Positions 1 through 64,000 of a stretch of 64,000 bases of DNA are shown here, in pieces. Location of the stretch: positions 1 through 64,000 of the IMG/VR virus record IMGVR_UViG_3300042254_000186. One strand, given 5' to 3'. The stretch's first letter is position 1; the number at the start of each line of letters is the position of its first letter. The translations under genes were made by a program, and so were the position numbers. The notes beneath the pieces were generated by a model, which ran no database searches, had not been told where the DNA came from, and saw only the letters and a program-made list of their open reading frames with translations. Source of the DNA: a virus. Taxonomy: Duplodnaviria; Caudoviricetes.

Positions 1-354
1 AGATAAATTCGTCTTTTTCTTAGTTATAGTTGATCTTTATGACCGGTTTCATTCTTTTGATTCTAAACTTTGTTTCTTATTGCGTTTACTTTAGTAAGTA
101 ACAAACATAAACCTTAATAAAGCATCGTATTTGTGAGTCACATTACATTTGTAAATAGAGACAATCTACACAATAACATTTAAACCAGAAATACATTTGA
201 AACAATTTTATTGTCAAAACTAATTGATTAGTTTAAAATATATAAGTGCCCACAAGAATTTATGAAACTTAAAAAATAAAATTCTTGGCTAATATGATAT
301 TTAGTTTTATAATAAATATGTCAGTTTTTTTGAAAAGCAAAAAGCAATATACTT

Positions 355-429
355 TGGGCCATGGCCAAGTGGTTAAGGCATCGGACTCTGACTCCGAGAC
401 CGAAAGTTCGAATCTCTCTGGCCCTGCCA
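355..429 (+). tRNA. tRNA-Gln (anticodon CTG)
   Basis: Acceptor GGGCCA/TGGCCC, D-arm TGGCCAAGTGGTTAAGGC, anticodon arm TCGGA-CT-CTG-AC-TCCGA, GTTCGAAT T-loop, encoded CCA. Confidence 0.93.
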
Positions 430-444
430 GTTTTTATCTTTAAA

Positions 445-535
445 GGAGAAGTACCCAAGTGGCTAAAGGGGCGGGCTTGGAAAGCTCGTAGGTCGGTAAA
501 ACGGCGCAGGGGTTCGAATCCCCTTTTCTCCGCCA
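445..535 (+). tRNA. tRNA-Ser (anticodon GGA)
   Basis: Acceptor GGAGAAG/TTTCTCC, anticodon arm CGGGC-TT-GGA-AA-GCTCG, long variable arm, GGTTCGAATCC, encoded CCA. Confidence 0.95.
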
Positions 536-536
536 T

Positions 537-875
537 ATTGACAAGTTTGTCAAAGAAGATGTTATTATTGGGCCTTATGGAAACCGCCTGAAGCTCACTG
601 ATAGTTTAGCTGATTTTCACTTCAGACCAATATATATGCCGAATTTTATACCATTCGTTGAAGAATTCGGTAAGATAGTTTATAATCCAAATATGTTTAA
701 CGGAGAAATTGTATTGGTTATTACCGGTGTTGCTACAAAAGAAGATTTTCTTAAGGAATCATATGAAGCAACACTTGGACAGCGTGGAACTAAATATCGG
801 GTTGTAAAAGCATCGGTTGCGGGGGATGTCACGGTTATGGATAAAAAATTTTCTGATTTTTTTAGTAAATATTAA
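537..875 (+). pseudogene. Probable 5'-truncated hypothetical gene abutting tRNA-Ser
   Basis: The frame of ORF 636-875 stays open back to 537 (IDKFVKEDVIIGPYGNRLKL...) with no start codon or RBS before the tRNA. Confidence 0.5.
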
Positions 876-881
876 ATAAAT

Positions 882-920
882 AACGACCGACTCTAATTTA
901 ATGCGTCGATCGTTTTTTTT
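882..920. terminator. Intrinsic terminator between convergent genes
   Basis: AACGACCGAC...GTCGATCGTT stem then T-run; positional homolog at 56902-56940. Confidence 0.7.
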
Positions 921-1120
921 TATTTCATTATATATTCCATAATATCTTTGAAGTCACAACTTAGTGCTTTACAAATCTTGCATAAAACATCAGTAGTTAC
1001 ATTCTCGCCCTTTGTGAGCTTTGCTATTGAAGAAGAACTTACACCTGAGAGCTTAATAAGCTCTTTTTTATTTATCCCTTTATCAATTAGAAGTTTCCAT
1101 AACTTATTATAACTAACCAT
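920..1120 (-). CDS. Xre/Cro-type HTH regulator, 66 aa
   Basis: MVSYNKLWKLLIDK...GVSSSSIAKL..GENVTTDVL, typical HTH_26-like; GGAGG RBS upstream of ATG 1120; 61/66 identical to 56939-57139. Confidence 0.85.
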   Translation of the reverse strand: MVSYNKLWKLLIDKGINKKELIKLSGVSSSSIAKLTKGENVTTDVLCKICKALSCDFKDIMEYIMK

Positions 1121-1130
1121 GCTTTCCTCC

Positions 1131-2933
1131 TTAGTTTTTTCTAATACCATTAAGTAGACCGTATCTGCCTCTGTCTTCATCTTGAGTAAATTCAATCACC
1201 TTGACTTTCGAATATGATTCAATATCAGCAGGTAAATCTTTAGGGTTTACATTCTCGATAACTATCATTTGATCATTTTCTATACTTTCAATTATATATT
1301 TGAAAAATCCTTGTCTTACATCATCTGTTGACTCGATTCCATCTGGCATAGTTAATCCATGTAACGGAGAATCAATTAAATAAAAATGCGGGTTGTTAAT
1401 TGAAAACTCATTAATATACTTTCTCATAGATAGAATTAAAATAGTATTTAATAGAGCTCTATAGCCTTTACCGTGTGTTTTCTTTGCGTCCCCATTAACT
1501 ATCACATCAAAATCATTCATATCGAAGACAACTGATTCTAGAGGTGTGAAATTGATTTTTCTTAATATGTCATAATAATAATCTGCAATAGAAGAAGCAA
1601 AGTCATCAGGAAATAAGTCTTTCGGTTTATACTCGATATGTTTGTCAATAGTGGAATCTAAATTTGATAAGTCACTTTCAAAACCTGATAGCATTAGATT
1701 AGTTGATTCTAGTTCGTGAATAGCTTTTATGTATTCATTGTACTTGCTAATTTTTTCAGCTATAGATTGCCTATGTGGTTTGAGTTGATTATTCATATCA
1801 TGATCAATATCTGACTTTTGTCTTTTTAGACCTTCCAACGTTTGCAGAAGAGCATCTTTTTCATTTGAAATATCATCAATTGTGGTCGATAGGGCAATAC
1901 TGCTAGCCAATATTTTTCTTGCTTCAGCTCTTGAAGCTTCTAGATAGGAGGATTCTTGATTTTTTTCAAGACTACCATTACAAAACGGGCAGTTAATTGG
2001 CGATTTATGATTATGAATAACATCTTCACCTTGTATAATGAATCCAAGCCTATTTATATCTGACACATATTGTGATTCTAATATCTTGTATCTGTCTAAT
2101 TGCATATTAACTCGTCTGATCGAGTTTTCAGTTTCTATAATTTGCCTTCCAATAGTTTTTATATTTGTAATCGATTCGTCAATGATCTTGTTAGTCTCAT
2201 CTAGTTCACTCTGCAAATTACTAATCATTTTCTCTAGTGATTCGCTATCTTTTTCAATTCCATTAATATATTTGCTTAAGGTCTCTCTTCGTCCAATGAG
2301 CTTTTCCTTGTTACTTATAATATATTTTTGAACAGCTGCTTTTTTAGCAGCTTTTGTTTTTTTATTTTCATCTGCATCAAATTCAGAAAAATCTTGATCG
2401 TATAAGATGTAAAGTAAACCTGATAAGAAAGCTGTTCTAGCAGTATAGTTATCAGGTAGTAATATTGATTTTTCTAACTCAGTGTCATTTTCATTTACGG
2501 TTAGTAATGATTTCAGTGTTCTCAATGAAAATCTTTGAGTTTGGCCATCAGTATTCTTAGGAACTTTTAATCCTATTTTAATATCAAGCAACTTTGAAAA
2601 GAAATCTCTAATATTATCTTTTTCACCTGAGATTTTGTAGTCAGTTGTTTTATTACCTTCAAGGACGCTGATGGTATTTGAACCAATCACTCTAGTTAGG
2701 GTTATTGATGATAAATTTTTAATTAACTCCATTCTAATCGTATCGTAGCCTATAGATTTATCAAAAGGTGCACTATCATTACTTGCACCTAACATGTAGT
2801 AAATTGATTTATAAATATATGATTTACCAGTGTCTGAGGGACCGATGATAATTGTTAGATTCTCTCCGAAATTAATCTCTGATACACCTTTTTCACCAGT
2901 GTACATAAGTTTGCTAATATATAATCTTCCCAT
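1131..2933 (-). CDS. lmuB: SMC/Rad50-like ABC ATPase of a Lamassu / ABC-three-component system (LmuB-like)
   Basis: Walker A GPSDTGKS, long coiled coil with central CPFC zinc hook, GKG signature variant, Walker B LIDSP; third gene of a three-gene operon. Confidence 0.8.
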   Translation of the reverse strand: MGRLYISKLMYTGEKGVSEINFGENLTIIIGPSDTGKSYIYKSIYYMLGASNDSAPFDKSIGYDTIRMELIKNLSSITLTRVIGSNTISVLEGNKTTDYKISGEKDNIRDFFSKLLDIKIGLKVPKNTDGQTQRFSLRTLKSLLTVNENDTELEKSILLPDNYTARTAFLSGLLYILYDQDFSEFDADENKKTKAAKKAAVQKYIISNKEKLIGRRETLSKYINGIEKDSESLEKMISNLQSELDETNKIIDESITNIKTIGRQIIETENSIRRVNMQLDRYKILESQYVSDINRLGFIIQGEDVIHNHKSPINCPFCNGSLEKNQESSYLEASRAEARKILASSIALSTTIDDISNEKDALLQTLEGLKRQKSDIDHDMNNQLKPHRQSIAEKISKYNEYIKAIHELESTNLMLSGFESDLSNLDSTIDKHIEYKPKDLFPDDFASSIADYYYDILRKINFTPLESVVFDMNDFDVIVNGDAKKTHGKGYRALLNTILILSMRKYINEFSINNPHFYLIDSPLHGLTMPDGIESTDDVRQGFFKYIIESIENDQMIVIENVNPKDLPADIESYSKVKVIEFTQDEDRGRYGLLNGIRKN

Positions 2934-2939
2934 GTCATT

Positions 2940-3377
2940 TTACCCCTTTCTTACAGCTTTTTTAGTAGCAAGCGTAACAATTTGTTTTTCATTCATATTT
3001 GAAGTGATATCATTAACTATTTTCACACATTGACTATATTGGTTAAAGTAATCGGTATCCATTTTAGAGCAAATGATTCTACCTTCTTCACTAATCTTGT
3101 ATGTGAATCCATAAGCATTTTGAATAGGGATCACCAAACCTTCAAGAACTAGTGATTTTAATGCATCATTGATTAATTTTCTTCTTGAAGTTATTTCACT
3201 AAAAGTATAGGTATTATCTCCATGCAAATTGAAATCAATCATATCATACGCTTTTCCATATGTTGCAAATAAATCAATAGATGTTACTTCATCTAAAGAG
3301 CAGTTTTTATTAATGACATTCAATAAAACAAGAACTCGAAACGAAATCTCATGCTTTGAATTAAATATTTTTATCAT
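2940..3377 (-). CDS. lmuC: ABC-3C middle component (LmuC-like)
   Basis: FNSxxEISxR...IDLFxxYG...NLHGD...SEIxSRR motifs typical of ABC-3C middle components; start overlaps the upstream gene. Confidence 0.7.
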   Translation of the reverse strand: MIKIFNSKHEISFRVLVLLNVINKNCSLDEVTSIDLFATYGKAYDMIDFNLHGDNTYTFSEITSRRKLINDALKSLVLEGLVIPIQNAYGFTYKISEEGRIICSKMDTDYFNQYSQCVKIVNDITSNMNEKQIVTLATKKAVRKG

Positions 3378-4317
3378 AATCAACCACCCATTCAATTCGT
3401 CCATCATTGACTAACATGTGAATTATACCTTGTTTTTCTGAATTGCCGATTAAACCGACGTTTTGTCTAGCTAAATACGACCGACCATATGTAATCGTCA
3501 CTGCATGATTCATTGTCCTATTAACTCTCTCGAAAGCATTATTATATGCTGCAATCATCACAGAGAATATGCCATCAAAAGTTTCATCTTTCATAATATT
3601 GAACTCTTCTTCACCATCTTCATATATGTCTCTTATTTGGTGTAACACACTATCGGCACTAAAGTATGTCTTTCTTTGAAACTTAAAATGCTCTTCATAT
3701 TGAGGTTCCAAAGATTTTAAGTCGTCAACGGTCAATGGGCCTAAGCCTGCAGCTTGTGAGTACACTCTCATTAATGCATCAACATACGGCATTTCTTTTT
3801 CTAAGATATTTTCTGTAGGTACGAGTTTTGGATATAGCTTTATCGTTTTCCCACCAATCCTAACTTTGTTATCGCTAATGAATTCAGAATCTCTAATGCT
3901 AGTAGAAGGACTGACATTAACAATGTAATACATAATATCATCCAACGTATCAGTAAGTCCTTGTTCAAAGTCAGTGGGATTAATTTTGATATTAAAAATC
4001 TCGAACTCAGAAATAATATGGTCTATTGCTTCTACTGAAAGATTACTAGAAAAACTTTCAAAGGTTGATGAGTCCAAATTGCCACGTATAAAAGAAGCGC
4101 AATTCTGAGGAAGTGCTTCCGTTCCATTAAAAACTTTTCTTGAAAAATCTGAAGAAAGGTCATCTATAGGGTTTTTATCATCATCATTTATTGAAATGAA
4201 TGCATTAAGATATGTCTTAAGTTTATCTTCTTTTGTTACCCTGCTAGAAGCGGATGAACACATTACTTCATTCCAAAGATACTGATCAATGATTGAGAGA
4301 AATTGATTTAGTTTCAT
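3361..4317 (-). CDS. ABC-3C first component (LmuA-like C-terminal domain) with non-nuclease, possibly HTH-like N-terminus
   Basis: C-terminal ExxYVDALxRVY...QRxxYFxA...KQGxxHMLVNxGxIEW resembles ABC-3C CTDs; first gene of the operon. Confidence 0.65.
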   Translation of the reverse strand: MKLNQFLSIIDQYLWNEVMCSSASSRVTKEDKLKTYLNAFISINDDDKNPIDDLSSDFSRKVFNGTEALPQNCASFIRGNLDSSTFESFSSNLSVEAIDHIISEFEIFNIKINPTDFEQGLTDTLDDIMYYIVNVSPSTSIRDSEFISDNKVRIGGKTIKLYPKLVPTENILEKEMPYVDALMRVYSQAAGLGPLTVDDLKSLEPQYEEHFKFQRKTYFSADSVLHQIRDIYEDGEEEFNIMKDETFDGIFSVMIAAYNNAFERVNRTMNHAVTITYGRSYLARQNVGLIGNSEKQGIIHMLVNDGRIEWVVDYDKNI

Positions 4318-4432
4318 TAACTAACACCTCCTGGAAAACGGAGTTAAAAGCTACCTCCGTTCGACTCTCATTTGAGATATAAAAAAAATATATAATCATG
4401 TTGTCAGAAAGTTAATCGATTTTGCCGACTTA

Positions 4433-4461
4433 ATTATATCAAATTAATCATACATATACAA
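4433..4461 (-). promoter_or_regulatory. SigA-type promoter of the Lamassu-Xre operon
   Basis: Minus strand TTGTAT-17 nt-TATAAT with extended TG; equivalent promoter at 60454-60482. Confidence 0.65.
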
Positions 4462-4502
4462 TTGAACGCAAATGAAAAATTTGAAAAGTCGAACTTTTAT
4501 TC

Positions 4503-4721
4503 TGATAACAGGCTTTATATTTCGTTAGTGTCATGAACTAACTCCCAGAAATATAAAGCTTAAAACTTAATATAATGCAGTATGCGTTGGGACGTTGTCT
4601 GCAAATTGAAATGGAGTTATTCAGTTAACCCTTCTTTTTGCGACCCCTTTGAACTGCCTACATGACTGAGAAAGAATATCTCCATTTTTAGAAAACAAAT
4701 CTAAACTGGAGGTATTTTTTT
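4503..4721 (+). ncRNA. Structured 5' leader / putative RNA switch upstream of the sigma-like gene
   Basis: Three hairpins, the last sequestering GGAGG; alternative pairing 4608-4622 with 4674-4688; conserved with compensatory changes at 60524-60723. Confidence 0.65.
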
Positions 4722-5306
4722 ATGAGATTGTCTAAAGCAGAAAAGAATCAAAATCCTAAATTATATGGATATGGAACCCTCGAACAGCTTCAAAGCGATC
4801 CAGAAAACACGCAAACACACTGGATTCTTTATAAGGATGCGGATGGGGATTACAGGTTCATTCCTTGTGACGAGGCTTATTATCATGCGTATAGAAATGA
4901 AGAACGTAATGAAAGACGTTTGCGTGACTTGGAATCAAGGTGTTTAATTCCATCTGAAAAATACGGGTTAGTGAAATGTCGAGCTGATTGTAGTCTGTGT
5001 CCAAAAGTTAGAGACGGACTTCCTATCTCTATTGATTACATGCGCGAGCATTATGGTTTTGATTTCAAAGATAAGTCTTATGAAGTAAAGGAAGAAGAAT
5101 TATATGAACAAGAACAAAAGGATTTTATTTGGAATGTTGTGAGTGAACTTGATCCTGTAGATCAAAAGATACTCAAACTCTTTAATGCGGGTAAAAAGGA
5201 TGCTGAAATCGCTGAAGTATTAAGTAAATCACGAAGCAGAATTCAGGAACGCAGAGTTCAACTGATTGAACTTTTAAAAGAAAAATTAAAAAAGTTTAAC
5301 GAATAA
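4722..5306 (+). CDS. Phage sigma-70 region 4-like transcription activator (sigma-like 1)
   Basis: C-terminal LDPVDQKILKL...DAEIAEVLSKSRSRIQERR HTH; CxxxCxxC motif; heads the early operon. Confidence 0.75.
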   Translation: MRLSKAEKNQNPKLYGYGTLEQLQSDPENTQTHWILYKDADGDYRFIPCDEAYYHAYRNEERNERRLRDLESRCLIPSEKYGLVKCRADCSLCPKVRDGLPISIDYMREHYGFDFKDKSYEVKEEELYEQEQKDFIWNVVSELDPVDQKILKLFNAGKKDAEIAEVLSKSRSRIQERRVQLIELLKEKLKKFNE

Positions 5307-5308
5307 CC

Positions 5309-5347
5309 GGCAAATGATAGGTTACTTTGCCATTTAACTATTGAAGG
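5309..5347 (+). promoter_or_regulatory. Putative sigma-like-1 promoter GGCAAAT-N13-GCCATTTAACT
   Basis: Same bipartite motif and spacing at 35237-35275. Confidence 0.6.
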
Positions 5348-5385
5348 GGAAAAATACCTTTTCAAAAATTAAAGGAGGTTTAGAA

Positions 5386-5562
5386 ATGCAGAAAGAAAAA
5401 AAGCCCAATAAGCCCTATCTGACGGATAAGGATTTAGTTGAAACGCTGCTATTAATCAGTGAGACATCTAAAACATTGGCACTTGAAGTAATGTTGCTTC
5501 CGGATGAAGCAGAAGGTAATGGAGGTGAGGATGATGTCAAGAAGTCCGACGACCCACAGTAG
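5386..5562 (+). CDS. Small hypothetical phage protein
   Basis: AAGGAGG RBS before ATG 5386; overlaps the next gene start. Confidence 0.6.
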   Translation: MQKEKKPNKPYLTDKDLVETLLLISETSKTLALEVMLLPDEAEGNGGEDDVKKSDDPQ

Positions 5563-6715
5563 AAAGTATAGCCCTAGTAAAAGTGGCACATGGTTAAACT
5601 GTCCACTCAGTACACTCCTAAATGATGGATCAAGTCAAGAATCAAGTCCTCAAGCAGAGTTTGGTACACAATGTCATGAACTGGGTGCAGCCTTAATCAG
5701 TAAGTCTCTCCATTTAGTTGATTACGATAATGAGGCCAAATCTGTTGAAGATATCATCAAAGAGCTTGATATGTATTCAGAGGATATGCAGGAAATTGCA
5801 GATGGGTATGCTGATTTCGTTATTAAGACGATTGAGTATGAAAAGAAAAGGTCGAATAGTGATCCAATCATTGTGATTGAACAGCACCTAGACATGGATT
5901 TCGATGATGATGCAGGTGGAACATTAGATTGTGGGATTATCTCATCAATGGGTGGCGGAACATTATCAGTGATTGATTTAAAGACTGGTCGAACACCTGT
6001 TTATGCGTTTGATCATGAAAAAAATGTATTTAATTCTCAACTCGGAATCTATGCACTGTACTTTTACAAGGCATACAAAGACTTATACCCAATCAAGAAT
6101 GTAAGACTTGTCATTTATCAACCTGTTATCTCAAATACAAATGATTATGAGATGCCGATTGAGGAACTATTAAAGTTTGAAACTGAGATCTTAAAGCCAG
6201 CAGTCATGAGAACTAAATCAACTAACTTAGAAGCTGTTCCAGGGAAGTATTGTCGCTATTGTGCAGGAAAAGCAATCTGTGCCAAACGTGCAGAAGTTAA
6301 CCAGGAAGTTATTAAAGAATTGAAAAAACCTATGGCAAGAATGACTGATGATGACATTGAAAATTTACTTCCCTATCTTGATGAAGTCATTCAATATGCA
6401 AAAGATGTCATGGAGTTTGCAGTAAAGAAAGCCTTAAATGGTCACAGTTGGAAAAACTACAAGCTTGTTCATACCAAAGGATCTAGGAAAATTACTGATG
6501 AAGATGGTGTCATCAAAGCTTGTGAAAATGAAGGTATTGATCCTTACGCTCCAAAGAAGGTCGCTGGGATTACAGAATTAACGAAAAGAATAGGCAAGAA
6601 CAGAGTTGATGCTCTTATTGGTTCATACATCAATATGCAACTAGGTTCATTAGTTTTAGTACCAAAATCAGATCCTCGTGAAGAGGCAACAATTATCGAA
6701 GAAGGAGATAAATAA
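5531..6715 (+). CDS. DUF2800 family Cas4-like PD-(D/E)xK nuclease
   Basis: SPS...W..CP, GTxCHE, GTLD, IDLKTG, QL..YA, CRYC..K..C motifs. Confidence 0.8.
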   Translation: MMSRSPTTHSRKYSPSKSGTWLNCPLSTLLNDGSSQESSPQAEFGTQCHELGAALISKSLHLVDYDNEAKSVEDIIKELDMYSEDMQEIADGYADFVIKTIEYEKKRSNSDPIIVIEQHLDMDFDDDAGGTLDCGIISSMGGGTLSVIDLKTGRTPVYAFDHEKNVFNSQLGIYALYFYKAYKDLYPIKNVRLVIYQPVISNTNDYEMPIEELLKFETEILKPAVMRTKSTNLEAVPGKYCRYCAGKAICAKRAEVNQEVIKELKKPMARMTDDDIENLLPYLDEVIQYAKDVMEFAVKKALNGHSWKNYKLVHTKGSRKITDEDGVIKACENEGIDPYAPKKVAGITELTKRIGKNRVDALIGSYINMQLGSLVLVPKSDPREEATIIEEGDK

Positions 6716-6717
6716 AC

Positions 6718-7692
6718 ATGTTAAACATTATTGAAGGAAAAGAAAAAAGACCATTAAAGATTGTTATCTATGGTCCAGAAGGCATTGGTAAATCAACCTT
6801 TGCGAGTCAGTTCCCAGATCCACTTTTTATTGATACGGAAGGCGGAACAAGCAATTTAGATATTAGAAGAATTAAATGTAACAAATCATGGGATGAATTG
6901 ATATCAGTTGTCAAAGAAATCAAAGAAAATCCTACGATCTGTAAAACTGTGGTACTCGATACTGCAGACTGGGCTGAAACATTATGTACCAATGCAGTGT
7001 GCGAAAAATATCGAAAGAACAATATTGAAGATTTTGGTTATGGAAAAGGTTATGTTTATTTAGTTGACGAGTTTTCAAAATTACTTACACTCATGGATCA
7101 GCTGATTGAAGTTGGCATCAATGTTGTCATTACTGCTCATGCAAAACCACGTAAATTTGAACTTCCAGAAGAACAAGGTGCTTTTGATCGCTATGAGATG
7201 AAGTTAACCAAACAAGTCGCACCAGTCATCAAAGAGTGGAGTGACGCATTATTCTTTGTCAACTATAAGATTTATGTCGTTACAACCGAAACCAACTCTA
7301 AGAAAGCTCAAGGTGGAAAACGTGTGCTCTATACAACACATAATCCTACGTATGATGCAAAGAACAGATTTGACTTACCAGAAGAACTGGAACTGAACTT
7401 TAGAAGTATTTCACATCTATTTGAAGAGCAGGATTTTGTAAAACCTGAAGTACCGTTTCCTGATCCTAAAGATATTACTACATTTGCACTCGTTGAGAAA
7501 CTCACACAGATGATCAATGAATCAGATATCACTGAAGAAGAATTAAAGAAAGTCGTCGCAGCTAAAGGGCATTATCAAGAAACAGAATCAATAAGCAATT
7601 ATTCAGATGATTTTATTACACGATGGATTATTCCAAATTGGAAAAAAATAGTTGAATCAATAAAAAATAAAAAAGGAGAACAACAATCATGA
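6718..7692 (+). CDS. Sak4-like AAA_24 ATPase (phage ssDNA-annealing recombinase)
   Basis: YGPEGIGKST, FIDTEGG, VLDTADW, GYGKGY, AKNR motifs. Confidence 0.85.
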   Translation: MLNIIEGKEKRPLKIVIYGPEGIGKSTFASQFPDPLFIDTEGGTSNLDIRRIKCNKSWDELISVVKEIKENPTICKTVVLDTADWAETLCTNAVCEKYRKNNIEDFGYGKGYVYLVDEFSKLLTLMDQLIEVGINVVITAHAKPRKFELPEEQGAFDRYEMKLTKQVAPVIKEWSDALFFVNYKIYVVTTETNSKKAQGGKRVLYTTHNPTYDAKNRFDLPEELELNFRSISHLFEEQDFVKPEVPFPDPKDITTFALVEKLTQMINESDITEEELKKVVAAKGHYQETESISNYSDDFITRWIIPNWKKIVESIKNKKGEQQS

Positions 7693-8144
7693 TGGATAAC
7701 AAAAATATGTTGATGGATTGGAACGATGCCATCGAAGAAGACGGTCAGGAGTATGTCTTACTGCCTGAAGGTGATTACAATTTTACAGTGACTCATTTTG
7801 AGCGAGGAAGATTTCCTGGTGGACCAAAAGTACCTGCATGTAATAAAGCAACGATTACTGTTCAAGTAGATACCAAAGAAGGTATCGCAACAGTGAAGTT
7901 TGATCTGCTTTTATATCGCTCTTTAGAGTGGCGCATTTCATCATTTTTTAGATGCATAGGTCAAAAGAAACATGGTGAAAAGTTAACAATGGACTGGAAT
8001 AAAGTGATCGGTTCTAAAGGCAGAGCTCATTTCAAGCAACGTTCATACACCAACAATCAAGGTGAAGAGAAGTTTACTAATGATATTGATCGTTTCATCG
8101 ATTACAACGAAGAGTTCTTTATTCCAGATGATCTTCCATTCTAG
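7689..8144 (+). CDS. Phage ssDNA-binding protein (DUF669-like)
   Basis: LLPEGDY motif, acidic DDLPF tail, follows the Sak4-like gene. Confidence 0.75.
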   Translation: MMDNKNMLMDWNDAIEEDGQEYVLLPEGDYNFTVTHFERGRFPGGPKVPACNKATITVQVDTKEGIATVKFDLLLYRSLEWRISSFFRCIGQKKHGEKLTMDWNKVIGSKGRAHFKQRSYTNNQGEEKFTNDIDRFIDYNEEFFIPDDLPF

Positions 8145-8156
8145 GAGGGTTCAGTT

Positions 8157-9734
8157 ATGGTATTAAGACCTTATCAAAATGAAGCAGTCAGTGCAATTCG
8201 AAACGAATGGAGTCAAGGACATCAAAAAACGCTATTAGTACTTCCAACGGGTACTGGTAAAACAGTCGTGTTTTCAAAAGTTGTTGAAGAGGAAACTAAG
8301 GATGGAAGTAACGCATTAATTCTTGCGCATCGTGGAGAATTGCTCGATCAAGCTTCAGAGAAATTATTAGAAACGAGTGGATTGGATTCAGCTTTGGAAA
8401 AGGCTGAATCTAGTTCCATCGGTTCAAAAAAGCGAGTGACTGTTGCATCCGTTCAAACACTATCTCAAGAAAAAAGACTCACAGCATTTGCTAAGAATCA
8501 TTTTAAGACCATAGTAGTAGATGAAGCACATCATTCCATGAGTGATACCTATCAACGCATACTTACCCATTTCGATGGTGCTAATGTGCTCGGAGTCACT
8601 GCAACGCCTGATCGCTCTGATCAGAAAAGTTTAGGAAAGTATTTTGACTCAAAAGCATATGAATACTCACTTCATCAAGCGATTAGAGAAGGTTATCTTT
8701 GCCCAGTTAAAGCACAGATGATTCCACTTGAACTCGATATTCACAGTGTCGGAGTGTCAAATGGTGATTACGCAGTTGGTGAAATTGGATCTGCACTAGA
8801 ACCTTATCTTAATCAAATTGCACTTGAGATGCTCAAGTACTGTAAAGGTCGAAAAACTCTCGTTTTCTTACCACTTATCAAAACATCACAGAAGTTTACT
8901 GAACTTTTAAACTTACACGGTATTAGAGCTGCAGAAGTTAATGGAAATAGCGTAGATCGCGATCAAATTTTAGAAGACTTCAAGGCTGGAGAATACGATG
9001 TCCTTTGTAATTCAATGTTATTAACAGAAGGTTTTGATCTCCCAGCAATTGATTGCATCATCGTATTAAGACCTACAAAGATTAGAAGTTTATACCAACA
9101 AATGGTAGGACGTGGGATGAGACTCCATCCGGGCAAAGAAGAGTTATTATTACTTGATTTCCTGTGGATGACAGAACGCCATGATTTATGTAGACCATCT
9201 GCACTGATTTCTAAGGATGCAGAACTTGCTAAACGTATCAATCAAAAGATGATAGATAAAGAAAGTGGTATTGATTTACTTGTTGCAGAAAAAGAAGCTG
9301 AAAATGATGTGATTCAGGAACGTGAAGATGCACTTGCAAGAGAACTTGCTGCAATGCGCAGAAAGAAAACTAAACTCGTCGATCCAATTCAGTATGCATT
9401 TTCTATAGCCGCAGAAGATCTAGCAAATTATGAACCTACATTTATGTGGGAGATGGGACCTGCTACTGAAAGACAACTTGATTACTTAGAAAAACATGGT
9501 ATTTATCCAGAAGCAGTAACTAGCTGTGGCATGGCAAGTATGCTTATTGAAAAACTAAAAAATAGACAAATAGAAGGCTTAGCGACACCAAAACAAATCC
9601 GTTTCTTAGAACGTTATGGGTTCTTACATGTTGGTATGTGGGCATTCGATGCAGCAAGCAAAATGATAACTCGAATTGCAGATAATCATTGGATGTTACC
9701 AAGAACTGTCAATGCTGCAACATATAGACCGTAG
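8157..9734 (+). CDS. SF2 DEAD/DEAH-box helicase
   Basis: LRPYQ, PTGTGKT, DEAH, TAT, LTEGFD, QMVGRGMR. Confidence 0.92.
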   Translation: MVLRPYQNEAVSAIRNEWSQGHQKTLLVLPTGTGKTVVFSKVVEEETKDGSNALILAHRGELLDQASEKLLETSGLDSALEKAESSSIGSKKRVTVASVQTLSQEKRLTAFAKNHFKTIVVDEAHHSMSDTYQRILTHFDGANVLGVTATPDRSDQKSLGKYFDSKAYEYSLHQAIREGYLCPVKAQMIPLELDIHSVGVSNGDYAVGEIGSALEPYLNQIALEMLKYCKGRKTLVFLPLIKTSQKFTELLNLHGIRAAEVNGNSVDRDQILEDFKAGEYDVLCNSMLLTEGFDLPAIDCIIVLRPTKIRSLYQQMVGRGMRLHPGKEELLLLDFLWMTERHDLCRPSALISKDAELAKRINQKMIDKESGIDLLVAEKEAENDVIQEREDALARELAAMRRKKTKLVDPIQYAFSIAAEDLANYEPTFMWEMGPATERQLDYLEKHGIYPEAVTSCGMASMLIEKLKNRQIEGLATPKQIRFLERYGFLHVGMWAFDAASKMITRIADNHWMLPRTVNAATYRP

Positions 9735-9744
9735 GAGGACGTAA

Positions 9745-11730
9745 ATGGACAGTATATTAGAAGCTTTAAAACAAATAGACGCATCAAATACAACATACGA
9801 AGAATGGATTCAAATAGGCATGGCTCTAAAAGTCGAAGGATATGACTGTTCAGTATGGGATGACTGGAGCAAGAATGACAGCCGTTATAAAGACGGTGAG
9901 TGCGATAGGAAATGGGGAACTTTCAAAGGTTCCTCTATTCCCATATCAGGTGGAACAATTATCAAGATGGCAAAAGATACAGGTTGGGAACCATATGGTG
10001 GAGTCATGGAATGGGACGACACGATTGAATACGATGGTGACGGATTAATTTACGACCCTACAACAGATCTCAAACCTTCTGAACAAATCATTAAATATCT
10101 TGAAACATTATTCAAAGATGATGAGAAAGTTGCTTTTGTAACAAATGATGTATGGCAAGACAGCAAAGGAAAATGGAAACCAGGAAAAGGATACTATGAT
10201 CGAACTGCAAAAGAACTAATAGATGAACTAAAAAAACACCCAGATGATATTGGTGCAGTCATTGGTGACTGGAAAGATGAATGTGGTGCATGGATTAGAT
10301 TTAATCCGGTTGATGGAAGTGGTGTTAAGAATGAAAACATTACTAGATTTACCTATGCATTAATTGAATCAGATGATATGCCTATTCCAGATCAAGATGC
10401 TCTATATAGAAGATTAGAATTACCAATTGCTTGTTTGGTTCATAGTGGTTCAAAAAGCCTACACGCAATCGTTAAAGTAGATGCTCCAAATTATCAAGAA
10501 TATCGAAAACGAGTGGAGTACTTGTATGGTTTCTTAGCTAAACATGATTTCAAAGTAGATACTGCAAATCGGAATCCATCAAGGCTTTCAAGACTACCAG
10601 GAGTAACTAGAAACGGTGTAATTCAAACATTAGTAGATACGAACTTAGGTAGACGAAACTGGAACGAATGGATGGATTTTGCTGAAGGTGTCAATGATGA
10701 AATGCCTAGTCTAAGATACTTAGATGAAGCACTTGCAAATCAACCTAAGTTACCTGATGAACTTATAGAAGGAGTGGTTCGTGTTGGACATAAAATGCTT
10801 ATATCTGGTTCATCCAAAGCAGGGAAGAGTTTTCTATTGATGGAACTTGCAATCGCTCTATCAGAAGGAGTTAAATGGCTTGGGTTTCAATGTAAAAAAT
10901 CAAAGGTATTGTATGTTAATTTAGAAATTGATGAACCAAGTGCAATTAATCGATTTGCTGTTATATATAAGGCAATGAAGGTAAAACCAAAATACAGTCA
11001 TGACGTAGTTATCTGGAACCTTAGAGGTCGTGCAATGCCACTTGATAAATTAGTACCGAAACTGATAAGAAAAGTAGCAAATCAAGGTTTCGATGCAATC
11101 ATTATTGATCCTATTTACAAGGTAATAACTGGTGATGAAAACAATGCATCCGATATGGGTAAGTTTAGTAATCAGTTCGACAAGATATGTAATGAAACAG
11201 GATGTACTGCTATCTATAGTCATCATCATTCTAAAGGCTCACAAGGATTTAAAAGAGCAATGGATAGGGCTTCGGGTTCTGGTGTGTTCGCACGAGATCC
11301 AGATGCACAACTCGACATGATTCAATTAGAGACAACAGAAGAATTTATGGCACAAAACGCAGATGTAATGACTTCAACAGCATGGCGTTTAGAGAGTAGT
11401 TTACGAGAGTTTCAGAACTTTAAACCAGTGAACTTTTGGTTTGAATATCCGATACATAGAATCGATGATACAGGTGTATTAGCTAAGAATTATGCAGACG
11501 GTGATCCAAAAGCTAACCTTGAAAAAAGCGGTAAAAGAAATCAAACACCTGAGTCTCGAAAAGAAGGTTTCGACACAGCGTTTGACATCAATGTAGACGA
11601 AGACGGAGTGTGTGATGTAGATGAACTTGCAGAGTATTTAGGTGTGAAAGAACGGACAGTGAGAGATCGTATTCGGGAATTTGATGACGACTATAAATAC
11701 TCAAAAGGTAAAGTTTACCGACGTAAATAA
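9745..11730 (+). CDS. Primase-helicase (PriCT-2 + AEP-like + AAA_25/RepA-like)
   Basis: N-terminal YEEWIQIGMAL..WDDWS, SGSKSLHA, RLSRLPG, Walker A GSSKAGKS, IIDP, SGSG. Confidence 0.85.
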   Translation: MDSILEALKQIDASNTTYEEWIQIGMALKVEGYDCSVWDDWSKNDSRYKDGECDRKWGTFKGSSIPISGGTIIKMAKDTGWEPYGGVMEWDDTIEYDGDGLIYDPTTDLKPSEQIIKYLETLFKDDEKVAFVTNDVWQDSKGKWKPGKGYYDRTAKELIDELKKHPDDIGAVIGDWKDECGAWIRFNPVDGSGVKNENITRFTYALIESDDMPIPDQDALYRRLELPIACLVHSGSKSLHAIVKVDAPNYQEYRKRVEYLYGFLAKHDFKVDTANRNPSRLSRLPGVTRNGVIQTLVDTNLGRRNWNEWMDFAEGVNDEMPSLRYLDEALANQPKLPDELIEGVVRVGHKMLISGSSKAGKSFLLMELAIALSEGVKWLGFQCKKSKVLYVNLEIDEPSAINRFAVIYKAMKVKPKYSHDVVIWNLRGRAMPLDKLVPKLIRKVANQGFDAIIIDPIYKVITGDENNASDMGKFSNQFDKICNETGCTAIYSHHHSKGSQGFKRAMDRASGSGVFARDPDAQLDMIQLETTEEFMAQNADVMTSTAWRLESSLREFQNFKPVNFWFEYPIHRIDDTGVLAKNYADGDPKANLEKSGKRNQTPESRKEGFDTAFDINVDEDGVCDVDELAEYLGVKERTVRDRIREFDDDYKYSKGKVYRRK

Positions 11731-11920
11731 TACGTACGGAAAGGCAAAAATCACCTATCAGTAAATATTACGCATTTACGGTGTAAATAGGGTGAAATTA
11801 CCTATACGTAAATGTTACGGAATGGCCTTATATATGTGTTGTACGTAACACGCTGACGCATGTTTGTAGGATAGGGCATTAAATGAGCCCTATCCCAAAC
11901 AAATGCATCATCGTCAGCAC
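11720..11920. repeat. Putative replication origin: iteron-like repeats plus long hairpin
   Basis: GTAAAT(A/G)(A/T)TACG at 11723, 11761, 11808; inverted repeat GCTGACG..GGATAGGGC / GCCCTATCC..CGTCAGC at 11852-11918. Confidence 0.55.
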
Positions 11921-11971
11921 TTGCCTATCTTCATCTGAAAATTCTAAAAAATTCTAAAAAAGGAGGAAACT

Positions 11972-12385
11972 ATGAAAATATTTCTACTACTAGATCCACC
12001 TACAATTACTGCTCAACAAAATAAAGTAACACTGGTGAACAACAAACCAGTTTTCTATAAACCTGAAAAATTAAAGAAAGCAAGACGAACAATTATCAAA
12101 CATCTCAAACCATTCAAACCGAAGGAACCAATGCAAGGTCCAATCAGGCTTGATGTGATTTGGAGATTTCCTAGAGGTAAGAGACATAAACATCGGGAGT
12201 GGAGAGTAACAAGACCAGATACTGATAATTTGGAAAAGATGCTGAAAGATTGCATGACGGAAGTTGGATTCTGGAATGATGATGCACAAGTGGTAGTTGA
12301 GCATGTGGAGAAGTTATGGTCCGATGATCCAACTGGGATATCAATCGAAATTAATGTGTTAAGTAAACTGAAGGAGGAGCTATGA
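11972..12385 (+). CDS. rusA: RusA-family Holliday junction resolvase
   Basis: RPDTDNLEKMLKD...FWNDDAQV catalytic motif. Confidence 0.9.
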   Translation: MKIFLLLDPPTITAQQNKVTLVNNKPVFYKPEKLKKARRTIIKHLKPFKPKEPMQGPIRLDVIWRFPRGKRHKHREWRVTRPDTDNLEKMLKDCMTEVGFWNDDAQVVVEHVEKLWSDDPTGISIEINVLSKLKEEL

Positions 12386-12828
12386 AAGATGTGAATGAAT
12401 ACCTAAGCCGATATCACAATACAAAAGTGAAGATTCAAAAACTACAAGCGTTAGTGGATGAATATATTCGTTTGGCTAATGAAGTACCAGGAATTCAATT
12501 TGATGCAATTCGAGTTGATGGTGGTAAAAATCTAAAAGCTCCATTTGAGAAGTGGATACTAAAAGCGCTGGACTATGAATTAGAAATAAAAGATATGGAA
12601 AAGAATCTGCCAATCATAAAAGCTGACATCCTAAAAACGATAGAAAAACTCAAGGATTTTGAAATGGAACGTGTGTTAATTTTGCGATATATTGATTGGC
12701 TAACGTGGAATCAAATAGCAGCAAGGATGTATGTATCTATTTCGACACTAAAAAGGTTGCATAAGATAGCGATAGATTGTATTTCAACAAATACTAAAGA
12801 AACACAAGAATTTAAGTGTGAAACGTGA
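12382..12828 (+). CDS. DUF1492/RinA/ArpU-like late transcription activator
   Basis: LILRYIDWLTWNQIAARMYVSISTLKRLH C-terminal HTH; last gene of the replication module. Confidence 0.8.
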   Translation: MKDVNEYLSRYHNTKVKIQKLQALVDEYIRLANEVPGIQFDAIRVDGGKNLKAPFEKWILKALDYELEIKDMEKNLPIIKADILKTIEKLKDFEMERVLILRYIDWLTWNQIAARMYVSISTLKRLHKIAIDCISTNTKETQEFKCET

Positions 12829-13115
12829 TAAAATAATAATGGTGTTGAAAGCGCATCAACATCCGGTACAATGCTTGCTTGTGTTGAAAACTTTAGTGCA
12901 CTAAGGGGAAGCAATATATGCAAAATCCAAACATTGTATTCCGCAAAAACAGGAGTAATTATGAAAAGAATCTTTAAAAATCTTGCTATTGCGGCGGTTA
13001 ATACATTATTATTTTGAGTTAGCATGAATATCGCTGGTCTAAATATTATGTATGCTGCTTTAGCATTCTGTTTTGCTTGAGAATTTATTAAAAAGCAAAA
13101 GCAGCTCTAACTGGG

Positions 13116-13148
13116 GAGTACCATCGTAAGGTGGTACTCAACTTTTTT
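13116..13148 (+). terminator. Intrinsic terminator
   Basis: GAGTACCA-loop-TGGTACTC followed by T-run. Confidence 0.7.
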
Positions 13149-13204
13149 ATAATATACAACTATATAAGAGCGTAAATACAATCAAATGAATGTTTTTATA
13201 ATTA

Positions 13205-13276
13205 TGGACTTTAATGGACCATTTTGAACCCCTGTGAACTATTGTGAATTTGTCAAGAGTGTGATAGTATTATAAT
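13205..13276 (+). promoter_or_regulatory. Late promoter with phased activator boxes
   Basis: TG(G/A)A(C/T) at 13205, 13215, 13225, 13235, 13245 (10-bp period), then TATAAT at 13271-13276. Confidence 0.6.
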
Positions 13277-13433
13277 GAGCAAGGTGTAAGAAACATGGAA
13301 TACTGGCTATGAGACCAGCCTAGAAACGAGAAGAATTCAGTAGAATGGGTTCTTTTTTGTTTTTGCAGAGATACTTGTAGTATTCCAACTGGTATATAAT
13401 TACAATTTTTTGATACAGTTGGAGTGATTTTTT

Positions 13434-13961
13434 ATGAAAGGAAAGATGCTTGACACGTATGAGCGTTGGGAGAAATCTGGACATTTAGAGAACAAATTAA
13501 AAGCCATAGCAGAAATGGTATCTAAAAGAGCTACTCAAAAACAAGTCGCTGAGTATTTGGGTATTACAGAAAAAACAGTCATCAAGTTACGCAAAGCACA
13601 TAAACGATTAGACGATGCGTTTCAGTTTGGTGATGAAGAACTAAAACTGAAGTTAGTTGATGCAATCTATCAACGAGCGATCGGTTTTGAATATGAAGAA
13701 ACACAGACCGTAATCGAGGAAACAAAAACAGGTACGAAAAAGCGTATCACAAAATACAAGAAGCAATCGTTACCTGATATTCAAGCAATCAAGTATTTGT
13801 TGATTACGAAGTTTGGTATTGAATACAACGAAAAGAAAGTAGAAATAGAACTAATGGAGAAACGCCTAGAAAAAGGTGAGGAGGTTTGGACTAATGAATA
13901 TAGTGATGAAATCAGTATCAACACTCCAAGAGTACGAAAACAATCCAAGAAACAACGATGA
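13434..13961 (+). CDS. HTH protein resembling a phage small-terminase-like family
   Basis: QKQVAEYLGITEKT HTH; VDAIYQRAIGFEYEE...PDIQAIKYLL pattern. Confidence 0.55.
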   Translation: MKGKMLDTYERWEKSGHLENKLKAIAEMVSKRATQKQVAEYLGITEKTVIKLRKAHKRLDDAFQFGDEELKLKLVDAIYQRAIGFEYEETQTVIEETKTGTKKRITKYKKQSLPDIQAIKYLLITKFGIEYNEKKVEIELMEKRLEKGEEVWTNEYSDEISINTPRVRKQSKKQR

Positions 13962-15105
13962 GGCAATCAAAGCAGTTGCTAATTCAATCAGAGAGTTCGG
14001 TTTCAAAGTTCCCATTGTCATTACGAGTGATAACGTCATTATAGCCGGACATACCCGATTAAAAGCCTCTGTGTCGCTCGGTTTAGAAGAAGTGCCATGT
14101 ATTATCGCAGATGACTTAAACGACGAACAAATCAAAGCATTTCGCTTAGCCGATAACAAGACAGCTGAACTAGCAACTTGGGATTTATCGAAGTTAGAGG
14201 ATGAACTAGCACACCTAGATATGGATATGCTTCAGTTTGGATTTGAGGAAATGGAAGAGTTGCTACCTGATAATGCAGCTGATGATGATTTTGATGTTGA
14301 TGATGAAATCCCTGAAATACCATTCTCACAACCAGGAGACATTTATGAACTTGGACCTCATCGATTAATGTGTGGTGATTCGACTGATAGTGAACAAGTG
14401 AAAACATTGCTTGATGGAAAAGAAGTTGACATGATTTTTACTGATCCTCCGTACAATGTTGATTATGAAGGAACAGCTGGCAAGATTAAAAACGATAAGA
14501 TGGAAGACGATACTTTCTATCTTTTTTTATTGGATGCTTTCAAGAATATGTTTGAACATACAAAGCCTGGTGGAGCGATCTATTGTTGCCATGCAGATAC
14601 TGAAGGACTCAACTTCAGAAATGCATTCAAGAACGCTGGATACAAACTAGCAGAATGTTTGATTTGGGTTAAGAATGCTTTAGTACTTGGTAGACAAGAT
14701 TATCACTGGAGACACGAACCAATTCTATATGGATGGAAAGAAGGAGCAGCTCATTACTTTGTAGATGATCGTTCTCAAGACACTATATGGGAATATAACA
14801 AACCTAGAAAGAATGAAGAGCATCCAACCATGAAACCATTAGAACTTGTGGGAAAAGCAATCAGTAATTCCTCAAGACGTCATGAATCAATATTGGATCT
14901 CTTTGGTGGATCTGGTTCAACGATGATTGCAGCTGATCAATTGGATAGAAAGTCATTCTTAATGGAACTTGATGAGAAGTTTATCGATGTAACAGTAAAA
15001 CGTTATATAAAACATAAAGGTTCAGAAGAGGATTGCTATTTAATCAGAGATGGAAAAAAGTCTCCACTTAGCGATTTCGATTACTTTGAAAATAAGTCAC
15101 TATAG
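13894..15105 (+). CDS. ParB-like N-terminus + N4/N6 DNA methyltransferase (beta class)
   Basis: NPRNN..SIREFGF..PIV..AGHTRL; DPPY; HPTMKP; LDLFGGSGST. Confidence 0.9.
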   Translation: MNIVMKSVSTLQEYENNPRNNDEAIKAVANSIREFGFKVPIVITSDNVIIAGHTRLKASVSLGLEEVPCIIADDLNDEQIKAFRLADNKTAELATWDLSKLEDELAHLDMDMLQFGFEEMEELLPDNAADDDFDVDDEIPEIPFSQPGDIYELGPHRLMCGDSTDSEQVKTLLDGKEVDMIFTDPPYNVDYEGTAGKIKNDKMEDDTFYLFLLDAFKNMFEHTKPGGAIYCCHADTEGLNFRNAFKNAGYKLAECLIWVKNALVLGRQDYHWRHEPILYGWKEGAAHYFVDDRSQDTIWEYNKPRKNEEHPTMKPLELVGKAISNSSRRHESILDLFGGSGSTMIAADQLDRKSFLMELDEKFIDVTVKRYIKHKGSEEDCYLIRDGKKSPLSDFDYFENKSL

Positions 15106-15175
15106 TGAAAATATAACTTGCTATTTGGTCTCTTTAGAGTGATATATATAGTAACCAAAACAAAGGAGGCTATTT

Positions 15176-15553
15176 ATGTTTAAGGAATTTAATGCACATC
15201 CAAAAGGAATCAAGACGTCAGATTGTGTTGTAAGAGCAATCGCAACAGCAACCGGCACTGATTACCTAGAGTGCCGTAGAGAATTGAATCGCAAGAAACG
15301 AGAACTCGGATATTCAAGTTACAAAGACACGAAGTTCTTATACGATTATTTGAAGGGTTACCCTAGACTGATTTATAAGGCAATCAAGGGAGAACCAAGA
15401 GTCAAAGGTAGCGACTTTACAGAGATGCATCCAAAAGGTACTTACATCCTTAAGATGGCTGGACACATTACAGCTTGTGTAGATGGAGTGATACTTGATA
15501 CTTGGGATTGTTCCTATCGATCTGTTTATACAGCTTGGGAGATAAAGAAATAA
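15176..15553 (+). CDS. Moron gene, conserved phage protein with a possible Cys-His-Asp triad
   Basis: DCVVRAIA...GHITACVDG...DTWD; own promoter (15116-15150) and terminator GGAGC-GAAA-GCTCC-T6 (15559-15578). Confidence 0.65.
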   Translation: MFKEFNAHPKGIKTSDCVVRAIATATGTDYLECRRELNRKKRELGYSSYKDTKFLYDYLKGYPRLIYKAIKGEPRVKGSDFTEMHPKGTYILKMAGHITACVDGVILDTWDCSYRSVYTAWEIKK

Positions 15554-15603
15554 CAATTGGAGCGAAAGCTCCTTTTTTACTAGTTGATAAAGGAGATGAA
15601 GTA

Positions 15604-16734
15604 ATGCAAGTAATAACAAGTGAATCCGTATTTAGTGGACATCCAGATAAGGTTTGTGACCAAATCAGCGATGCCATACTAGATGCAATTTTAGAACAAG
15701 ATAAAAATGCTCGAGTAGCAGTTGAGACAGCAATCAAGGATGATTTAGTATTTGTCTTTGGTGAGGTCACAACAACTGCAAAAGTAGACTATGCATATAT
15801 AGCGAAACAAAAACTCAAAGAGATAGGCTATGAAGATGAATTTGTTGTTATGGAAAAGATATCCAAACAATCACCAAATATTGCACTTGGTGTGAATTCA
15901 ACCGAATCACATGAACAAGGTGCTGGTGATCAAGGGATTATGTTTGGTTATGCTTGTAATGAAACACAAGAATTTATGCCCTTACCGATTATGTTAGCAA
16001 ACCAAATTTCAAAAGAAATGGATACAATCCGTAAAGAAAAATATTCACACATCTTTGGCCCTGATGGTAAATGTCAGGTGTCTGTTGGGTATGAAAATGG
16101 AAGACCTAAGAAAGTACAGACTATTGTTGTATCAGCTCAAACCAAAGAGGGTGTAAATCGAGAGTTGTATGAGGATATCATAATCAACGAAGTACTTACT
16201 AAAGTATTTGATTTCGATACGATTGTTGATGCTGATGTGTTAATCAATCCTACAGGTGAATTTGTGATTGGTGGTCCTTATGCAGATTCTGGATTAACTG
16301 GTAGAAAGATAATCGTTGATACATATGGTGGTTACGCAAAACATGGCGGAGGTGCCTTTTCAGGCAAGGATGTAAGCAAGGTTGATCGTAGTGCGGCTTA
16401 TTATGCCAGATACGTAGCAAAAGCCGTTGTCGGGGCAGGTTTGGCCACACACTGCGAGGTTCATTTGAGTTATGCAATTGGAGTAGCTAATCCAGTGAGT
16501 GTTTTAGTTAATACCTTTGATACTGGTGTTACATCTGATGAAGAGATACAAGCACTTGTGAATTATGTGTTTGATTTCAAACCTGAAAGCATAAGAAAAG
16601 AACTCAACCTTGATAGTATTAAGTTCCAGCAGTTAGCAAAGTATGGACACTTAGGTAGAGAAGATTTAGATGTTAGATGGGAACATGTAGATGATAAAAT
16701 TACCGAATTGAGAAACCTATATGAGAAAGCCTAA
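15604..16734 (+). CDS. metK: S-adenosylmethionine synthetase
   Basis: TSESV..GHPDKVCDQISD, GAGDQG, GLTGRKIIVDTYGG, GGGAFSGKD, KVDRSAAY. Confidence 0.97.
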   Translation: MQVITSESVFSGHPDKVCDQISDAILDAILEQDKNARVAVETAIKDDLVFVFGEVTTTAKVDYAYIAKQKLKEIGYEDEFVVMEKISKQSPNIALGVNSTESHEQGAGDQGIMFGYACNETQEFMPLPIMLANQISKEMDTIRKEKYSHIFGPDGKCQVSVGYENGRPKKVQTIVVSAQTKEGVNRELYEDIIINEVLTKVFDFDTIVDADVLINPTGEFVIGGPYADSGLTGRKIIVDTYGGYAKHGGGAFSGKDVSKVDRSAAYYARYVAKAVVGAGLATHCEVHLSYAIGVANPVSVLVNTFDTGVTSDEEIQALVNYVFDFKPESIRKELNLDSIKFQQLAKYGHLGREDLDVRWEHVDDKITELRNLYEKA

Positions 16735-17005
16735 AGAATTACATCGATTCTACAAATCAGTAGCATGGCAAGTGGCTAGAGAAATCAAGATACGAGATGT
16801 TAATGGGAAGTGTGAAAGATGTGGTGCTTTTGGAGAAGAAGTCCATCACGTCATTAAACTGACAGTACATAACATTAAGAATCCAGCGATCAGTTTGAAT
16901 CAAGAGAATCTCGAATTGCTGTGTAAGAAATGTCACAATGCAGAACACAAACGTTTCTCAAAGTCACAGCAATTTGATGAAGATGGTAACTTGGTTCCAA
17001 GATAA
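16721..17005 (+). CDS. HNH endonuclease (terminase-associated)
   Basis: CERC...VHH...NLELLCKKCHNAEH; upstream of the terminase genes. Confidence 0.9.
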   Translation: MRKPKELHRFYKSVAWQVAREIKIRDVNGKCERCGAFGEEVHHVIKLTVHNIKNPAISLNQENLELLCKKCHNAEHKRFSKSQQFDEDGNLVPR

Positions 17006-17061
17006 ACCTCGTTTTTATAATTCATTTTTGATATAATGTTTATAAAAAGGAGGAGAGTTAG

Positions 17062-17517
17062 ATGGCAAACTTAAAATTAAAATGTAAAGTATGTGGGAGC
17101 GAATTTCTTTTTACAGACGGGGAACAAAAGTTTTATTCACAAAAGGGATATAATGTTCCTAAGAAGTGTCCGAATTGTAGGGGTGGCAAAAAATTCGTTT
17201 CTGGAAGAACTTGTTTAGATGTGTTAGCAGATTTGCATAAAAATGACCAAATAAGTTATGGAGATCTTATGGATTTTACAAGGAGTATCCGTTTTGACAA
17301 TGGAGTTAATGCAAACTTACTGAAGGAGATTGGTAACATGCATAGAAATGATCAAATAAGTTATGGAGATCTAATGGATTTTATTAGAATAGTGATTGTT
17401 AATAAGTATAGTGGGGATATTCCGAGTAAGTTAAGATCATACAGAAATATGCATAGAAATGATCAAATAAGTTATGGAGATCTAATGGATTTTATTAGAA
17501 AGGAACTCCATAAGTAG
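17062..17517 (+). CDS. Zinc-ribbon (CxxC-x-CxxC) protein with three internal repeats
   Basis: CKVCGSEFLFTDGEQKFY..KG..PKKCPNCR; repeats (M/L)HxNDQISYGDLMDFxR. Confidence 0.75.
   Translation: MANLKLKCKVCGSEFLFTDGEQKFYSQKGYNVPKKCPNCRGGKKFVSGRTCLDVLADLHKNDQISYGDLMDFTRSIRFDNGVNANLLKEIGNMHRNDQISYGDLMDFIRIVIVNKYSGDIPSKLRSYRNMHRNDQISYGDLMDFIRKELHK
17233..17500 (+). repeat. Intragenic direct repeats
   Basis: Identical 52-nt copies at 17338-17389 and 17449-17500; degenerate copy starting at 17233. Confidence 0.9.
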
Positions 17518-17527
17518 CAAGAATTGA

Positions 17528-18253
17528 GTGATGAACATGAACTTTGATAAGAAGATACAAGAGATTATCTCTGAAGTATTGTCTGAAATAAACGATAACG
17601 AAGAGTTTCATTATGAAAAAATAAACAATGGTAGAAAAATAACTGAAGATCCTAAAATATGTATTAGTATTACGAAGGAACATTCTATTAATGAAAGGTA
17701 TATTATTTCAGCGATGTCCAAACCTTCATATAAATTCTATGACAAAATTATTTGGGACGATACTAAAAAGAAAGCAATAGTTATAGGATTTAATCCAAGT
17801 AAGAGTAGCTTCACAAAACTTGATAAGACAAATCATAACATGTCAACTCTTTTATCTAATCAATATGGTGGATACCATTTACTTAATATATATCCAATTG
17901 TCTCGCCTAATCCTGATGAAGTAGACGATGATTTGATAAATACATCATTTATACAAAAATTAGCCGAGATTCTAAGAGAAAATAATTCACTGAAGAAAGA
18001 TGATAGGTTAAATTTAGTTTTAATGTGGGGTGTGACTTTGAAGGTTCCTAAAGATGGATTATTTAGTGAACTAGAAAAGGCAAAAAAAGAAGGGATATTA
18101 TATTGTACAGCTGTTACCAATCAAAATGGAAGTACAACATTCGTTCATGGGAGTGCCAGAGGATATGCACTAGAGGACATAAAAATAAGTGAAGTTCAGG
18201 AAATTAAACAGGGTAGCAAATATTTAATTGTGACCCCCACCCCAATACCTTAG
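17528..18253 (+). CDS. DUF1643-like protein
   Basis: IGFNPS....LDKT, YGGYHLLNIYP, VLMWG motifs. Confidence 0.65.
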   Translation: MMNMNFDKKIQEIISEVLSEINDNEEFHYEKINNGRKITEDPKICISITKEHSINERYIISAMSKPSYKFYDKIIWDDTKKKAIVIGFNPSKSSFTKLDKTNHNMSTLLSNQYGGYHLLNIYPIVSPNPDEVDDDLINTSFIQKLAEILRENNSLKKDDRLNLVLMWGVTLKVPKDGLFSELEKAKKEGILYCTAVTNQNGSTTFVHGSARGYALEDIKISEVQEIKQGSKYLIVTPTPIP

Positions 18254-18300
18254 ATATGTTGCGAAGGGTACCGCGTAAGGGGGCGCTTAAGAAACACGAG
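18232..18300. other. Putative cos packaging site
   Basis: GC-rich island CCCCCACCCC...GGGTACCGCGTAAGGGGGCGC between the HNH and small terminase, the usual cos position in HK97-like phages. Confidence 0.5.
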
Positions 18301-18333
18301 GCAAATATTTTGAAAATATGAACATTAGTTTGT

Positions 18334-19182
18334 ATGAACAAGAAGGAGTTAACTATGATTAGACAATATGTAGATGAGTATTTAGAAGATGTTGTTGAAC
18401 TTATAAATGAAAAAAATATAGGTGAAACATCAGTTAGATATTATCCATCAGATAGACAAAATATTATAAGTAAAATAAAGAAAAGAAGATTACAACCTGA
18501 CGTATTACAACTCATTAATATAGAGAACTCCAAACTTGTAAGTTATGTAGAATTGTTAGAAGATAAATCAGAAAAATATCTACAGTTATTAGCACACTTT
18601 TCACATGTAAAATACAATAAAAGTTTACATGATTATTTCTGTTTTATTTTAGAAAAATATAAAGGTTATAGCTTACATTATGTTTTAAGTGATTTTAATA
18701 CCAATACAATAAAGTTTATGAAGTCAATAGGGGCAACAGATGATGGATATGAAAAGATGATGCATATAGCAATTGGCAATTTTAAATATGTGAAGAGCGA
18801 AACTATTTATCCAATTGATGAAAAACATAAGGAACAGTTTTGCAAACTTCATAATCAGCTTTTTAAGGAAGCATATTGGACTGGAGAACTATTACTTAAT
18901 GAAGGTAGGTTTGATATTCTTGTTTCATTAGAAGAAGACAAAATAAATGGATATGTAGTTATTTCATGCTTTGGTAATGAGGAAGAGGAAATTTACTTTA
19001 TTTATGCAGATAACATTAATACAAAAATTAATCTCTATAGAGAAGCTTTGAATAAAGGTTTTAGAACTGCACAAAGAGTCCAAGTTTTGCTTAGTCATGA
19101 TGAGGAATATGAGCTACCACAATTAGAGTCTTTAGGATTTACATTGAAGGAATCAATTATTACATTTTTTCTAAAGATTTGA
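18334..19182 (+). CDS. Putative GNAT-fold protein (moron)
   Basis: C-terminal GYVVI...EIYFIY...LESLGF resembles GNAT; very AT-rich. Confidence 0.5.
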   Translation: MNKKELTMIRQYVDEYLEDVVELINEKNIGETSVRYYPSDRQNIISKIKKRRLQPDVLQLINIENSKLVSYVELLEDKSEKYLQLLAHFSHVKYNKSLHDYFCFILEKYKGYSLHYVLSDFNTNTIKFMKSIGATDDGYEKMMHIAIGNFKYVKSETIYPIDEKHKEQFCKLHNQLFKEAYWTGELLLNEGRFDILVSLEEDKINGYVVISCFGNEEEEIYFIYADNINTKINLYREALNKGFRTAQRVQVLLSHDEEYELPQLESLGFTLKESIITFFLKI

Positions 19183-19183
19183 G

Positions 19184-19513
19184 ATGATATCTATGATTAA
19201 TATTGAATACAAGCGATTAAAGTCGCTTTTTTCTTTGGTCGATGAATCAAAGACAGAGTTAGTAGACAACTTAATTTATCAAGCTGCATTTATGAAAGTG
19301 GAACTTGATAAGTTACAAGATCAAATTAGAAAGTATGGAGCAATTCAGACTTCAAATAGAGGAGCACAAAGACAGACTGAAGCAGCGAAGTATTATACGA
19401 AGCTTGTGAACTCATATGGGACAGTGATTAAAACATTGAATAGTATTCTTGGGACTCAAGTTGATGATGGAGATGATGCGTTTGATGAATTTCTTAAAAG
19501 AGCAAGCGAATGA
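19184..19513 (+). CDS. terS: Terminase small subunit (P27-like)
   Basis: AAFMKVEL..LQ..I...G...NRG.Q..T.AAK.Y; overlaps the terL start. Confidence 0.75.
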   Translation: MISMINIEYKRLKSLFSLVDESKTELVDNLIYQAAFMKVELDKLQDQIRKYGAIQTSNRGAQRQTEAAKYYTKLVNSYGTVIKTLNSILGTQVDDGDDAFDEFLKRASE

Positions 19514-21153
19514 ACTATTTAGTAGAATATTACAATGAAATCGAAAATGGAAACATCATCGTAGGTGAAGAGCTAAAGACAGAACTAGATCAGCTAATAG
19601 ATGACCTAGAAAATCCACTGTATTACTTTGATGAGAAACCAGGACAACTTAGAATTGATTTCATTGAAACGTTTTGTAAGCATACCAAGTCACCATTCAA
19701 TGGTATGCCATTCATCTTAGAACTTTGGGAGAAAGCAATCCTTCAAACAGCATATGGATTTAAGATGGCAGACTCAGGGCTACGTAGATTTAATGAAGTT
19801 ATATTACTCATAGCACGCAAGAACGGAAAGACTACATTTGTTGCAGGTATAGATTTAGCTGAATTCTTTCTATCAAGAGGTGGAGTTGATATTGTATGTG
19901 CCTCTAATACCACAGAACAAGCCAACATCTTATTTGAAGAAATTAACAACATGCGAGAACAATCACCTGCCCTATCAAAGGAAACAAGAAGTAAGAAAAA
20001 CATTTATCACATCTATTCACCAAAGACTAAGAACAAGATTAAAAAGTTATCTGCTCAATCAAGAAATAAAGATGGATACAATATAGAAGTTGGTTGTATT
20101 GATGAAGTTCATGAAATGACAGACTCAAAAGTCTATGACGCAATCAAACAATCACAATCGACAAAGAAAGAACCACTAATATTTATCATAACCACTGAAG
20201 GTACTACAGTCGGTGGCTTTTTAGATAGCAAGTTAGATTATGTTAGGAAGATGCTGAAAGGTGAAATCAATGATAATAGAGTGCTACCCTGGCTCTACAC
20301 ACAAGACTCCACCAAAGAGATATACGAGGATCAAACCACATGGCAAAAGTCGAATCCTAGTATTGGGGTTGTTAAGTTAAACAATTACCTAGAAGATGTT
20401 ATGAACAAATCGAAACATGACTTATCCACAAGGGTTACGATGCTATGTAAAGACTTTAATATTAAACAAGCAGATTCAGGTTCCTGGTTATCGTTTGATG
20501 ATTTAAACAATGAAGACAGATATTCAATTGAAGATCTAAGAGATAGTTATGCAATTGGTGGTGTGGATTTATCTTCAACCACTGACTTAACTGCTGCAGT
20601 CTTGGTTATTCAAACACGAGATAGCAACAAGAAGTATGTTATTCCTCATTTCTTTATGCCAAGTGAAGTAGTTGAAAAAAGAATTAAAGAAGATAATGTT
20701 CCATATGATATTTGGATAAAAAAAGGATACATTACTCTTACTGAAGGAAATCAGAATGACTTTAGTTTAGTTACTCAATGGTTTATGAAGATGATTCAAA
20801 CATATGGGATTAGACCTCTATGGGTTGGATATGACCCCTGGAATTCTCAGTACTGGATAAAAGAAATGGAAGACTTAGGGTTCAACATGGAGAAGGTAAG
20901 ACAAGGAATCTATTCTCTTTCAGAACCAATGAAAATCCTTGAAGCTGATTTAAAGAACAACTTAGTAAACTATAATAACAATCCTATTCTTAAATGGTGT
21001 TTAGCTAATACACAAGCTAAGGTTGATTTGAATGGGAACATTCAACCATCAAAACTGAATTCTAAATACAAACGTATTGATGGAACAGTAGCTTTAATTA
21101 TTGCTTATGTTGTTTTAAATAGGTATAAGACAGATTATGAAAATATGATATAG
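19510..21153 (+). CDS. terL: Terminase large subunit
   Basis: ARKNGKT, IDEVHE, ITTEG, GVDLS..DLTA, YDPW, RIDG. Confidence 0.95.
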   Translation: MNYLVEYYNEIENGNIIVGEELKTELDQLIDDLENPLYYFDEKPGQLRIDFIETFCKHTKSPFNGMPFILELWEKAILQTAYGFKMADSGLRRFNEVILLIARKNGKTTFVAGIDLAEFFLSRGGVDIVCASNTTEQANILFEEINNMREQSPALSKETRSKKNIYHIYSPKTKNKIKKLSAQSRNKDGYNIEVGCIDEVHEMTDSKVYDAIKQSQSTKKEPLIFIITTEGTTVGGFLDSKLDYVRKMLKGEINDNRVLPWLYTQDSTKEIYEDQTTWQKSNPSIGVVKLNNYLEDVMNKSKHDLSTRVTMLCKDFNIKQADSGSWLSFDDLNNEDRYSIEDLRDSYAIGGVDLSSTTDLTAAVLVIQTRDSNKKYVIPHFFMPSEVVEKRIKEDNVPYDIWIKKGYITLTEGNQNDFSLVTQWFMKMIQTYGIRPLWVGYDPWNSQYWIKEMEDLGFNMEKVRQGIYSLSEPMKILEADLKNNLVNYNNNPILKWCLANTQAKVDLNGNIQPSKLNSKYKRIDGTVALIIAYVVLNRYKTDYENMI

Positions 21154-21156
21154 GAG

Positions 21157-22380
21157 GTGCACATGGCCTTATTTAAGAGAAGAAAAAAGACTGGATCATT
21201 TGATGCACTCCAGTTAATCAGTAATTTGAATACATTTTACACACCATTTGGTACTAATATATCAAAGAGTGACGTGGTTAAAATATGTATTGATCGAGTG
21301 GCAAGCCAATGTGCGAAACTCAAACCTAGATTTATTAAAACCGAAAACGATAAGACAGTAACCGAGAAAAAAGGTAGGCTGTCTTTTTTATTGAAGTATA
21401 AACCAAATGAGATCATGACACCTTATGATTTCATATACAAGACAATCACATTACTTTTGCTTAATGATAATGCGTTTGTTTATCCGAAGTTTGATAAGGA
21501 CACAGGTGAACTTAAAGGAATCTATCCATTACGTCCAGTTACTGTAGAAATGATAGTAGATACCTCAGATACTTATTTCATTAAGTTCTTATTTGATAAT
21601 GGAGAATCATATATTTTGCCATACGATAACATTATTCATCTAAGACGTCATTACGGACAAAATGATATCTTTGGTGGTACTGGATCCACAGGGGATCATG
21701 AAGCAATCCTTAAAACCATATCAATCAATGATAGTTTACTTCAAGGAATTGATAATGCTGTAAAATCGTCCATGCAAATCAAAGGTATCTTGAAAATGAA
21801 CGGTATGCTATCAGATACAGATAAGAAGAAACAACGTGATCTATTTGATGCAGCACTTTCTGAATCGGTGAGTCTCAAAGGTAGTTCAATTATACCGATT
21901 GACTTGAAATCAGAATACATTCCTTTGACAGTTGATCCGAAACTGATTGATAAAGACACACTCGAATTCTTACAAGCAAAGATCCTGGACTACTTTGGTG
22001 TGTCAGTGCCAATCTTTACAAACAAGTACACTGAAGATGAATATAACTCATTCTATGAGTCAACGATAGAGCCTTTTGCTATTCAACTTAGCGAGGCTTT
22101 TTCTTTAGGCTTACTTACAGACAATCAACTAGAACGTGGAGAAGAAATCATCTTTTATAGTGAAAGACTTCAATATGCTTCATGGAACACAAAAGTAGCT
22201 GCGATTGAGAAACTCATGAGTCTTGGAATCATGTCACTTAATGAATCAAGAGCACTACTCGGATTAGAACCTATCGAAGGTGGAAATAAACGACTTCAAT
22301 CATTAAACTTTGTTGATGCGGATAAAGCGAATCAATATCAAGTAGGAACGGAGGAACCTAAAGATGAAAATAACAGTTAA
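21157..22380 (+). CDS. HK97-family portal protein
   Basis: KPNEIMT, NAFVYP, IIHLR, FGV, NESRALLGLEPIEGG; follows terL. Confidence 0.92.
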   Translation: MHMALFKRRKKTGSFDALQLISNLNTFYTPFGTNISKSDVVKICIDRVASQCAKLKPRFIKTENDKTVTEKKGRLSFLLKYKPNEIMTPYDFIYKTITLLLLNDNAFVYPKFDKDTGELKGIYPLRPVTVEMIVDTSDTYFIKFLFDNGESYILPYDNIIHLRRHYGQNDIFGGTGSTGDHEAILKTISINDSLLQGIDNAVKSSMQIKGILKMNGMLSDTDKKKQRDLFDAALSESVSLKGSSIIPIDLKSEYIPLTVDPKLIDKDTLEFLQAKILDYFGVSVPIFTNKYTEDEYNSFYESTIEPFAIQLSEAFSLGLLTDNQLERGEEIIFYSERLQYASWNTKVAAIEKLMSLGIMSLNESRALLGLEPIEGGNKRLQSLNFVDADKANQYQVGTEEPKDENNS

Positions 22381-22579
22381 TGGAAAGATATCAGAAGATG
22401 CACTTAAGGTCATCTTAGAAACACAAAAGAAAAAGACGATCATCATCGATGATTATTGTAAAAAGGAAAAACTCGAGTCTCTTTTCTATAAAGACTCTGA
22501 GCTTGAATATGAATACCAAAAACAAGTAGCACCAAAACCAAAGAAAGTAGAGACTCGTAAAAATGATAAAGGAAACTAG
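22364..22579 (+). CDS. Hypothetical protein
   Basis: GGAGG RBS; overlaps both neighbours. Confidence 0.55.
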   Translation: MKITVNGKISEDALKVILETQKKKTIIIDDYCKKEKLESLFYKDSELEYEYQKQVAPKPKKVETRKNDKGN

Positions 22580-23153
22580 ACTCGCTGATGTCACGCTTCA
22601 TGAAGAAGATGACAAGATGATATTAGAAGGCTATGCGTTAGTCTTTAATAATGAAACATTAATAGGTGATGAAGAATATGGTTTCTTAGAAGAAATTGAT
22701 TCAAGAGCTTTATCAGAAACGAAGATGAAGGATGTCCCGATGAAATACAATCATATGGACTCCTTTTTAATTATCGCTAGAACTAAGAATCAATCACTAT
22801 CACTTACTGTAGATAGCATCGGTTTGAAAGTGCGTGCTGAACTTTTAGACACAAACACCAATCAAGATATCTACAAAATGGTAAGAAGTGGATTGTTGGA
22901 TAAGATGAGTTTTGCTTTTACGGTTGATGAACAAGTATGGAATCGTGAAGGTAGAATTCCAAAGAGAACTATTACAAAGATAGAACGTTTGTATGATGTG
23001 TCAGTTGTGGATACTCCGGCATATGATGCAACTAGTATATACGCTCGTTCTTTAGAATCTATGGAGTTAGAACTAAAGGCTATGGAGTTAGCAGAGCAAG
23101 AAGAACAATCAAGAATTATCAAAAAACGTATTAAAATCAAATCACAAATTTAA
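22563..23153 (+). CDS. HK97-family prohead protease
   Basis: EGYALVFN, YNH, MSFAF, DVSVVDTPAY. Confidence 0.92.
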   Translation: MIKETRLADVTLHEEDDKMILEGYALVFNNETLIGDEEYGFLEEIDSRALSETKMKDVPMKYNHMDSFLIIARTKNQSLSLTVDSIGLKVRAELLDTNTNQDIYKMVRSGLLDKMSFAFTVDEQVWNREGRIPKRTITKIERLYDVSVVDTPAYDATSIYARSLESMELELKAMELAEQEEQSRIIKKRIKIKSQI

Positions 23154-23167
23154 AAGGAGAAAAAATC

Positions 23168-24301
23168 ATGAACTTAGAATTAAGACGAAAAGAAATCGAG
23201 TCAAGACTGACTGAGATCAGAGGTCTTGTCGATAATGAAACAGATATTGCTAAACTTGAAGCATTGGAAACTGAAACCACTGAACTTCAAGAAGAACGAA
23301 GTGTTATTGATAAGAAAATGTCGATTGCAAGTAAAGCAGAAATCAAACCAATTGTCATCGACAACCGCACTAAAGTTGATAAAGAGAAACTTGAACAACG
23401 TGCAGCTAGTTTACGTGAAAGTCGTGTTATCCAAGTATCAAGTGAAGAGATCTTGTTACCAGATCACACTGCTTCAGGATTAGCACCAGTACCATTTGCA
23501 CAAGTATCAACGCTTGTTGATCGTGTCAATGTCATCAACCTAAATGGTGGAGAAACGTACAAGAAATCATTTGTGAAATCAAACGGTATCGCTGGTACAA
23601 CACTTGAAGGACAGCCTTATAGTGAAACAGAACCTGCATTTGGTTATTTGACAATTTCCAAAGTGAAGATTACTGCGTATACAGAAATTACAGAGGAACT
23701 TGAAAAACTACCTGCTATTCCTTATCAAGCAGAAGTGTTGCGTAACATCAACATCTCACTGAAAAAGAAAATCAGCGAACAAATCTTACGTGGTGCAGGA
23801 ACGACTAACACATTCACAGGTATCTTCAGTGATGCTGCAGTAGCTCTTGCGGATACAACTCCACTTGAAATTGAAGCAATCACTGATTCAACATTAGACG
23901 ATATTGTTTTTGCTTACGGTGGAGATGAAGAAGTCGAAGGTGGAGCAGTTCTTATCTTGAATAAGAATGACTTACGTGCATTTGCTGGCCTTAAAACCCC
24001 AGAAGGTAGAAAAGTCCATTCAATCGATTATGTCAACAAAACAATCGATGGTATTCCTTATATCATCAACTCCAACTGTAAAGCAATCTCAGATAGTAAC
24101 ACAGTAGCTGGAGAATATGGTATTGCTTATGGTGCACTTAAAAACTATGAAGTACCAGTGTTCTCACCAGTTGAAATCGGTAAATCTACTGATTACAAAT
24201 TCAAAGATGGAATCATCAGCTATAAAGCATCTGTATTCACAGGTGGTAACGTAGTCGGATACAACGGATTCCTTCGCATTAAAAAGAAAGCGGCAGCTTA
24301 A
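23168..24301 (+). CDS. HK97-fold major capsid protein
   Basis: N-terminal coiled-coil delta domain, ITEEL, ILRGAG, GIP; position after the protease. Confidence 0.9.
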   Translation: MNLELRRKEIESRLTEIRGLVDNETDIAKLEALETETTELQEERSVIDKKMSIASKAEIKPIVIDNRTKVDKEKLEQRAASLRESRVIQVSSEEILLPDHTASGLAPVPFAQVSTLVDRVNVINLNGGETYKKSFVKSNGIAGTTLEGQPYSETEPAFGYLTISKVKITAYTEITEELEKLPAIPYQAEVLRNINISLKKKISEQILRGAGTTNTFTGIFSDAAVALADTTPLEIEAITDSTLDDIVFAYGGDEEVEGGAVLILNKNDLRAFAGLKTPEGRKVHSIDYVNKTIDGIPYIINSNCKAISDSNTVAGEYGIAYGALKNYEVPVFSPVEIGKSTDYKFKDGIISYKASVFTGGNVVGYNGFLRIKKKAAA

Positions 24302-24341
24302 TAACTAACCCTTGATAACAAAGTAAGAAAGGATTGATCTC

Positions 24342-24638
24342 ATGGCTATACTTGATATCGTAAAAAAAGCATTACTTATCCCCCAATCAGAATCATTTGC
24401 TGATGAAGAATTGAACACTCACATTAGTAGTTGTAAAGCATACCTTCAAAGCTGTGGGATCGATCCGACTTACATCAATGATGAATCTAATCCAATGATT
24501 AGCACAGTGATTATCATTTATGTGAAGACATTCTTTGGTTTTAAGAATGATGGGAGTGCAAAGGAGCTACCGAAGACATTTGATATGTTGGTAGGACAGA
24601 TAGCATTAACTAAGGGAGCAGAAGAAAATGTATCCTAA
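24342..24638 (+). CDS. Head-tail connector (gp6-like)
   Basis: VKKAL.I...DEEL...I...YLQSCGI; position. Confidence 0.75.
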   Translation: MAILDIVKKALLIPQSESFADEELNTHISSCKAYLQSCGIDPTYINDESNPMISTVIIIYVKTFFGFKNDGSAKELPKTFDMLVGQIALTKGAEENVS

Positions 24639-24963
24639 TTCACCAAATATATCACTAAAATTATTAACCATTGATTTGGTTCAAAATAGTATTGGTTCTT
24701 CAACATACCAACTTATTAACTCAAAAGAAGTAATAGGTATCAATTTCAGTATTACCTCAAATGAATACTATGAAAGTAAACGATCAGACATTAGGATTGA
24801 TATAGCACTCAAGATTCAAAGCTTCTTATACGATGGAAGTAAATACGCTGATATTGCAGGTAACATCTACAAAATTGAGCGCACGTATCAAATAGGACAG
24901 TTCATTGAACTTTACTTGAGCAAATCTAAGATCAGAAAGAGTGATATCATTGGTTACGCTTGA
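24628..24963 (+). CDS. Head closure protein
   Basis: SITSNEYY, YKIERTY; position. Confidence 0.7.
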   Translation: MYPNSPNISLKLLTIDLVQNSIGSSTYQLINSKEVIGINFSITSNEYYESKRSDIRIDIALKIQSFLYDGSKYADIAGNIYKIERTYQIGQFIELYLSKSKIRKSDIIGYA

Positions 24964-25333
24964 TGAACTAGGTGTTGCCATTTCAAATATGGTAGAAGAA
25001 TATGCTGAAGATATTATTGGAAAACTTGAAAAGAGGCTAGATGAAACTGCTCAGGAAATTGTGAAGTATATCAGTACTCACGCACCTAGAAGTGGTGGTA
25101 CGAAACCATTTGCTGATTCATTTGTTGCTGAACCAATAGGAAGTGGAATCAGTAAGACAATAGTTATCTTTTCTAATGAGAAGGGAAAGCTAACACACTT
25201 ACTTGAATTCGGTTTTACACATCGAAGTGGTAAATATGTAGGACCTAGACCTTTCATGCGTCCAGCCTATGATTTGCTTACACCAAAGATGCTAGAAGAT
25301 ATCAAAACGATTATTGAAAAGGGTGATAGTTAA
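24941..25333 (+). CDS. HK97 gp10-like tail completion protein
   Basis: HLLEFG...PRPFMRPA motif. Confidence 0.8.
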   Translation: MISLVTLDELGVAISNMVEEYAEDIIGKLEKRLDETAQEIVKYISTHAPRSGGTKPFADSFVAEPIGSGISKTIVIFSNEKGKLTHLLEFGFTHRSGKYVGPRPFMRPAYDLLTPKMLEDIKTIIEKGDS

Positions 25334-25668
25334 TGCAAGAAAAACTGGAAGCATTATATGATACTTTGAACTCCGTTTTACCTGGAAAGGTATCTTATGG
25401 AACCAGAGTAGGTTTAGAAGATGATCCAAACTATATCATCTATCAAGAATTAAGCAATCGATCAATTGTCTATGCTGATGATAGAGTAGTTGCAAAGGTA
25501 GCTACATTTCAAGTCAGTTTAATTACTGAAAAGAAGAACTTAGGACTAGAAGAACAACTAGAAACATCCCTTTATTTTATGGGATACGAATTTGAATTAT
25601 TATCTGAATTTGTCAATGAAGACAGTTCAGTTAACAGAGTATATGAAATCAAACAGGAGGTATTTTAA
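25333..25668 (+). CDS. Tail terminator
   Basis: P.YIIY...YADD...FQVSL; position before the major tail gene. Confidence 0.65.
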   Translation: MQEKLEALYDTLNSVLPGKVSYGTRVGLEDDPNYIIYQELSNRSIVYADDRVVAKVATFQVSLITEKKNLGLEEQLETSLYFMGYEFELLSEFVNEDSSVNRVYEIKQEVF

Positions 25669-26235
25669 ATGAGTAATAAAGTTACATTTGGTTTAACTAA
25701 CGTACACTATGCACTTGCTACTCAAGCTGAAGATGGTAGCTGGACTTTTGCTACACCTAAACGTTTAGAAGGCGCACAAGAAATTACAACTGAAGCCATC
25801 GGTGGTAGCACACAAGTATATGCAGATGATAAAGTGATTGCCACATTAGTATCCAATTCAGGATCTAACGTCACACTTAAATTTACGGAGATTGATGATG
25901 TGTTCAAAAAAGACATCTTTGGTGTTCTAGAAGATACAAATGGTAATCTTGTAGAGGTTGTAAATGGCGAAACAAAAACATTTGCTTTAGGATATGAGAT
26001 TCAAGGTGATATTAAAGCGAGACGTATTTGGTATTTCTTATGTACGGCTACTCCATCAGGAGATGCGAGTAAATCTAAAGCTGATTCAATTGAAGCAAAC
26101 TCCATCACACTAAACATTACAGCTAGACCAATCGAATCTGGAGACAATCTTATTCTCAGAGTAATTGCAGGTGTTGGCGATACAAACTATGCATCATTCC
26201 TAACTACTGCACCAGCATTACCTACATTTATTTAA
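25669..26235 (+). CDS. Major tail protein (phi13-like)
   Basis: NKVTFGLTNVHYA, YADD, FALGYE motifs. Confidence 0.88.
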   Translation: MSNKVTFGLTNVHYALATQAEDGSWTFATPKRLEGAQEITTEAIGGSTQVYADDKVIATLVSNSGSNVTLKFTEIDDVFKKDIFGVLEDTNGNLVEVVNGETKTFALGYEIQGDIKARRIWYFLCTATPSGDASKSKADSIEANSITLNITARPIESGDNLILRVIAGVGDTNYASFLTTAPALPTFI

Positions 26236-26249
26236 GGAGATAATCACAT

Positions 26250-26603
26250 ATGGAAAAGACACTTAAACTGGGTGACAAGGATTATCGCCTTCATTCATCA
26301 CTATATACGATTATTGACTATCGTAATGTATTCTCAACCGAGTTATTTAATGATATCAAGAAGTTAGAAAAAACGAACATTAAAAAAGAAGATGATATAT
26401 CGACTGTGATTGACACCATTTTCCGAATTATCTATGTTCTTCATAGGCCTTTCAGCAAACAATCCTACAACGACTTCTTAATGTCATTGGACTTCTCTGT
26501 ATTAAGTAATCAGAGTGAGTTGGAAAATCTGACGAATACGATAGGTGAAATGCTGGGTACGTTTCAAAACGGATCCACACCCAAACCACCCACAAAGAAA
26601 TGA
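26250..26603 (+). CDS. Tail assembly chaperone (gpG-like)
   Basis: Lies between the major tail and tape measure genes. Confidence 0.7.
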   Translation: MEKTLKLGDKDYRLHSSLYTIIDYRNVFSTELFNDIKKLEKTNIKKEDDISTVIDTIFRIIYVLHRPFSKQSYNDFLMSLDFSVLSNQSELENLTNTIGEMLGTFQNGSTPKPPTKK

Positions 26604-26787
26604 TGATGTAAACATAACAGCGAACATCATATTCAATCTTGCTCATTTAGGAATCTCTATTGAAGATACAAAGAACTTTGATATAAATACCTATTTTGAG
26701 ATTGTAGAACTTGAAATGAATGTTATTACAGGGAAACAGTCTTCAAAAAGAGCGACACAGAATGATATTGATAAATTCCTGTTATAG
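26545..26787 (+). CDS. Tail assembly chaperone extension (gpT-like), probably made by frameshift
   Basis: Overlaps the gpG end, no clear RBS/ATG, ends RATQNDIDKF. Confidence 0.6.
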   Translation: MKCWVRFKTDPHPNHPQRNDDVNITANIIFNLAHLGISIEDTKNFDINTYFEIVELEMNVITGKQSSKRATQNDIDKFLL

Positions 26788-26800
26788 GAGGTGAATATTA

Positions 26801-28810
26801 ATGGCAGAAACAGTCAAAGGACTAAATATCAAACTGACCCTTGATGGTAAGGATTTAGAAAACGAATTAAACGGCATCAAGAAAGAACTCAAGGAACAAA
26901 ACAAAGACTTAAGAGCGATTAATACCAACCTTCGATACGATAGTACTAATCTTGATTTATGGAAACAAAAACAGTCAAAACTAAATGATATCTTAGTCCA
27001 AACAAAGAAGAAACTTGAAACTCAAAACCAGGAACTTGATCGTGCGAAAAAAGCTGTCCAAGTCGGTGATATGAGTCAAGAAGAGTTTAATAAGCTCAAA
27101 CGAAACGTCATATACACCGAAGCTGAAATAGCTAAGATGAATGGACAGTTGGAAAAAACATCAGATAAGATTAAACAACTAAGTAATGCTAATTTCGAGA
27201 AGATTGGTAAACTTGGTTCGACATTAACGAAAAGTGTAACGGTACCTATATTGGGTGCCGTTTCTGCTTTAACTGCCTTTTCAGTAAAAGCTGCATATAC
27301 TGCAGATGAAATTGGAGACACAGCTGAGAAGATCGGATTATCTGCTGAAGCATTTCAAGAGTGGAATCATACTGCGACCATTTTAGGTGTATCAACCGAA
27401 AGAATGGAACGAGCATTTGTAAAAGTTAATGGGATTCTTGGAGATATCGCTACAGGTAATGGAGACAAGTATGCTGAAAGTTTGGCATTGATTGGGTTAT
27501 CACTTGATGATTTAGAAGGAAAAAATACAGATGAAGCATTCAATCTAATCCGTGATGCTTTAAGTGAAGTAGAAAATGAAGCGATTCGACTTGGTGTGGC
27601 TAATGACTTGCTGAGTGAGAGAGTAGCAGCTGACATCATTCCAGTATTAACTCAAGAAGCATCTACAATAAATGATTTAAGAAATGAAGCTCAAGAGTTA
27701 GGTGTTGTTACAAATGAACAGGCTGCTCAAGCAGGAGAATTCACTGATGCACTTGATCGTACCAAACAAGCGGTATCTAGTTTGGGTATTGATCTAGCAA
27801 GTACATTGTTACCAGTTATCCAGGAACTTATCATCAAAGTCAGAGACAATGTAATCCCTACATTAAAAGACTGGATTGACAAATGGAACAACATGGATTC
27901 AGGAACCAAGAAAATCATTGCAACTCTTATTGGATTAGTTGCAGCAATAGGGCCAGTACTTTCTGTTGTTGGCAAAGTAGGTCCTCTTTTAAATGCTGGA
28001 TCGATGGCACTTAAAGCAGTAGGAACATCAGGTATATTTGCTGGAGTAGGAATCAATGCTGCTACTTTAGGTATTGGTGCTCTCATTGCAATATTAGCAG
28101 TAGCCTTGTTCCAAAGTGAAGAGTTCAAAGCATTATTAGGAAGACTTATGGAAACATTCATGCAGTTACTTCCACCTATTTTAGCGATTGTTGATAGTTT
28201 GATGACGGCTCTTCAACCTATCCTAGATGTGATTATTGATTTAGTTGTTATGTTAGTTGATCTATTAGTTCCAATTCTAGATGTTATCCTTACGCCACTC
28301 ATCACACAAATTCAAATGTTTGCTGAGATACTAGGATTATTAGCACCACTGATTACCGTTGTAGGTGAAGTGTTGAATGCAATACTAGTTCCAGCGATTA
28401 ATGTACTCAAGACAGTACTTGAACCAGTACTTAATGTTGTTCAGAAGATTGTTGAATTTATCCAGAAAATATTCGAGTGGATTGGAGATCTACCTTCAAA
28501 GATTGGTGATTTTGGTGGTAAAGTAAAAGATACATTTTCAAACGTGACTGAAGGCATCTCGAACATTGCGAATAAAGTAACGGATGGGATTAGTGACTTT
28601 GCTTCAAATGCAGCAGATAAAGTCAGTGGATTTTTTGGAGGTATTGGAGATTTCTTTTCTGATACATTTAACTTAAAAGGATCGAGTACAGTTAACAATT
28701 CAAACTCTAGTTCATCAACAAGCAATACAAACAATATCACTATAAATACAACATCACCAACCTTTGATGTGGATTCCATCAATAAGGCATTAGGAGGTAG
28801 TGTGATATGA
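26801..28810 (+). CDS. Tape measure protein
   Basis: IKG-like start, long helical A/L/I-rich repeats; position. Confidence 0.88.
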   Translation: MAETVKGLNIKLTLDGKDLENELNGIKKELKEQNKDLRAINTNLRYDSTNLDLWKQKQSKLNDILVQTKKKLETQNQELDRAKKAVQVGDMSQEEFNKLKRNVIYTEAEIAKMNGQLEKTSDKIKQLSNANFEKIGKLGSTLTKSVTVPILGAVSALTAFSVKAAYTADEIGDTAEKIGLSAEAFQEWNHTATILGVSTERMERAFVKVNGILGDIATGNGDKYAESLALIGLSLDDLEGKNTDEAFNLIRDALSEVENEAIRLGVANDLLSERVAADIIPVLTQEASTINDLRNEAQELGVVTNEQAAQAGEFTDALDRTKQAVSSLGIDLASTLLPVIQELIIKVRDNVIPTLKDWIDKWNNMDSGTKKIIATLIGLVAAIGPVLSVVGKVGPLLNAGSMALKAVGTSGIFAGVGINAATLGIGALIAILAVALFQSEEFKALLGRLMETFMQLLPPILAIVDSLMTALQPILDVIIDLVVMLVDLLVPILDVILTPLITQIQMFAEILGLLAPLITVVGEVLNAILVPAINVLKTVLEPVLNVVQKIVEFIQKIFEWIGDLPSKIGDFGGKVKDTFSNVTEGISNIANKVTDGISDFASNAADKVSGFFGGIGDFFSDTFNLKGSSTVNNSNSSSSTSNTNNITINTTSPTFDVDSINKALGGSVI

Positions 28811-29637
28811 TCAGACAATTTTATCTAGAAAACGAGTATGGCGATATATATTATTTCAATCATAAGAATCAGACTCTAATTGCTCAAGTGAGTGGTCTTG
28901 GTTTTTCTTTGGATATGAAGTATTTAGAATATAGTCGTTTTTATTCTCGATCAGAATATAACATTCCTTTGTCAGAGATTTCTGAAACATTAATCTTTCT
29001 AAAGGGATATCAGGGATATAAGTCCTTCGTGGATTTTATTAGTAAAAGCAATAAAGAATATAAACTGCATTATCAAAACGATGCATTCAGCGCGTACTGT
29101 TATGTTGATATTGCTAGTTTATCGAAAGCTGAGTTGATCGCAGGTACCATTCAAAGTAACATCGTGTTTAAAAAATTGTCACTTTGGTTAAAAGAAAAAT
29201 CATATGAAATTATCGCAAATGGATCTTCAAGTGGTAAGGTTTATCCATATTCTTATCCATATTACTATTCAAGTTCATATGAAGGTAAGGTATTTATTAG
29301 AAATGAAGGGTTAAATGATGCACCAACTGTCATAGAAATGATAGGAAGTGTTATTGATCCAGAAGTGCTAATCAAGAAGAATGGAGAAGTGGTATCTGTA
29401 TTACGTTTATATTTAACTGCAGAAGATATAACTATTACCGTCAACTCTATTCCAAGTAAACAAGAAATGGTGATGGATGAATCAGGTGTTGTTACTGACA
29501 TTTATGGATTGCAGGACTTTGAAGAAGACAACTTTATTTTCCTAGAACATGGAGATTATGAAATTGAATTCAAACCAGGCGTAGCTACAGAATCGATTTG
29601 CAGGGTGACAGTCCTAGAAGGCTATTTAGGCATATAG
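28807..29637 (+). CDS. Distal tail (Dit)-like protein
   Basis: YPYSYPYYY, NEG...P.VI, F.FLEHG motifs; follows the tape measure gene. Confidence 0.7.
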   Translation: MIRQFYLENEYGDIYYFNHKNQTLIAQVSGLGFSLDMKYLEYSRFYSRSEYNIPLSEISETLIFLKGYQGYKSFVDFISKSNKEYKLHYQNDAFSAYCYVDIASLSKAELIAGTIQSNIVFKKLSLWLKEKSYEIIANGSSSGKVYPYSYPYYYSSSYEGKVFIRNEGLNDAPTVIEMIGSVIDPEVLIKKNGEVVSVLRLYLTAEDITITVNSIPSKQEMVMDESGVVTDIYGLQDFEEDNFIFLEHGDYEIEFKPGVATESICRVTVLEGYLGI

Positions 29638-29640
29638 GAT

Positions 29641-30759
29641 ATGAAACTACTATTTCTTGATCGTAGCACTTTGCAGTACAAGGACAATGCATACGTCAGT
29701 AATCAGTTTGAACTCGTTCTTGATATGGTGCTCATAAAGAGATCAACATTCAAAGTAAACAAGACCAACATTAACTGCACCATTGGTGATATTGTTGTTC
29801 TTAAGAATGATGTCTATTCATATATAGGAATCTTAGAAAGCATCGAGCTAAATGATGATTACACAACGAACATAAAGTCTCTCGATTTCAGGGAGATTTT
29901 TAATTTAGATATACCTGCTATAAGTTTTACTGGTGACCTTGCTGATTACCTTTATCAAATTATCACTGACTATTTCAAGAACAATTCAGATCAAAAACAG
30001 AACCTGCCCTATTTGACTGTAATTAGAGAAACAAGCATATCAGGAAGTCTTAGCTTTGAAACAGATAACATCATCAATATGTCAAAAATATTTGAACTTG
30101 TTTCAAAGGGATACGGTATCAGCTTTAGAACCGATGTTACTTATTTAAGAGGTCGCATTACAGGTATCATATTTAGGATTGTTAGTGTGAATCAAGGTAT
30201 GGTAATCAAGAGTGATTTTTCATCTATCTTGAATGTAGAAACCAATGATTCCACCAGCCAACTTGTGAATAAGGTCGTCTATTATCCAAGAAGTGATAAT
30301 CAGATCTATCAAACAATCAAGACATTCTATTTGCTTACAACTGGAGAAATCACGGAAGATGGGACATCAGATGATAGATATACAAGTGTTATGGCCAAGA
30401 GTTATATTTATACGGATAACGATTATGAAACACTAGAAACTAAAGCAAAAAGTGAAATGGTAACATCCAAACTAGATCACAATATAACATTTACAATTGA
30501 CATGAAAAACAAGGTGTTTGTTCCATTTGAGAATATCTATCTTGGTGATTATGTCTCTTTTATTCATAAAGAGAAAACATATGAATCAGTGATAACAGGC
30601 ATCACATTCAAAGATTCATTTAACTATGCAGCGATTACATTAGGAGAGTATCGAGTGAAGCTAACAGAAAAAATACAGCTACTTAGTAAAAATACAAGTA
30701 GTGGGCAGGCAAGCAATATTACAATTACCAATACAGACATCGATGGAGGTGAGTTCTGA
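29641..30759 (+). CDS. Baseplate hub / Tal-like tail protein
   Basis: YLGDYV...ITG...TLGE C-terminal pattern; position. Confidence 0.6.
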   Translation: MKLLFLDRSTLQYKDNAYVSNQFELVLDMVLIKRSTFKVNKTNINCTIGDIVVLKNDVYSYIGILESIELNDDYTTNIKSLDFREIFNLDIPAISFTGDLADYLYQIITDYFKNNSDQKQNLPYLTVIRETSISGSLSFETDNIINMSKIFELVSKGYGISFRTDVTYLRGRITGIIFRIVSVNQGMVIKSDFSSILNVETNDSTSQLVNKVVYYPRSDNQIYQTIKTFYLLTTGEITEDGTSDDRYTSVMAKSYIYTDNDYETLETKAKSEMVTSKLDHNITFTIDMKNKVFVPFENIYLGDYVSFIHKEKTYESVITGITFKDSFNYAAITLGEYRVKLTEKIQLLSKNTSSGQASNITITNTDIDGGEF

Positions 30760-31532
30760 TGGGATTACAAAAAATCACTTTTGAAGGTGGTAATGTCACA
30801 TCAAAGATCGATTCCGATTTATATCATTTTCTATTTTCAAGTGATGTAGGAATCTTAAAAGGATTAAAAAATGAATGCGGTTATACGTTAGCCAATAATA
30901 CCATTACATTCAGCGATGGTTACGTTTCGGTTTATGGAAGAATCATCTATGTTGAAAATCAGACAACGATTGGTGTAACACCAGATTCAAGTAAGTATGG
31001 ATATGTTGTTTTAGGAGTAAATACGTCTGATAACACAGTCATCTTATATTTGAAAGAGCAGACCGGTAGCTATCCATCTTTAATAGTTACTAATCTTCTG
31101 ACAACTGATGGACTTTATGAACTGGCATTGTGTGCTTATACGAAAACAACGACATCAGTAACACTGACAAGTTATTCTAGAAAGTTGATAACTAACGATA
31201 AAACCAGAGTGGATGATTTAGATGATGAAATATTAAGCAAATATCTGCCAAAGCGAAGAACATTAACGCAAGTAACTGCTGGTAAATATCGTTTTTCTGG
31301 TACTAGTTCAGTTGAACTTAGAGATTCAATCATCTATGTGACTATCAACAATCATACAGTCGTGACTTTCCCAGGAGAGCAAATGTTTTTGTTTGTTGGA
31401 TCTAACACATCCGTATCTTATCGATATGCTTCAGGAGATTACTCATTAAGTGTTGTATATGAAGATGGCATCGTCACATTAACAACTGGTAACACAACAC
31501 ACAACATCACAAGTGTGTTTACAAAAAAATAG
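30759..31532 (+). CDS. Baseplate/tail-tip protein
   Basis: Beta-rich, G...YGR motif, translationally coupled. Confidence 0.55.
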   Translation: MGLQKITFEGGNVTSKIDSDLYHFLFSSDVGILKGLKNECGYTLANNTITFSDGYVSVYGRIIYVENQTTIGVTPDSSKYGYVVLGVNTSDNTVILYLKEQTGSYPSLIVTNLLTTDGLYELALCAYTKTTTSVTLTSYSRKLITNDKTRVDDLDDEILSKYLPKRRTLTQVTAGKYRFSGTSSVELRDSIIYVTINNHTVVTFPGEQMFLFVGSNTSVSYRYASGDYSLSVVYEDGIVTLTTGNTTHNITSVFTKK

Positions 31533-31543
31533 GAGGAATTTAA

Positions 31544-32395
31544 ATGGCTACAATTCAAATAAAAAGAAGAACCACAGCAGGAACAGGACCACTTACAGGG
31601 ACAACTGGAACTGTTAAAGCTGGAGAACCACAAGTTGATTTTAATGGTGAACATTTATACATTGCAAAAGCAGATAAAGTGGCGAGTGTTTCTGTACCGC
31701 TTGCTGAATCAGATTACTTGAAAATACCTGGTGTAGATAAAGTTGACGATCAGATTGATACAAAGATTACTGCATTAAATTTAGGAACTGCAGCAACAAA
31801 GAATACAGGAACTGGCAGTGGAAACATTCCAATTCTTAATTCAAGTGGGAAATTAGCAGATAGTGTTGTACCTAAGATTGCGATGACAAATACATATGTT
31901 GTTGCAAGTCAAACAGCGATGCTTACCTTATCAAGCGCACAGGAAGGCGACGTTGCCGTAAGAACCGACTTAAATAAGTCTTTTATCCTAAAGGCATCAC
32001 CTTATTCAACGCTTGCTAACTGGCAAGAACTTTTAACACCTACCGATGCTGTAACGAGTGTCAATGGGTCTACTGGTGCAGTAACGATTTCACTAGCTGG
32101 ACTTGGTGGTGTTGCAGCATCAACTTACAATACTCACGTTGCATCTAACCTTCATTTAACATCTGACCAAAGAACTATACTTAATAATGTAAAAGATGTT
32201 CAAATTTTTGATACCGATGGTATAAGCCTGGCGTCATCAGTAACAGACTATGCAAATTCGGTAATTGTTGATGGATTAATATATTACCCAATTGTCGACT
32301 CAAACTACACACCAACTAGAATTACATATAAGTTGGGTATTGATGAAACCAAAGTTCTACAACCATCCTCAATTATTGATGGTGGTACATATTAA
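31544..32395 (+). CDS. Tail fibre / receptor-binding protein
   Basis: IQIKRR...GEP Mtd-N-like start, LGTAATKNTG, VTSVNGSTGAV, IDGGTY end. Confidence 0.7.
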   Translation: MATIQIKRRTTAGTGPLTGTTGTVKAGEPQVDFNGEHLYIAKADKVASVSVPLAESDYLKIPGVDKVDDQIDTKITALNLGTAATKNTGTGSGNIPILNSSGKLADSVVPKIAMTNTYVVASQTAMLTLSSAQEGDVAVRTDLNKSFILKASPYSTLANWQELLTPTDAVTSVNGSTGAVTISLAGLGGVAASTYNTHVASNLHLTSDQRTILNNVKDVQIFDTDGISLASSVTDYANSVIVDGLIYYPIVDSNYTPTRITYKLGIDETKVLQPSSIIDGGTY

Positions 32396-33075
32396 TGGCT
32401 ATTATCAGAGTCAAACGTGGTACTACAACTCCAACAACATCTAACCTATCATACTTAGGTGAGCTTGCATTTGACTATTCAAACGAAGCATTATACGCAA
32501 GAGGAACATCATCTGTAGTAAAAATAGGCGGTGCTTTAGAACAAGTATATTTTTATCAAGGATACTCCTATTATCACAGTTTGACATATCCATTTGATCC
32601 GGACTACATTTATAAAGTTCATGTAATTGCATCAACTCAAGGAACATCAGTCGATACTTCTGATACGTACATTTACTATCGAACATCTAGTAACTCAAGT
32701 TTATATGGGGCATATATCAATCATCACTTAAATACCGAAGATACTGTTCATGATAAAAGATCTAGCACTAATACGACCGCAAAATACATCGAGGATAGTT
32801 ATGCAACCGGTCCAACAATTACGAGTGGAATTACGAAAGTCATTGATTTTGAGATTTCACCGACATTTAAAGCGAACTATGTTGATACACAAGTCTGGGT
32901 AGCATATGGAAAAAGTATGACGACACTTTCTGGACAAGGTAATGGATCGATTAAGATGGTCGATTTTGTACATACAGCATATGGAGATTTAGGTGCTTTG
33001 TATATCAATCCAGGTATGTCTGTGGGCTCACCTGATAGTATTTCAGTAACAATTTATAGAATGAAAAGAAAGTAG
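32395..33075 (+). CDS. Second tail fibre / receptor-binding protein
   Basis: IRVKRGT...LGELAFD Mtd-N-like start. Confidence 0.6.
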   Translation: MAIIRVKRGTTTPTTSNLSYLGELAFDYSNEALYARGTSSVVKIGGALEQVYFYQGYSYYHSLTYPFDPDYIYKVHVIASTQGTSVDTSDTYIYYRTSSNSSLYGAYINHHLNTEDTVHDKRSSTNTTAKYIEDSYATGPTITSGITKVIDFEISPTFKANYVDTQVWVAYGKSMTTLSGQGNGSIKMVDFVHTAYGDLGALYINPGMSVGSPDSISVTIYRMKRK

Positions 33076-33083
33076 GAGTCATT

Positions 33084-33419
33084 ATGGCAATTATTAAAGA
33101 ACTAAATACGAAGTTTGGAGTTGGTGCATCATATCACCGAATTACAGCATTCAACATCAGTTACTCCAATAAGAAAATCACCATTTGCGTAGCCTCATAC
33201 TTAACAAAAGAAGCAAGAGCGGGTAAGAGTGAGCCAATAGAAGAAGTTGATATATCAATTCCAATCGCTGATTTTAAGTTATTTTTGGGAGTGAATCCGA
33301 TTGAAGCAGGATATGGTTGGCTCAAACAAAATGTCATTGGATTTGAAGAGGCGGTCGATGATTATGATGCTGTTGAACCATCTCTACCTGAACCAATCGA
33401 GGAGGCACCAAATGAATGA
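33084..33419 (+). CDS. Phage protein (tail-associated)
   Basis: RBS, operon position. Confidence 0.6.
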   Translation: MAIIKELNTKFGVGASYHRITAFNISYSNKKITICVASYLTKEARAGKSEPIEEVDISIPIADFKLFLGVNPIEAGYGWLKQNVIGFEEAVDDYDAVEPSLPEPIEEAPNE

Positions 33420-34050
33420 TATTTATAATCTCATAAAAGAAACATTTCCAAACACTGAAATTCTACTTATTTATTATGGGGGTTCTAAAGCATATGGATT
33501 AGATGAAAACACTAGTGATATTGATGTTACTGTAGTTCTAGAAGGTTTCAAAGGAATCCTCCATTTATTTATTGGTAAATATGACCTGTTTGTTTTCTCA
33601 AAAGAGGATTTTATTAAGAGACAACAATTTGATGATTCAATCATCGCTTATCATAGACAAGCTGCAGATAATATTCTAGGTATTAAAACAAATGAATATT
33701 ATTTAAATCCTGTGTTTTCTGATGAATTAGAAATTATGATTTCTAATGTTGACAATTCATTTATTTGCAACTTAATAGATGCTTTATTAATCTATTCAAA
33801 AAGCGTGTTTGAAGTTAATCAAAAATCGAAAGCATTTTATCATCTATATAGACTAAGAGGTATGATAGAACATTATATGCAAACAGGTGTATTCGATTTA
33901 ATCGTTGATGAACCTTGGAAAAGTAAAATGATTGAGTATAAAGCAAACTATAAAACCAACCCAGAGGCAAATTATGAAGAAGAAATAGTATTCTTGTTTG
34001 AATACTTAGAAAATTACCGAAATGAGATGATTGAACGTGGACTGGGATAA
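33412..34050 (+). CDS. DNA polymerase beta-superfamily nucleotidyltransferase
   Basis: GGSKAYGLDENTSDIDV (GS-x-DxD) motif; GGAGG RBS before ATG 33412. Confidence 0.75.
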   Translation: MNDIYNLIKETFPNTEILLIYYGGSKAYGLDENTSDIDVTVVLEGFKGILHLFIGKYDLFVFSKEDFIKRQQFDDSIIAYHRQAADNILGIKTNEYYLNPVFSDELEIMISNVDNSFICNLIDALLIYSKSVFEVNQKSKAFYHLYRLRGMIEHYMQTGVFDLIVDEPWKSKMIEYKANYKTNPEANYEEEIVFLFEYLENYRNEMIERGLG

Positions 34051-34363
34051 TCTTTTACATTTATTTAGAATGGAAAACTTAATATATTGGATTGTAACAA
34101 TGGTAGTCGTTATCCTTACCACAATAAAACAATTCAACAGACAAGAAAAGAACAACAAAACAAAGAACGATCAAATCATGGTAAACCTACAAAAAATAGA
34201 AAAGCAGAACGTGAAGATGATAGGCTTATTGGAACTGCATTCAAAGGACATTAAAACATTGAAAAAGGATGTAAATGTACTAGAACACAGAGTTTCAAGA
34301 CTAGAAGATTCACAAGTTAACATTTATAGACACATAGGAGGAAAAGATAATGACAACACTTGA
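34031..34363 (+). CDS. Holin-like protein (one TM + coiled coil)
   Basis: Hydrophobic LIYWIVTMVVVILTTI then coiled coil; lysis-module position. Confidence 0.55.
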   Translation: MNVDWDNLLHLFRMENLIYWIVTMVVVILTTIKQFNRQEKNNKTKNDQIMVNLQKIEKQNVKMIGLLELHSKDIKTLKKDVNVLEHRVSRLEDSQVNIYRHIGGKDNDNT

Positions 34364-34844
34364 GATAATTTTATTGGTAATATCACTATTGTTGCTTGCG
34401 CTTTATGTAACATCAAAGCTGGGTAAAGATCAGTCATTAAATGAAGTGATTAAGGAAGTCAAAGAAGATCTAAAAAACACTGCAGAGAATGTATATGATC
34501 TTGTCAACAAAGCAACGGATATTGTTTTTGATGAATCGGTACAAAAAACAATCAAAGAATTTATTATGATTGTAGAAGAAAAGAATCAAATTGCTAAACA
34601 AAAGGGTGAAGCTTTCCTTGCAGGTGACGAGAAGAAACTCGCAGTTATTTCACGCTTTAGTGAATGGGTGAGCAATGTTACAGGGTCAACTGAAAAGGCT
34701 GTAGAGTTTGTTGAATCAAATCAGTCTAGAATTGAATCGATCATTGATGATTACGTATCTTTTACGAATAAAATGCAAGGTAAAGAATCATTATCTGAAG
34801 CAGAGAAAATCATAGCAGAAAAGTTACGTCAGAAAGACGAGTAA
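34350..34844 (+). CDS. Holin-like membrane protein
   Basis: N-terminal TM; GDEKK and IESIID pattern reminiscent of LL-H-type holins. Confidence 0.5.
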   Translation: MTTLEIILLVISLLLLALYVTSKLGKDQSLNEVIKEVKEDLKNTAENVYDLVNKATDIVFDESVQKTIKEFIMIVEEKNQIAKQKGEAFLAGDEKKLAVISRFSEWVSNVTGSTEKAVEFVESNQSRIESIIDDYVSFTNKMQGKESLSEAEKIIAEKLRQKDE

Positions 34845-34905
34845 TACTTGCTATAGTGCCTTTATTTAGGTAATATGTGACATAACCAAATCAAGGAGGA
34901 AAAGA

Positions 34906-35163
34906 ATGTTAAATCAAGTGATTTTAGTAGGACGAGTAAAGAAACTCGATAAGTTAGCAGGTATTGTTTCAATCGATATCAAGAGACCAAATGAAAAGGA
35001 TTCAGATTTGATTCCTGTCAACCTAAGTGAAGGCATTATGGACAATGTCATGGAGCACTTATCAGAAAACTCTACGATTGGAGTGAAGGCATCACTTCAT
35101 ATTGATGACAACATCTTAAGGATTGTCGGAGAAAAAGTAACATTCATTAACGCAAAAGAATAA
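34906..35163 (+). CDS. Short SSB-like OB-fold protein
   Basis: MLNQVILVGR...D.IPV...IGVK...EKVTF; own promoter and terminator. Confidence 0.7.
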   Translation: MLNQVILVGRVKKLDKLAGIVSIDIKRPNEKDSDLIPVNLSEGIMDNVMEHLSENSTIGVKASLHIDDNILRIVGEKVTFINAKE

Positions 35164-35180
35164 GCAGAGATTTAGAAACT

Positions 35181-35211
35181 GGCCGTACTGATAAAAAGGT
35201 ACGGCTTTTTT
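35181..35211 (+). terminator. Intrinsic terminator
   Basis: GGCCGTAC/GTACGGCT stem plus T-run. Confidence 0.75.
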
Positions 35212-35236
35212 ATTTGCGCTTTTTTACGTATTTATT

Positions 35237-35378
35237 GGCAAATCGTGTCATACCTCGCCATTTAACTGATGAAGGAGGTAATTGATATGAAAATGAACAA
35301 TAAAAATAATACAATTTGGATTTTTTCTACAAATAACCCGAACTTTTACACGAATTCTGCGGACTATGATTTAGGAGG
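35237..35378 (+). promoter_or_regulatory. Tandem putative promoters for sigma-like 1 and sigma-like 2 upstream of the recombinase operon
   Basis: 35237-35275 matches 5309-5347; 35335-35378 matches 61337-61380. Confidence 0.65.
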
Positions 35379-35386
35379 TAGTTCGT

Positions 35387-35653
35387 ATGAATAATGACAC
35401 ATTAATTAAAGAGTTAAGAGACAAAGGATATGGTTACAAAAAGATTGCTAATGAGCTGGAACTAAAAGTTGATACTGTTCGTTATGCTTGTTTGAGAATG
35501 GAAGAGGAAAGCCTTGTTGGTTATTGCAAACACTGTGGTCTTGAGATGAAGTCAGTAAAAGGGAAAAAGAAAAAGATATTCTGTTCGGATAGATGCAGGT
35601 GGCAATGGTGGAATGTGCAAAGAAAAGGATCAAGTCACAATGAATCGATCTAA
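35387..35653 (+). CDS. HTH + zinc-finger protein (recombinase-operon accessory, possible RDF)
   Basis: GYGYKKIANEL HTH; CKHCG...FCSDRCR..WW. Confidence 0.7.
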   Translation: MNNDTLIKELRDKGYGYKKIANELELKVDTVRYACLRMEEESLVGYCKHCGLEMKSVKGKKKKIFCSDRCRWQWWNVQRKGSSHNESI

Positions 35654-35912
35654 TTTAGAAATGTATTACCTATCCATCGCACCCATTAAATCAATGTTTG
35701 ATGAGGGGATTTTAAGTAAATCTGAATATCTTAAAGCAGAAGCATTTTTAGCAGAAAAGTATTGTATCAATAAAGGTAACATTCATCGTCTTAACAACTT
35801 GACTAAACCCCCTAAAAGAGTGATATATGGTGTAACCAAAGAGGAGGTAAAAGATGAAGGAAAAGAAGATAACCAAAATCGAAGCATTATCCAAATTACC
35901 AAAGAAAACTAG
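35640..35912 (+). CDS. SHOCT-like small protein preceding the recombinases
   Basis: MFDEGILSKSEY...LAEKY. Confidence 0.6.
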   Translation: MNRSNLEMYYLSIAPIKSMFDEGILSKSEYLKAEAFLAEKYCINKGNIHRLNNLTKPPKRVIYGVTKEEVKDEGKEDNQNRSIIQITKEN

Positions 35913-37167
35913 AGTTGCTGCTTATGCTAGGGTATCTAATGGTAAAGATGCAATGCTACATTCCTTATCTGCTCAAATCAATTATTACAAGAAAGTGATT
36001 CAAGATAATAAAGATTGGCAGTTTGTAGGAGTGTATGCAGATGAAGCTCTCACTGGAACCAAAGACTCGAGACAAGAGTTTCAGCAGCTTTTAGAAGATT
36101 CCAAAGCTGGTAAAATTGATATGATTATTACAAAGTCTATATCAAGGTTTGCAAGAAATACAATGACACTTCTTGAGACTGTAAGAGAACTTGATAAACT
36201 AAATGTTGATGTATTTTTTGAAGAACAGAATATTCACTCAATAAGCAGCGAAGGAGAAATGGTACTTACGTTATTGGCATCTGTAGCACAGGAAGAATCA
36301 AGAAGTGTTTCAGAAAATATGAAATGGCGCATTAAGAAGGAATTTCAGCAAGGTGAGATTTGGGGAGGACGATCGCCTCTTGGGTATAACTTAAAGAATA
36401 AGACGTTTCGTGTGATTCCTAAAGAAGCTGAATTGGTGCAGCTCATCTATAAACTATATGTTGATGGTAATGGTGCTGAAGCAATTTGTCAGATATTAGA
36501 TGAAAAAGGTATAAAACCTAAGGAATCTAAAAAGTGGGGTCCATCATCGATTATTAAGATTCTGTCAAATCGAAATTATACAGGTGACTTGCTATTGCAA
36601 AAGACATACTTGAACAATCATTTATCAAAGAAACAGGTTATCAATAAAGGAGAACTTGATCGATATTTGGTTAAAGGAAATCATGAGGCAATCATAAGCA
36701 AAGAATTATTCGATAAAGTACAGAGAATTAAACAAGAGCGAGCCATTAAAAACAAATCAATTCTACCAAAGAAAAAAACGTTTCTTCATGGCTTAATACA
36801 ATGTGGTAATTGTGGTTCAACTTATACACCTAAGAAGATGAGGCAGAAGGACATTTGGATTTGCTCGAAATCAGCAAGTAAAGGTCAAGATGTTTGTGAT
36901 TCTAAACTTGTCCCACATAATATAATCATTGAAGCGTCTAAGCGTGTTTTGGATATGGACCAATATAGTGAGACAATATTTAATTCGAAGGTTACTAAGA
37001 TAATCGTTCAAGCGAATAAACAACTAGATTTTCATATGAGAGACGGAGCGGTTGTCAGCTATCGTTGGCAACATAAATCAAGAAGTAAGAGTTGGACACC
37101 TGAAATGAAGGAACAAGCACGATTGAGAGCACTAGAACAACATCATGGAGGTGGAGAAAATGCCTAA
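35854..37167 (+). CDS. Large serine recombinase 1
   Basis: AAYARVS, KSISRFARN, AQEES, Y.GD..LQKT, CGNCG zinc ribbon. Confidence 0.93.
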   Translation: MKEKKITKIEALSKLPKKTRVAAYARVSNGKDAMLHSLSAQINYYKKVIQDNKDWQFVGVYADEALTGTKDSRQEFQQLLEDSKAGKIDMIITKSISRFARNTMTLLETVRELDKLNVDVFFEEQNIHSISSEGEMVLTLLASVAQEESRSVSENMKWRIKKEFQQGEIWGGRSPLGYNLKNKTFRVIPKEAELVQLIYKLYVDGNGAEAICQILDEKGIKPKESKKWGPSSIIKILSNRNYTGDLLLQKTYLNNHLSKKQVINKGELDRYLVKGNHEAIISKELFDKVQRIKQERAIKNKSILPKKKTFLHGLIQCGNCGSTYTPKKMRQKDIWICSKSASKGQDVCDSKLVPHNIIIEASKRVLDMDQYSETIFNSKVTKIIVQANKQLDFHMRDGAVVSYRWQHKSRSKSWTPEMKEQARLRALEQHHGGGENA

Positions 37168-38740
37168 GGTCACAGTAATACCATCAACAATTAATCCCAT
37201 TACCCAAATGCCACTAAATGCGAATCAAGTTAAGAAAGTAGCAGCATATGCAAGGGTTTCAACAAATAGCGATGAACAGTACACAAGCTATGAGGCACAA
37301 GTGAATTTCTACAAAAAATACATCCAAGAAAAACCTGACTGGGAATATACCGAAGTATACGCTGATGAAGGGCTTTCAGGAACAACAACTAAGAAACGAG
37401 CTGAGTTTAATCGAATGATTAAGGATGCATTAACTGGTAAGATCAATCTTATCATTACAAAGTCAATATCAAGGTTTGCGAGAAACACACTAGACACGAT
37501 CTCTTATGTTAGAAAGTTAAAAGATCATGGTGTTGAAGTATTCTTTGAAAAAGAGAACTTGTGGACACTTGATCCAAAAAGTGAACTCATTTTAACCATT
37601 ATGGCATCTATCGCACAAGAAGAATCACGCTCCATTAGCCAAAACGTGACGTGGGGTAAGAGGGTCGGTTTCCAGCAAGGTAAAGTTTCATTTGCCTACA
37701 AATCTTTTCTAGGCTATAAGAAAGAAGATGATAAGATTGTCATTGATGAAGATCAAGCAGTCATTGTTAGAATGATTTATCGTATGTTTTTAATTGAAGG
37801 TAAGACTGCAACTGGCATAGCAAACTATTTAAAGTCACAACATATCAAAACGCCAAGAGGCAAAGCGAATTGGACTAAGAATAACGTGAATTCAATTCTT
37901 ACCAATGAGAAGTATAAAGGTGATGCACTTCTTCAAAAGACCTATACCGAAAACTATCTTGATCATAAAATGGTTAAGAATAACGGACAAATTCCTCAGT
38001 ACTATGTAGAAAATAGTCATCCAGCGATTATTGACAGAGATATGTGGGAACAGGTTCAAATTGAACTTAAACGAAGAGAACGAATTGGTGCTAAATACTC
38101 ATCGTCTGATATATTTGCATCGAAACTGATATGTGAGGACTGTGGAGGATTCTATGGCAAAAAGAAATGGCATTCCAATAGCAAGTATTCTAGATTTGTG
38201 TATCAATGTAACAATAAGTTTCATAAGCATAAAGACAAATGCCAAACGCCTAATTTAGCAGAGGAGGACATTAAACTTAAATTCATTAAAGCTTATAATC
38301 TTTCAATGGAAGATAAAGTAAGAATCATAGAAGATACATACAAAGTCATAGAACTGCTGACCGATACAGAAAAACTCGATGATGTTATTTCTGAACTTGA
38401 GGACGAGATCATGGTAACTTCAGAAATAGTGAGTAGACTTGTCAATGAAAATTCAAAAACAGACATAGCTTTAGAAGATTACAATAAAAAGTATGAAGAG
38501 TTATCCAATCGATATGACAAGCTTAAAAACAAACAAACAGACTTGTTAAACGAAAGAAATGAAAAGCAAGGACAAGCACTTAGAATGAAAGCTTTTATTG
38601 CAAGCCTATCTGAATCTGAAGATAAGCTTGATGAATGGAATGAGCGTATTTGGATGTTATTAGTTGATGGAGCAACAGTTCACAGAGATTCGAGCATTAC
38701 ATTCAAGTTATACAATGGCATTGATATAAAAACAAAATAA
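37160..38740 (+). CDS. Large serine recombinase 2
   Basis: AAYARVST, KSISRFARN, NEKYKGD, CEDCG, C-terminal coiled coil. Confidence 0.93.
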   Translation: MPKVTVIPSTINPITQMPLNANQVKKVAAYARVSTNSDEQYTSYEAQVNFYKKYIQEKPDWEYTEVYADEGLSGTTTKKRAEFNRMIKDALTGKINLIITKSISRFARNTLDTISYVRKLKDHGVEVFFEKENLWTLDPKSELILTIMASIAQEESRSISQNVTWGKRVGFQQGKVSFAYKSFLGYKKEDDKIVIDEDQAVIVRMIYRMFLIEGKTATGIANYLKSQHIKTPRGKANWTKNNVNSILTNEKYKGDALLQKTYTENYLDHKMVKNNGQIPQYYVENSHPAIIDRDMWEQVQIELKRRERIGAKYSSSDIFASKLICEDCGGFYGKKKWHSNSKYSRFVYQCNNKFHKHKDKCQTPNLAEEDIKLKFIKAYNLSMEDKVRIIEDTYKVIELLTDTEKLDDVISELEDEIMVTSEIVSRLVNENSKTDIALEDYNKKYEELSNRYDKLKNKQTDLLNERNEKQGQALRMKAFIASLSESEDKLDEWNERIWMLLVDGATVHRDSSITFKLYNGIDIKTK

Positions 38741-38849
38741 AGAGAGGTCTACCGGTTGAGAAACAGGTAGGCTTTTTAGTTTTTGTCATTTTTATAATTA
38801 AGAAGGTATGATATAATTTATTTAAGAGGATATCTAAGGGGAGAACATC

Positions 38850-38979
38850 ATGGATAATTACGAAGTAGCGGTTAGAGGTACGAATTTAGCTGCACAAATT
38901 TTAGGTATGAAAGCTCTTGAAGTTCTGTTTTTTTTATAATCAAAATCATTCTAAAAGGGGTATTAATCCCATATTTCTA
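38850..38979 (+). pseudogene. Decayed 5' copy of the HExxH gene at 45166
   Basis: MDNYEVAVRGTNLAAQILG vs MDNYEVAINGTTLAAQILG; T8 instead of T7 causes a frameshift and TAA stop; upstream promoter region also homologous. Confidence 0.85.
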
Positions 38980-39007
38980 TATTCAAAATAAATGTGGTAG
39001 AATTACT

Positions 39008-42000
39008 GTGTTAAAGAAAAAGGTGAGAGATATGAGTTACCTAAAGAAACTAGTTATTGCATTATTGTTAGTAATTGTCATAACAATACCGGTAGTATCC
39101 GTTAATGTGAAAGCAGATGCGAGTGAAGAAAGAACTATTTATTTAAGTGCAACAGAATTTGATTACCCACCTTTTTCAGTCACAGATAGTGGTGAAGCAG
39201 ACGGTTTTTCTGTGGAGCTACTAAAAGCAGTTGCTGAAGAAATGGGCATAGTTGTCACATTTAAAATTGATCAATGGAACGTTTTAAAAGAAGAACTTAA
39301 AAATGGAGAATTAGATATTCTTCCTTTAGTTGGATATACAGAAGAACGGGACGAAATCTATGATTTTACTGTGCCTTATATCGTCATGCGAGGAAATATT
39401 TTCGTTAGAAAAGGTGAAAATGGCATTCAATCTCAAGAGGACTTATTTGGAAAAGAAATCCTTGTGCTTGATGGCGATAACTCACAAGAATGGGCTTGGT
39501 CTATCGGCTTAGACTCTGAGTTGACTGCGACTGCAACTTATTTAGAAGCATTTGAGCTTTTAGCGAGTGGTGTGTATGATGCCGTATTAGCCCAAGGTTT
39601 AGTTGGTGAAAAATTAATTAGCGATCATGGATTGGATAATATCACACCGGTCTATGTTTATGATGATAATGGTATTAATCGATATAAATTGAATTTAGAA
39701 GGATATGAACAAAAATTTTGTTTTGCAGTTGTTGAGGGAGATAGTGAATTACTATCTATTTTAAATGAAGGTCTTTCAATCGTATCAACAAATGGCACCT
39801 ATGATGAACTTTATCAAAAATGGTTTCCTTTTTTATTAGAATATGAAGGCGTTTCAACAGCTGAGGTTCTTAAATATGTTGGTTATGTACTGATTCCTAT
39901 ATTGGTACTATTAATCACCGCTTACTTTATTACAACGAGAAAAACAATAAAAAATAAAACAGAAGAAATTGTAAAAGAAAAAAATATTGCTGAAAAATAT
40001 TTGCATGATTTAATCCTATCTGGAAAAATATTTGAAACGAGTATTGAACATGCACCAATCCCGATTATGATTCATGCAGATGACGGTCAAGTGATAAATA
40101 TTAGTAAAACTTGGACAAAACTAACAGGTTATCAAAAAGAAGACATACCTACCATCTATGAATGGACAGAAAAGGCTTTTGGGACTAAGAAAGAAGATGT
40201 GCAAAGATTTATATCAGGACTTTATATTTTAACGGAAACTCAACATGACGGAGAATTTGAAGTTAATACTAAAGATGACAAAAAATTAATATGGGATTTT
40301 TATTCAATCGGTATTGGCCAGTTAACAGACGGAAGAAAAGCTGCAATGAGTGTTGCGACGGATATTACAGAACGTGTTGAAATCAGTCAACTGCTCAAGG
40401 AAAGTGAAGAAAGATTTAAAGCATTGCACAATGCTTCTTTTGGTGGTATTTCCATTCATGATAAGGGATTAATCCTTGATTGTAATCAAGGACTTGCTGA
40501 TATGACAGGTTATTCCCAAAACGAACTCATTGGTAGTGATGGGGTAATGTTAATCGCACCTGATTATAGGGATTTTGTAATGAATAAAATCACTTCTAGT
40601 TATGAAAAGCCTTATGAAGCCTATGGACTTAGAAAAAACGGGGATATATATCCACTAAGATTAGAAGCGAGAAAAATCCCTTATAAAGGAAAACAGGTTC
40701 GAGTTGTTGAATTTAGAGATATCACTGAACAAAAAAAAGTTGAAGAAGAACTATTAGTTAAACAAAAAGAATTACAACACTCGAAATATTTAATGAATTA
40801 TATCATTGAACATAATAATGCAGGTGTTGCAGTTCATGACAAAGAGTTGAATTATGTTTATGTGAGCAATAAATACTTAGATCAATACGATATTCATGAT
40901 GATATCATTGGAAAGCATCATCATGATGTTTTTCCAGATTTGCCTGACAAGTGGCGTGAAATTCATCAGAAAACATTACAGGGCATGGTTTTTAAAAACG
41001 ATAAGGATCTCTTTGTGAGAAATGATGGAATCTTACTATGGACAAGATGGGAATGTCGACCTTGGTATGATGCCAATGATGAAATTGCTGGAATTATTAT
41101 ATACACCGAAGTTATTAATGAATTAGTTAAAGCGGAGCAAGAAAAAGAATATCTATTAACACACGATCAACTAACTGGCTTGAATACTCGTATATATTTT
41201 GATGAGCAAATAAAGCAAATCGATAAAGATGAGAACCTTCCAATCTCACTCATTAATTTCGATATTAATGGTCTAATTATAATCAACGAAGCATTTGGAC
41301 ATGAATATGGCGATGAATTTATCAAGTTTATTGCACAGACGCTTAAGGACGTTTTTAATGATGAAAGCGTTATTTCAAGAGTAGGTGGCGATCAGTTTAC
41401 AGTGCTTTTAAAAAACACATCAAACAAAACTGCAGAAAATTTAGCAAAAGAAGTTGCTGCTCGAGTCAAGAATCAGGATATTAAGGGCACCCAAATATCG
41501 ATTGCACATGGTATTGCAACAAAAAACAAAGATGAAGAAATTAGTAAGTTGTTTACAATCTCTGAGAATAATATGTATTCTAACAAGATTTTCGAATCTC
41601 AATCATATCGAAATAATTCAATTAAATCCATGATAAAAGCATATCATGAAAAAAATCCAAGAGAAGAAGAACATTCAAAACGTGTATCGATATTATGCGA
41701 AAAATTTGCTGAAGTTTTAGAAATGAACTATGAGGATATTAACAAACTAAAGGCAATAAGTCATCTCCATGACATCGGTAAAATTGCCATTGATGAAGCT
41801 ATCTTAAATAAACCGGGGAAACTAAACGATGTAGAGTGGGAAACTATTAAAAAGCATCCTGAAATTGGTGCACGCATAATTTCAACTTCACATGAGTACT
41901 CAGTCATTGCAGATGACATATTATCGCATCACGAAAGATATGATGGTAATGGTTATCCAAGAGGAATAGCGGGTAAAGATATTCCAATAAGAGCACGCAT

Positions 42001-42181
42001 GATTGCCATTATTGATTCTTATGATGCCATGACATCTGATAGACCATACCGAAAAGCAATGGCAAAGCAAGAAGCAATTGATGAAATCGTTAGATGTTCA
42101 GGTACACAATTTGATCCAGATTTAGTAGAGGTTTTCATCAAGAAAGTCATTATAAATGATGACGCTGATATAACATCATAA
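39008..42181 (+). CDS. Sensor SBP(PBPb)-PAS x3-GGDEF-HD-GYP c-di-GMP enzyme
   Basis: DYPPF..GFSVEL, PAS DITE motifs, degenerate GGDQF, HDIGK, HHERYDGNGYPRG. Confidence 0.9.
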   Translation: MLKKKVRDMSYLKKLVIALLLVIVITIPVVSVNVKADASEERTIYLSATEFDYPPFSVTDSGEADGFSVELLKAVAEEMGIVVTFKIDQWNVLKEELKNGELDILPLVGYTEERDEIYDFTVPYIVMRGNIFVRKGENGIQSQEDLFGKEILVLDGDNSQEWAWSIGLDSELTATATYLEAFELLASGVYDAVLAQGLVGEKLISDHGLDNITPVYVYDDNGINRYKLNLEGYEQKFCFAVVEGDSELLSILNEGLSIVSTNGTYDELYQKWFPFLLEYEGVSTAEVLKYVGYVLIPILVLLITAYFITTRKTIKNKTEEIVKEKNIAEKYLHDLILSGKIFETSIEHAPIPIMIHADDGQVINISKTWTKLTGYQKEDIPTIYEWTEKAFGTKKEDVQRFISGLYILTETQHDGEFEVNTKDDKKLIWDFYSIGIGQLTDGRKAAMSVATDITERVEISQLLKESEERFKALHNASFGGISIHDKGLILDCNQGLADMTGYSQNELIGSDGVMLIAPDYRDFVMNKITSSYEKPYEAYGLRKNGDIYPLRLEARKIPYKGKQVRVVEFRDITEQKKVEEELLVKQKELQHSKYLMNYIIEHNNAGVAVHDKELNYVYVSNKYLDQYDIHDDIIGKHHHDVFPDLPDKWREIHQKTLQGMVFKNDKDLFVRNDGILLWTRWECRPWYDANDEIAGIIIYTEVINELVKAEQEKEYLLTHDQLTGLNTRIYFDEQIKQIDKDENLPISLINFDINGLIIINEAFGHEYGDEFIKFIAQTLKDVFNDESVISRVGGDQFTVLLKNTSNKTAENLAKEVAARVKNQDIKGTQISIAHGIATKNKDEEISKLFTISENNMYSNKIFESQSYRNNSIKSMIKAYHEKNPREEEHSKRVSILCEKFAEVLEMNYEDINKLKAISHLHDIGKIAIDEAILNKPGKLNDVEWETIKKHPEIGARIISTSHEYSVIADDILSHHERYDGNGYPRGIAGKDIPIRARMIAIIDSYDAMTSDRPYRKAMAKQEAIDEIVRCSGTQFDPDLVEVFIKKVIINDDADITS

Positions 42182-42197
42182 ACGGAGGATAAATATA

Positions 42198-43097
42198 ATG
42201 AATATTAACTATAATGATAACCTTATTCCTTATCTATATGAGGGTGTATATGTTGTAGATCAAAAAAGAAAAATTATTTTTTGGAATGAAGGAAGTAAGC
42301 GTATTACAGGATACTCTGCAGAAGAAGTCATGAATAGTTTTTGTTATCATAATATCTTGCAACATGTCGATTCAGAAGGAAAAAAATTGTGTTTTGATGG
42401 ATGCCCATTACACAAAACGTTAGATAATGGAATGATTAATGAAGCGCATGTTTTTTTAAAACATAAAGAGGGTTACCGAATACCAGTGATGGTAAAAACA
42501 CTCCCAATTTATGACGAAAAACAAAATATTGTAGCAGCTATAGAAGTGTTTACCGATGAAAGATTTCAAAAACATATCTATCATGAGAATCTTGAACTTA
42601 AGAATAAACTTCGTATTGATCCATTAACAAAAATAGCAAACAGACATTTTTTTGATTTTCAACTTTCTAAAAAGATAGAAGAGACTAAAGTATTTTCAAG
42701 CTTGTTTGGAATTTTAATGATTGATATTGATCATTTCAAATCAGTCAATGATACTTATGGTCATTTGGTTGGAGATGAAATCTTGAAAATAGTTGCCAAT
42801 TCATTATCTTCAAATGTCGAAAAAACAGGTCTTGTCAGTCGTTGGGGAGGCGAAGAGTTTATTGCAATTATTGATGTTGATAATCAAGATGACTTGCTAA
42901 AAGTTGCTGAAAAACTTAGAAATGTTGTGTTAACATCAGGTTATCAATTGGATAGTGGCAAAACAATATCTGTATCTATATCCATTGGTGGAACACTTGT
43001 CAATAGTGATGATGATACTAAGTCACTAATTAATAGAGCAGATGAAAATATGTATTATGCAAAACAAAATGGAAGAAACCAATCCAAAATTGAATAA
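42198..43097 (+). CDS. PAS-GGDEF diguanylate cyclase
   Basis: DPLT..NR, DIDHFK.VNDTYGH..GD, RWGGEEF. Confidence 0.93.
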   Translation: MNINYNDNLIPYLYEGVYVVDQKRKIIFWNEGSKRITGYSAEEVMNSFCYHNILQHVDSEGKKLCFDGCPLHKTLDNGMINEAHVFLKHKEGYRIPVMVKTLPIYDEKQNIVAAIEVFTDERFQKHIYHENLELKNKLRIDPLTKIANRHFFDFQLSKKIEETKVFSSLFGILMIDIDHFKSVNDTYGHLVGDEILKIVANSLSSNVEKTGLVSRWGGEEFIAIIDVDNQDDLLKVAEKLRNVVLTSGYQLDSGKTISVSISIGGTLVNSDDDTKSLINRADENMYYAKQNGRNQSKIE

Positions 43098-43134
43098 TGG
43101 ATTATGTTGGTTTTTTGGATATTATTTTTGACAT

Positions 43135-43230
43135 TTACCTTTGTTAAGCCACTTTTCTGGGGTGGCGTAAAAATATGGCAGAGGTGCGCAATTGTATTAA
43201 AATAGGTTACATATTCCACATTAAGAAAAG
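43135..43230. repeat. Element right-end motif, copy 1
   Basis: TAAGCCA-N7-GGGGTG...AG.GGTG...AATTGTA..AAAATAGGT...AAGAA, homologous to 51983-52095. Confidence 0.65.
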
Positions 43231-43425
43231 TTATAGAAAAATTCTAGTATAATTTTTAAGGCATAAATAAATATGATGATCTTTATATCAAATATTTTAA
43301 TAATTAATTGTTAATGAAAAACTAAACGGAGTGTTCTAGTTATATTTGACTTTTAATGAAAGAATAACAGTAATTTTATAAAAAAGATGGATTATATACA
43401 ACTATAAAATAAATTCCAAGATAAA

Positions 43426-44331
43426 ATGAGGTATATAAATATGTATAAAATCAGTAAAAAATTTGTTACATTAATCAATCAAGAAAAAATAGCATACATT
43501 GATCAGGGGAAAAGTGAAAAAGTGCTTCTGTTAATTCACGGGAATATGGCATCTTCAGCAACAATGATTACATTAATTGAAGCCTTAAAAGATGATTATC
43601 GTGTGATTGCACCAGATATGCGTGGTTTTGGTGACTCGTCATTTAATAAAAATTTTACAACATTGAAAGAACTTGCATTTGATATGTTTTTATTTTGTAA
43701 GGCATTAAATGTCAAAAAAGCACACGTCGTTGGTTGGTCAACAGGATTTGGTGTTGCAATGGAACTCGCTTTATTGGCACCAGAAATGGTTCAATCATTA
43801 TTTAGTATTGAAGGAATGAGCGTTAAAGGATATTATTCTAGAAGGAAAGATAAAGACGGACATATTTTAAAACACAAAATTTTCAATAGTTTCAATGAAA
43901 TGACAGCGGATGAAAGCATGCAATTAGTTCCTGAAGCACTAAAAAGAAAAGATAGAGCGTTTGTTAAAAGCATATGGATGAACTTGCTCCTTCATGTGAA
44001 ACCAGAAAAAAACGAAAATTTACTTAATTTATATATTGATGAAACTTTAAAAGAAAGATGTCAAATGAATATTAATTGGTGCTGGGTTAATTATAATATT
44101 TCAAATGAATCAAATTTATATACAAATGGTCATAATAGAGTTAATGAATTGAAATGCCCAGTTTATTTAACATTGGCTGACAAAGACAATGTTGTTTATG
44201 AAGATATGATTATGGAAAATGTGAAATTTATTAAACAAGCTAAACTTATCCACTTTAATGAAGCAGGACATTGCCTTCATATTGATCAACTTGATGCTGT
44301 TGTTAAAGCAATGAAAAAATATTTAAAGTAA
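43426..44331 (+). CDS. Alpha/beta hydrolase
   Basis: LIHG, APDMRGFGDS, GWSTG nucleophile elbow, AGH. Confidence 0.9.
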   Translation: MRYINMYKISKKFVTLINQEKIAYIDQGKSEKVLLLIHGNMASSATMITLIEALKDDYRVIAPDMRGFGDSSFNKNFTTLKELAFDMFLFCKALNVKKAHVVGWSTGFGVAMELALLAPEMVQSLFSIEGMSVKGYYSRRKDKDGHILKHKIFNSFNEMTADESMQLVPEALKRKDRAFVKSIWMNLLLHVKPEKNENLLNLYIDETLKERCQMNINWCWVNYNISNESNLYTNGHNRVNELKCPVYLTLADKDNVVYEDMIMENVKFIKQAKLIHFNEAGHCLHIDQLDAVVKAMKKYLK

Positions 44332-44455
44332 ATGTGCGAATAATTATGAAATGAAATTACAATATTTTGTAAATAAAAACTGTTAGTCATATTAATTTAC
44401 CCAATATCAAAGTCTCTTTTTTATAGGGTAGAGTATATAAAAACTAACTGTTTTT

Positions 44456-44920
44456 TTATCTTACTTTTTTCATAAATGCTTCAAGTTGCTTAGTTTTAGG
44501 ATTTTCCAAAATGTCTGGTTCACCATGTTCGATAATATGTCCGTCATCTAGAAAGACAACATAATCAGCAAAATCTTTTACAAAACTTATAACATGGGTG
44601 ACAAAAATAAAATCTTTTCCTAACCCCTTTAATTCTTCAATAGCTGTTAAAACCTCATCAGTTAAAATAGGATCAAGAGAAGATGTTGGTTCATCTAAAA
44701 AGACAATATCAGGATTCATAGCAAGTGCTCTTGCAATTGATGCTCTTTGTGCCTGTCCTCCAGAAACATTTCTCGGTAGTTTATAGTGTTGATCTCTAAG
44801 ATGTAGAAGATCTAGATACTTGTCAGCAATTTGTGATGCTTTTTCTTCATCAACTTTTCTTGTTTTTTCTAAAACCAATGTAATATTTTTCTTAAGTGTT
44901 AAATGAGGAAAAAGATTATG
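44456..44920 (-). pseudogene. 5'-truncated polar amino-acid ABC ATPase (GlnQ-like)
   Basis: HNLFPHLT...SGGQAQR..IARALAMNP..LDEPTSSLDP..VTH; Walker A half missing. Confidence 0.85.
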
Positions 44921-45073
44921 GAAACATTCATAACCAATCTAAAAAAATCAGAAAATGAACTATCTGATTGGAATGTACGAATATGGATGCTTATGGTGGA
45001 AAGTGCAACTGTCCATAGGAATTCGAGTATAACGTTTAGGTTTCGCAATGGAGTCTCTATAAAAATTAACTGA
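44918..45073 (+). pseudogene. 3' stub of a large serine recombinase
   Basis: METFITNLKKSENELSDWNVRIWMLMVESATVHRNSSITF aligns with MKAFIASLSESEDKLDEWNERIWMLLVDGATVHRDSSITF at 38585-38740. Confidence 0.88.
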
Positions 45074-45100
45074 GTCGCTTGAAAAATAGCGACTTTTTTT
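45073..45100 (+). terminator. Intrinsic terminator
   Basis: AGTCGCT/AGCGACT stem plus T-run. Confidence 0.75.
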
Positions 45101-45165
45101 GTATTTTTATAATTAAGAAAATATGTTATAATTTTAGTTAAGAGAATATCTTGGAGGACCACATC

Positions 45166-45627
45166 ATGGATAACTACGAAGTTGCAATCAATGGGACTAC
45201 TTTAGCTGCACAGATTCTAGGTATAGAAACTCCTGATGTGCAGTTTTTTTATAACCAAGATTTAACGGAAAAAGGGATCAACTCCATTTTTCTAAAGGAT
45301 AAATATATCATAGCATTTAATGAAGAGTGGATAGAGCAAGCAAATCAAGTGGAAATTCTAATCACTTGTTTCCATGAGAGTAGACATGCACTCCAATGGA
45401 AAGTTATAACTGGTGAGTACACCGGAACTGAAGTAATAGATCCAATGACGATTCATAAATGGAAAGATGAAATGAGCAATTACAATTCACCTACAAAAAA
45501 AGACATTCCAGAAGAAGAATATCTAAAGCAGGCGATTGAGATTGATGCTATAGCATTTGCACATAAGATGATGTTAGAACATTTTGGGGTAAGAACTTAT
45601 GTACCAAATATGATTGAAAATAAATAA
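45166..45627 (+). CDS. HExxH zinc metallopeptidase-like protein
   Basis: FHESRHALQ plus downstream Y..Q.IEIDA.AFA. Confidence 0.75.
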   Translation: MDNYEVAINGTTLAAQILGIETPDVQFFYNQDLTEKGINSIFLKDKYIIAFNEEWIEQANQVEILITCFHESRHALQWKVITGEYTGTEVIDPMTIHKWKDEMSNYNSPTKKDIPEEEYLKQAIEIDAIAFAHKMMLEHFGVRTYVPNMIENK

Positions 45628-45657
45628 AAAATATATTTAGAAATGAGGGGATAAATC

Positions 45658-45990
45658 ATGAAAAAAACTAATAGTAACAAAGGAATCTTATATTTAATTC
45701 TAATTGTAAACGGTCTATATTTAGCCATTTCATTCATTGCTTATTTGATAAAAATGAGTACTTATCCTATCAGTGCGAATATTATAGATTTTCTATACTT
45801 AATACCATATTTAGCAATTGGAATAATTATAAGTGTGGGACTCTCATTGTATTTCTATAAAAAGTATGAACGACAAAACATTGATATCATCGAAAAATCA
45901 AAAGTTTTCCTATTGGTTAATTTACCTAGTTTTATTATGTTTGATTTAACCATCTTTATTATATTGGCTATGGTGATTCAAGTAGATTAA
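45658..45990 (+). CDS. Small membrane protein (3 TM)
   Basis: Three hydrophobic segments, RBS. Confidence 0.7.
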   Translation: MKKTNSNKGILYLILIVNGLYLAISFIAYLIKMSTYPISANIIDFLYLIPYLAIGIIISVGLSLYFYKKYERQNIDIIEKSKVFLLVNLPSFIMFDLTIFIILAMVIQVD

Positions 45991-46022
45991 CTTCAAATAA
46001 CATCATGTGAAGAGGTGGTTTA

Positions 46023-47549
46023 ATGAGATTTGAAATATGGGATGCCATTAGGATAGAAAATTTAACCAGTAAAGAAAAACTGCTATGGTTTGATACACTA
46101 AACTATGGCTTAGAGGAAGACAGAGGATACAAATTAAATGATCCTAATATTCAAACAATACAAGAGTCGATTAGAGAAGATTATATAACTTATTTGGAAG
46201 AGTGTCATAAAAGCAAGTTATTTCATTCGTATTTTGTGTTGTATGATAATTCTGTTATTGTGTCATTGTGTCGAGTGATTTTGAATGAACAAGGACAATA
46301 TTTAGTTGAAGGATTAGAAACACACAGAAGCTATAGAAAACGAGGTTATGCAAAAGCCCTAGAGAATCGCGTTTTTGAAGTTCTCAATAAGAGTAATGTA
46401 AAAACAGTATTTGCAAAAGTGTCAAAACATAATGAAGAATCACTTGCATTTCATTCAAAAATGGGCTATGAAGTTTATTCTGAAACAGATAGTGAATACT
46501 TGCTGCAATATAAAATACCAAGTGAAGAAGATAATATGCTAAGAATTAAGTTGATTAATCTAGTTCTTAATTCTTTTGAATTTGATTATAAACTTGTTGA
46601 TTTTCAAACATATTATAACTATATCAATTTTGAATCTGATCCTATCCAAGTCAAGATTATTGCTAAAGTAACTCTAAGTAATCAACGAGAGTATGTTATT
46701 AGAATTTTAAGAGAAAATCATATTACATTCGATGAAATAGTAAAACAAAATGAGTTATCTGAGATTTTTAGAGCAAATGGTATTAATACACCGAAGAAGT
46801 ATAATTTTGAGGGAAAACTTGTGAAAAAAATCTATCATAATAACTATATGATGTATGCTACTATTGAAGATTACGTAGGCGATCACATAAAAAAGCTGAA
46901 CAAGAACACTTTATATGAATGTGGTAAATTACTTGCGAAAACTCACAAAGTTTCTGAAGAATTAACTCTCTCCATAGAATCAGATGGATATGTATATAAT
47001 TTTGCAGGGAAAAACGAAGTAGTCTTAATTGACAAACTTGTTGATTTATCCATTAAATTCAATTTTGAAACAGATAAAATTAAGAAAATACATCAACTAT
47101 ATCTTCTAAAACATAAAAGAATCGTTAAAGCGTTAAATAACTTAAAGCGCTATGCTGTACAAGGAGATTTGAACACAAATAATATTAGCCTATATAACAA
47201 TGAGTTATGGTTATATGACTATAACATTGCCTGTAATGAATATTTTGTTGTTATGTTAGCAATAGATGCATTAATGATGATTTACGAGGAAGAATTCGAG
47301 GAGTACTTATCAAAAGAGGATAAATTTAGGACTTTTATTTCAGGATATAAATCAGTTAGAACTATGAATGAATCTGAAGAGTTATTGTTACCACAAATAT
47401 TTGAATTAGCTGATACATTGTGGTTTTCAAAAATTCATATCAGGAAGACATCACTTGAAAGACTACTTGATAAAAATGAAATAGACAAAGCAAAAACTTT
47501 AGTTGATGAAATTTATATAAATTTAAGTGCTGCAGTAGACTATATATAG
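46023..47549 (+). CDS. GNAT acetyltransferase fused to an APH/homoserine-kinase-like domain
   Basis: YRKRGYA...N..SLAFH..MG; GKLLAKTH, QGDLN..N, YDY. Confidence 0.75.
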   Translation: MRFEIWDAIRIENLTSKEKLLWFDTLNYGLEEDRGYKLNDPNIQTIQESIREDYITYLEECHKSKLFHSYFVLYDNSVIVSLCRVILNEQGQYLVEGLETHRSYRKRGYAKALENRVFEVLNKSNVKTVFAKVSKHNEESLAFHSKMGYEVYSETDSEYLLQYKIPSEEDNMLRIKLINLVLNSFEFDYKLVDFQTYYNYINFESDPIQVKIIAKVTLSNQREYVIRILRENHITFDEIVKQNELSEIFRANGINTPKKYNFEGKLVKKIYHNNYMMYATIEDYVGDHIKKLNKNTLYECGKLLAKTHKVSEELTLSIESDGYVYNFAGKNEVVLIDKLVDLSIKFNFETDKIKKIHQLYLLKHKRIVKALNNLKRYAVQGDLNTNNISLYNNELWLYDYNIACNEYFVVMLAIDALMMIYEEEFEEYLSKEDKFRTFISGYKSVRTMNESEELLLPQIFELADTLWFSKIHIRKTSLERLLDKNEIDKAKTLVDEIYINLSAAVDYI

Positions 47550-47568
47550 TATTTGAAGGAGGTTCATT

Positions 47569-48225
47569 ATGGCAGATTTATATGGAAGAACTTATGAATA
47601 TGTAACTAGAGCAGAATTGTCGCCAGCAAGAGAGCAAATAGAAAAAATTATTGGATCTCTGCATACAAAATTAAGAAAAGAAGGCGTAACATTTGAACAC
47701 AAACTTATTGGTAGTGTTGGAAAGAATCTAGTGACAAAAGTAGTCGGTGGAAACAAAGGATTTGACTTTGACTATAACTTTGTTATTCAAAAAGATAATG
47801 ACTTAGAGGCAAAAGAATTACGTCAATTATTCGTTCGTAAACTTGAGGAAATTGTTGCTAAAACCAATTATAAGACTGTTTCAGATGGAGAACAATCATT
47901 TACAATTAAAGTGGTTGATAAAAAGAAAAGCCAAATCAAATATGGATGTGATTTCGCTATAGTGAACGAGTATATAGATAATCAAAACAACTTCAGACAG
48001 CAAATACTTGTCAAGCATTCAAACAACAACTACGGTTGGGAAGATAAGCCTATTGCAAAGAATTATTCTACCAAAGTTTCAAATCTAAAGGCTAACGGTT
48101 TATGGAATGAAGTTCGAGATGAATATTTGAAAGTAAAAAATAACAATAGAGATGGAAACAAGAAATCATATACAATGTATTATGAGGCTGTAAATAATGT
48201 GTACGGTAGATATCGCTGGGTCTAG
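47569..48225 (+). CDS. Pol-beta/cGAS-like nucleotidyltransferase
   Basis: LIGS...GFDFDY and third Asp in CDFAIV. Confidence 0.6.
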   Translation: MADLYGRTYEYVTRAELSPAREQIEKIIGSLHTKLRKEGVTFEHKLIGSVGKNLVTKVVGGNKGFDFDYNFVIQKDNDLEAKELRQLFVRKLEEIVAKTNYKTVSDGEQSFTIKVVDKKKSQIKYGCDFAIVNEYIDNQNNFRQQILVKHSNNNYGWEDKPIAKNYSTKVSNLKANGLWNEVRDEYLKVKNNNRDGNKKSYTMYYEAVNNVYGRYRWV

Positions 48226-48949
48226 CCCTTTGGTAACTAAACTCTCACTTGATATTTCAAAGGACGATTTCGTTTCAAGGATGGAGTTTGAAAATGAAAA
48301 GGAACGAGATCGGTGTTTGCAGTATCTTGACCTAAAGGGAGTAGCATACCATACAGTATTAGTCAATTATATAGGACTTAATAAAGATGGAAAGATCCAA
48401 TATAAAAGAGTTCAGAACTTATACATTTATGACAAAAGGGTAAGAAATATACTCTATCGATTTTTGTCTGCTCTAGAAGAGGGAATTAGAGGTTTCATTG
48501 CAAATAAATATTGTGGAAAATTAGATAACATTAAGAAACTTTCTAAATCAATTCATAAGTCGATTACTGAGGGTAGCAGTCTCTCGAAAGAATTAGAAGA
48601 TCTTGATTTTAATAAACTGATGAATCTTACAAAAAAGCTTACTGTTAAAGAGAAAAGGTCCTTGTTTGGTAGAACAGATAGACTTGAAGAGAATTTGCTT
48701 GCAGTTAAGCAGCTAAGAAATGCAGTAAGCCATCATAGAATGTTATTTGTCTATGAAGACTTATATGAATGCTATTTTGAGGATGGAACAATAGGTGATT
48801 CGCTTATGGATAATATTGTGAATCTCAGACAACTATTGAATCCATATTATATAGATTTCTTTACTAAGGCAATCAACAACAGTTCAGTTGATGAAAAAGA
48901 TTTAACTTTTGTAACCACATTGCCTGATAAAGCAATTTTACATTTTTGA
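48197..48949 (+). CDS. Abi_2 (AbiD/F-like) HEPN RNase; true start probably 48230 or later
   Basis: LY.YDKR.R...LSALE...R and HEPN RNAVSHH. Confidence 0.75.
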   Translation: MCTVDIAGSSPLVTKLSLDISKDDFVSRMEFENEKERDRCLQYLDLKGVAYHTVLVNYIGLNKDGKIQYKRVQNLYIYDKRVRNILYRFLSALEEGIRGFIANKYCGKLDNIKKLSKSIHKSITEGSSLSKELEDLDFNKLMNLTKKLTVKEKRSLFGRTDRLEENLLAVKQLRNAVSHHRMLFVYEDLYECYFEDGTIGDSLMDNIVNLRQLLNPYYIDFFTKAINNSSVDEKDLTFVTTLPDKAILHF

Positions 48950-48987
48950 GATAGCCTTTATATGATATAGTTTTGGGAGGAAAAGAT

Positions 48988-49506
48988 ATGAGTTGGGAGT
49001 ATAATGAATATACAAAACCGTGTCCTTGTGGTAAAGGATTAATAAGAGTTGTAGATGGTTCAAATGACTGGGGACAAACATCTCATGATGAAACCATTTT
49101 ATGTCCTGAATGCAAAGAAAAAGCAAAAGTAGCAAGAGCTCAAAAAGAAGAGAGATTCAGAGTTGCTAATAACAAGATCTCACTAGCAGTTTCTTATTTT
49201 AGAGATAACTACTCTCATTTATTAGAGAGTAAATTTGAGAATACAAAAAGTAAAAAAGCTATTTGGCAGGTTGCCTATGATTTAGGTATAGAAACTCAAA
49301 GCCTTGCAACTTTTTATAAACATTTTATTTCAAAAGAAAAATACATTCACGGTCTGATTTCTTGGTATAGAATACACTCGATTATTCTTGCTCTTGAAAT
49401 AAAGGATCAGAGACTTGAAGAGTTATATAAAGATGCTAAAGCTCATATTAAAGAGTTTGATGATGAACGTGCTGCAGCTGCCTACATGTATTATAAAGGT
49501 AGGTAA
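48988..49506 (+). CDS. Hypothetical protein with N-terminal Zn ribbon
   Basis: CPCGKG...NDWG...CPEC; GGGAGG RBS. Confidence 0.7.
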   Translation: MSWEYNEYTKPCPCGKGLIRVVDGSNDWGQTSHDETILCPECKEKAKVARAQKEERFRVANNKISLAVSYFRDNYSHLLESKFENTKSKKAIWQVAYDLGIETQSLATFYKHFISKEKYIHGLISWYRIHSIILALEIKDQRLEELYKDAKAHIKEFDDERAAAAYMYYKGR

Positions 49507-49543
49507 ATGACGATAATAAAAGGTATTATAGGGGGTTGGTTAC

Positions 49544-50833
49544 ATGAAGTATATGAGTTTTAATCGATCGTGTTCATATACATGTTTGGCTTATATGATA
49601 GGGGATTATGGTTTGAATTATACGGATAAAGATATAGCACTTGAAATGAAACTGGCATATCTTTTATATAATGACTCAAAGAATAATGAATATCTATCAG
49701 GTGCAATGTTACAAGGGAAGAGATGGTTTGATTTATTCTTGAATCGTCATTCTTTTGAGTTTATTGAAGACGAATATAAGAAAAATGTTGCGTTATCTGT
49801 CATTAAGAATTCTAATAGAAAATTAATGGTGGGGATAAATTTAAAAACCGGTAAACACGCTATGGTTTATTGTCCATCAGAAACACAACTGTTTAGATTC
49901 TTTAATCCTCATTATGAGAATGATGGTGTTGCTGACTTTTTTGTCTATTCAGAACAAGAATTACTTGATCTTCTAGATGATGAGGTGACTATTGGCTACA
50001 TTAATCATAATCCGAGAATTACTGTTCCTGAGCTTGAACTATATGGTCATTCATGTGGTTATCTAGATAAATATGTGGTAGACATAATTGAATTTTGTTC
50101 GATTGAACATACACTTGATGAGATAGGAGAAGTAAAAGAATCATTGTTTGCTGGACTATTACTTTCACCAATACCATTGTTAGAATTCGAGGGAGAGAAC
50201 GAACTTGTTGATTGCCTTAAAAAACTACAAACAGACTTTATTCGTGCCCTTCGACAAACAAAAACTAGTATTAGACTATTAGATTATTTTAATCCTTTAG
50301 AGCTTAATGCATGTGTTAGGAAGTATAAGGAATCAATTAAAAGGAAAGCAATGCTGGACAGTTTAATTATCAGAAAAGCTACAGATGAAGATGCAGAAGG
50401 AAAAGGATATGTTCATTATCAAAGTTGGATTGAAACATATACTGGTCTTTTTCCTGATGAAGTTATGGCAAGATTATCTTTAGAAAAGAATATACAATTA
50501 GCAAAAGACTATCCAGAGAACACATATGTTGCCATTGTAGATAATAAGATTATTGGATTCTGTTGCTATCTTGAATCAAGAGATGATGATTTAGAAGATA
50601 CTGGCGAAATTGTGGCAATATACATATTAAAGGAATATCAAGGTCTCGGTATTGGAAAGCAATTGATGGAAGTATGCTATAAAGAATTAAGTAAATATTC
50701 AAAACTATCACTATTGGTACTTGGAAGTAATAAGAAATCAGTAGGTTTTTATGAGAAACAAGGGTTTATTGCTGATGGTAAAACAAAGATACTTCATGGA
50801 AAAGAAGTTATTAGAATGATTAAGAGTTTGTGA
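49544..50833 (+). CDS. C39/papain-like domain fused to GNAT acetyltransferase
   Basis: SCSYTCLA...HAMV...FNP; C-terminal SW.ETY, YQGLGIGKQL, FYEKQGF. Confidence 0.7.
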   Translation: MKYMSFNRSCSYTCLAYMIGDYGLNYTDKDIALEMKLAYLLYNDSKNNEYLSGAMLQGKRWFDLFLNRHSFEFIEDEYKKNVALSVIKNSNRKLMVGINLKTGKHAMVYCPSETQLFRFFNPHYENDGVADFFVYSEQELLDLLDDEVTIGYINHNPRITVPELELYGHSCGYLDKYVVDIIEFCSIEHTLDEIGEVKESLFAGLLLSPIPLLEFEGENELVDCLKKLQTDFIRALRQTKTSIRLLDYFNPLELNACVRKYKESIKRKAMLDSLIIRKATDEDAEGKGYVHYQSWIETYTGLFPDEVMARLSLEKNIQLAKDYPENTYVAIVDNKIIGFCCYLESRDDDLEDTGEIVAIYILKEYQGLGIGKQLMEVCYKELSKYSKLSLLVLGSNKKSVGFYEKQGFIADGKTKILHGKEVIRMIKSL

Positions 50834-50842
50834 GGTGATGAC

Positions 50843-51307
50843 ATGTTTTCATTCTTCGAGTTTGATGATCTAACTGATGGTGAAATTAGATTAGTAGTTG
50901 ATGAGTTGATTCCAGAAGACAAAGAAAAAGGTTTTGTTCCAGCATATAAGTTTAACATTGTAGAAGAAAAATCAGATCTGAAAGTTGGTTTTATTGATGT
51001 CAGAATTGGACATAATAAAGGTTTGTATTATGGTGGCAATATTGGATATACAGTATATGAAAAACATAGAGGACATAATTACGCTTTAAAAGCATGTAAA
51101 TTAATAAAGAATGTTGCTATCAAACATAACATGGAATATCTATATGTTACTTGTAATCCTGATAACATAGCTTCAAGAAGAACATGCGAAAAGTTAGGGT
51201 TACCTTTGCTAGAAATTGTTGAATTACCAGAAGATAATGATATGTATAAAGAAGGTGAAAGGCAAAAGTGTATATATTATTGGAGACTTTTGCCTAGATT
51301 GAGCTAA
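50843..51307 (+). CDS. GNAT acetyltransferase (RimL-like)
   Basis: GNIGY...RGHNYA...TCNPDNIASRRTCEKLG. Confidence 0.85.
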   Translation: MFSFFEFDDLTDGEIRLVVDELIPEDKEKGFVPAYKFNIVEEKSDLKVGFIDVRIGHNKGLYYGGNIGYTVYEKHRGHNYALKACKLIKNVAIKHNMEYLYVTCNPDNIASRRTCEKLGLPLLEIVELPEDNDMYKEGERQKCIYYWRLLPRLS

Positions 51308-51351
51308 AACTACGAAATATTGTAGTAATTTGTTAAGAGAGAAGTGATTAT

Positions 51352-51852
51352 GTGAAAGAAATATCAAACTGTAAATATTGTGGAGGTTCATTATCAACTT
51401 AAAGTATCAAAGGAGAGGGAAATATACCATATTGTATGGATTGTGATGAATTGTTCTTTCCAACATCCGATATTGCAATTTTAGGAATAATCGTAAATGA
51501 TTCAAATCAAGTTCTTATGTTGAAACAACAAGTAGTTAACGAGTATTATGTTCTCGTTGCAGGATATTACAAAAAAGGCGAACAATTAGAAGATACACTC
51601 AAAAGAGAAGTTTTTGAAGAAACAGGTATTGATATCACAAATATTCAATATCATGGTAATAAATACTACGAGAAGAAAAATATCTTAATGTTTGTTTACT
51701 CTGCAAAGGCTATAACAACCGTTATAAGGATAAACGAATCAGAAGTTGATTCTGCAATTTGGGTTAATTTAGATAAAGCGATAAAATTAATGAGACCAGG
51801 ATCAATTGGTGATATAGTTTTAAAAGAATATATTAATCATATTTCTAACTGA
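51352..51852 (+). pseudogene. NudC-like NUDIX hydrolase with an in-frame TAA at 51400
   Basis: GTG start, CKYCGG..stop..CMDC zinc ribbon in frame with the NUDIX box GEQLEDTLKREVFEETGI. Confidence 0.75.
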
Positions 51853-51982
51853 GATTTTTTCATCAAATCATAAAGAGTTTCATTATTCAAAAATTATAGA
51901 GTTCGATACCCAGCATTAAACAGATAGTTGAATAACCTATTTTGATACAAAGAAATTAATACTAAAAAAATGCAAAAAATAA

Positions 51983-52280
51983 AACCTCTAAACTAAGCCA
52001 TAATTTAGGGGTGCAATTTTTTCGGGTGGGGGTGCAAAAATTTTGACTAGGGGTGTAAAATTGTAGCAAAATAGGTCATACAACCCATATAAGAAGCATA
52101 GGTTTGATACAATTGTATCAGGCCTTTTTTTACGCTATATAGGGCCGTTTCACGATTTGCCTCAATTTATCAAGCCTGAAAAGAGTATCGCTTTTACTAG
52201 ATTTTGGACATTTCAATAGAATTTCTACACGATTATATTTCAAAATACACGATTTAAAATGGATTTACACGATTTCAGTA
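51983..52280. repeat. Element junction: phased GGGGTG repeats, palindrome, phased TACACGATT repeats
   Basis: GGGGTG at 52008/52029/52050; TGATACAATTGTATCA at 52105-52120; TACACGATT at 52226/52246/52266. Confidence 0.8.
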
Positions 52281-52402
52281 ATCAAGCCATTTAACAGGTA
52301 TGCTTGATTTTTTAGTAGGCTACACTATGATTTTATCCATTCAACACCTATCATCAAAATATATAATATGATATAATAACGTTGATTATATGAGGTGATT
52401 TT

Positions 52403-53368
52403 ATGAAATATATAGCAAAAGAAAAAATTTACATAGACCCTAAACATTTGCTTACATACTATCAAATGACTACAATAGACAACATTGAAGGAGCACTAAA
52501 GGATTCATTTCTTAACATCCTAGCTGACAATGCTGGATTAATTATGCGAACTGCAGATCTAAAAAATAAATATTTGGAAAGTCTAAAACAATATGAAAAT
52601 ATTGATATTGAAAGTTTAGAACATAAGTATTCCAATAAAAACTATGTTCAAATTTTTAAGAATTTAACAGGATCCAATGTAAAGAATACCACAAACCTCT
52701 TGCGAGATAAAAATGTTAACTGGTATTATGGAAAAGGTGAATATGGTAATATTTCCCTTATTGAAGCCAAGTGTATAGGATCTACTCAATTGCCACTTGG
52801 CTTTGACGAGATAAGAGCACATGGCAATAACTATTTTATATTCTTTAATAATGATGTTTCAAACGATCACCAGCTACATGATGAGATAACCACTCTAACT
52901 TCTTTGAAGGATTCAATTTCTGATGATACCAAATTAACACAAGAAATTATCACAAAAAGTAGAAATATGAAACTTCAAAAAATATTTCGTAATAGCTGTT
53001 TAACAAAGGATAACTTTAAATGCGCTGTAGATGGTTGTGAAGTTTCTGATGAGCATTTATTGATTGCTTCACACATAATTCCAGTTAGTGCAATTATAAA
53101 AGATAAAAATATGAGCATAAGTCAAAAAATATTATATATAACTAGTGATTCAAATGGTTTGACATTATGTCCGAATCATGATGCTCTTTTAGACAAAAAT
53201 TATATAACTTTTTCATCAGATAATTCAATTATTTTTCATAAAAAAATTAATAATGATAACAGGAAATCTTTAAACGTTTCAGGAGTAACAAAGTTAAAGA
53301 AACACCGTAGTGATGATGAGAAAATGAAACAGAACTTCGAGATGCTTAGAAAAGTGTTTTTGTCATAA
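52403..53368 (+). CDS. HNH endonuclease (HNH_2, restriction-like)
   Basis: Q.IFR...CAVDGC...LIASHIIP...NGLTLCPNHDALLD. Confidence 0.85.
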   Translation: MKYIAKEKIYIDPKHLLTYYQMTTIDNIEGALKDSFLNILADNAGLIMRTADLKNKYLESLKQYENIDIESLEHKYSNKNYVQIFKNLTGSNVKNTTNLLRDKNVNWYYGKGEYGNISLIEAKCIGSTQLPLGFDEIRAHGNNYFIFFNNDVSNDHQLHDEITTLTSLKDSISDDTKLTQEIITKSRNMKLQKIFRNSCLTKDNFKCAVDGCEVSDEHLLIASHIIPVSAIIKDKNMSISQKILYITSDSNGLTLCPNHDALLDKNYITFSSDNSIIFHKKINNDNRKSLNVSGVTKLKKHRSDDEKMKQNFEMLRKVFLS

Positions 53369-53431
53369 ACTAATAGTGAGTGGATTACTGTAATTTAATA
53401 TGCTATAATCAATACAATGGAGGAGATTAGA

Positions 53432-54535
53432 ATGAGAGAAAACAACAAGTTTTTACAGGATCAAATTATTACTTATTTGGGTAATAAAAGAAGCTTGAAT
53501 CCATATATTGAAAACGAAATAAAGAAAATTAAGAAGTCTCTTAATAAAGACAAGTTGGTTACACTAGATTTATTTTCTGGATCTGGAATCGTAGCTAGAA
53601 TGCTAAAAAAGCATTCTGAGAAACTTATTGCGAACGACTTAGAAGAGTATTCTCAAATCATAAATGAATGTTATTTAAGTAATCATTCAGATTTTGATAG
53701 AAAGAAGTACGACTTATATAAAGAAAAACTAGATGATTTATTATCCAATAAAGTATATAAAAAAGGAATCATCACTTCAAACTATGCTCCTAAAAATGAT
53801 TTGCATATTAAAAAAGGAGAAAGATGTTTTTATACAACAGAAAATGCACAGATTATTGATACAATAAGAGACTTCGTTGATACCATTGAAGAACCTATGA
53901 AAAAATATTTTTTAGCACCTTTACTATATCAAGCATCTGTTAATACAAATACAGCTGGGATATTTAAGGGGTTCTATAAAGATTCATCAACTGGAATTGG
54001 AAAATACGGTGGAAACGGTGAGTTTGCTTTAAAAAGAATAAAAGGTAAAATACAAATACTGGAACCAATATTTAGTAACTTTGAAACTGATGTTTTAGTC
54101 ACTAGAGAAGATGCTAATAACCTTGTTAAAAGAGAAAAAAACTTTGATGTTGTTTACATTGATCCGCCTTATAACCAACACCCTTATGGATCAAACTACT
54201 TTATGTTAAACTTGATTTTAAGTAATAAAATGCCAGATAATATAAGTAAAGTTTCTGGAATACCAAAAAATTGGAACAGGTCAGATTATAATTATAAAGC
54301 TAAAGCCCTAAATGCCTTTGATGATTTAATTAAGAATATTGATAGTAAATTTATTATCATATCGTATAACTCTGAAGGAATAATATCATATGATGAAATG
54401 ATAAAACTGCTAAAACCATATGGTGAATTAACTATTAAGGAAATCGTTTATAATACTTTTAGAGGTAGTAGAAACCTTAGTGAACGAAGTTTGTATGTTC
54501 AAGAGTATTTGTTTGTTTTAAAGAGGGGGGATTAA
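53432..54535 (+). CDS. N6-adenine DNA methyltransferase (D12 class)
   Basis: QIITYLGNKR, DLFSGSG, NDLE, YIDPPYNQHPYGSNY. Confidence 0.92.
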   Translation: MRENNKFLQDQIITYLGNKRSLNPYIENEIKKIKKSLNKDKLVTLDLFSGSGIVARMLKKHSEKLIANDLEEYSQIINECYLSNHSDFDRKKYDLYKEKLDDLLSNKVYKKGIITSNYAPKNDLHIKKGERCFYTTENAQIIDTIRDFVDTIEEPMKKYFLAPLLYQASVNTNTAGIFKGFYKDSSTGIGKYGGNGEFALKRIKGKIQILEPIFSNFETDVLVTREDANNLVKREKNFDVVYIDPPYNQHPYGSNYFMLNLILSNKMPDNISKVSGIPKNWNRSDYNYKAKALNAFDDLIKNIDSKFIIISYNSEGIISYDEMIKLLKPYGELTIKEIVYNTFRGSRNLSERSLYVQEYLFVLKRGD

Positions 54536-54536
54536 A

Positions 54537-55247
54537 TTGAGTCAAAGAGAATCGTTGAGAGAAAGATACGAGCAACACAAACCTAAAAACACTAGATCTA
54601 AAAAGACAGATAAGGCTATTTATTCATCAATGGAAGCTGTTATTGAATATTTACATCATAGATTTAAAGGGATGTTGGATGATTATGAAATCACATTCGA
54701 GAAAAATATCAAAATAGATTATATGATAAAATTCATAAAGCAAAAAGGTATCAGACTAGAGTTTGATTATGACTTTGAAGATCGTAAAATCATCCCTGAT
54801 GGAGGAGTGCTGTTCTTAAATAAAAAGTCTTCAGAAGAGTTGAAAAAACCGTTACTTATTTCTGAAATCAAAGTACAAGGAACTAATAAAAAAAGACTTA
54901 AAGAGGGGAAAACGAAACAAGCTACAGGTAATGCCATTGAACGTTTAGGTAAGAACTTAACTGGAATTAAAGCAATGATGAATCACGAGAAGATTACTCC
55001 ATTTGTTTGTTTTGGACAAGGATGTGATTTTGCTCCAGAAGTGAAGACAGTTTTAGCTAAAGTTCACATTTTAAACGAATTTTATGATTTGAATAGAACA
55101 CATGTTTTCAAAAAGGATGGTAATTCAGATAACAATTACTATAGTCCTGTCTCTATGTATTTTAGGGAAGAAGACTGGTCAGAAGAAGAAATGTTTGATA
55201 TAATGAAGGAAATCGCAGAAACTGCCTTAAGATATTATATCTTTTAA
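54537..55247 (+). CDS. EcoRI-family type II restriction endonuclease
   Basis: PDGG...EIK.QG catalytic motif and GNAIER..KN as in EcoRI; adjacent to the MTase. Confidence 0.85.
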   Translation: MSQRESLRERYEQHKPKNTRSKKTDKAIYSSMEAVIEYLHHRFKGMLDDYEITFEKNIKIDYMIKFIKQKGIRLEFDYDFEDRKIIPDGGVLFLNKKSSEELKKPLLISEIKVQGTNKKRLKEGKTKQATGNAIERLGKNLTGIKAMMNHEKITPFVCFGQGCDFAPEVKTVLAKVHILNEFYDLNRTHVFKKDGNSDNNYYSPVSMYFREEDWSEEEMFDIMKEIAETALRYYIF

Positions 55248-55387
55248 TATCATTGAGATCTAAATTCTTTTGAATTTTGGTCTCTTTTTAGTTATGCTCC
55301 ATGATGCCATTATCAAATATGTACAAGAATACCTTTTGATGATACAATATAATTGTTAATACGGACAAGGATAAGGTGGTATTACAT

Positions 55388-56233
55388 ATGATATTAGCCA
55401 AAACAATAGAAATTTATTTACCTACAGGAGATGCAAGTAAAGTAAGCCAAGCACGTATAACAACTGAGGCAATTAGGATTGTATATGTTGCAAAATCGGA
55501 AATTGAAAATAGAAAAATTGACCTAGATAATATTGGTTGCTATATTTTAGTTGGTGTCGATTCGGCAGGGGACAAGATGGTTTATATAGGTGAATCAGAA
55601 AACATTTATACGAGACTACAGGACCACAAAAAGAAAAAAGACTTCTGGGATGGAGTCTATACTATTCAAAATCTTAGTGGCACATTTGATAAAGCTCATT
55701 TGACATATTTAGAACAACTAATGATACAAAAAGCACTTGAGACAGATCGCTTCAAAGTTGAAAATGGTAATGGAGGGAAATATACATCAATTCCTGAATC
55801 AAAGATGAATGAGTGCTTAGTTTATTTTGAGACCATTAAAACACTTGTAAAGGCATTAGGATTCAATGTGTTTGTACCTGAAATTGAAAAGGAGCAATTA
55901 ACTGATGAGACGTACTTCTATTTCAAAAGCAAAGACGACTTGTGGGATGCTCAAGGTGTATATGTTGATGAGAAGTTTATCGTTCTAAAAGGTTCCATTG
56001 CACGATCAGAACCGACAAAACACAAACGAGCTTCTAATGAACTAAAGTTTAGAGATAAATTAATCGATGAAGGTATTATTGAAGAACGAAATGGTAGCCT
56101 TACTTTCGTTAAGGACTATGGATTTAACTCTCCAAGTACAGCTGCAGATATTGTTTCGTTAGGAAGTAATAGTGGTTGGAAAGTTTGGAAAACTAAAGAT
56201 GGGAAAGCACTAGAGGAAGTCTATCCGAGATAG
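55388..56233 (+). CDS. GIY-YIG nuclease with DUF4357 (RAMA-like) domain
   Basis: GCYIL...VYIGESE...RL..H...KDFW; C-terminal F.SPSTAA...GW..WK. Confidence 0.85.
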   Translation: MILAKTIEIYLPTGDASKVSQARITTEAIRIVYVAKSEIENRKIDLDNIGCYILVGVDSAGDKMVYIGESENIYTRLQDHKKKKDFWDGVYTIQNLSGTFDKAHLTYLEQLMIQKALETDRFKVENGNGGKYTSIPESKMNECLVYFETIKTLVKALGFNVFVPEIEKEQLTDETYFYFKSKDDLWDAQGVYVDEKFIVLKGSIARSEPTKHKRASNELKFRDKLIDEGIIEERNGSLTFVKDYGFNSPSTAADIVSLGSNSGWKVWKTKDGKALEEVYPR

Positions 56234-56261
56234 AAAGTGTTTAATGTGTATGGGAGGAAAT

Positions 56262-56891
56262 ATGAAATCAAAAAACTATAAAGAATTAAAGTTCACTGGG
56301 ATAACATTCACAAGACGTATTTACATGGATGAAGACATGACTCACTATTTTGGATTTGATGAAGATGGTGAAATCATAAAAGAAGCAACTGAACCAACTA
56401 TGATGTTTTCACTCGGTGGGACTAAAGAAGAGTTTGAAAACTTCATTTCAAGGGCAATAGAAGACATAAATATTCTTAGTTGGAAAGATGAATATAGACC
56501 TACTGAAACTGTATTAGATGGTGAAGAATGGAAGATTACCATTCACATAGAAAATGATGACGACATTGAAATATTTGGAATAAATGCTTATCCAGATAAT
56601 TTTGTAGATTTCATAGTTCTGTGTACTGAGTTCAACTTCGGACCATATGAGTTGGTTGATGATGAAACTTCATATGATTTAGGTGTTGAAGAATGGTATG
56701 ATGATTTTCTAGAGGAAATTGAGGAATTAGAATCCAAACTTATATGTCCTAAGTGTTCAAGTGATTACATGGTTCACACAGATCCAATGGGATATACATT
56801 TCTTTGTGGGGATTGTGGAAATGTGTATGAATACGAAGATGGTAAGTTTAAAGCACATTTTGAATTTGAGAAGAAAGCAAATGAAGAATAG
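56262..56891 (+). CDS. Acidic hypothetical protein with C-terminal Zn ribbon
   Basis: W...Y....VLDG.EW...G.NAYP; CPKC...CGDC. Confidence 0.65.
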   Translation: MKSKNYKELKFTGITFTRRIYMDEDMTHYFGFDEDGEIIKEATEPTMMFSLGGTKEEFENFISRAIEDINILSWKDEYRPTETVLDGEEWKITIHIENDDDIEIFGINAYPDNFVDFIVLCTEFNFGPYELVDDETSYDLGVEEWYDDFLEEIEELESKLICPKCSSDYMVHTDPMGYTFLCGDCGNVYEYEDGKFKAHFEFEKKANEE

Positions 56892-56901
56892 ATAAATGAA
56901 T

Positions 56902-56940
56902 AGCGACCCAGCTCTTAATTGAGTTGAGTCGCTTTTTTTT
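56902..56940. terminator. Intrinsic terminator between convergent genes
   Basis: AGCGAC.CAGCTC/GAGTTG.GTCGCT plus T-run. Confidence 0.75.
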
Positions 56941-57139
56941 ATTTGTCTATATATTCCATGATGTCCTTAAAATCGCACTTTAAAGCTTTGCAGATTTTAC
57001 ATAGAACGTCTGTTGTAACATTCTGACCTTTTGTCATTTTTGCTATGGAAGATGAACTTACTCCAGAGAGCTTAATGAGCTCTTTTTTATTTAGCCCCTT
57101 ATCGATTAGTAGTTTCCATAATTTATTATAACTAACCAT
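56939..57139 (-). CDS. Xre/Cro-type HTH regulator (paralog of 920-1120)
   Basis: 61/66 residues identical to copy 1. Confidence 0.88.
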   Translation of the reverse strand: MVSYNKLWKLLIDKGLNKKELIKLSGVSSSSIAKMTKGQNVTTDVLCKICKALKCDFKDIMEYIDK

Positions 57140-57150
57140 TAGATTTCCTC

Positions 57151-58953
57151 CTAATTTTTTCTAATGCCTTTTAGTAATCCATATCGGCCTTTGTTCTCAC
57201 TTTTTGTAAATTCTATAATACTAATATTTGGATCGGTGTTAATATCTTTTGAAAGATCACCAGGAACAATGTTTTCCATAATAATAATTTGATCATCTCC
57301 ATAATTATTAATAACGTAGTTAAAAAACCCTTTTCTAACGTTTTCATCTTGTTGAACTCCTTCTGGCATCTGTATACCATGCAAAGGAGAATCTAATAAA
57401 TAGAAGTGAGGGTTCTTGATAGCAACTTCATTGATGTATTCACGCATAGAGAGAATCATTATTGAATTGAGTAATGCTCTTACACCTTTTCCATGTGTCT
57501 TTTTTTCATCTCCATTAACAATTATATCGAGTTTAGATAAATCAAATTCCGCTGAATTTGCTGGAGTATATTTACATCTCTTTAGTATTGATAGGTATGT
57601 CTTATTTATAGTAGAGATAAAATCATCTGCAAATAACTCTTTTGGTTTATATGCACGTTTTTCACTTACCGTAGAGTCAAGATGGGATAAATCATTCTCA
57701 AAGTTATCAAGCAAAGAATTGATTAATTCTAAATCATTCGATGCTTTTACATAGGCTGAGTATTGACTAATTTTTTGAGTAATAGATACTTTTTGCGGTT
57801 TTAATTCGGTGCTTAGCAGATTGTCGATAGATTTCTTTTTCTTTTTCAAATCTTTAAGCTCATCTAAATAACTAGAAACTTCAAAATCTATATCTATTAG
57901 TGTTTGAGATAAAGACATACTGTTATTTAGTATTTTAACAACTTCAGCTCTCGAAGATTCCAAATAAGAAGCTTCTTGTTCCTTTTCTAATTCCCCATTG
58001 CAGAACGGGCAGTTATGTGGTGATTCATGCTTGTGGATTATATCCTCACCTTGAATGATGAAACCTAACCTCTCAATGTCAGCAATATATTGAGATTCGA
58101 GTGCTTTGTATCTGTTTTGAGTTATCTTTCTTGTTCTAATTAATTCTTCTTTCTTGGTTATCTCGGAGCTTACATTTCTCATATCATTTATTGTTGATGA
58201 AATGAGTGAATTTGTCTTGTCAAGCTCGGTTTGGAGATCTTCAATTAAATTCTCAAGATATGTATTATCTCCATTTTTCTCAGACAAGAATTTTTCAAGT
58301 GAGTCTTTTTGCTGCAAAAACTTTTCTTTATTACTAATGATATACTTTTGAACAGCAGCTCTTTTAGCAGCTTTGGTTTTTTTATTTTCTTCTGCATCAA
58401 ACTCTGAATAATCTTGTTCATATAAAATATACAATAAGCATGATAAGAATGAAGTTGTGTTTTGAACAATGTCAGGAGTCAATATAGGTTTTTCTAACTC
58501 AGTATTATCCTCATGTACAAATAGTAGTGGTTTTAGACTTCGAAATGAAAAAGCCTCAGTTTGACCATCTTCATTTTTAGGTACTTGTAGCGATACAGGT
58601 ATATCTAATATCTCAGAAAAGACTTCTCTAATGTTATCTTTTTTTCCACTAACTTTATAAATCTTATTCTTTATACCATCATTAACGAGAATTTTATTTT
58701 CACCGATTTTTCTAGTTAATGTAATATGCGAATTGTCCTTCCTTACTTCCATAGAAATAGTATCATATCCAATTGAAGTATCAAAAGGTGCGTTCTTATT
58801 GCTAGAGCCTAAAAGATAATAAATTGACTTAAACACATATGTTTTACCGGTATCAGAAGGGCCAAAAATCAACGTTAGGTTTTCACCAAATGTGATTTCT
58901 GAGATTCCTTTAGTTCCAGTAAAAGTTAGTTTATTTATGTGAAATTTTCCCAT
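57151..58953 (-). CDS. lmuB: LmuB-like SMC ATPase, copy 2
   Basis: GPSDTGKT, CPFC, HGKG, LLDSP. Confidence 0.8.
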   Translation of the reverse strand: MGKFHINKLTFTGTKGISEITFGENLTLIFGPSDTGKTYVFKSIYYLLGSSNKNAPFDTSIGYDTISMEVRKDNSHITLTRKIGENKILVNDGIKNKIYKVSGKKDNIREVFSEILDIPVSLQVPKNEDGQTEAFSFRSLKPLLFVHEDNTELEKPILTPDIVQNTTSFLSCLLYILYEQDYSEFDAEENKKTKAAKRAAVQKYIISNKEKFLQQKDSLEKFLSEKNGDNTYLENLIEDLQTELDKTNSLISSTINDMRNVSSEITKKEELIRTRKITQNRYKALESQYIADIERLGFIIQGEDIIHKHESPHNCPFCNGELEKEQEASYLESSRAEVVKILNNSMSLSQTLIDIDFEVSSYLDELKDLKKKKKSIDNLLSTELKPQKVSITQKISQYSAYVKASNDLELINSLLDNFENDLSHLDSTVSEKRAYKPKELFADDFISTINKTYLSILKRCKYTPANSAEFDLSKLDIIVNGDEKKTHGKGVRALLNSIMILSMREYINEVAIKNPHFYLLDSPLHGIQMPEGVQQDENVRKGFFNYVINNYGDDQIIIMENIVPGDLSKDINTDPNISIIEFTKSENKGRYGLLKGIRKN

Positions 58954-58958
58954 ATAAG

Positions 58959-59396
58959 TTATTCCCTCCTAACAGATTCTTTTGTAGCATAATTGATTAA
59001 TTTTTCATCGGTCCAATTTTGCGTTTTTTGAATAATCAATCTGACACTATCAATATACTTTTTAAAATAATCAGTTTCCATTTTTTCACAAACCTTACGA
59101 CCATCCTCACTGATAATATATGTAAATCCATAAGCGTTTTGAAGTGGCATTAGTAATCCGGATAAAACGAGAGTGTTTATTGATTGGGAAACCTGATATC
59201 TTCGTGATGCAATTTCGCTAAAGCTATATGAACTGTCTCCGTGAAGATTAAATTCCAAAAAACCATAGTTTTTTCCATAACTTGAAAACAAATCAATAGT
59301 TGTAATATGATCAACTGATATTGGAGCTCTCATCACATTTGTTATAACGAGAACTCTTAATGATATTTCAAGTTCAGAATTAAATATCTGTGTCAT
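58959..59396 (-). CDS. lmuC: LmuC-like middle component, copy 2
   Basis: FNSELEISLR, IDLFSSYG, NLHGD, SEIASRR. Confidence 0.7.
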   Translation of the reverse strand: MTQIFNSELEISLRVLVITNVMRAPISVDHITTIDLFSSYGKNYGFLEFNLHGDSSYSFSEIASRRYQVSQSINTLVLSGLLMPLQNAYGFTYIISEDGRKVCEKMETDYFKKYIDSVRLIIQKTQNWTDEKLINYATKESVRRE

Positions 59397-60333
59397 AATC
59401 AACCACCCACTCAATCTTCCCTTCATTAACTAGCATATGAACCATTCCTTGTTTTTCAGGGTTTCCAATAATGCCATTATTGTCTCTAGTTAAAATGTTT
59501 TTGCTAAAGGTAATATCAACAACTTTTTGCATTGTACTATCAACTCTTTCGAGAGCATTCTTATACTCTTTCATGATAGTAATTTCAATACCAGAAAGTA
59601 AATCTGCTTTCGCTTCGTTAAACTCGTATTCTCCATCTGGAAATACATCTCTAATTTGATGAAGAACACTCTCGGCGTTAAAATAATTTTCTCTTTGTAA
59701 TTTAAAATGTTTTTCATATCTTGGATGCATTGATTTTAGATCAGTTAATGATATTGATCCGAATTTTTCTGATTGTGCATAGACACGTAGTAAGGCATCA
59801 ACATACCGTATTTCATTTTTTATTATAGCTTCTGTAGGGACAAGCTTATCTAATAAATTTACTGTCTTACCTCCGATTTTAACTTGGTTGTGACCGATAA
59901 AAACTGCATCACGTATTGAAGCTGAAGGCTTCACGTTTATAACGTAATAGAGTATGGTATCTAAGACCTTAGTAATATCTTTTTCAAAATTATCAAAAGT
60001 TATGGTGAAATTATAAGTCGCAAACTGTGAAATCATTCCATTTCTAGCATCCTCAGAGAGATCTTCTGAAAATATTTCAAATGTATAATAATCCAAATTT
60101 TCTTTTATATAAGAGGCGCAATCTACAGGTAAAGATTCTACTCCATTGAAAACCTTAAGTAAAAACCCATCTTTTCTCTTCTCGATTGGATTAGCTGAAT
60201 CCACTGCGGATACAAATGCATTCAAATAAGTCTTTAATTTGTCTGCTTTTGTAACCCTACCAGATTTAGAACCGCTTAAGACTTTATGACTAAAATATTG
60301 TTCCATTATTGATAAAAAATCATTTAGTTTCAT
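59380..60333 (-). CDS. LmuA-like first component, copy 2
   Basis: Colinear homolog of 3361-4317. Confidence 0.65.
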   Translation of the reverse strand: MKLNDFLSIMEQYFSHKVLSGSKSGRVTKADKLKTYLNAFVSAVDSANPIEKRKDGFLLKVFNGVESLPVDCASYIKENLDYYTFEIFSEDLSEDARNGMISQFATYNFTITFDNFEKDITKVLDTILYYVINVKPSASIRDAVFIGHNQVKIGGKTVNLLDKLVPTEAIIKNEIRYVDALLRVYAQSEKFGSISLTDLKSMHPRYEKHFKLQRENYFNAESVLHQIRDVFPDGEYEFNEAKADLLSGIEITIMKEYKNALERVDSTMQKVVDITFSKNILTRDNNGIIGNPEKQGMVHMLVNEGKIEWVVDYDTDI

Positions 60334-60453
60334 AGAATTTATCCTCCCTAATGAAATCGGAGCCAGAAATACACTCCACCTAGCTCTTAAGTCAAAATTC
60401 TAGTTGGTGTAATATAATGTCGTAATGAAAATTGACTGATAGTAATTTTCTTT

Positions 60454-60482
60454 ATTATATCAAAAAACGGATGCATCTACAA
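60454..60482 (-). promoter_or_regulatory. SigA-type promoter of Lamassu operon 2
   Basis: Minus strand TTGTAG-17 nt-TATAAT with extended TG. Confidence 0.65.
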
Positions 60483-60523
60483 TCTTATTACAAATTATTG
60501 CTTTGCAATAGTGATATTAAAGT

Positions 60524-60723
60524 TTGATAACGCATGCTTATCCATTACTAGTGTGGATTTCGCAAAAGCATGTAGAAATAATTAAGCAGAACTAACCATT
60601 GCGAGGAAAGTCTGCAAAATAAATGGATATACTCATATACCATTCTTTTTGCTGACGCCTATAAACTGCCTACATACTACGAAAAGAGTATCTCCATTAA
60701 TTCAAAAATGGAGGTATTTTTTT
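60524..60723 (+). ncRNA. Structured leader / RNA switch, copy 2
   Basis: Same architecture as 4503-4721 with compensatory base changes. Confidence 0.65.
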
Positions 60724-61356
60724 ATGAAATTACGTAAAACACCAATCTCGAAAAGAATGACATACACCTATTTTTTTGCTAACGGAGATAAGGTCATCCT
60801 GGAACCAGGAAGATCAACAACGATTTATGCATCCGGTGGTAGAACCATACAAGTTGATGAATCTATCACTGAAATCACAATTACCGAACTTCACAGACAA
60901 GATGATGCTGAAGTAAGAGCAAACCTTAAATATATCAACTGTGAAAGCAACATAGAGCGACAAGCACGCATAGCTAATAAAAAGAAGTGGGCTATGGAAC
61001 ATCCTGAAGAAGTTAATCCATATGACAAACCACCAAGAATCATGAATCTCGATGCATTTAATGATGATGAAAACTCACAAGACGATAAAAGCAGTCTGTT
61101 ATATAAAGCATCTATTTACTCAGAGCAAATCAACTCTGATGATAATTATGAAAAGCTCGAGCTCATCAAAGAGTTTGTTGCTACATTACCAACTACCATG
61201 CAAGAGATGTTTGACCTTATCTATATTCAAGAACTAAAACAATCAGATGTTTGCTCGATTTTAGGTATATCAAAAAGCACGGTATCAGAACGTGTAAAAA
61301 CACTTAACAAAAAAATAATTGAACATTTTTCAAACCAACCCGAACTTTTGAGATAA
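60724..61356 (+). CDS. Phage sigma-70 region 4-like activator (sigma-like 2)
   Basis: LPTTMQEMFDLIY...KQSDVCSILGISKSTVSER; GGAGG RBS before ATG 60724. Confidence 0.75.
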   Translation: MKLRKTPISKRMTYTYFFANGDKVILEPGRSTTIYASGGRTIQVDESITEITITELHRQDDAEVRANLKYINCESNIERQARIANKKKWAMEHPEEVNPYDKPPRIMNLDAFNDDENSQDDKSSLLYKASIYSEQINSDDNYEKLELIKEFVATLPTTMQEMFDLIYIQELKQSDVCSILGISKSTVSERVKTLNKKIIEHFSNQPELLR

Positions 61357-61380
61357 AAATGCGGACTAAGATTTAGAAGG
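61337..61380 (+). promoter_or_regulatory. Putative sigma-like-2 promoter CCGAACTTTT-N10-TGCGGACTA
   Basis: Same motif and spacing at 35335-35378. Confidence 0.6.
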
Positions 61381-61411
61381 CAAAAAAGCACTTCTAGAAA
61401 AGAGGAAAAAT

Positions 61412-61639
61412 ATGCAATCCAAAAAGCATAGAGTTCGCATTAATTTAGCGGACAAAAGGAGTAGGAATACCAACATCATCGAGACTATGGATGAGACACT
61501 TCCAAAAAAACTATTCAATAAGTTATTCGGTAAGAAAAAACGAGTCTTGATTATTGCTCCAAGTGATTCGGTAACAGGCATTGAAATATATGAAGAGGTA
61601 GGTGAAAGAAATGTCAAGAAGCCCAACGGTTCACAGTAG
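61412..61639 (+). CDS. Small hypothetical phage protein
   Basis: AGAGG RBS; LF..LFG...VLII.P.DSV..IEI pattern. Confidence 0.65.
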   Translation: MQSKKHRVRINLADKRSRNTNIIETMDETLPKKLFNKLFGKKKRVLIIAPSDSVTGIEIYEEVGERNVKKPNGSQ

Positions 61640-62792
61640 AAAGTATAGCCCAAGTAAAAGTAGTATCTGGCTAAACTGTCCACTTAGTACATTCTACAAC
61701 AACACAAAACATCAAGAAGTAAGTCCACAAGCAGAGTTCGGAACGCAATGTCATGAGTTAGGTGCTGCACTCATTAGTAAGTCATTAGGATTAATCGATT
61801 ATGACAGTGAAGTTAAACCAATTGATGAACTAATCAAAGAACTCGATATGTATTCAGATGAAATGCAGGATATAGCGGATGGGTATGCGAACTTTGTAAT
61901 TAACACCATTGAGTTTGAAAAGAAACGATCTGATGCAGAACCATTTGTAGTTATCGAACAACACCTGGATATGGATTTTGATGAAGACGCAAAAGGGACA
62001 CTTGACTGCGGAATCATCTCATCTATGAATGGTGGAACACTTACAGTTATTGATTTAAAGACAGGTAGATTACCAGTGTATGCATTTGACACAGAAGAAG
62101 ACTCGTTCAACACACAACTTGCCATATATGCACTTTACCTATACAAGGTATACAAAGACTTATATCCAGTTAATAAAGTAAGGCTTGTAATTTACCAACC
62201 TGTTATCAATAACACCAATGAATACGAGATGGATTTAGAAGAGTTATTGAAGTTTGAAACAGAAGTATTATTGCCAGCAGTCGAAAAAACAAGAACAGGA
62301 TATCTAGAAGGAAATACGGGTAAACATTGCAGATACTGTTCCGGAAGATTTATGTGTGTAAAAAGAGGAGATGAATTTATAAAAATGTCAAAAGAATTAA
62401 TAAAACCTTTGTCAGTTCACTCTGATGAAAAGATAGAAGAATTTTTACCAAAGCTAGATGACTATATACGTTATGCAAATGAGCTGAAAGAGTTCGCAAT
62501 CAATCGAGCAAAAAACGGTCATAAATGGAATGGATTTAAGTTGGTTCATGCTCGAGTTTCAAGAAAAGTAACAGACGAAGCTGGGTTGATAAAGGCTTGT
62601 GAAGAAGTTGGAATTGATCCATATGGTGCACAAAAAGTCGCAGGAATTACAGAACTGACCAAACGAATCGGTAAAGACAAAGTCACTAGCATTATCGGAC
62701 CCTACATTACGATGCAAACAGGTTCCATGATACTAGTGCCAGAAACAGATCCTCGTGAAGAGGTAACAACAATAGAAGAAGGAGAAAAATAA
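61611..62792 (+). CDS. DUF2800 family nuclease, copy 2
   Basis: Colinear homolog of 5531-6715. Confidence 0.82.
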   Translation: MSRSPTVHSRKYSPSKSSIWLNCPLSTFYNNTKHQEVSPQAEFGTQCHELGAALISKSLGLIDYDSEVKPIDELIKELDMYSDEMQDIADGYANFVINTIEFEKKRSDAEPFVVIEQHLDMDFDEDAKGTLDCGIISSMNGGTLTVIDLKTGRLPVYAFDTEEDSFNTQLAIYALYLYKVYKDLYPVNKVRLVIYQPVINNTNEYEMDLEELLKFETEVLLPAVEKTRTGYLEGNTGKHCRYCSGRFMCVKRGDEFIKMSKELIKPLSVHSDEKIEEFLPKLDDYIRYANELKEFAINRAKNGHKWNGFKLVHARVSRKVTDEAGLIKACEEVGIDPYGAQKVAGITELTKRIGKDKVTSIIGPYITMQTGSMILVPETDPREEVTTIEEGEK

Positions 62793-62793
62793 A

Positions 62794-63762
62794 ATGTTGA
62801 ATATTATTGAAGGAAAAGAACAACGCCCAAAGAAAATCGTCATTTATGGACCAGAAGGAATCGGAAAGTCGACATTCGCGAGTCAATTTCCTGATCCACT
62901 ATTTATTGATACTGAGGGCGGAACAAGCAATTTAGATGTAAGAAGAATCAAATGTAACAAATCATGGAATGAACTAATTGCCATAGTAAAAGAAATCCAT
63001 GTGAATCCACATATTTGTAAGACTGTCGTATTGGATACAGCTGACTGGTCTGAAACGTTATGTACAAATGCTGTATGTGAAAAGTACCGAAAAAACAATA
63101 TAGAAGATTTTGGATATGGTAAGGGTTATGTCTACTTAGTGGATGAGTTTGCAAGGTTACTTACTCTACTTGACCGGTTAATCGAAGTAGGTATCAATGT
63201 TGTGATTACTGCTCATGCCAAGCCACGTAAATTTGAACTACCAGAAGAACAAGGATCATTTGACAGATACGAGATGAAACTATCAAGACAAGTAGCTCCT
63301 TTAATCAAAGAGTGGAGTGACGCATTATTCTTTGTGAATTACAAGATCTATGTCGTTACAACTGATACCAATAAGAAAAAAGCTCAAGGTGGGAAACGTG
63401 TTTTATATACCACACATAATCCAACTTATGATGCAAAGAACAGATTCGATTTACCAGAAGAACTTGAACTTGATTTTAAAGCTATCTCACATCTATTTGA
63501 AATTTACGATGTCCCAGCAGATGAAGTAATGGACTACGACTCAAAAGATATTACAACGTTAGCTTTTGTTGAAGAACTTAGAAAGAAATTGGAACAAGAA
63601 GACGTTACCGAAGAACAGTTGCAAAAAGTAGTAGCCGCAAAAGGTCACTATGAATTAGAAACACCAATTAGTGAATATTCAGACGATTTCATTACACGTT
63701 GGATTATTCCGAATTGGAAGAAGATTGTAGAAGCAATAAAAAATGAAAAAGGAGAACAATAA
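62794..63762 (+). CDS. Sak4-like AAA_24 ATPase, copy 2
   Basis: Near-identical N-terminal two-thirds to 6718-7692. Confidence 0.87.
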   Translation: MLNIIEGKEQRPKKIVIYGPEGIGKSTFASQFPDPLFIDTEGGTSNLDVRRIKCNKSWNELIAIVKEIHVNPHICKTVVLDTADWSETLCTNAVCEKYRKNNIEDFGYGKGYVYLVDEFARLLTLLDRLIEVGINVVITAHAKPRKFELPEEQGSFDRYEMKLSRQVAPLIKEWSDALFFVNYKIYVVTTDTNKKKAQGGKRVLYTTHNPTYDAKNRFDLPEELELDFKAISHLFEIYDVPADEVMDYDSKDITTLAFVEELRKKLEQEDVTEEQLQKVVAAKGHYELETPISEYSDDFITRWIIPNWKKIVEAIKNEKGEQ

Positions 63763-63764
63763 TC

Positions 63765-64000
63765 ATGGAAGAAAATAAAAACATGTTGATGGACTGGAAT
63801 GATTCCATCGAAGAAGACGGACAGGAGTTAGTCATATTACCAGAAGGTGATTACAACTTTATAGTAACTCATTTTGAACGAGGAAGATTTCCTGGAGGGG
63901 CTAAGATTCCTGCATGTAATAAAGCAACGATTACAGTACAAGTAGAATCCGAAGAAGGAAGAGCTATAGTGAAGTTTGATCTGTTGTTATATCGCACAAT
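63765..64000 (+). CDS. DUF669-like SSB, copy 2 (truncated by window end)
   Basis: MEENKNMLMDWND.IEEDGQE...LPEGDY, homolog of 7689-8144. Confidence 0.82.
   Translation, partial: MEENKNMLMDWNDSIEEDGQELVILPEGDYNFIVTHFERGRFPGGAKIPACNKATITVQVESEEGRAIVKFDLLLYRT

Follow-up and report, generated by a model that had tools for sequence, protein, structure and literature searches.

In the E. coli thiM TPP riboswitch, an anti-anti-Shine-Dalgarno (anti-anti-SD) segment inside the aptamer and the Shine-Dalgarno sequence (SD) compete for the anti-SD strand, and the folded aptamer leaves the SD buried. In the S-box/SAM-I riboswitches and PyrR attenuators of Firmicutes, a hairpin and a U-run lie directly 5' of the gene, an alternative helix uses the 5' strand of the terminator, and the decision is expected to fall during transcription. 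The closest catalogued relative of the leaders described here is the DUF2800 RNA motif (Rfam RF02960, type Cis-reg), which reportedly comes from the survey of 224 motifs by Weinberg et al. in 2017. The main text of that survey (PMC5737381) makes no mention of the motif, and no function, ligand or mechanism for RF02960 was found in open full text.

The window analysed here, 64 kb of DNA that form the first part of a 101.7-kb IMG/VR virus record, contains a tandem of two related prophage-like elements. Both are built alike, with a leftward operon consisting of an ABC-3C/Lamassu-type trio (an ABC ATPase of 600 aa, MC2 and CTD6) with a small Cro/C1-type HTH_26 gene at its end, a gene-free stretch of about 400 nt, and a rightward operon encoding a small regulator, a small ORF, a DUF2800 PD-(D/E)XK protein, an AAA_24 ATPase and a SNF2-type helicase. 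The leaders stand at the 5' end of this rightward operon, which we read as the early (regulator and replication) operon of a prophage. The DUF2800 genes lie about 800 nt 3' of each leader, a spacing shared by some 40 related loci. Genomes with the labels Acholeplasmataceae, Mariniplasma, Anaeroplasmataceae and 'Tenericutes' encode close relatives of this protein, and the hosts are thus wall-less Bacilli using the standard genetic code. The sequencing runs listed as containing the window DNA are exclusively DNA metagenomes (wastewater, oil facility, landfill), and a blastn search with leader and gene against a phage GenBank collection gave no match. The coordinates of all features are collected in Table 1.

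Table 1. Features of the two leaders and their surroundings (positions in the window; MFE, minimum free energy fold)
Feature	Position	Strand	Remarks
GATAAC hexamer	4504-4509 and 60526-60531	+	Directly 5' of P1 in both copies
P1 hairpin, copy 1	4510-4561	+	20 bp and internal loop; apical loop (4530-4536) with palindrome UCAUGA; MFE; Rfam model positions 1-52
P1 hairpin, copy 2	60532-60573	+	Apical loop (60546-60554) with palindrome ACUAGU; MFE
Putative sensor domain, copy 1	4577-4657	+	P2 GCAGU:ACUGC, P2a GUC.GCAAA:UUUGC.GAC, P3 GAA..GG.GUUA:UAACCC.UUC; MFE; P2a/P3 covariation
P2/P2a/P3 domain, copy 2	60586-60669	+	MFE
ACTGCCTACAT	4653-4663 and 60665-60675		Both copies
Segment 1 (anti-anti-SD), copy 1	4608-4622	+	P3 5' strand and GAAA junction; partner 4674-4688
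Segment 1 (anti-anti-SD), copy 2	60622-60634	+	
Segment 2 (anti-SD, ..AUCUCCAUUUU), copy 1	4674-4688	+	Common strand of both alternative helices
Segment 2 (anti-SD), copy 2	60686-60698	+	
SD-sequestering, terminator-like hairpin, copy 1	4666-4726	+	24 bp; GGAGG 4708-4712, U-run 4715-4721, start codon 4722-4724
SD-sequestering, terminator-like hairpin, copy 2	60682-60723	+	17 bp; GGAGG 60710-60714, U-run 60717-60723, ATG 60724
Mini-ORF from ATG within segment 1, copy 1	4611-4628		M-E-L-F-S-stop, 5 codons
Mini-ORF from ATG within segment 1, copy 2	60624-60656		10 codons
Candidate promoter, copy 1	4412-4440	+	TTAATC-17-TATATC; putative, read from the sequence; no call by consensus scan
First early ORF, element 1	4722-5306	+	194 aa; matches phrog_13787; C-terminus weakly sigma/HTH-like
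First early ORF, element 2	60724-61356	+	210 aa; Sigma70_r4_2
DUF2800 gene, element 1	5504-6715		E 1e-84
DUF2800 gene, element 2	61602-62792		
ABC-3C/Lamassu-type trio and HTH_26 gene, element 1	920-4317	-	Divergent from leader
ABC-3C/Lamassu-type trio and HTH_26 gene, element 2	56939-60333	-	Divergent from leader
HTH_26 gene	920-1195	-	
tRNA genes	355-426 and 445-532		55.9 and 49.7 bits; directly left of element 1

The two leaders, 4503-4721 and 60525-60723, have one common build, in which P1 is followed by P2/P2a/P3, a hairpin that buries GGAGG, a run of seven U residues (U7) and the ATG. The first-pass annotation had proposed such a shared architecture, and every element that it listed was recovered in both copies where it had been placed. 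Minimum free energy folds of 4503-4730 and 60525-60735 contain the same three modules in both copies, with energies of -63.0 (copy 1) and -53.5 kcal/mol (copy 2) that correspond to z-scores of -5.75 and -4.28 against dinucleotide shuffles, none of which was equally stable. The mutually exclusive pairing claimed for both copies was likewise confirmed: segment 1 and segment 2 form 14 of 15 standard pairs in copy 1, with one U-U mismatch, and 12 of 13 in copy 2. Because the SD hairpin and the segment 1:2 helix both use the anti-SD strand, they exclude each other. Between the copies, the reported difference of TATTC/GAATA versus TACTC/GAGTA is a true compensatory change of U-A to C-G.

A ATTATATCAAA block about 65 to 85 nt 5' of P1, common to copy 1, copy 2 and two sister loci (L023 and L063), is a promoter candidate and contains the candidate of copy 1 listed in Table 1; many sister leaders offer another candidate, an extended -10 with the pattern TGnTAnACT. 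A consensus scan of both copies did not call the promoter candidate of copy 1, and the terminator-like hairpin escaped the simple scanner because part of its U-run sits in the stem. Leader-peptide attenuation, for which the mini-ORFs starting within segment 1 made a candidate, was rejected: the mini-ORF is not conserved, and GC-rich members of the family have ACGG in place of ATGG.

The leaders proved to be diverged, sub-threshold relatives of RF02960. At gathering scores, Rfam reported only the two tRNAs in the whole window. In a search at an E-value threshold, copy 1 (4510-4661, plus strand) aligned to all 158 positions of the model with 37.4 bits, below the gathering score of 60.2 (E = 1.3e-4 in 1.5 kb and 2e-6 per genome), and copy 2 reached only 13.7 bits against the same cut-off. 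The gathering score was reached by none of 20 sister loci, and 149 sampled genomes of the host phylum gave no RF02960 match in a search in which the controls were likewise silent. In the register of the model, P1, P2 and P3 of copy 1 are paired and the 5-bp inner P2a helix alone is unpaired; the independent MFE folds of both copies contain the same helices as the RF02960 architecture (P1 with its internal loop, linker, P2, P2a and P3). The suggestion in the first-pass annotation that the DUF2800 RNA motif be searched for was therefore right for the upstream domain.

Bona fide RF02960 members were sought in IMG/VR with a pattern derived from the Rfam consensus, which retrieved 19 GC-rich leaders; eight of the loci retrieved in this way scored 117 to 161 bits. 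In the loci that pass, the RF02960 match stops about 44 nt 5' of the start codon, so that switch segments 2 and 3 fall outside the model, and all of them carry GAAACGGAG in P3 and CCUCCGUUUC downstream, followed by CGGAGG and ATG, which is the platform of the window. The window leaders thus share with RF02960 the order and shape of P1, linker, P2, P2a and P3, the conserved UGCAA..GAAA(C/U)GGAG core, a location 5' of Firmicutes-type phage operons that encode a DUF2800 (PD-(D/E)XK) protein, and the anti-SD/SD platform 3' of the catalogued domain. They differ in being AT-rich and below the cut-off, in their P1 loop sequences, in a P2a inner helix that the model does not match, and in their hosts, which are Acholeplasmataceae and other Mollicutes-type bacteria. 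When leaders of both clades were combined in a single nhmmer profile, it recovered the two clades, which share the UGCAA-N-GAAA(Y)GGAG core together with the anti-SD/SD platform. This relationship removes most of the novelty of the leaders. What is new is a sketch of the mechanism that can be put to the test; the element itself is of a known kind. The switch platform singled out in the first-pass annotation lies outside the catalogued model.

Comparative data were assembled with the DUF2800 protein as bait, which yielded 54 viral and 14 genomic loci, and in nearly all loci with enough upstream DNA a leader was found about 800 to 900 nt 5' of the DUF2800 gene. Alignment A3 comprises 41 distinct leader sequences and A4 adds 19 Rfam-type leaders to A3 (58 leaders); a third sample of 80 loci was drawn by protein only, and nhmmer found the leader in 24 of them. 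The 39 Acholeplasma-clade leaders and 21 nhmmer-found leaders were collected independently of the RNA, the 19 GC-rich ones by a pattern that fixes most of segment 1. The named helices were counted column by column, because RNAalifold on the MAFFT alignment gave helix fragments only, a result of indels in P3 and at the top of the hairpin that misalign the helices.

Covariation in a deeper alignment had been set beforehand as the test of the alternative pairing, and the segment 1:2 helix was found to be 84 to 89% paired, with 7 to 10 compensated pairs, in samples of 41 to 71 leaders. In raw counts that ignore phylogeny, 83.7% of its cells are paired in the 41 leaders, with double changes at 8 of 15 pairs (31 cells), 84.1% in the 58 leaders, with double changes at 10 of 15 pairs (94 cells), and 88.7% in the 11-bp core of 71 leaders, with double changes at 7 of 11 pairs. 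Sliding the helix by one to three columns lowered pairing to 31-53% in the 41 leaders, slid controls over the three alignments gave 31-59%, and in none of the three did any of 500 shuffles reach the observed values. For comparison, the SD hairpin has 88.5% of its cells paired, with both sides changed at 7 pairs (31 cells; also raw counts, phylogeny ignored), and P2a/P3 is 84.1% paired. The anti-anti-SD helix therefore covaries as well as the SD hairpin.

The pair variants of the segment 1:2 helix include U-A 38 / C-G 27, C-G 25 / U-A 20 / U-G 8 and A-U 56 / G-C 4. At the level of clades, AUGG:CCAU changes to ACGG:CCGU, and P3, the SD hairpin and the alternative helix all follow the change, which is the exact prediction of a four-strand switch. 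The protein-only sample added further compensations, namely GGAA:UUCC, CCGAAAUGGAG:CUCCAUUUCGG, GAAUCGG:CCGGUUC with a wobble and, in locus L145, GAAGCGGAG:CUCCGCUUC. Cognate segment 1:2 duplexes have a mean energy of -17.7 kcal/mol versus -12.8 kcal/mol for non-cognate ones, a value that none of 5,000 permutations reached. The frequent G-U pairs indicate that the constraint acts at the RNA level. With both helices covarying on a shared strand, comparative sequence and modelled folds favour the two-state reading of the first-pass annotation, in which the SD-sequestering hairpin would be OFF and the anti-anti-SD pairing ON.

One protein pattern alone identifies at least 543 related phage loci in IMG/VR. 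The leader RNA is widespread in this phage group but not universal: nhmmer found no recognisable copy in 56 of the 80 phages with a closely related DUF2800 protein, and Rfam found no DUF2800 RNA match in any of 20 such phages tested. Three loci (L109, L122 and L145) lack a recognisable DUF2800 RNA, yet have an SD-burying hairpin 5' of the first early gene; the three-strand platform of L145 is strongly diverged (GAAGCGGAG / CUCCGCUUC). The leader superfamily may therefore be broader than current models detect.

The first-pass annotation had called the genes that follow the leaders two poorly similar sigma genes. A Pfam sigma-70 region 4 match is present in copy 2 only; the protein of copy 1 has only weak sigma-like PHROG matches, and BLASTP detected no similarity at all between the two. 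Both first-gene types, phrog_13787 and Sigma70_r4_2, are widespread behind the leader in sister phages (L004-L069), and a third type occurs in the GC-rich clade. This distribution indicates that the first gene is swapped as a module behind a fixed RNA; with one leader type 5' of at least three unrelated first genes, the conserved unit is the RNA and not the gene. On the other side of the gene-free stretch, the divergent slot of relatives carries other cargo, such as ABC-3C with CTD11/MC7, HamA (Hachiman) behind an HTH_26 gene, or a Peptidase_M78 protein, and in the GC-rich phages L080 and L098 it again holds an ABC-3C trio. It looks like a variable defence-cargo site adjoining the early promoter. 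An obligatory partnership of the RNA with the ABC-3C trio was considered and rejected, as the trio is adjacent in a minority of loci and other cargo is found elsewhere. The tRNA pair left of element 1 is likely the neighbourhood of the attachment site.

Folded without constraint, all 58 leaders have the SD paired in the MFE structure. Forcing the segment 1:2 helix on the full-length RNA costs 4.6 to 35 kcal/mol (mean 17.2; 58 leaders), and the helix is incompatible with P2/P2a, whose 3' strands lie within it; the completed RNA would thus be OFF by itself. When the RNA is cut after segment 2, the median difference between the states falls to 0.8 kcal/mol, with 35 of 58 leaders within 3 kcal/mol and copy 1 at 0.3 kcal/mol. 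Such near-equal modelled energies before the SD strand has been made fit a kinetically controlled, co-transcriptional switch. Two results count against the two-state reading: in copy 2, cut at the same point, the ON fold is 7.4 kcal/mol worse, and the ON fold requires the entire P2 domain to open. Riboswitches normally contest only the helix made last, and opening of a whole domain is unusual. In folds forced to ON, the 5' strand of P2 is freed to pair with that of P2a (UGCAG 4576-4580 : CUGCA 4598-4602), and in four sister leaders a G-to-A change in one strand coincides with C-to-U in the other; the register of this pairing varies between lineages. As judged from these modelled folds, UGCAG:CUGCA may be a hairpin that assists the ON state.

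The OFF hairpin had also been described as terminator-like, which is true of the AT-rich leaders and does not extend to the whole family. In the window, stable hairpins of 24 and 17 bp are each followed by U7, the arrangement of an intrinsic terminator, and a U-run of at least five follows the hairpin in 38 of 39 Acholeplasma-clade leaders. Among the GC-rich relatives, runs of at least five are present in 14 of 32 and runs of at least four in 17 of 32, leaving 15 without. Since about half of these relatives lack the U-run, the conserved output is SD sequestration and not termination. Transcription termination is plausible as an extra output in the Acholeplasma clade, where the U-rich spacer could instead reflect base composition.

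Three other explanations of the leaders have to be weighed. In one, the leader is static and holds the early regulator at a low level, as a constitutive damper of translation, a terminator or a stability element, and the segment 1:2 complementarity is a by-product of GGAG/CUCC, around which P3 and the SD hairpin are both built. The energies of the complete RNA suit it, OFF being the ground state in every leader, and so does the fact that the complementarity has the SD/anti-SD sequence at its core. However, the covariation reaches well past GGAG/CUCC on both flanks (GAAA:UUUC to GGAA:UUCC, CCGAAA:UUUCGG and GAAG:CUUC on one side; UAUUC:GAAUA to UACUC:GAGUA and AACUC:GAGU on the other), the covarying positions of segment 1 lie partly in the P3 loop, where P3 does not constrain them, and near-equal energies in the decision window are unexpected for a by-product. 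We regard a static element as improbable. An even smaller chance, that of a long shot, is given to DNA-level operators, in which the inverted and direct repeats would be binding sites for a repressor dimer, with the small HTH_26 protein encoded in the divergent operon as one candidate. P1 is a near-perfect palindrome through its apex, and the divergent operon of the window, like that of relatives, comes with a Cro/C1-type HTH_26 gene; but G-U wobbles, incompatible with a DNA site, are frequent in every helix (GU 22 / AU 13 / GC 5 at one pair of the hairpin, UG 7-11 at several pairs of the segment 1:2 helix), copy 1 matches a structured-RNA covariance model over its full length, and the elements sit between the likely promoter and the start codon.

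The remaining explanation starts from the P1 loops. Of 31 distinct apical loops, 16 carry a 6-nt palindrome where 2.5 would be expected, a number reached by none of 2,000 shuffles; eight different palindromes occur (loci L005-L098), those of the tandem elements differ, the non-palindromic loops share UUGCUA/UUGCUC, and several sister leaders have an extra upstream hairpin with a palindromic loop of its own. Judging from these sequences, the palindromes could let RNA copies recognise one another loop to loop. On a further-reaching view, the leader is mainly an RNA that acts in trans or recognises itself: default termination or processing would yield a stable RNA of about 220 to 280 nt, P1 loops would kiss or form dimers, and segment 1:2 pairing would be intermolecular, for immunity or copy sensing. 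RNA-based immunity has precedents in the CI RNA of phage P4 and in c4 of P1/P7. The enrichment and variety of the palindromes, their difference between the tandem elements and a U-run in 38 of 39 leaders of the AT-rich clade, through which a short RNA could accumulate, all speak for it. Against it, about half of the P1 loops have no palindrome, the stable fold hides segment 1 within P3, and segments 1 and 2 are near-identical between the elements and, by cross-duplex energies, give no specificity; moreover, segment 1 acting on the anti-SD of another copy would activate rather than repress, the wrong sign for immunity. An RNA acting in trans is thus unlikely, though somewhat less so than a static element. 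The boldest proposal, that DUF2800-type leaders are the master RNA gate for the lysis-lysogeny (early operon) choice in temperate phages of Firmicutes and Mollicutes, a very large group, with P2/P3 sensing a cellular signal and kissing of the P1/P0 loops giving self-recognition, is speculative and we would give it little credence. If true, it would amount to RNA-encoded specificity of immunity or copy number, and would explain why the two tandem prophages have one switch in common but differ in their loop palindromes.

The reading we prefer, and hold to be probable, is that each leader is a cis-acting RNA of the prophage early operon, combining an RF02960-like sensor domain with a two-state expression platform. 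The leaders pair a conserved aptamer-like domain with a platform of mutually exclusive helices, as metabolite riboswitches generically do. From the structures, covariation, energies and family relationship observed here, we infer switching, its direction and its co-transcriptional course. The sensor domain would consist of P1 and P2/P2a/P3, and in the expression platform, outside the Rfam model, segment 2 would pair either with segment 3 (the SD/start region) or with segment 1 (the P3 5' strand). The OFF state would be segment 2:3, with the ribosome-binding site buried and, in the AT-rich clade, a hairpin and U7 that also resemble an intrinsic terminator; the ON state would be segment 1:2. The decision most likely falls during transcription, as segment 2 emerges, a point at which the model gives the folded sensor and the segment 1:2 helix much the same stability. 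If a small ligand or a protein stabilised the folded domain even modestly, segment 2 would stay available and the SD hairpin would close, whereas an unliganded or unfolded domain would be invaded via the GAAA toehold, which is unpaired next to P3, and the SD would be exposed. Once complete, the RNA would relax to OFF.

This proposed switch resembles the thiM riboswitch in the competition of an anti-anti-SD inside the aptamer with the SD, and in burial of the SD by the folded aptamer. The likeness is one of mechanism only, without sequence or structural homology, and the contested strand of the window leaders lies in the core of the domain (P3) and not in the closing helix. With the S-box/SAM-I and PyrR leaders it shares the hairpin and U-run directly 5' of the gene, the alternative use of the 5' strand of that hairpin and a decision expected during transcription; unlike them, the window hairpin covers the SD and start codon too, and in the family as a whole termination is not the conserved output.

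These results extend the RF02960 family to Acholeplasma-type hosts, in a form that the Rfam threshold misses, and show that the catalogued domain is always followed by a co-evolving three-strand platform on the ribosome-binding site of the first early gene. The platform offers a mutational test of the role of the RNA and a read-out for searches for its ligand or partner. The leader sits where a temperate phage starts its early programme, and because the family is abundant, its control logic could matter for prophage induction in gut and wastewater bacteria.

Follow-up and report, generated by a model that had tools for sequence, protein, structure and literature searches.

Regulators of one mobile element can act on another, as phages P2 and P4 illustrate: Ogr and Delta reciprocally transactivate late promoters, and the satellite, which has no structural genes, reads the activator of its helper. 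The two proteins are homologous zinc-finger activators and serve one shared promoter type. A second kind of dual control has been described for SPbeta of Bacillus subtilis, where sprB, the gene of the recombination directionality factor, receives two inputs, namely SOS-induced read-through and a mother-cell sigma-E/sigma-K promoter directly upstream (PMC4191935). For KplE1 of E. coli, which uses a tyrosine integrase, promoters of the recombination genes intS and torI are reported to overlap the sites of att-binding proteins (PMC2951348). A literature search found no publication on phage regulation in Acholeplasma-type hosts.

Here we analyse a recombinase operon preceded by two unrelated motifs in tandem. 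The window, by which we mean the whole 64-kb stretch of DNA under study, is the first part of a 101,677-nt virus record that contains two collinear Acholeplasma-type prophages (element 1, approximately 873-38746; element 2, from approximately 56893 to contig position 97685). The sequencing runs that contain this stretch are DNA metagenomes only, from wastewater and oil fields, and no RNA run is listed among them. Throughout their length the two elements are 65-88% identical, save for one non-homologous cassette, which is made up of a small ORF and a sigma-like gene together with the motif that follows this gene. Their gene order is the same: a leftward ABC-3C defence operon at the left end and then, rightward, the sigma-like gene, a DUF2800 nuclease, replication genes, a second sigma-like gene (DUF1492-type, a probable late regulator), packaging and virion genes, and an operon encoding an HTH and zinc-ribbon protein (HTH-Zn), a SHOCT-domain protein and twin recombinases. 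We read the segment 35237-35378, directly before this last operon, as a bilingual, regulator-specific compound promoter in which two unrelated cassettes would stand in tandem, one for each regulator family, and we place somewhat more than even confidence in this reading. Features outside the recombinase operon are as follows.

355-426 and 445-532: two tRNA genes (Rfam) where the contig begins, to the left of the element 1 defence operon
1131-4317 and 57151-60333, minus strand: three-gene ABC-3C operons (AAA_23 ATPase, MC2, CTD6), one in each prophage
4722-5306, plus strand: sigma-1-like early regulator, 194 aa, TIGR02937 score below the cut-off
5386-5562, plus strand: small ORF of the sigma-1 cassette, 58 aa, co-varying with the sigma type
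12382-12828: third sigma-like gene, in element 1, 148 aa, Sigma70_r4 and DUF1492
60724-61356, plus strand: sigma-2-like early regulator of prophage 2, 210 aa, PF08281 Sigma70_r4_2 (E 2.2e-6)
61412-61639, plus strand: small ORF of the sigma-2 cassette, 75 aa, phrog_7234 (E 2.3e-14), co-varying with sigma-2
4730-5533 in element 1 versus 60732-61610 in element 2: the non-homologous cassette

Several observations concern this general layout. The ABC-3C operons are divergent from the sigma-like genes and occupy the slot where a repressor would be expected. The leaders at 4597-4729 and 60610-60731 are 76% identical despite the non-homologous sigma-like genes downstream. The product of the gene at 12382-12828, which a 600-nt gene-free stretch separates from the packaging genes downstream, is probably a late-gene activator. 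An Rfam search of the window returned the two tRNAs and no other match.

Two motifs in tandem before the recombinase operon

The late/lysis operon of element 1 is closed by an intrinsic terminator, so the recombinase operon that follows is insulated from the late genes. The motifs, their copies elsewhere on the contig and the genes that they precede are listed here.

5309-5339, plus strand: early-operon copy of motif 1 (GGCAAAT-N13-GCCATTTAACT), exact match, 3 nt past the sigma-1 stop codon
5341-5365, plus strand: 5' hairpin in which the purine box GAAGGGG, 3' of motif 1, is buried (-8.2 kcal/mol, 9-bp stem)
35181-35215, plus strand: intrinsic terminator closing the late/lysis operon (stem 35181-35206 plus T run)
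35237-35267, plus strand: recombinase-operon copy of motif 1 (candidate promoter P-m1), exact match
35271-35278, plus strand: ribosome site GAAGGAGG of the leader ORF, strong as read from the sequence
35287-35394, plus strand: leader ORF of 35 codons bridging both motifs, its stop overlapping the HTH-Zn start (ATGAATAA)
35335-35378, plus strand: recombinase-operon copy of motif 2 (AACCCGAACTTTT-N10-TGCGGACTAnGATTTAG; candidate promoter P-m2), ending in the HTH-Zn ribosome site
35387-35653, plus strand: HTH-Zn, 88 aa, first gene of the operon, phrog_2308 (E 1.6e-17)
35613-35912, plus strand: SHOCT-domain protein, PF20612 (E 1.1e-7)
35854-37167, plus strand: large serine recombinase 1, 437 aa, with Resolvase, Recombinase and Zn_ribbon_recom domains
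37145-38740, plus strand: large serine recombinase 2, 531 aa, with the same three domains
61337-61380, plus strand: early-operon copy of motif 2, overlapping the sigma-2 stop codon
61372-61398, plus strand: 5' hairpin burying the purine box AGAAGG (-10 kcal/mol, z -3.76)
Contig 94174: motif 1 variant GGCAAAA-N13-GCCATTAACT, before the element 2 recombinase operon
Contig 94271: third copy of motif 2, before the element 2 recombinase operon

Both recombinases combine catalytic, Recombinase and zinc beta-ribbon domains, as large serine recombinases (integrases) do. HTH-Zn precedes serine recombinases in 59 phage records; its best match, in Streptococcus phage phi29961, belongs to a composite element and was set aside as not informative.

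The first-pass annotation had described the tandem at 35237 and 35335 with further copies behind sigma-1 and at 61337, and all of these sites, of which the one behind sigma-1 lies at 5309, proved to be exact matches at frequencies above those that chance allows. When up to three mismatches are permitted, motif 1 has two matches against 0.09 expected, a number that none of 100 shuffles reached. The first box of motif 2 occurs exactly only at 35335 and 61337, and its second box only at 35358 and 61360. That the boxes are conserved while the spacers differ, another of the original claims, also holds, as the 10-nt spacers of the 35335 and 61337 copies of motif 2 are unrelated (ACACGAATTC and GAGATAAAAA, respectively) and the boxes on either side are exact. 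The first box at 61337 is part of the final codons of the sigma-2 gene, and the same bases at 35335 belong to a different reading frame. It is thus the DNA and not the protein that has been conserved, which rules out protein-coding homology as the cause.

The anatomy of the motifs was drawn from 62 unique motif 1 sites and 42 unique motif 2 sites, each of which resolves into two information-rich boxes held at a fixed distance by a low-information spacer: GGCA-N16-GCCAT for motif 1, and GAAC-N15/16-CGGACT for motif 2 (GAAC-N16-CGGACT in the 35335 copy). The geometry of motif 2 is of the ECF type (AAC-N16-CG), and fixed-spacing bipartite sites of this kind are what cognate promoters of ECF-type sigma factors look like as a sequence pattern. 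Both motifs always lie on the coding strand, 25-60 nt 5' of a start codon and past a terminator or gene end, which is how promoters are placed. A scan for housekeeping promoters revealed no convincing sigma-70-type promoter coinciding with the motifs; motif 2 includes a hexamer, TATGAT/TAAGAT, that is a good -10 element of the housekeeping type but is not accompanied by a -35 element, which would suit an activator-dependent promoter. As candidate promoters, P-m1 would have the form ccGGCAAA-N14-GCCATT(T)AAC and P-m2 the form CCGAACTTTT-N9/10-TGCGGACTA, each followed by a purine box.

The purine box does lie a few bases 3' of each motif, and before HTH-Zn or the leader ORF it is a working ribosome site. 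Past the two early copies it is buried in the hairpins listed above, of which the 5341-5365 stem is kept in relatives and the 61372-61398 hairpin shows compensatory changes in a distant relative (L124). Two other RNA structures were considered and rejected. Motif 1 itself could be read as a hairpin at 5309, where GGCAAA pairs with TTTGCC; the 3' arm varies (TTGCC, TCGCC) and the invariant 5' arm is uncompensated. A gating hairpin between the -10 box of motif 2 (CGGACUA) and UAGUUCG at the HTH-Zn start would be a possible translation gate for long transcripts, and we do not claim it: it is not kept in all modules and its fold has a z of only -1.3.

The 35-codon ORF that had been noted between the motifs is real. 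It has a strong ribosome site, and its reading frame is open in all 10 unique variants of the module in which both motifs are linked by the ORF (hereafter tandem-long). Its N-terminal half, which exists in three versions, has diverged to a mean nucleotide identity of 72% across these variants, and its stop overlaps or closely trails the HTH-Zn start in every one of them. An open frame that ends at the HTH-Zn start fits translational coupling of P-m1 transcripts to HTH-Zn. In modules with motif 1 only, the GAAGGAGG box serves HTH-Zn directly. We expect transcripts from P-m1 to start a few bases past GCCATTTAACT (~35268-35275) and to reach HTH-Zn through the leader ORF, and those from P-m2 to start a few bases past CGGACTAT (~35367-35375), just before the HTH-Zn ribosome site.

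The same tandem precedes the recombinase operon of element 2, which lies beyond the window at contig 94174-94322, where the first-pass annotation had suggested looking for it. Its motif 1 carries two changes, one of them a 1-nt deletion, and the resulting form, GCCATTAAC, is a common natural variant. The recombination modules of the two prophages are 83.6% identical and their HTH-Zn proteins 94% identical. Given this second tandem, the device is symmetric and a property of the shared recombination module, not one-sided in prophage 1.

A short word, (T)ACACGAWT, recurs within the spacers. It has only nine occurrences in the 101.7 kb, including one in the motif 2 spacer of each recombinase promoter (TACACGAAT at 35347-35355, and again at contig 94283) and an inverted copy in the motif 1 spacer at 35241-35248 (ACACGATT on the minus strand). 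Three more form a regular array:

52226-52274, plus strand: three TACACGATT repeats (52226, 52246 and 52266) with a 20-bp period, the same word as in the promoter spacers

An unrelated genome, G012 (L146, L148), has the same word in its recombinase promoter spacer and in two 21-bp phased arrays of four and six copies, situated ~6 kb to the left of the sigma gene and ~7 kb to the right of the promoter. By its distribution, the word looks like an operator common to element ends and recombinase promoters.

Motif type and regulator type across related phages

To place the tandem in a wider context, we compared ~100 related loci from Acholeplasmatales and Izemoplasmatales. A prokaryote genome scan with recombinase 2 yielded 54 loci, nearly all of them in Acholeplasmataceae, Izemoplasmatales, Mariniplasma, Liberiplasma and related uncultured lineages, and in exact-pattern scans of IMG/VR motif 2 had 25 loci and motif 1 had 21, about five of the latter being chance matches in unrelated DNA. 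The true IMG/VR matches lie either behind the cognate regulator and ahead of the small ORF and DUF2800, or directly ahead of HTH-Zn; as IMG/VR contigs are fragments, the regulator and recombinase ends are mostly unlinkable there. Across the whole set the motifs occur in few contexts: past the cognate sigma-like gene, before the HTH-Zn/recombinase operon or, in small islands, before a replication-helicase gene. In five whole genomes (1.7-2.2 Mb) they are essentially confined to these phage sites, although the spacer range of the whole-genome pattern searches missed copies with an N9 spacer, so that true sites are under-counted.

Motif type and regulator type co-vary. Motif 1 lies past every sigma-1 homologue that was examined (L027, L029, L096-98, L100, L103, L111, L115), and motif 2 stands at the end of sigma-2 homologues, arranged as at 61337 (L004-6, 8, 14, 15, 17, 20, 23, 99, 101, 120, 121). 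The recombinase modules come in four forms: motif 1 only, motif 2 only, a tandem with the leader ORF, and a tandem with a ~25-nt gap and no ORF. In the five cases in which the regulator and recombinase ends share a contig, ~30 kb apart, the single motif always matches the regulator, with motif 1 only and sigma-1 in G007, G008, G013 and G018 and motif 2 only and sigma-2 in G012. At the level of genomes there are seven pairs of motif 1 with sigma-1, two of motif 2 with sigma-2 and no mismatch. All nine single-motif modules thus agree with the sigma type of their own element or genome, a count to be read with the knowledge that most pairings come from metagenome-assembled genomes, that several are genome-level only and that closely related genomes are not independent. 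This is the co-variation of sigma type and motif that the earlier annotation had proposed as a check. Individual idiosyncrasies are shared as well: the early and recombinase sites alike have a 13-nt spacer and GCCATTAACCATTGA in G018, GCCATTAATC in G013 and GCGGACTT in G047. In G044 (Acutalibacteraceae), which is assembled in small separate contigs, the sigma-2-like gene has diverged and the recombinase motif is not clear-cut.

The comparison of the two prophages in the window points in the same direction. As they differ by a single non-homologous cassette and their HTH-Zn proteins are 94% identical, the regulator cassette is the only plausible specificity determinant of the early-operon motif. 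That the motifs are the cognate sites of the two sigma-like gene families is, on these comparative grounds, well supported.

A separate feature of many recombinase modules is an inverted repeat, CTCAACGATTTG ... CAAATCGTTGGG, which encloses ~70 nt just 5' of motif 1 (L046, L048, L054, L055, L057, L062, L063, L065, L068, L070, L071). Neither prophage of the window has this repeat.

The breadth of the comparison also bears on what the tandem is for. The first-pass annotation had proposed cross-element control in the form of eavesdropping, in which prophage 1 excises upon induction of prophage 2. In a one-way version of this, prophage 1 would have acquired the promoter of prophage 2 to that end. 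A prophage whose own regulator is sigma-1 and which has a perfect motif 2 immediately ahead of HTH-Zn, with a sigma-2 gene 25 kb away on the same contig, is what one would see in such a case. The proposal is nonetheless too specific to prophage 1. Prophage 2 has the same tandem (with the motif 1 variant), and elsewhere the tandem-long module is known from 10 or more sequence variants, among them one in a sigma-2 element and one in an element without any such regulator, a spread that by itself already suggests a tandem older than the association of these two prophages. Moreover, none of 47 related genomes contains both regulator types, which makes co-resident cross-talk as on this contig unusual and co-residence not the usual setting. 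We regard one-way eavesdropping as very unlikely. What survives of the proposal is that the motifs are cognate sites of two regulator families, and the alternative offered alongside it, a multi-sigma input by which the recombination module would tolerate an exchange of regulatory modules, fits the mosaic structure of these phages better.

The sigma-like regulators and the candidate promoters

The two early regulators had originally been called sigma factors. Neither reaches the 42.9-bit cut-off of TIGR02937 (sigma70-ECF), sigma-1 scoring 33.1 bits and sigma-2 scoring 41.0 bits, and a Pfam search with sigma-1 gave no match; in the phage record collection sigma-1 has no relative and sigma-2 a single weak one. 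AlphaFold2 (AF2) models (pLDDT 77.5 and 78.3) show a common layout, in which a small beta domain at the N terminus is followed by a long helix and then by a domain of four helices. This C-terminal domain is clearly of the sigma domain 4 type. In the AF2 model, residues 120-194 of sigma-1 superpose on sigma domain 4 with Z scores of 10-11 and rmsd values of 1.3-2.5 Å; VIA-align places this domain on sigma-H with Z 11.2 and 1.3 Å over 71 residues, and on SigE region 4 with Z 10.4. Residues 136-209 of the sigma-2 model align with SigL (VIA-align; Z 10.7, 1.5 Å, 69 residues) and its domain 4 with SigE region 4 bound to -35 DNA (Z 9.4). Both C-terminal domains are closest to ECF -35-binding domains, and response-regulator-type helix-turn-helix folds score lower (Z 6-7.5).

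Domain 2 was not recognised: for the full-length AF2 models, no structural match covers residues 1-115, which comprise a four-stranded beta domain and the long helix. The label sigma-like is, on the strength of the models, justified for both proteins, and their membership in the sigma factors proper is putative; the original designation is borne out for domain 4. Because domain 2 is not recognisable, the regulators may instead be activators that use a host sigma factor.

The same gap could be taken to mean that the motifs are not promoters read by the sigma-like proteins at all, but operators for another DNA-binding protein, be it the small ORF product, HTH-Zn or a host factor. The small ORF in particular tracks the motif in just the way that the sigma-like gene does. 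Several lines of evidence speak against this reading. The small ORFs of both cassettes have no recognisable DNA-binding domain in family searches (the 58-aa product has no family match whatsoever), and HTH-Zn is nearly identical in two prophages that differ in the motif of the early operon, so that it cannot be what sets the specificity. The sigma-like proteins, for their part, do have a domain 4 of the -35-binding type, and the motifs are positioned relative to start codons and gene ends as promoters are. An operator for some other protein is in our estimation quite improbable.

We therefore return to the compound promoter as the preferred reading, whose working can be outlined as follows. 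Sigma-1-like proteins would read motif 1 and sigma-2-like proteins motif 2, both acting as early regulators that direct RNA polymerase to their sites by way of a sigma domain 4. In every phage of the group, the regulator's own motif directly behind its gene would drive the replication (early) operon, and a second copy 30 kb away would do the same for the HTH-Zn/SHOCT/twin serine-recombinase operon. With copies of one motif at both operons, recombination functions would be made only once the regulator is made. Where both cassettes are present, as in the two prophages here, the recombination module could be fired by the resident regulator or, in trans, by a regulator of the other family that is supplied by a co-resident prophage or a superinfecting phage, and it would still work after a swap of the regulatory cassette. 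The recombinase operon can thus probably be switched on by either kind of phage. Activation in trans is plausible; it would then work reciprocally and in general, and not as an adaptation of prophage 1.

Sigma-less islands, possible trans-activation and known systems

The motifs also occur in elements that have no regulator of either kind. Small sigma-less islands were found in seven genomes (G010, G014, G016, G017, G031, G033 and G039); they encode a Rep-like AAA_25 helicase whose C terminus is a winged helix, DUF6933, HTH-Zn and two serine recombinases, and often adjoin type I restriction genes, defence genes or other large genes. The locus in G010 (L109) spans C1 ~673000-680300 with a core of ~6.5 kb; the other island loci are L139-L144. 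Before the helicase gene stands motif 2 followed by motif 1, motif 1 followed by motif 2, or two motif 1 variants 100 nt apart, and in four of the seven islands a tandem also precedes HTH-Zn. Six of the seven host genomes, including the complete 1.69-Mb G010 chromosome, yielded no sigma-1 or sigma-2 gene. Since the islands lack a sigma-like gene, their motifs can only be served in trans, and the presence of motifs before both operons suggests that activation in trans takes place. A further step would be to regard the islands as satellites that sense either class of helper through its early sigma-like factor and then excise and replicate, with the motifs as a shared language of the phage community in Acholeplasmatales and Izemoplasmatales and with the bilingual promoters of full prophages allowing reciprocal cross-induction. 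We offer this as a tentative possibility, which on present evidence we would not bet on.

A related case is the phage-sized IMG/VR provirus of G005, which has the same sequence as the MO-XQ plasmid CP017949.1 (L106-L108). Its late genes and recombination module are ~89% identical to those of element 1, and its early region has been replaced by a CI-type repressor module, several methyltransferases and, at the left end, a second pair of serine recombinases. It keeps both motifs without either sigma-like gene. This tandem fits trans-activation, and it fits an unused relic equally.

The relic interpretation deserves consideration for the tandems in general, which could be scars of module shuffling between sigma-1 and sigma-2 phages, with only the motif of the resident regulator at work and the other silent. 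It is clear that regulatory cassettes are exchanged between phages that are collinear elsewhere, modules with one motif are known and are sufficient, motif 1 of prophage 2 has two changes, and G005 retains its motifs as just described. A silent relic would hardly be expected to show the conservation that is seen, however: among the 10 unique tandem-long variants the boxes are 94-99% identical, against 72% (minimum 54%) for the DNA between the cassettes, and the leader ORF that links P-m1 to HTH-Zn has stayed open in all of them. Tandems have also arisen independently in three or more layouts, with the two motifs in either order (motif 1-leader ORF-motif 2, motif 1-25 nt-motif 2, motif 2-motif 1, and two motif 1 variants), and the sigma-less islands have both motifs before both operons. 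We consider a scar unlikely.

If the compound promoter is what it appears to be, temperate phages of wall-less Bacillota would time recombination by a dedicated phage regulator and not by the classic repressor/Xis circuit. A recombination module that evolved to accept two unrelated regulators would explain how regulatory and recombination modules are shuffled without loss of function, and would provide a simple route for cross-induction between prophages. It would also offer a candidate means by which a new group of satellite-like islands sense their helpers. For Mollicutes, in which genetic tools are lacking, the two pairs of regulator and promoter would be compact orthogonal expression parts.

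By analogy, the closest documented precedents for the proposed device appear to be the cross-activation between P2 and P4 and the two-input control of sprB in SPbeta. As in P2 and P4, regulators of one mobile element would activate promoters on another; unlike there, two unrelated motifs stand side by side, one per regulator family, and the target is a recombination operon. With the ECF (group 4) sigma factors the regulators share the domain 4 fold, the GAAC-N15/16-CGGACT geometry of motif 2 and a regulator gene that adjoins its own target promoter. They differ from that group in their sub-cut-off scores, the lack of a recognisable domain 2 and a motif 1 without the AAC signature, and the position of the promoter 3' of the regulator gene implies that, unlike ECF genes, they are not auto-activated. 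The TACACGAWT word, which occurs in promoter spacers as well as in phased arrays close to the element ends, is reminiscent of KplE1 (PMC2951348), for which no phage sigma-like regulator is reported. The locus most resembles SPbeta sprB in that an excision function of a large-serine-recombinase prophage has two separate transcriptional inputs (PMC4191935). The second input of sprB comes from a developmental sigma factor of the host, and its two inputs are not arranged as tandem cassettes, whereas here both inputs appear to be phage-encoded and to belong to two families, and the whole recombinase operon, not the directionality factor alone, lies downstream.
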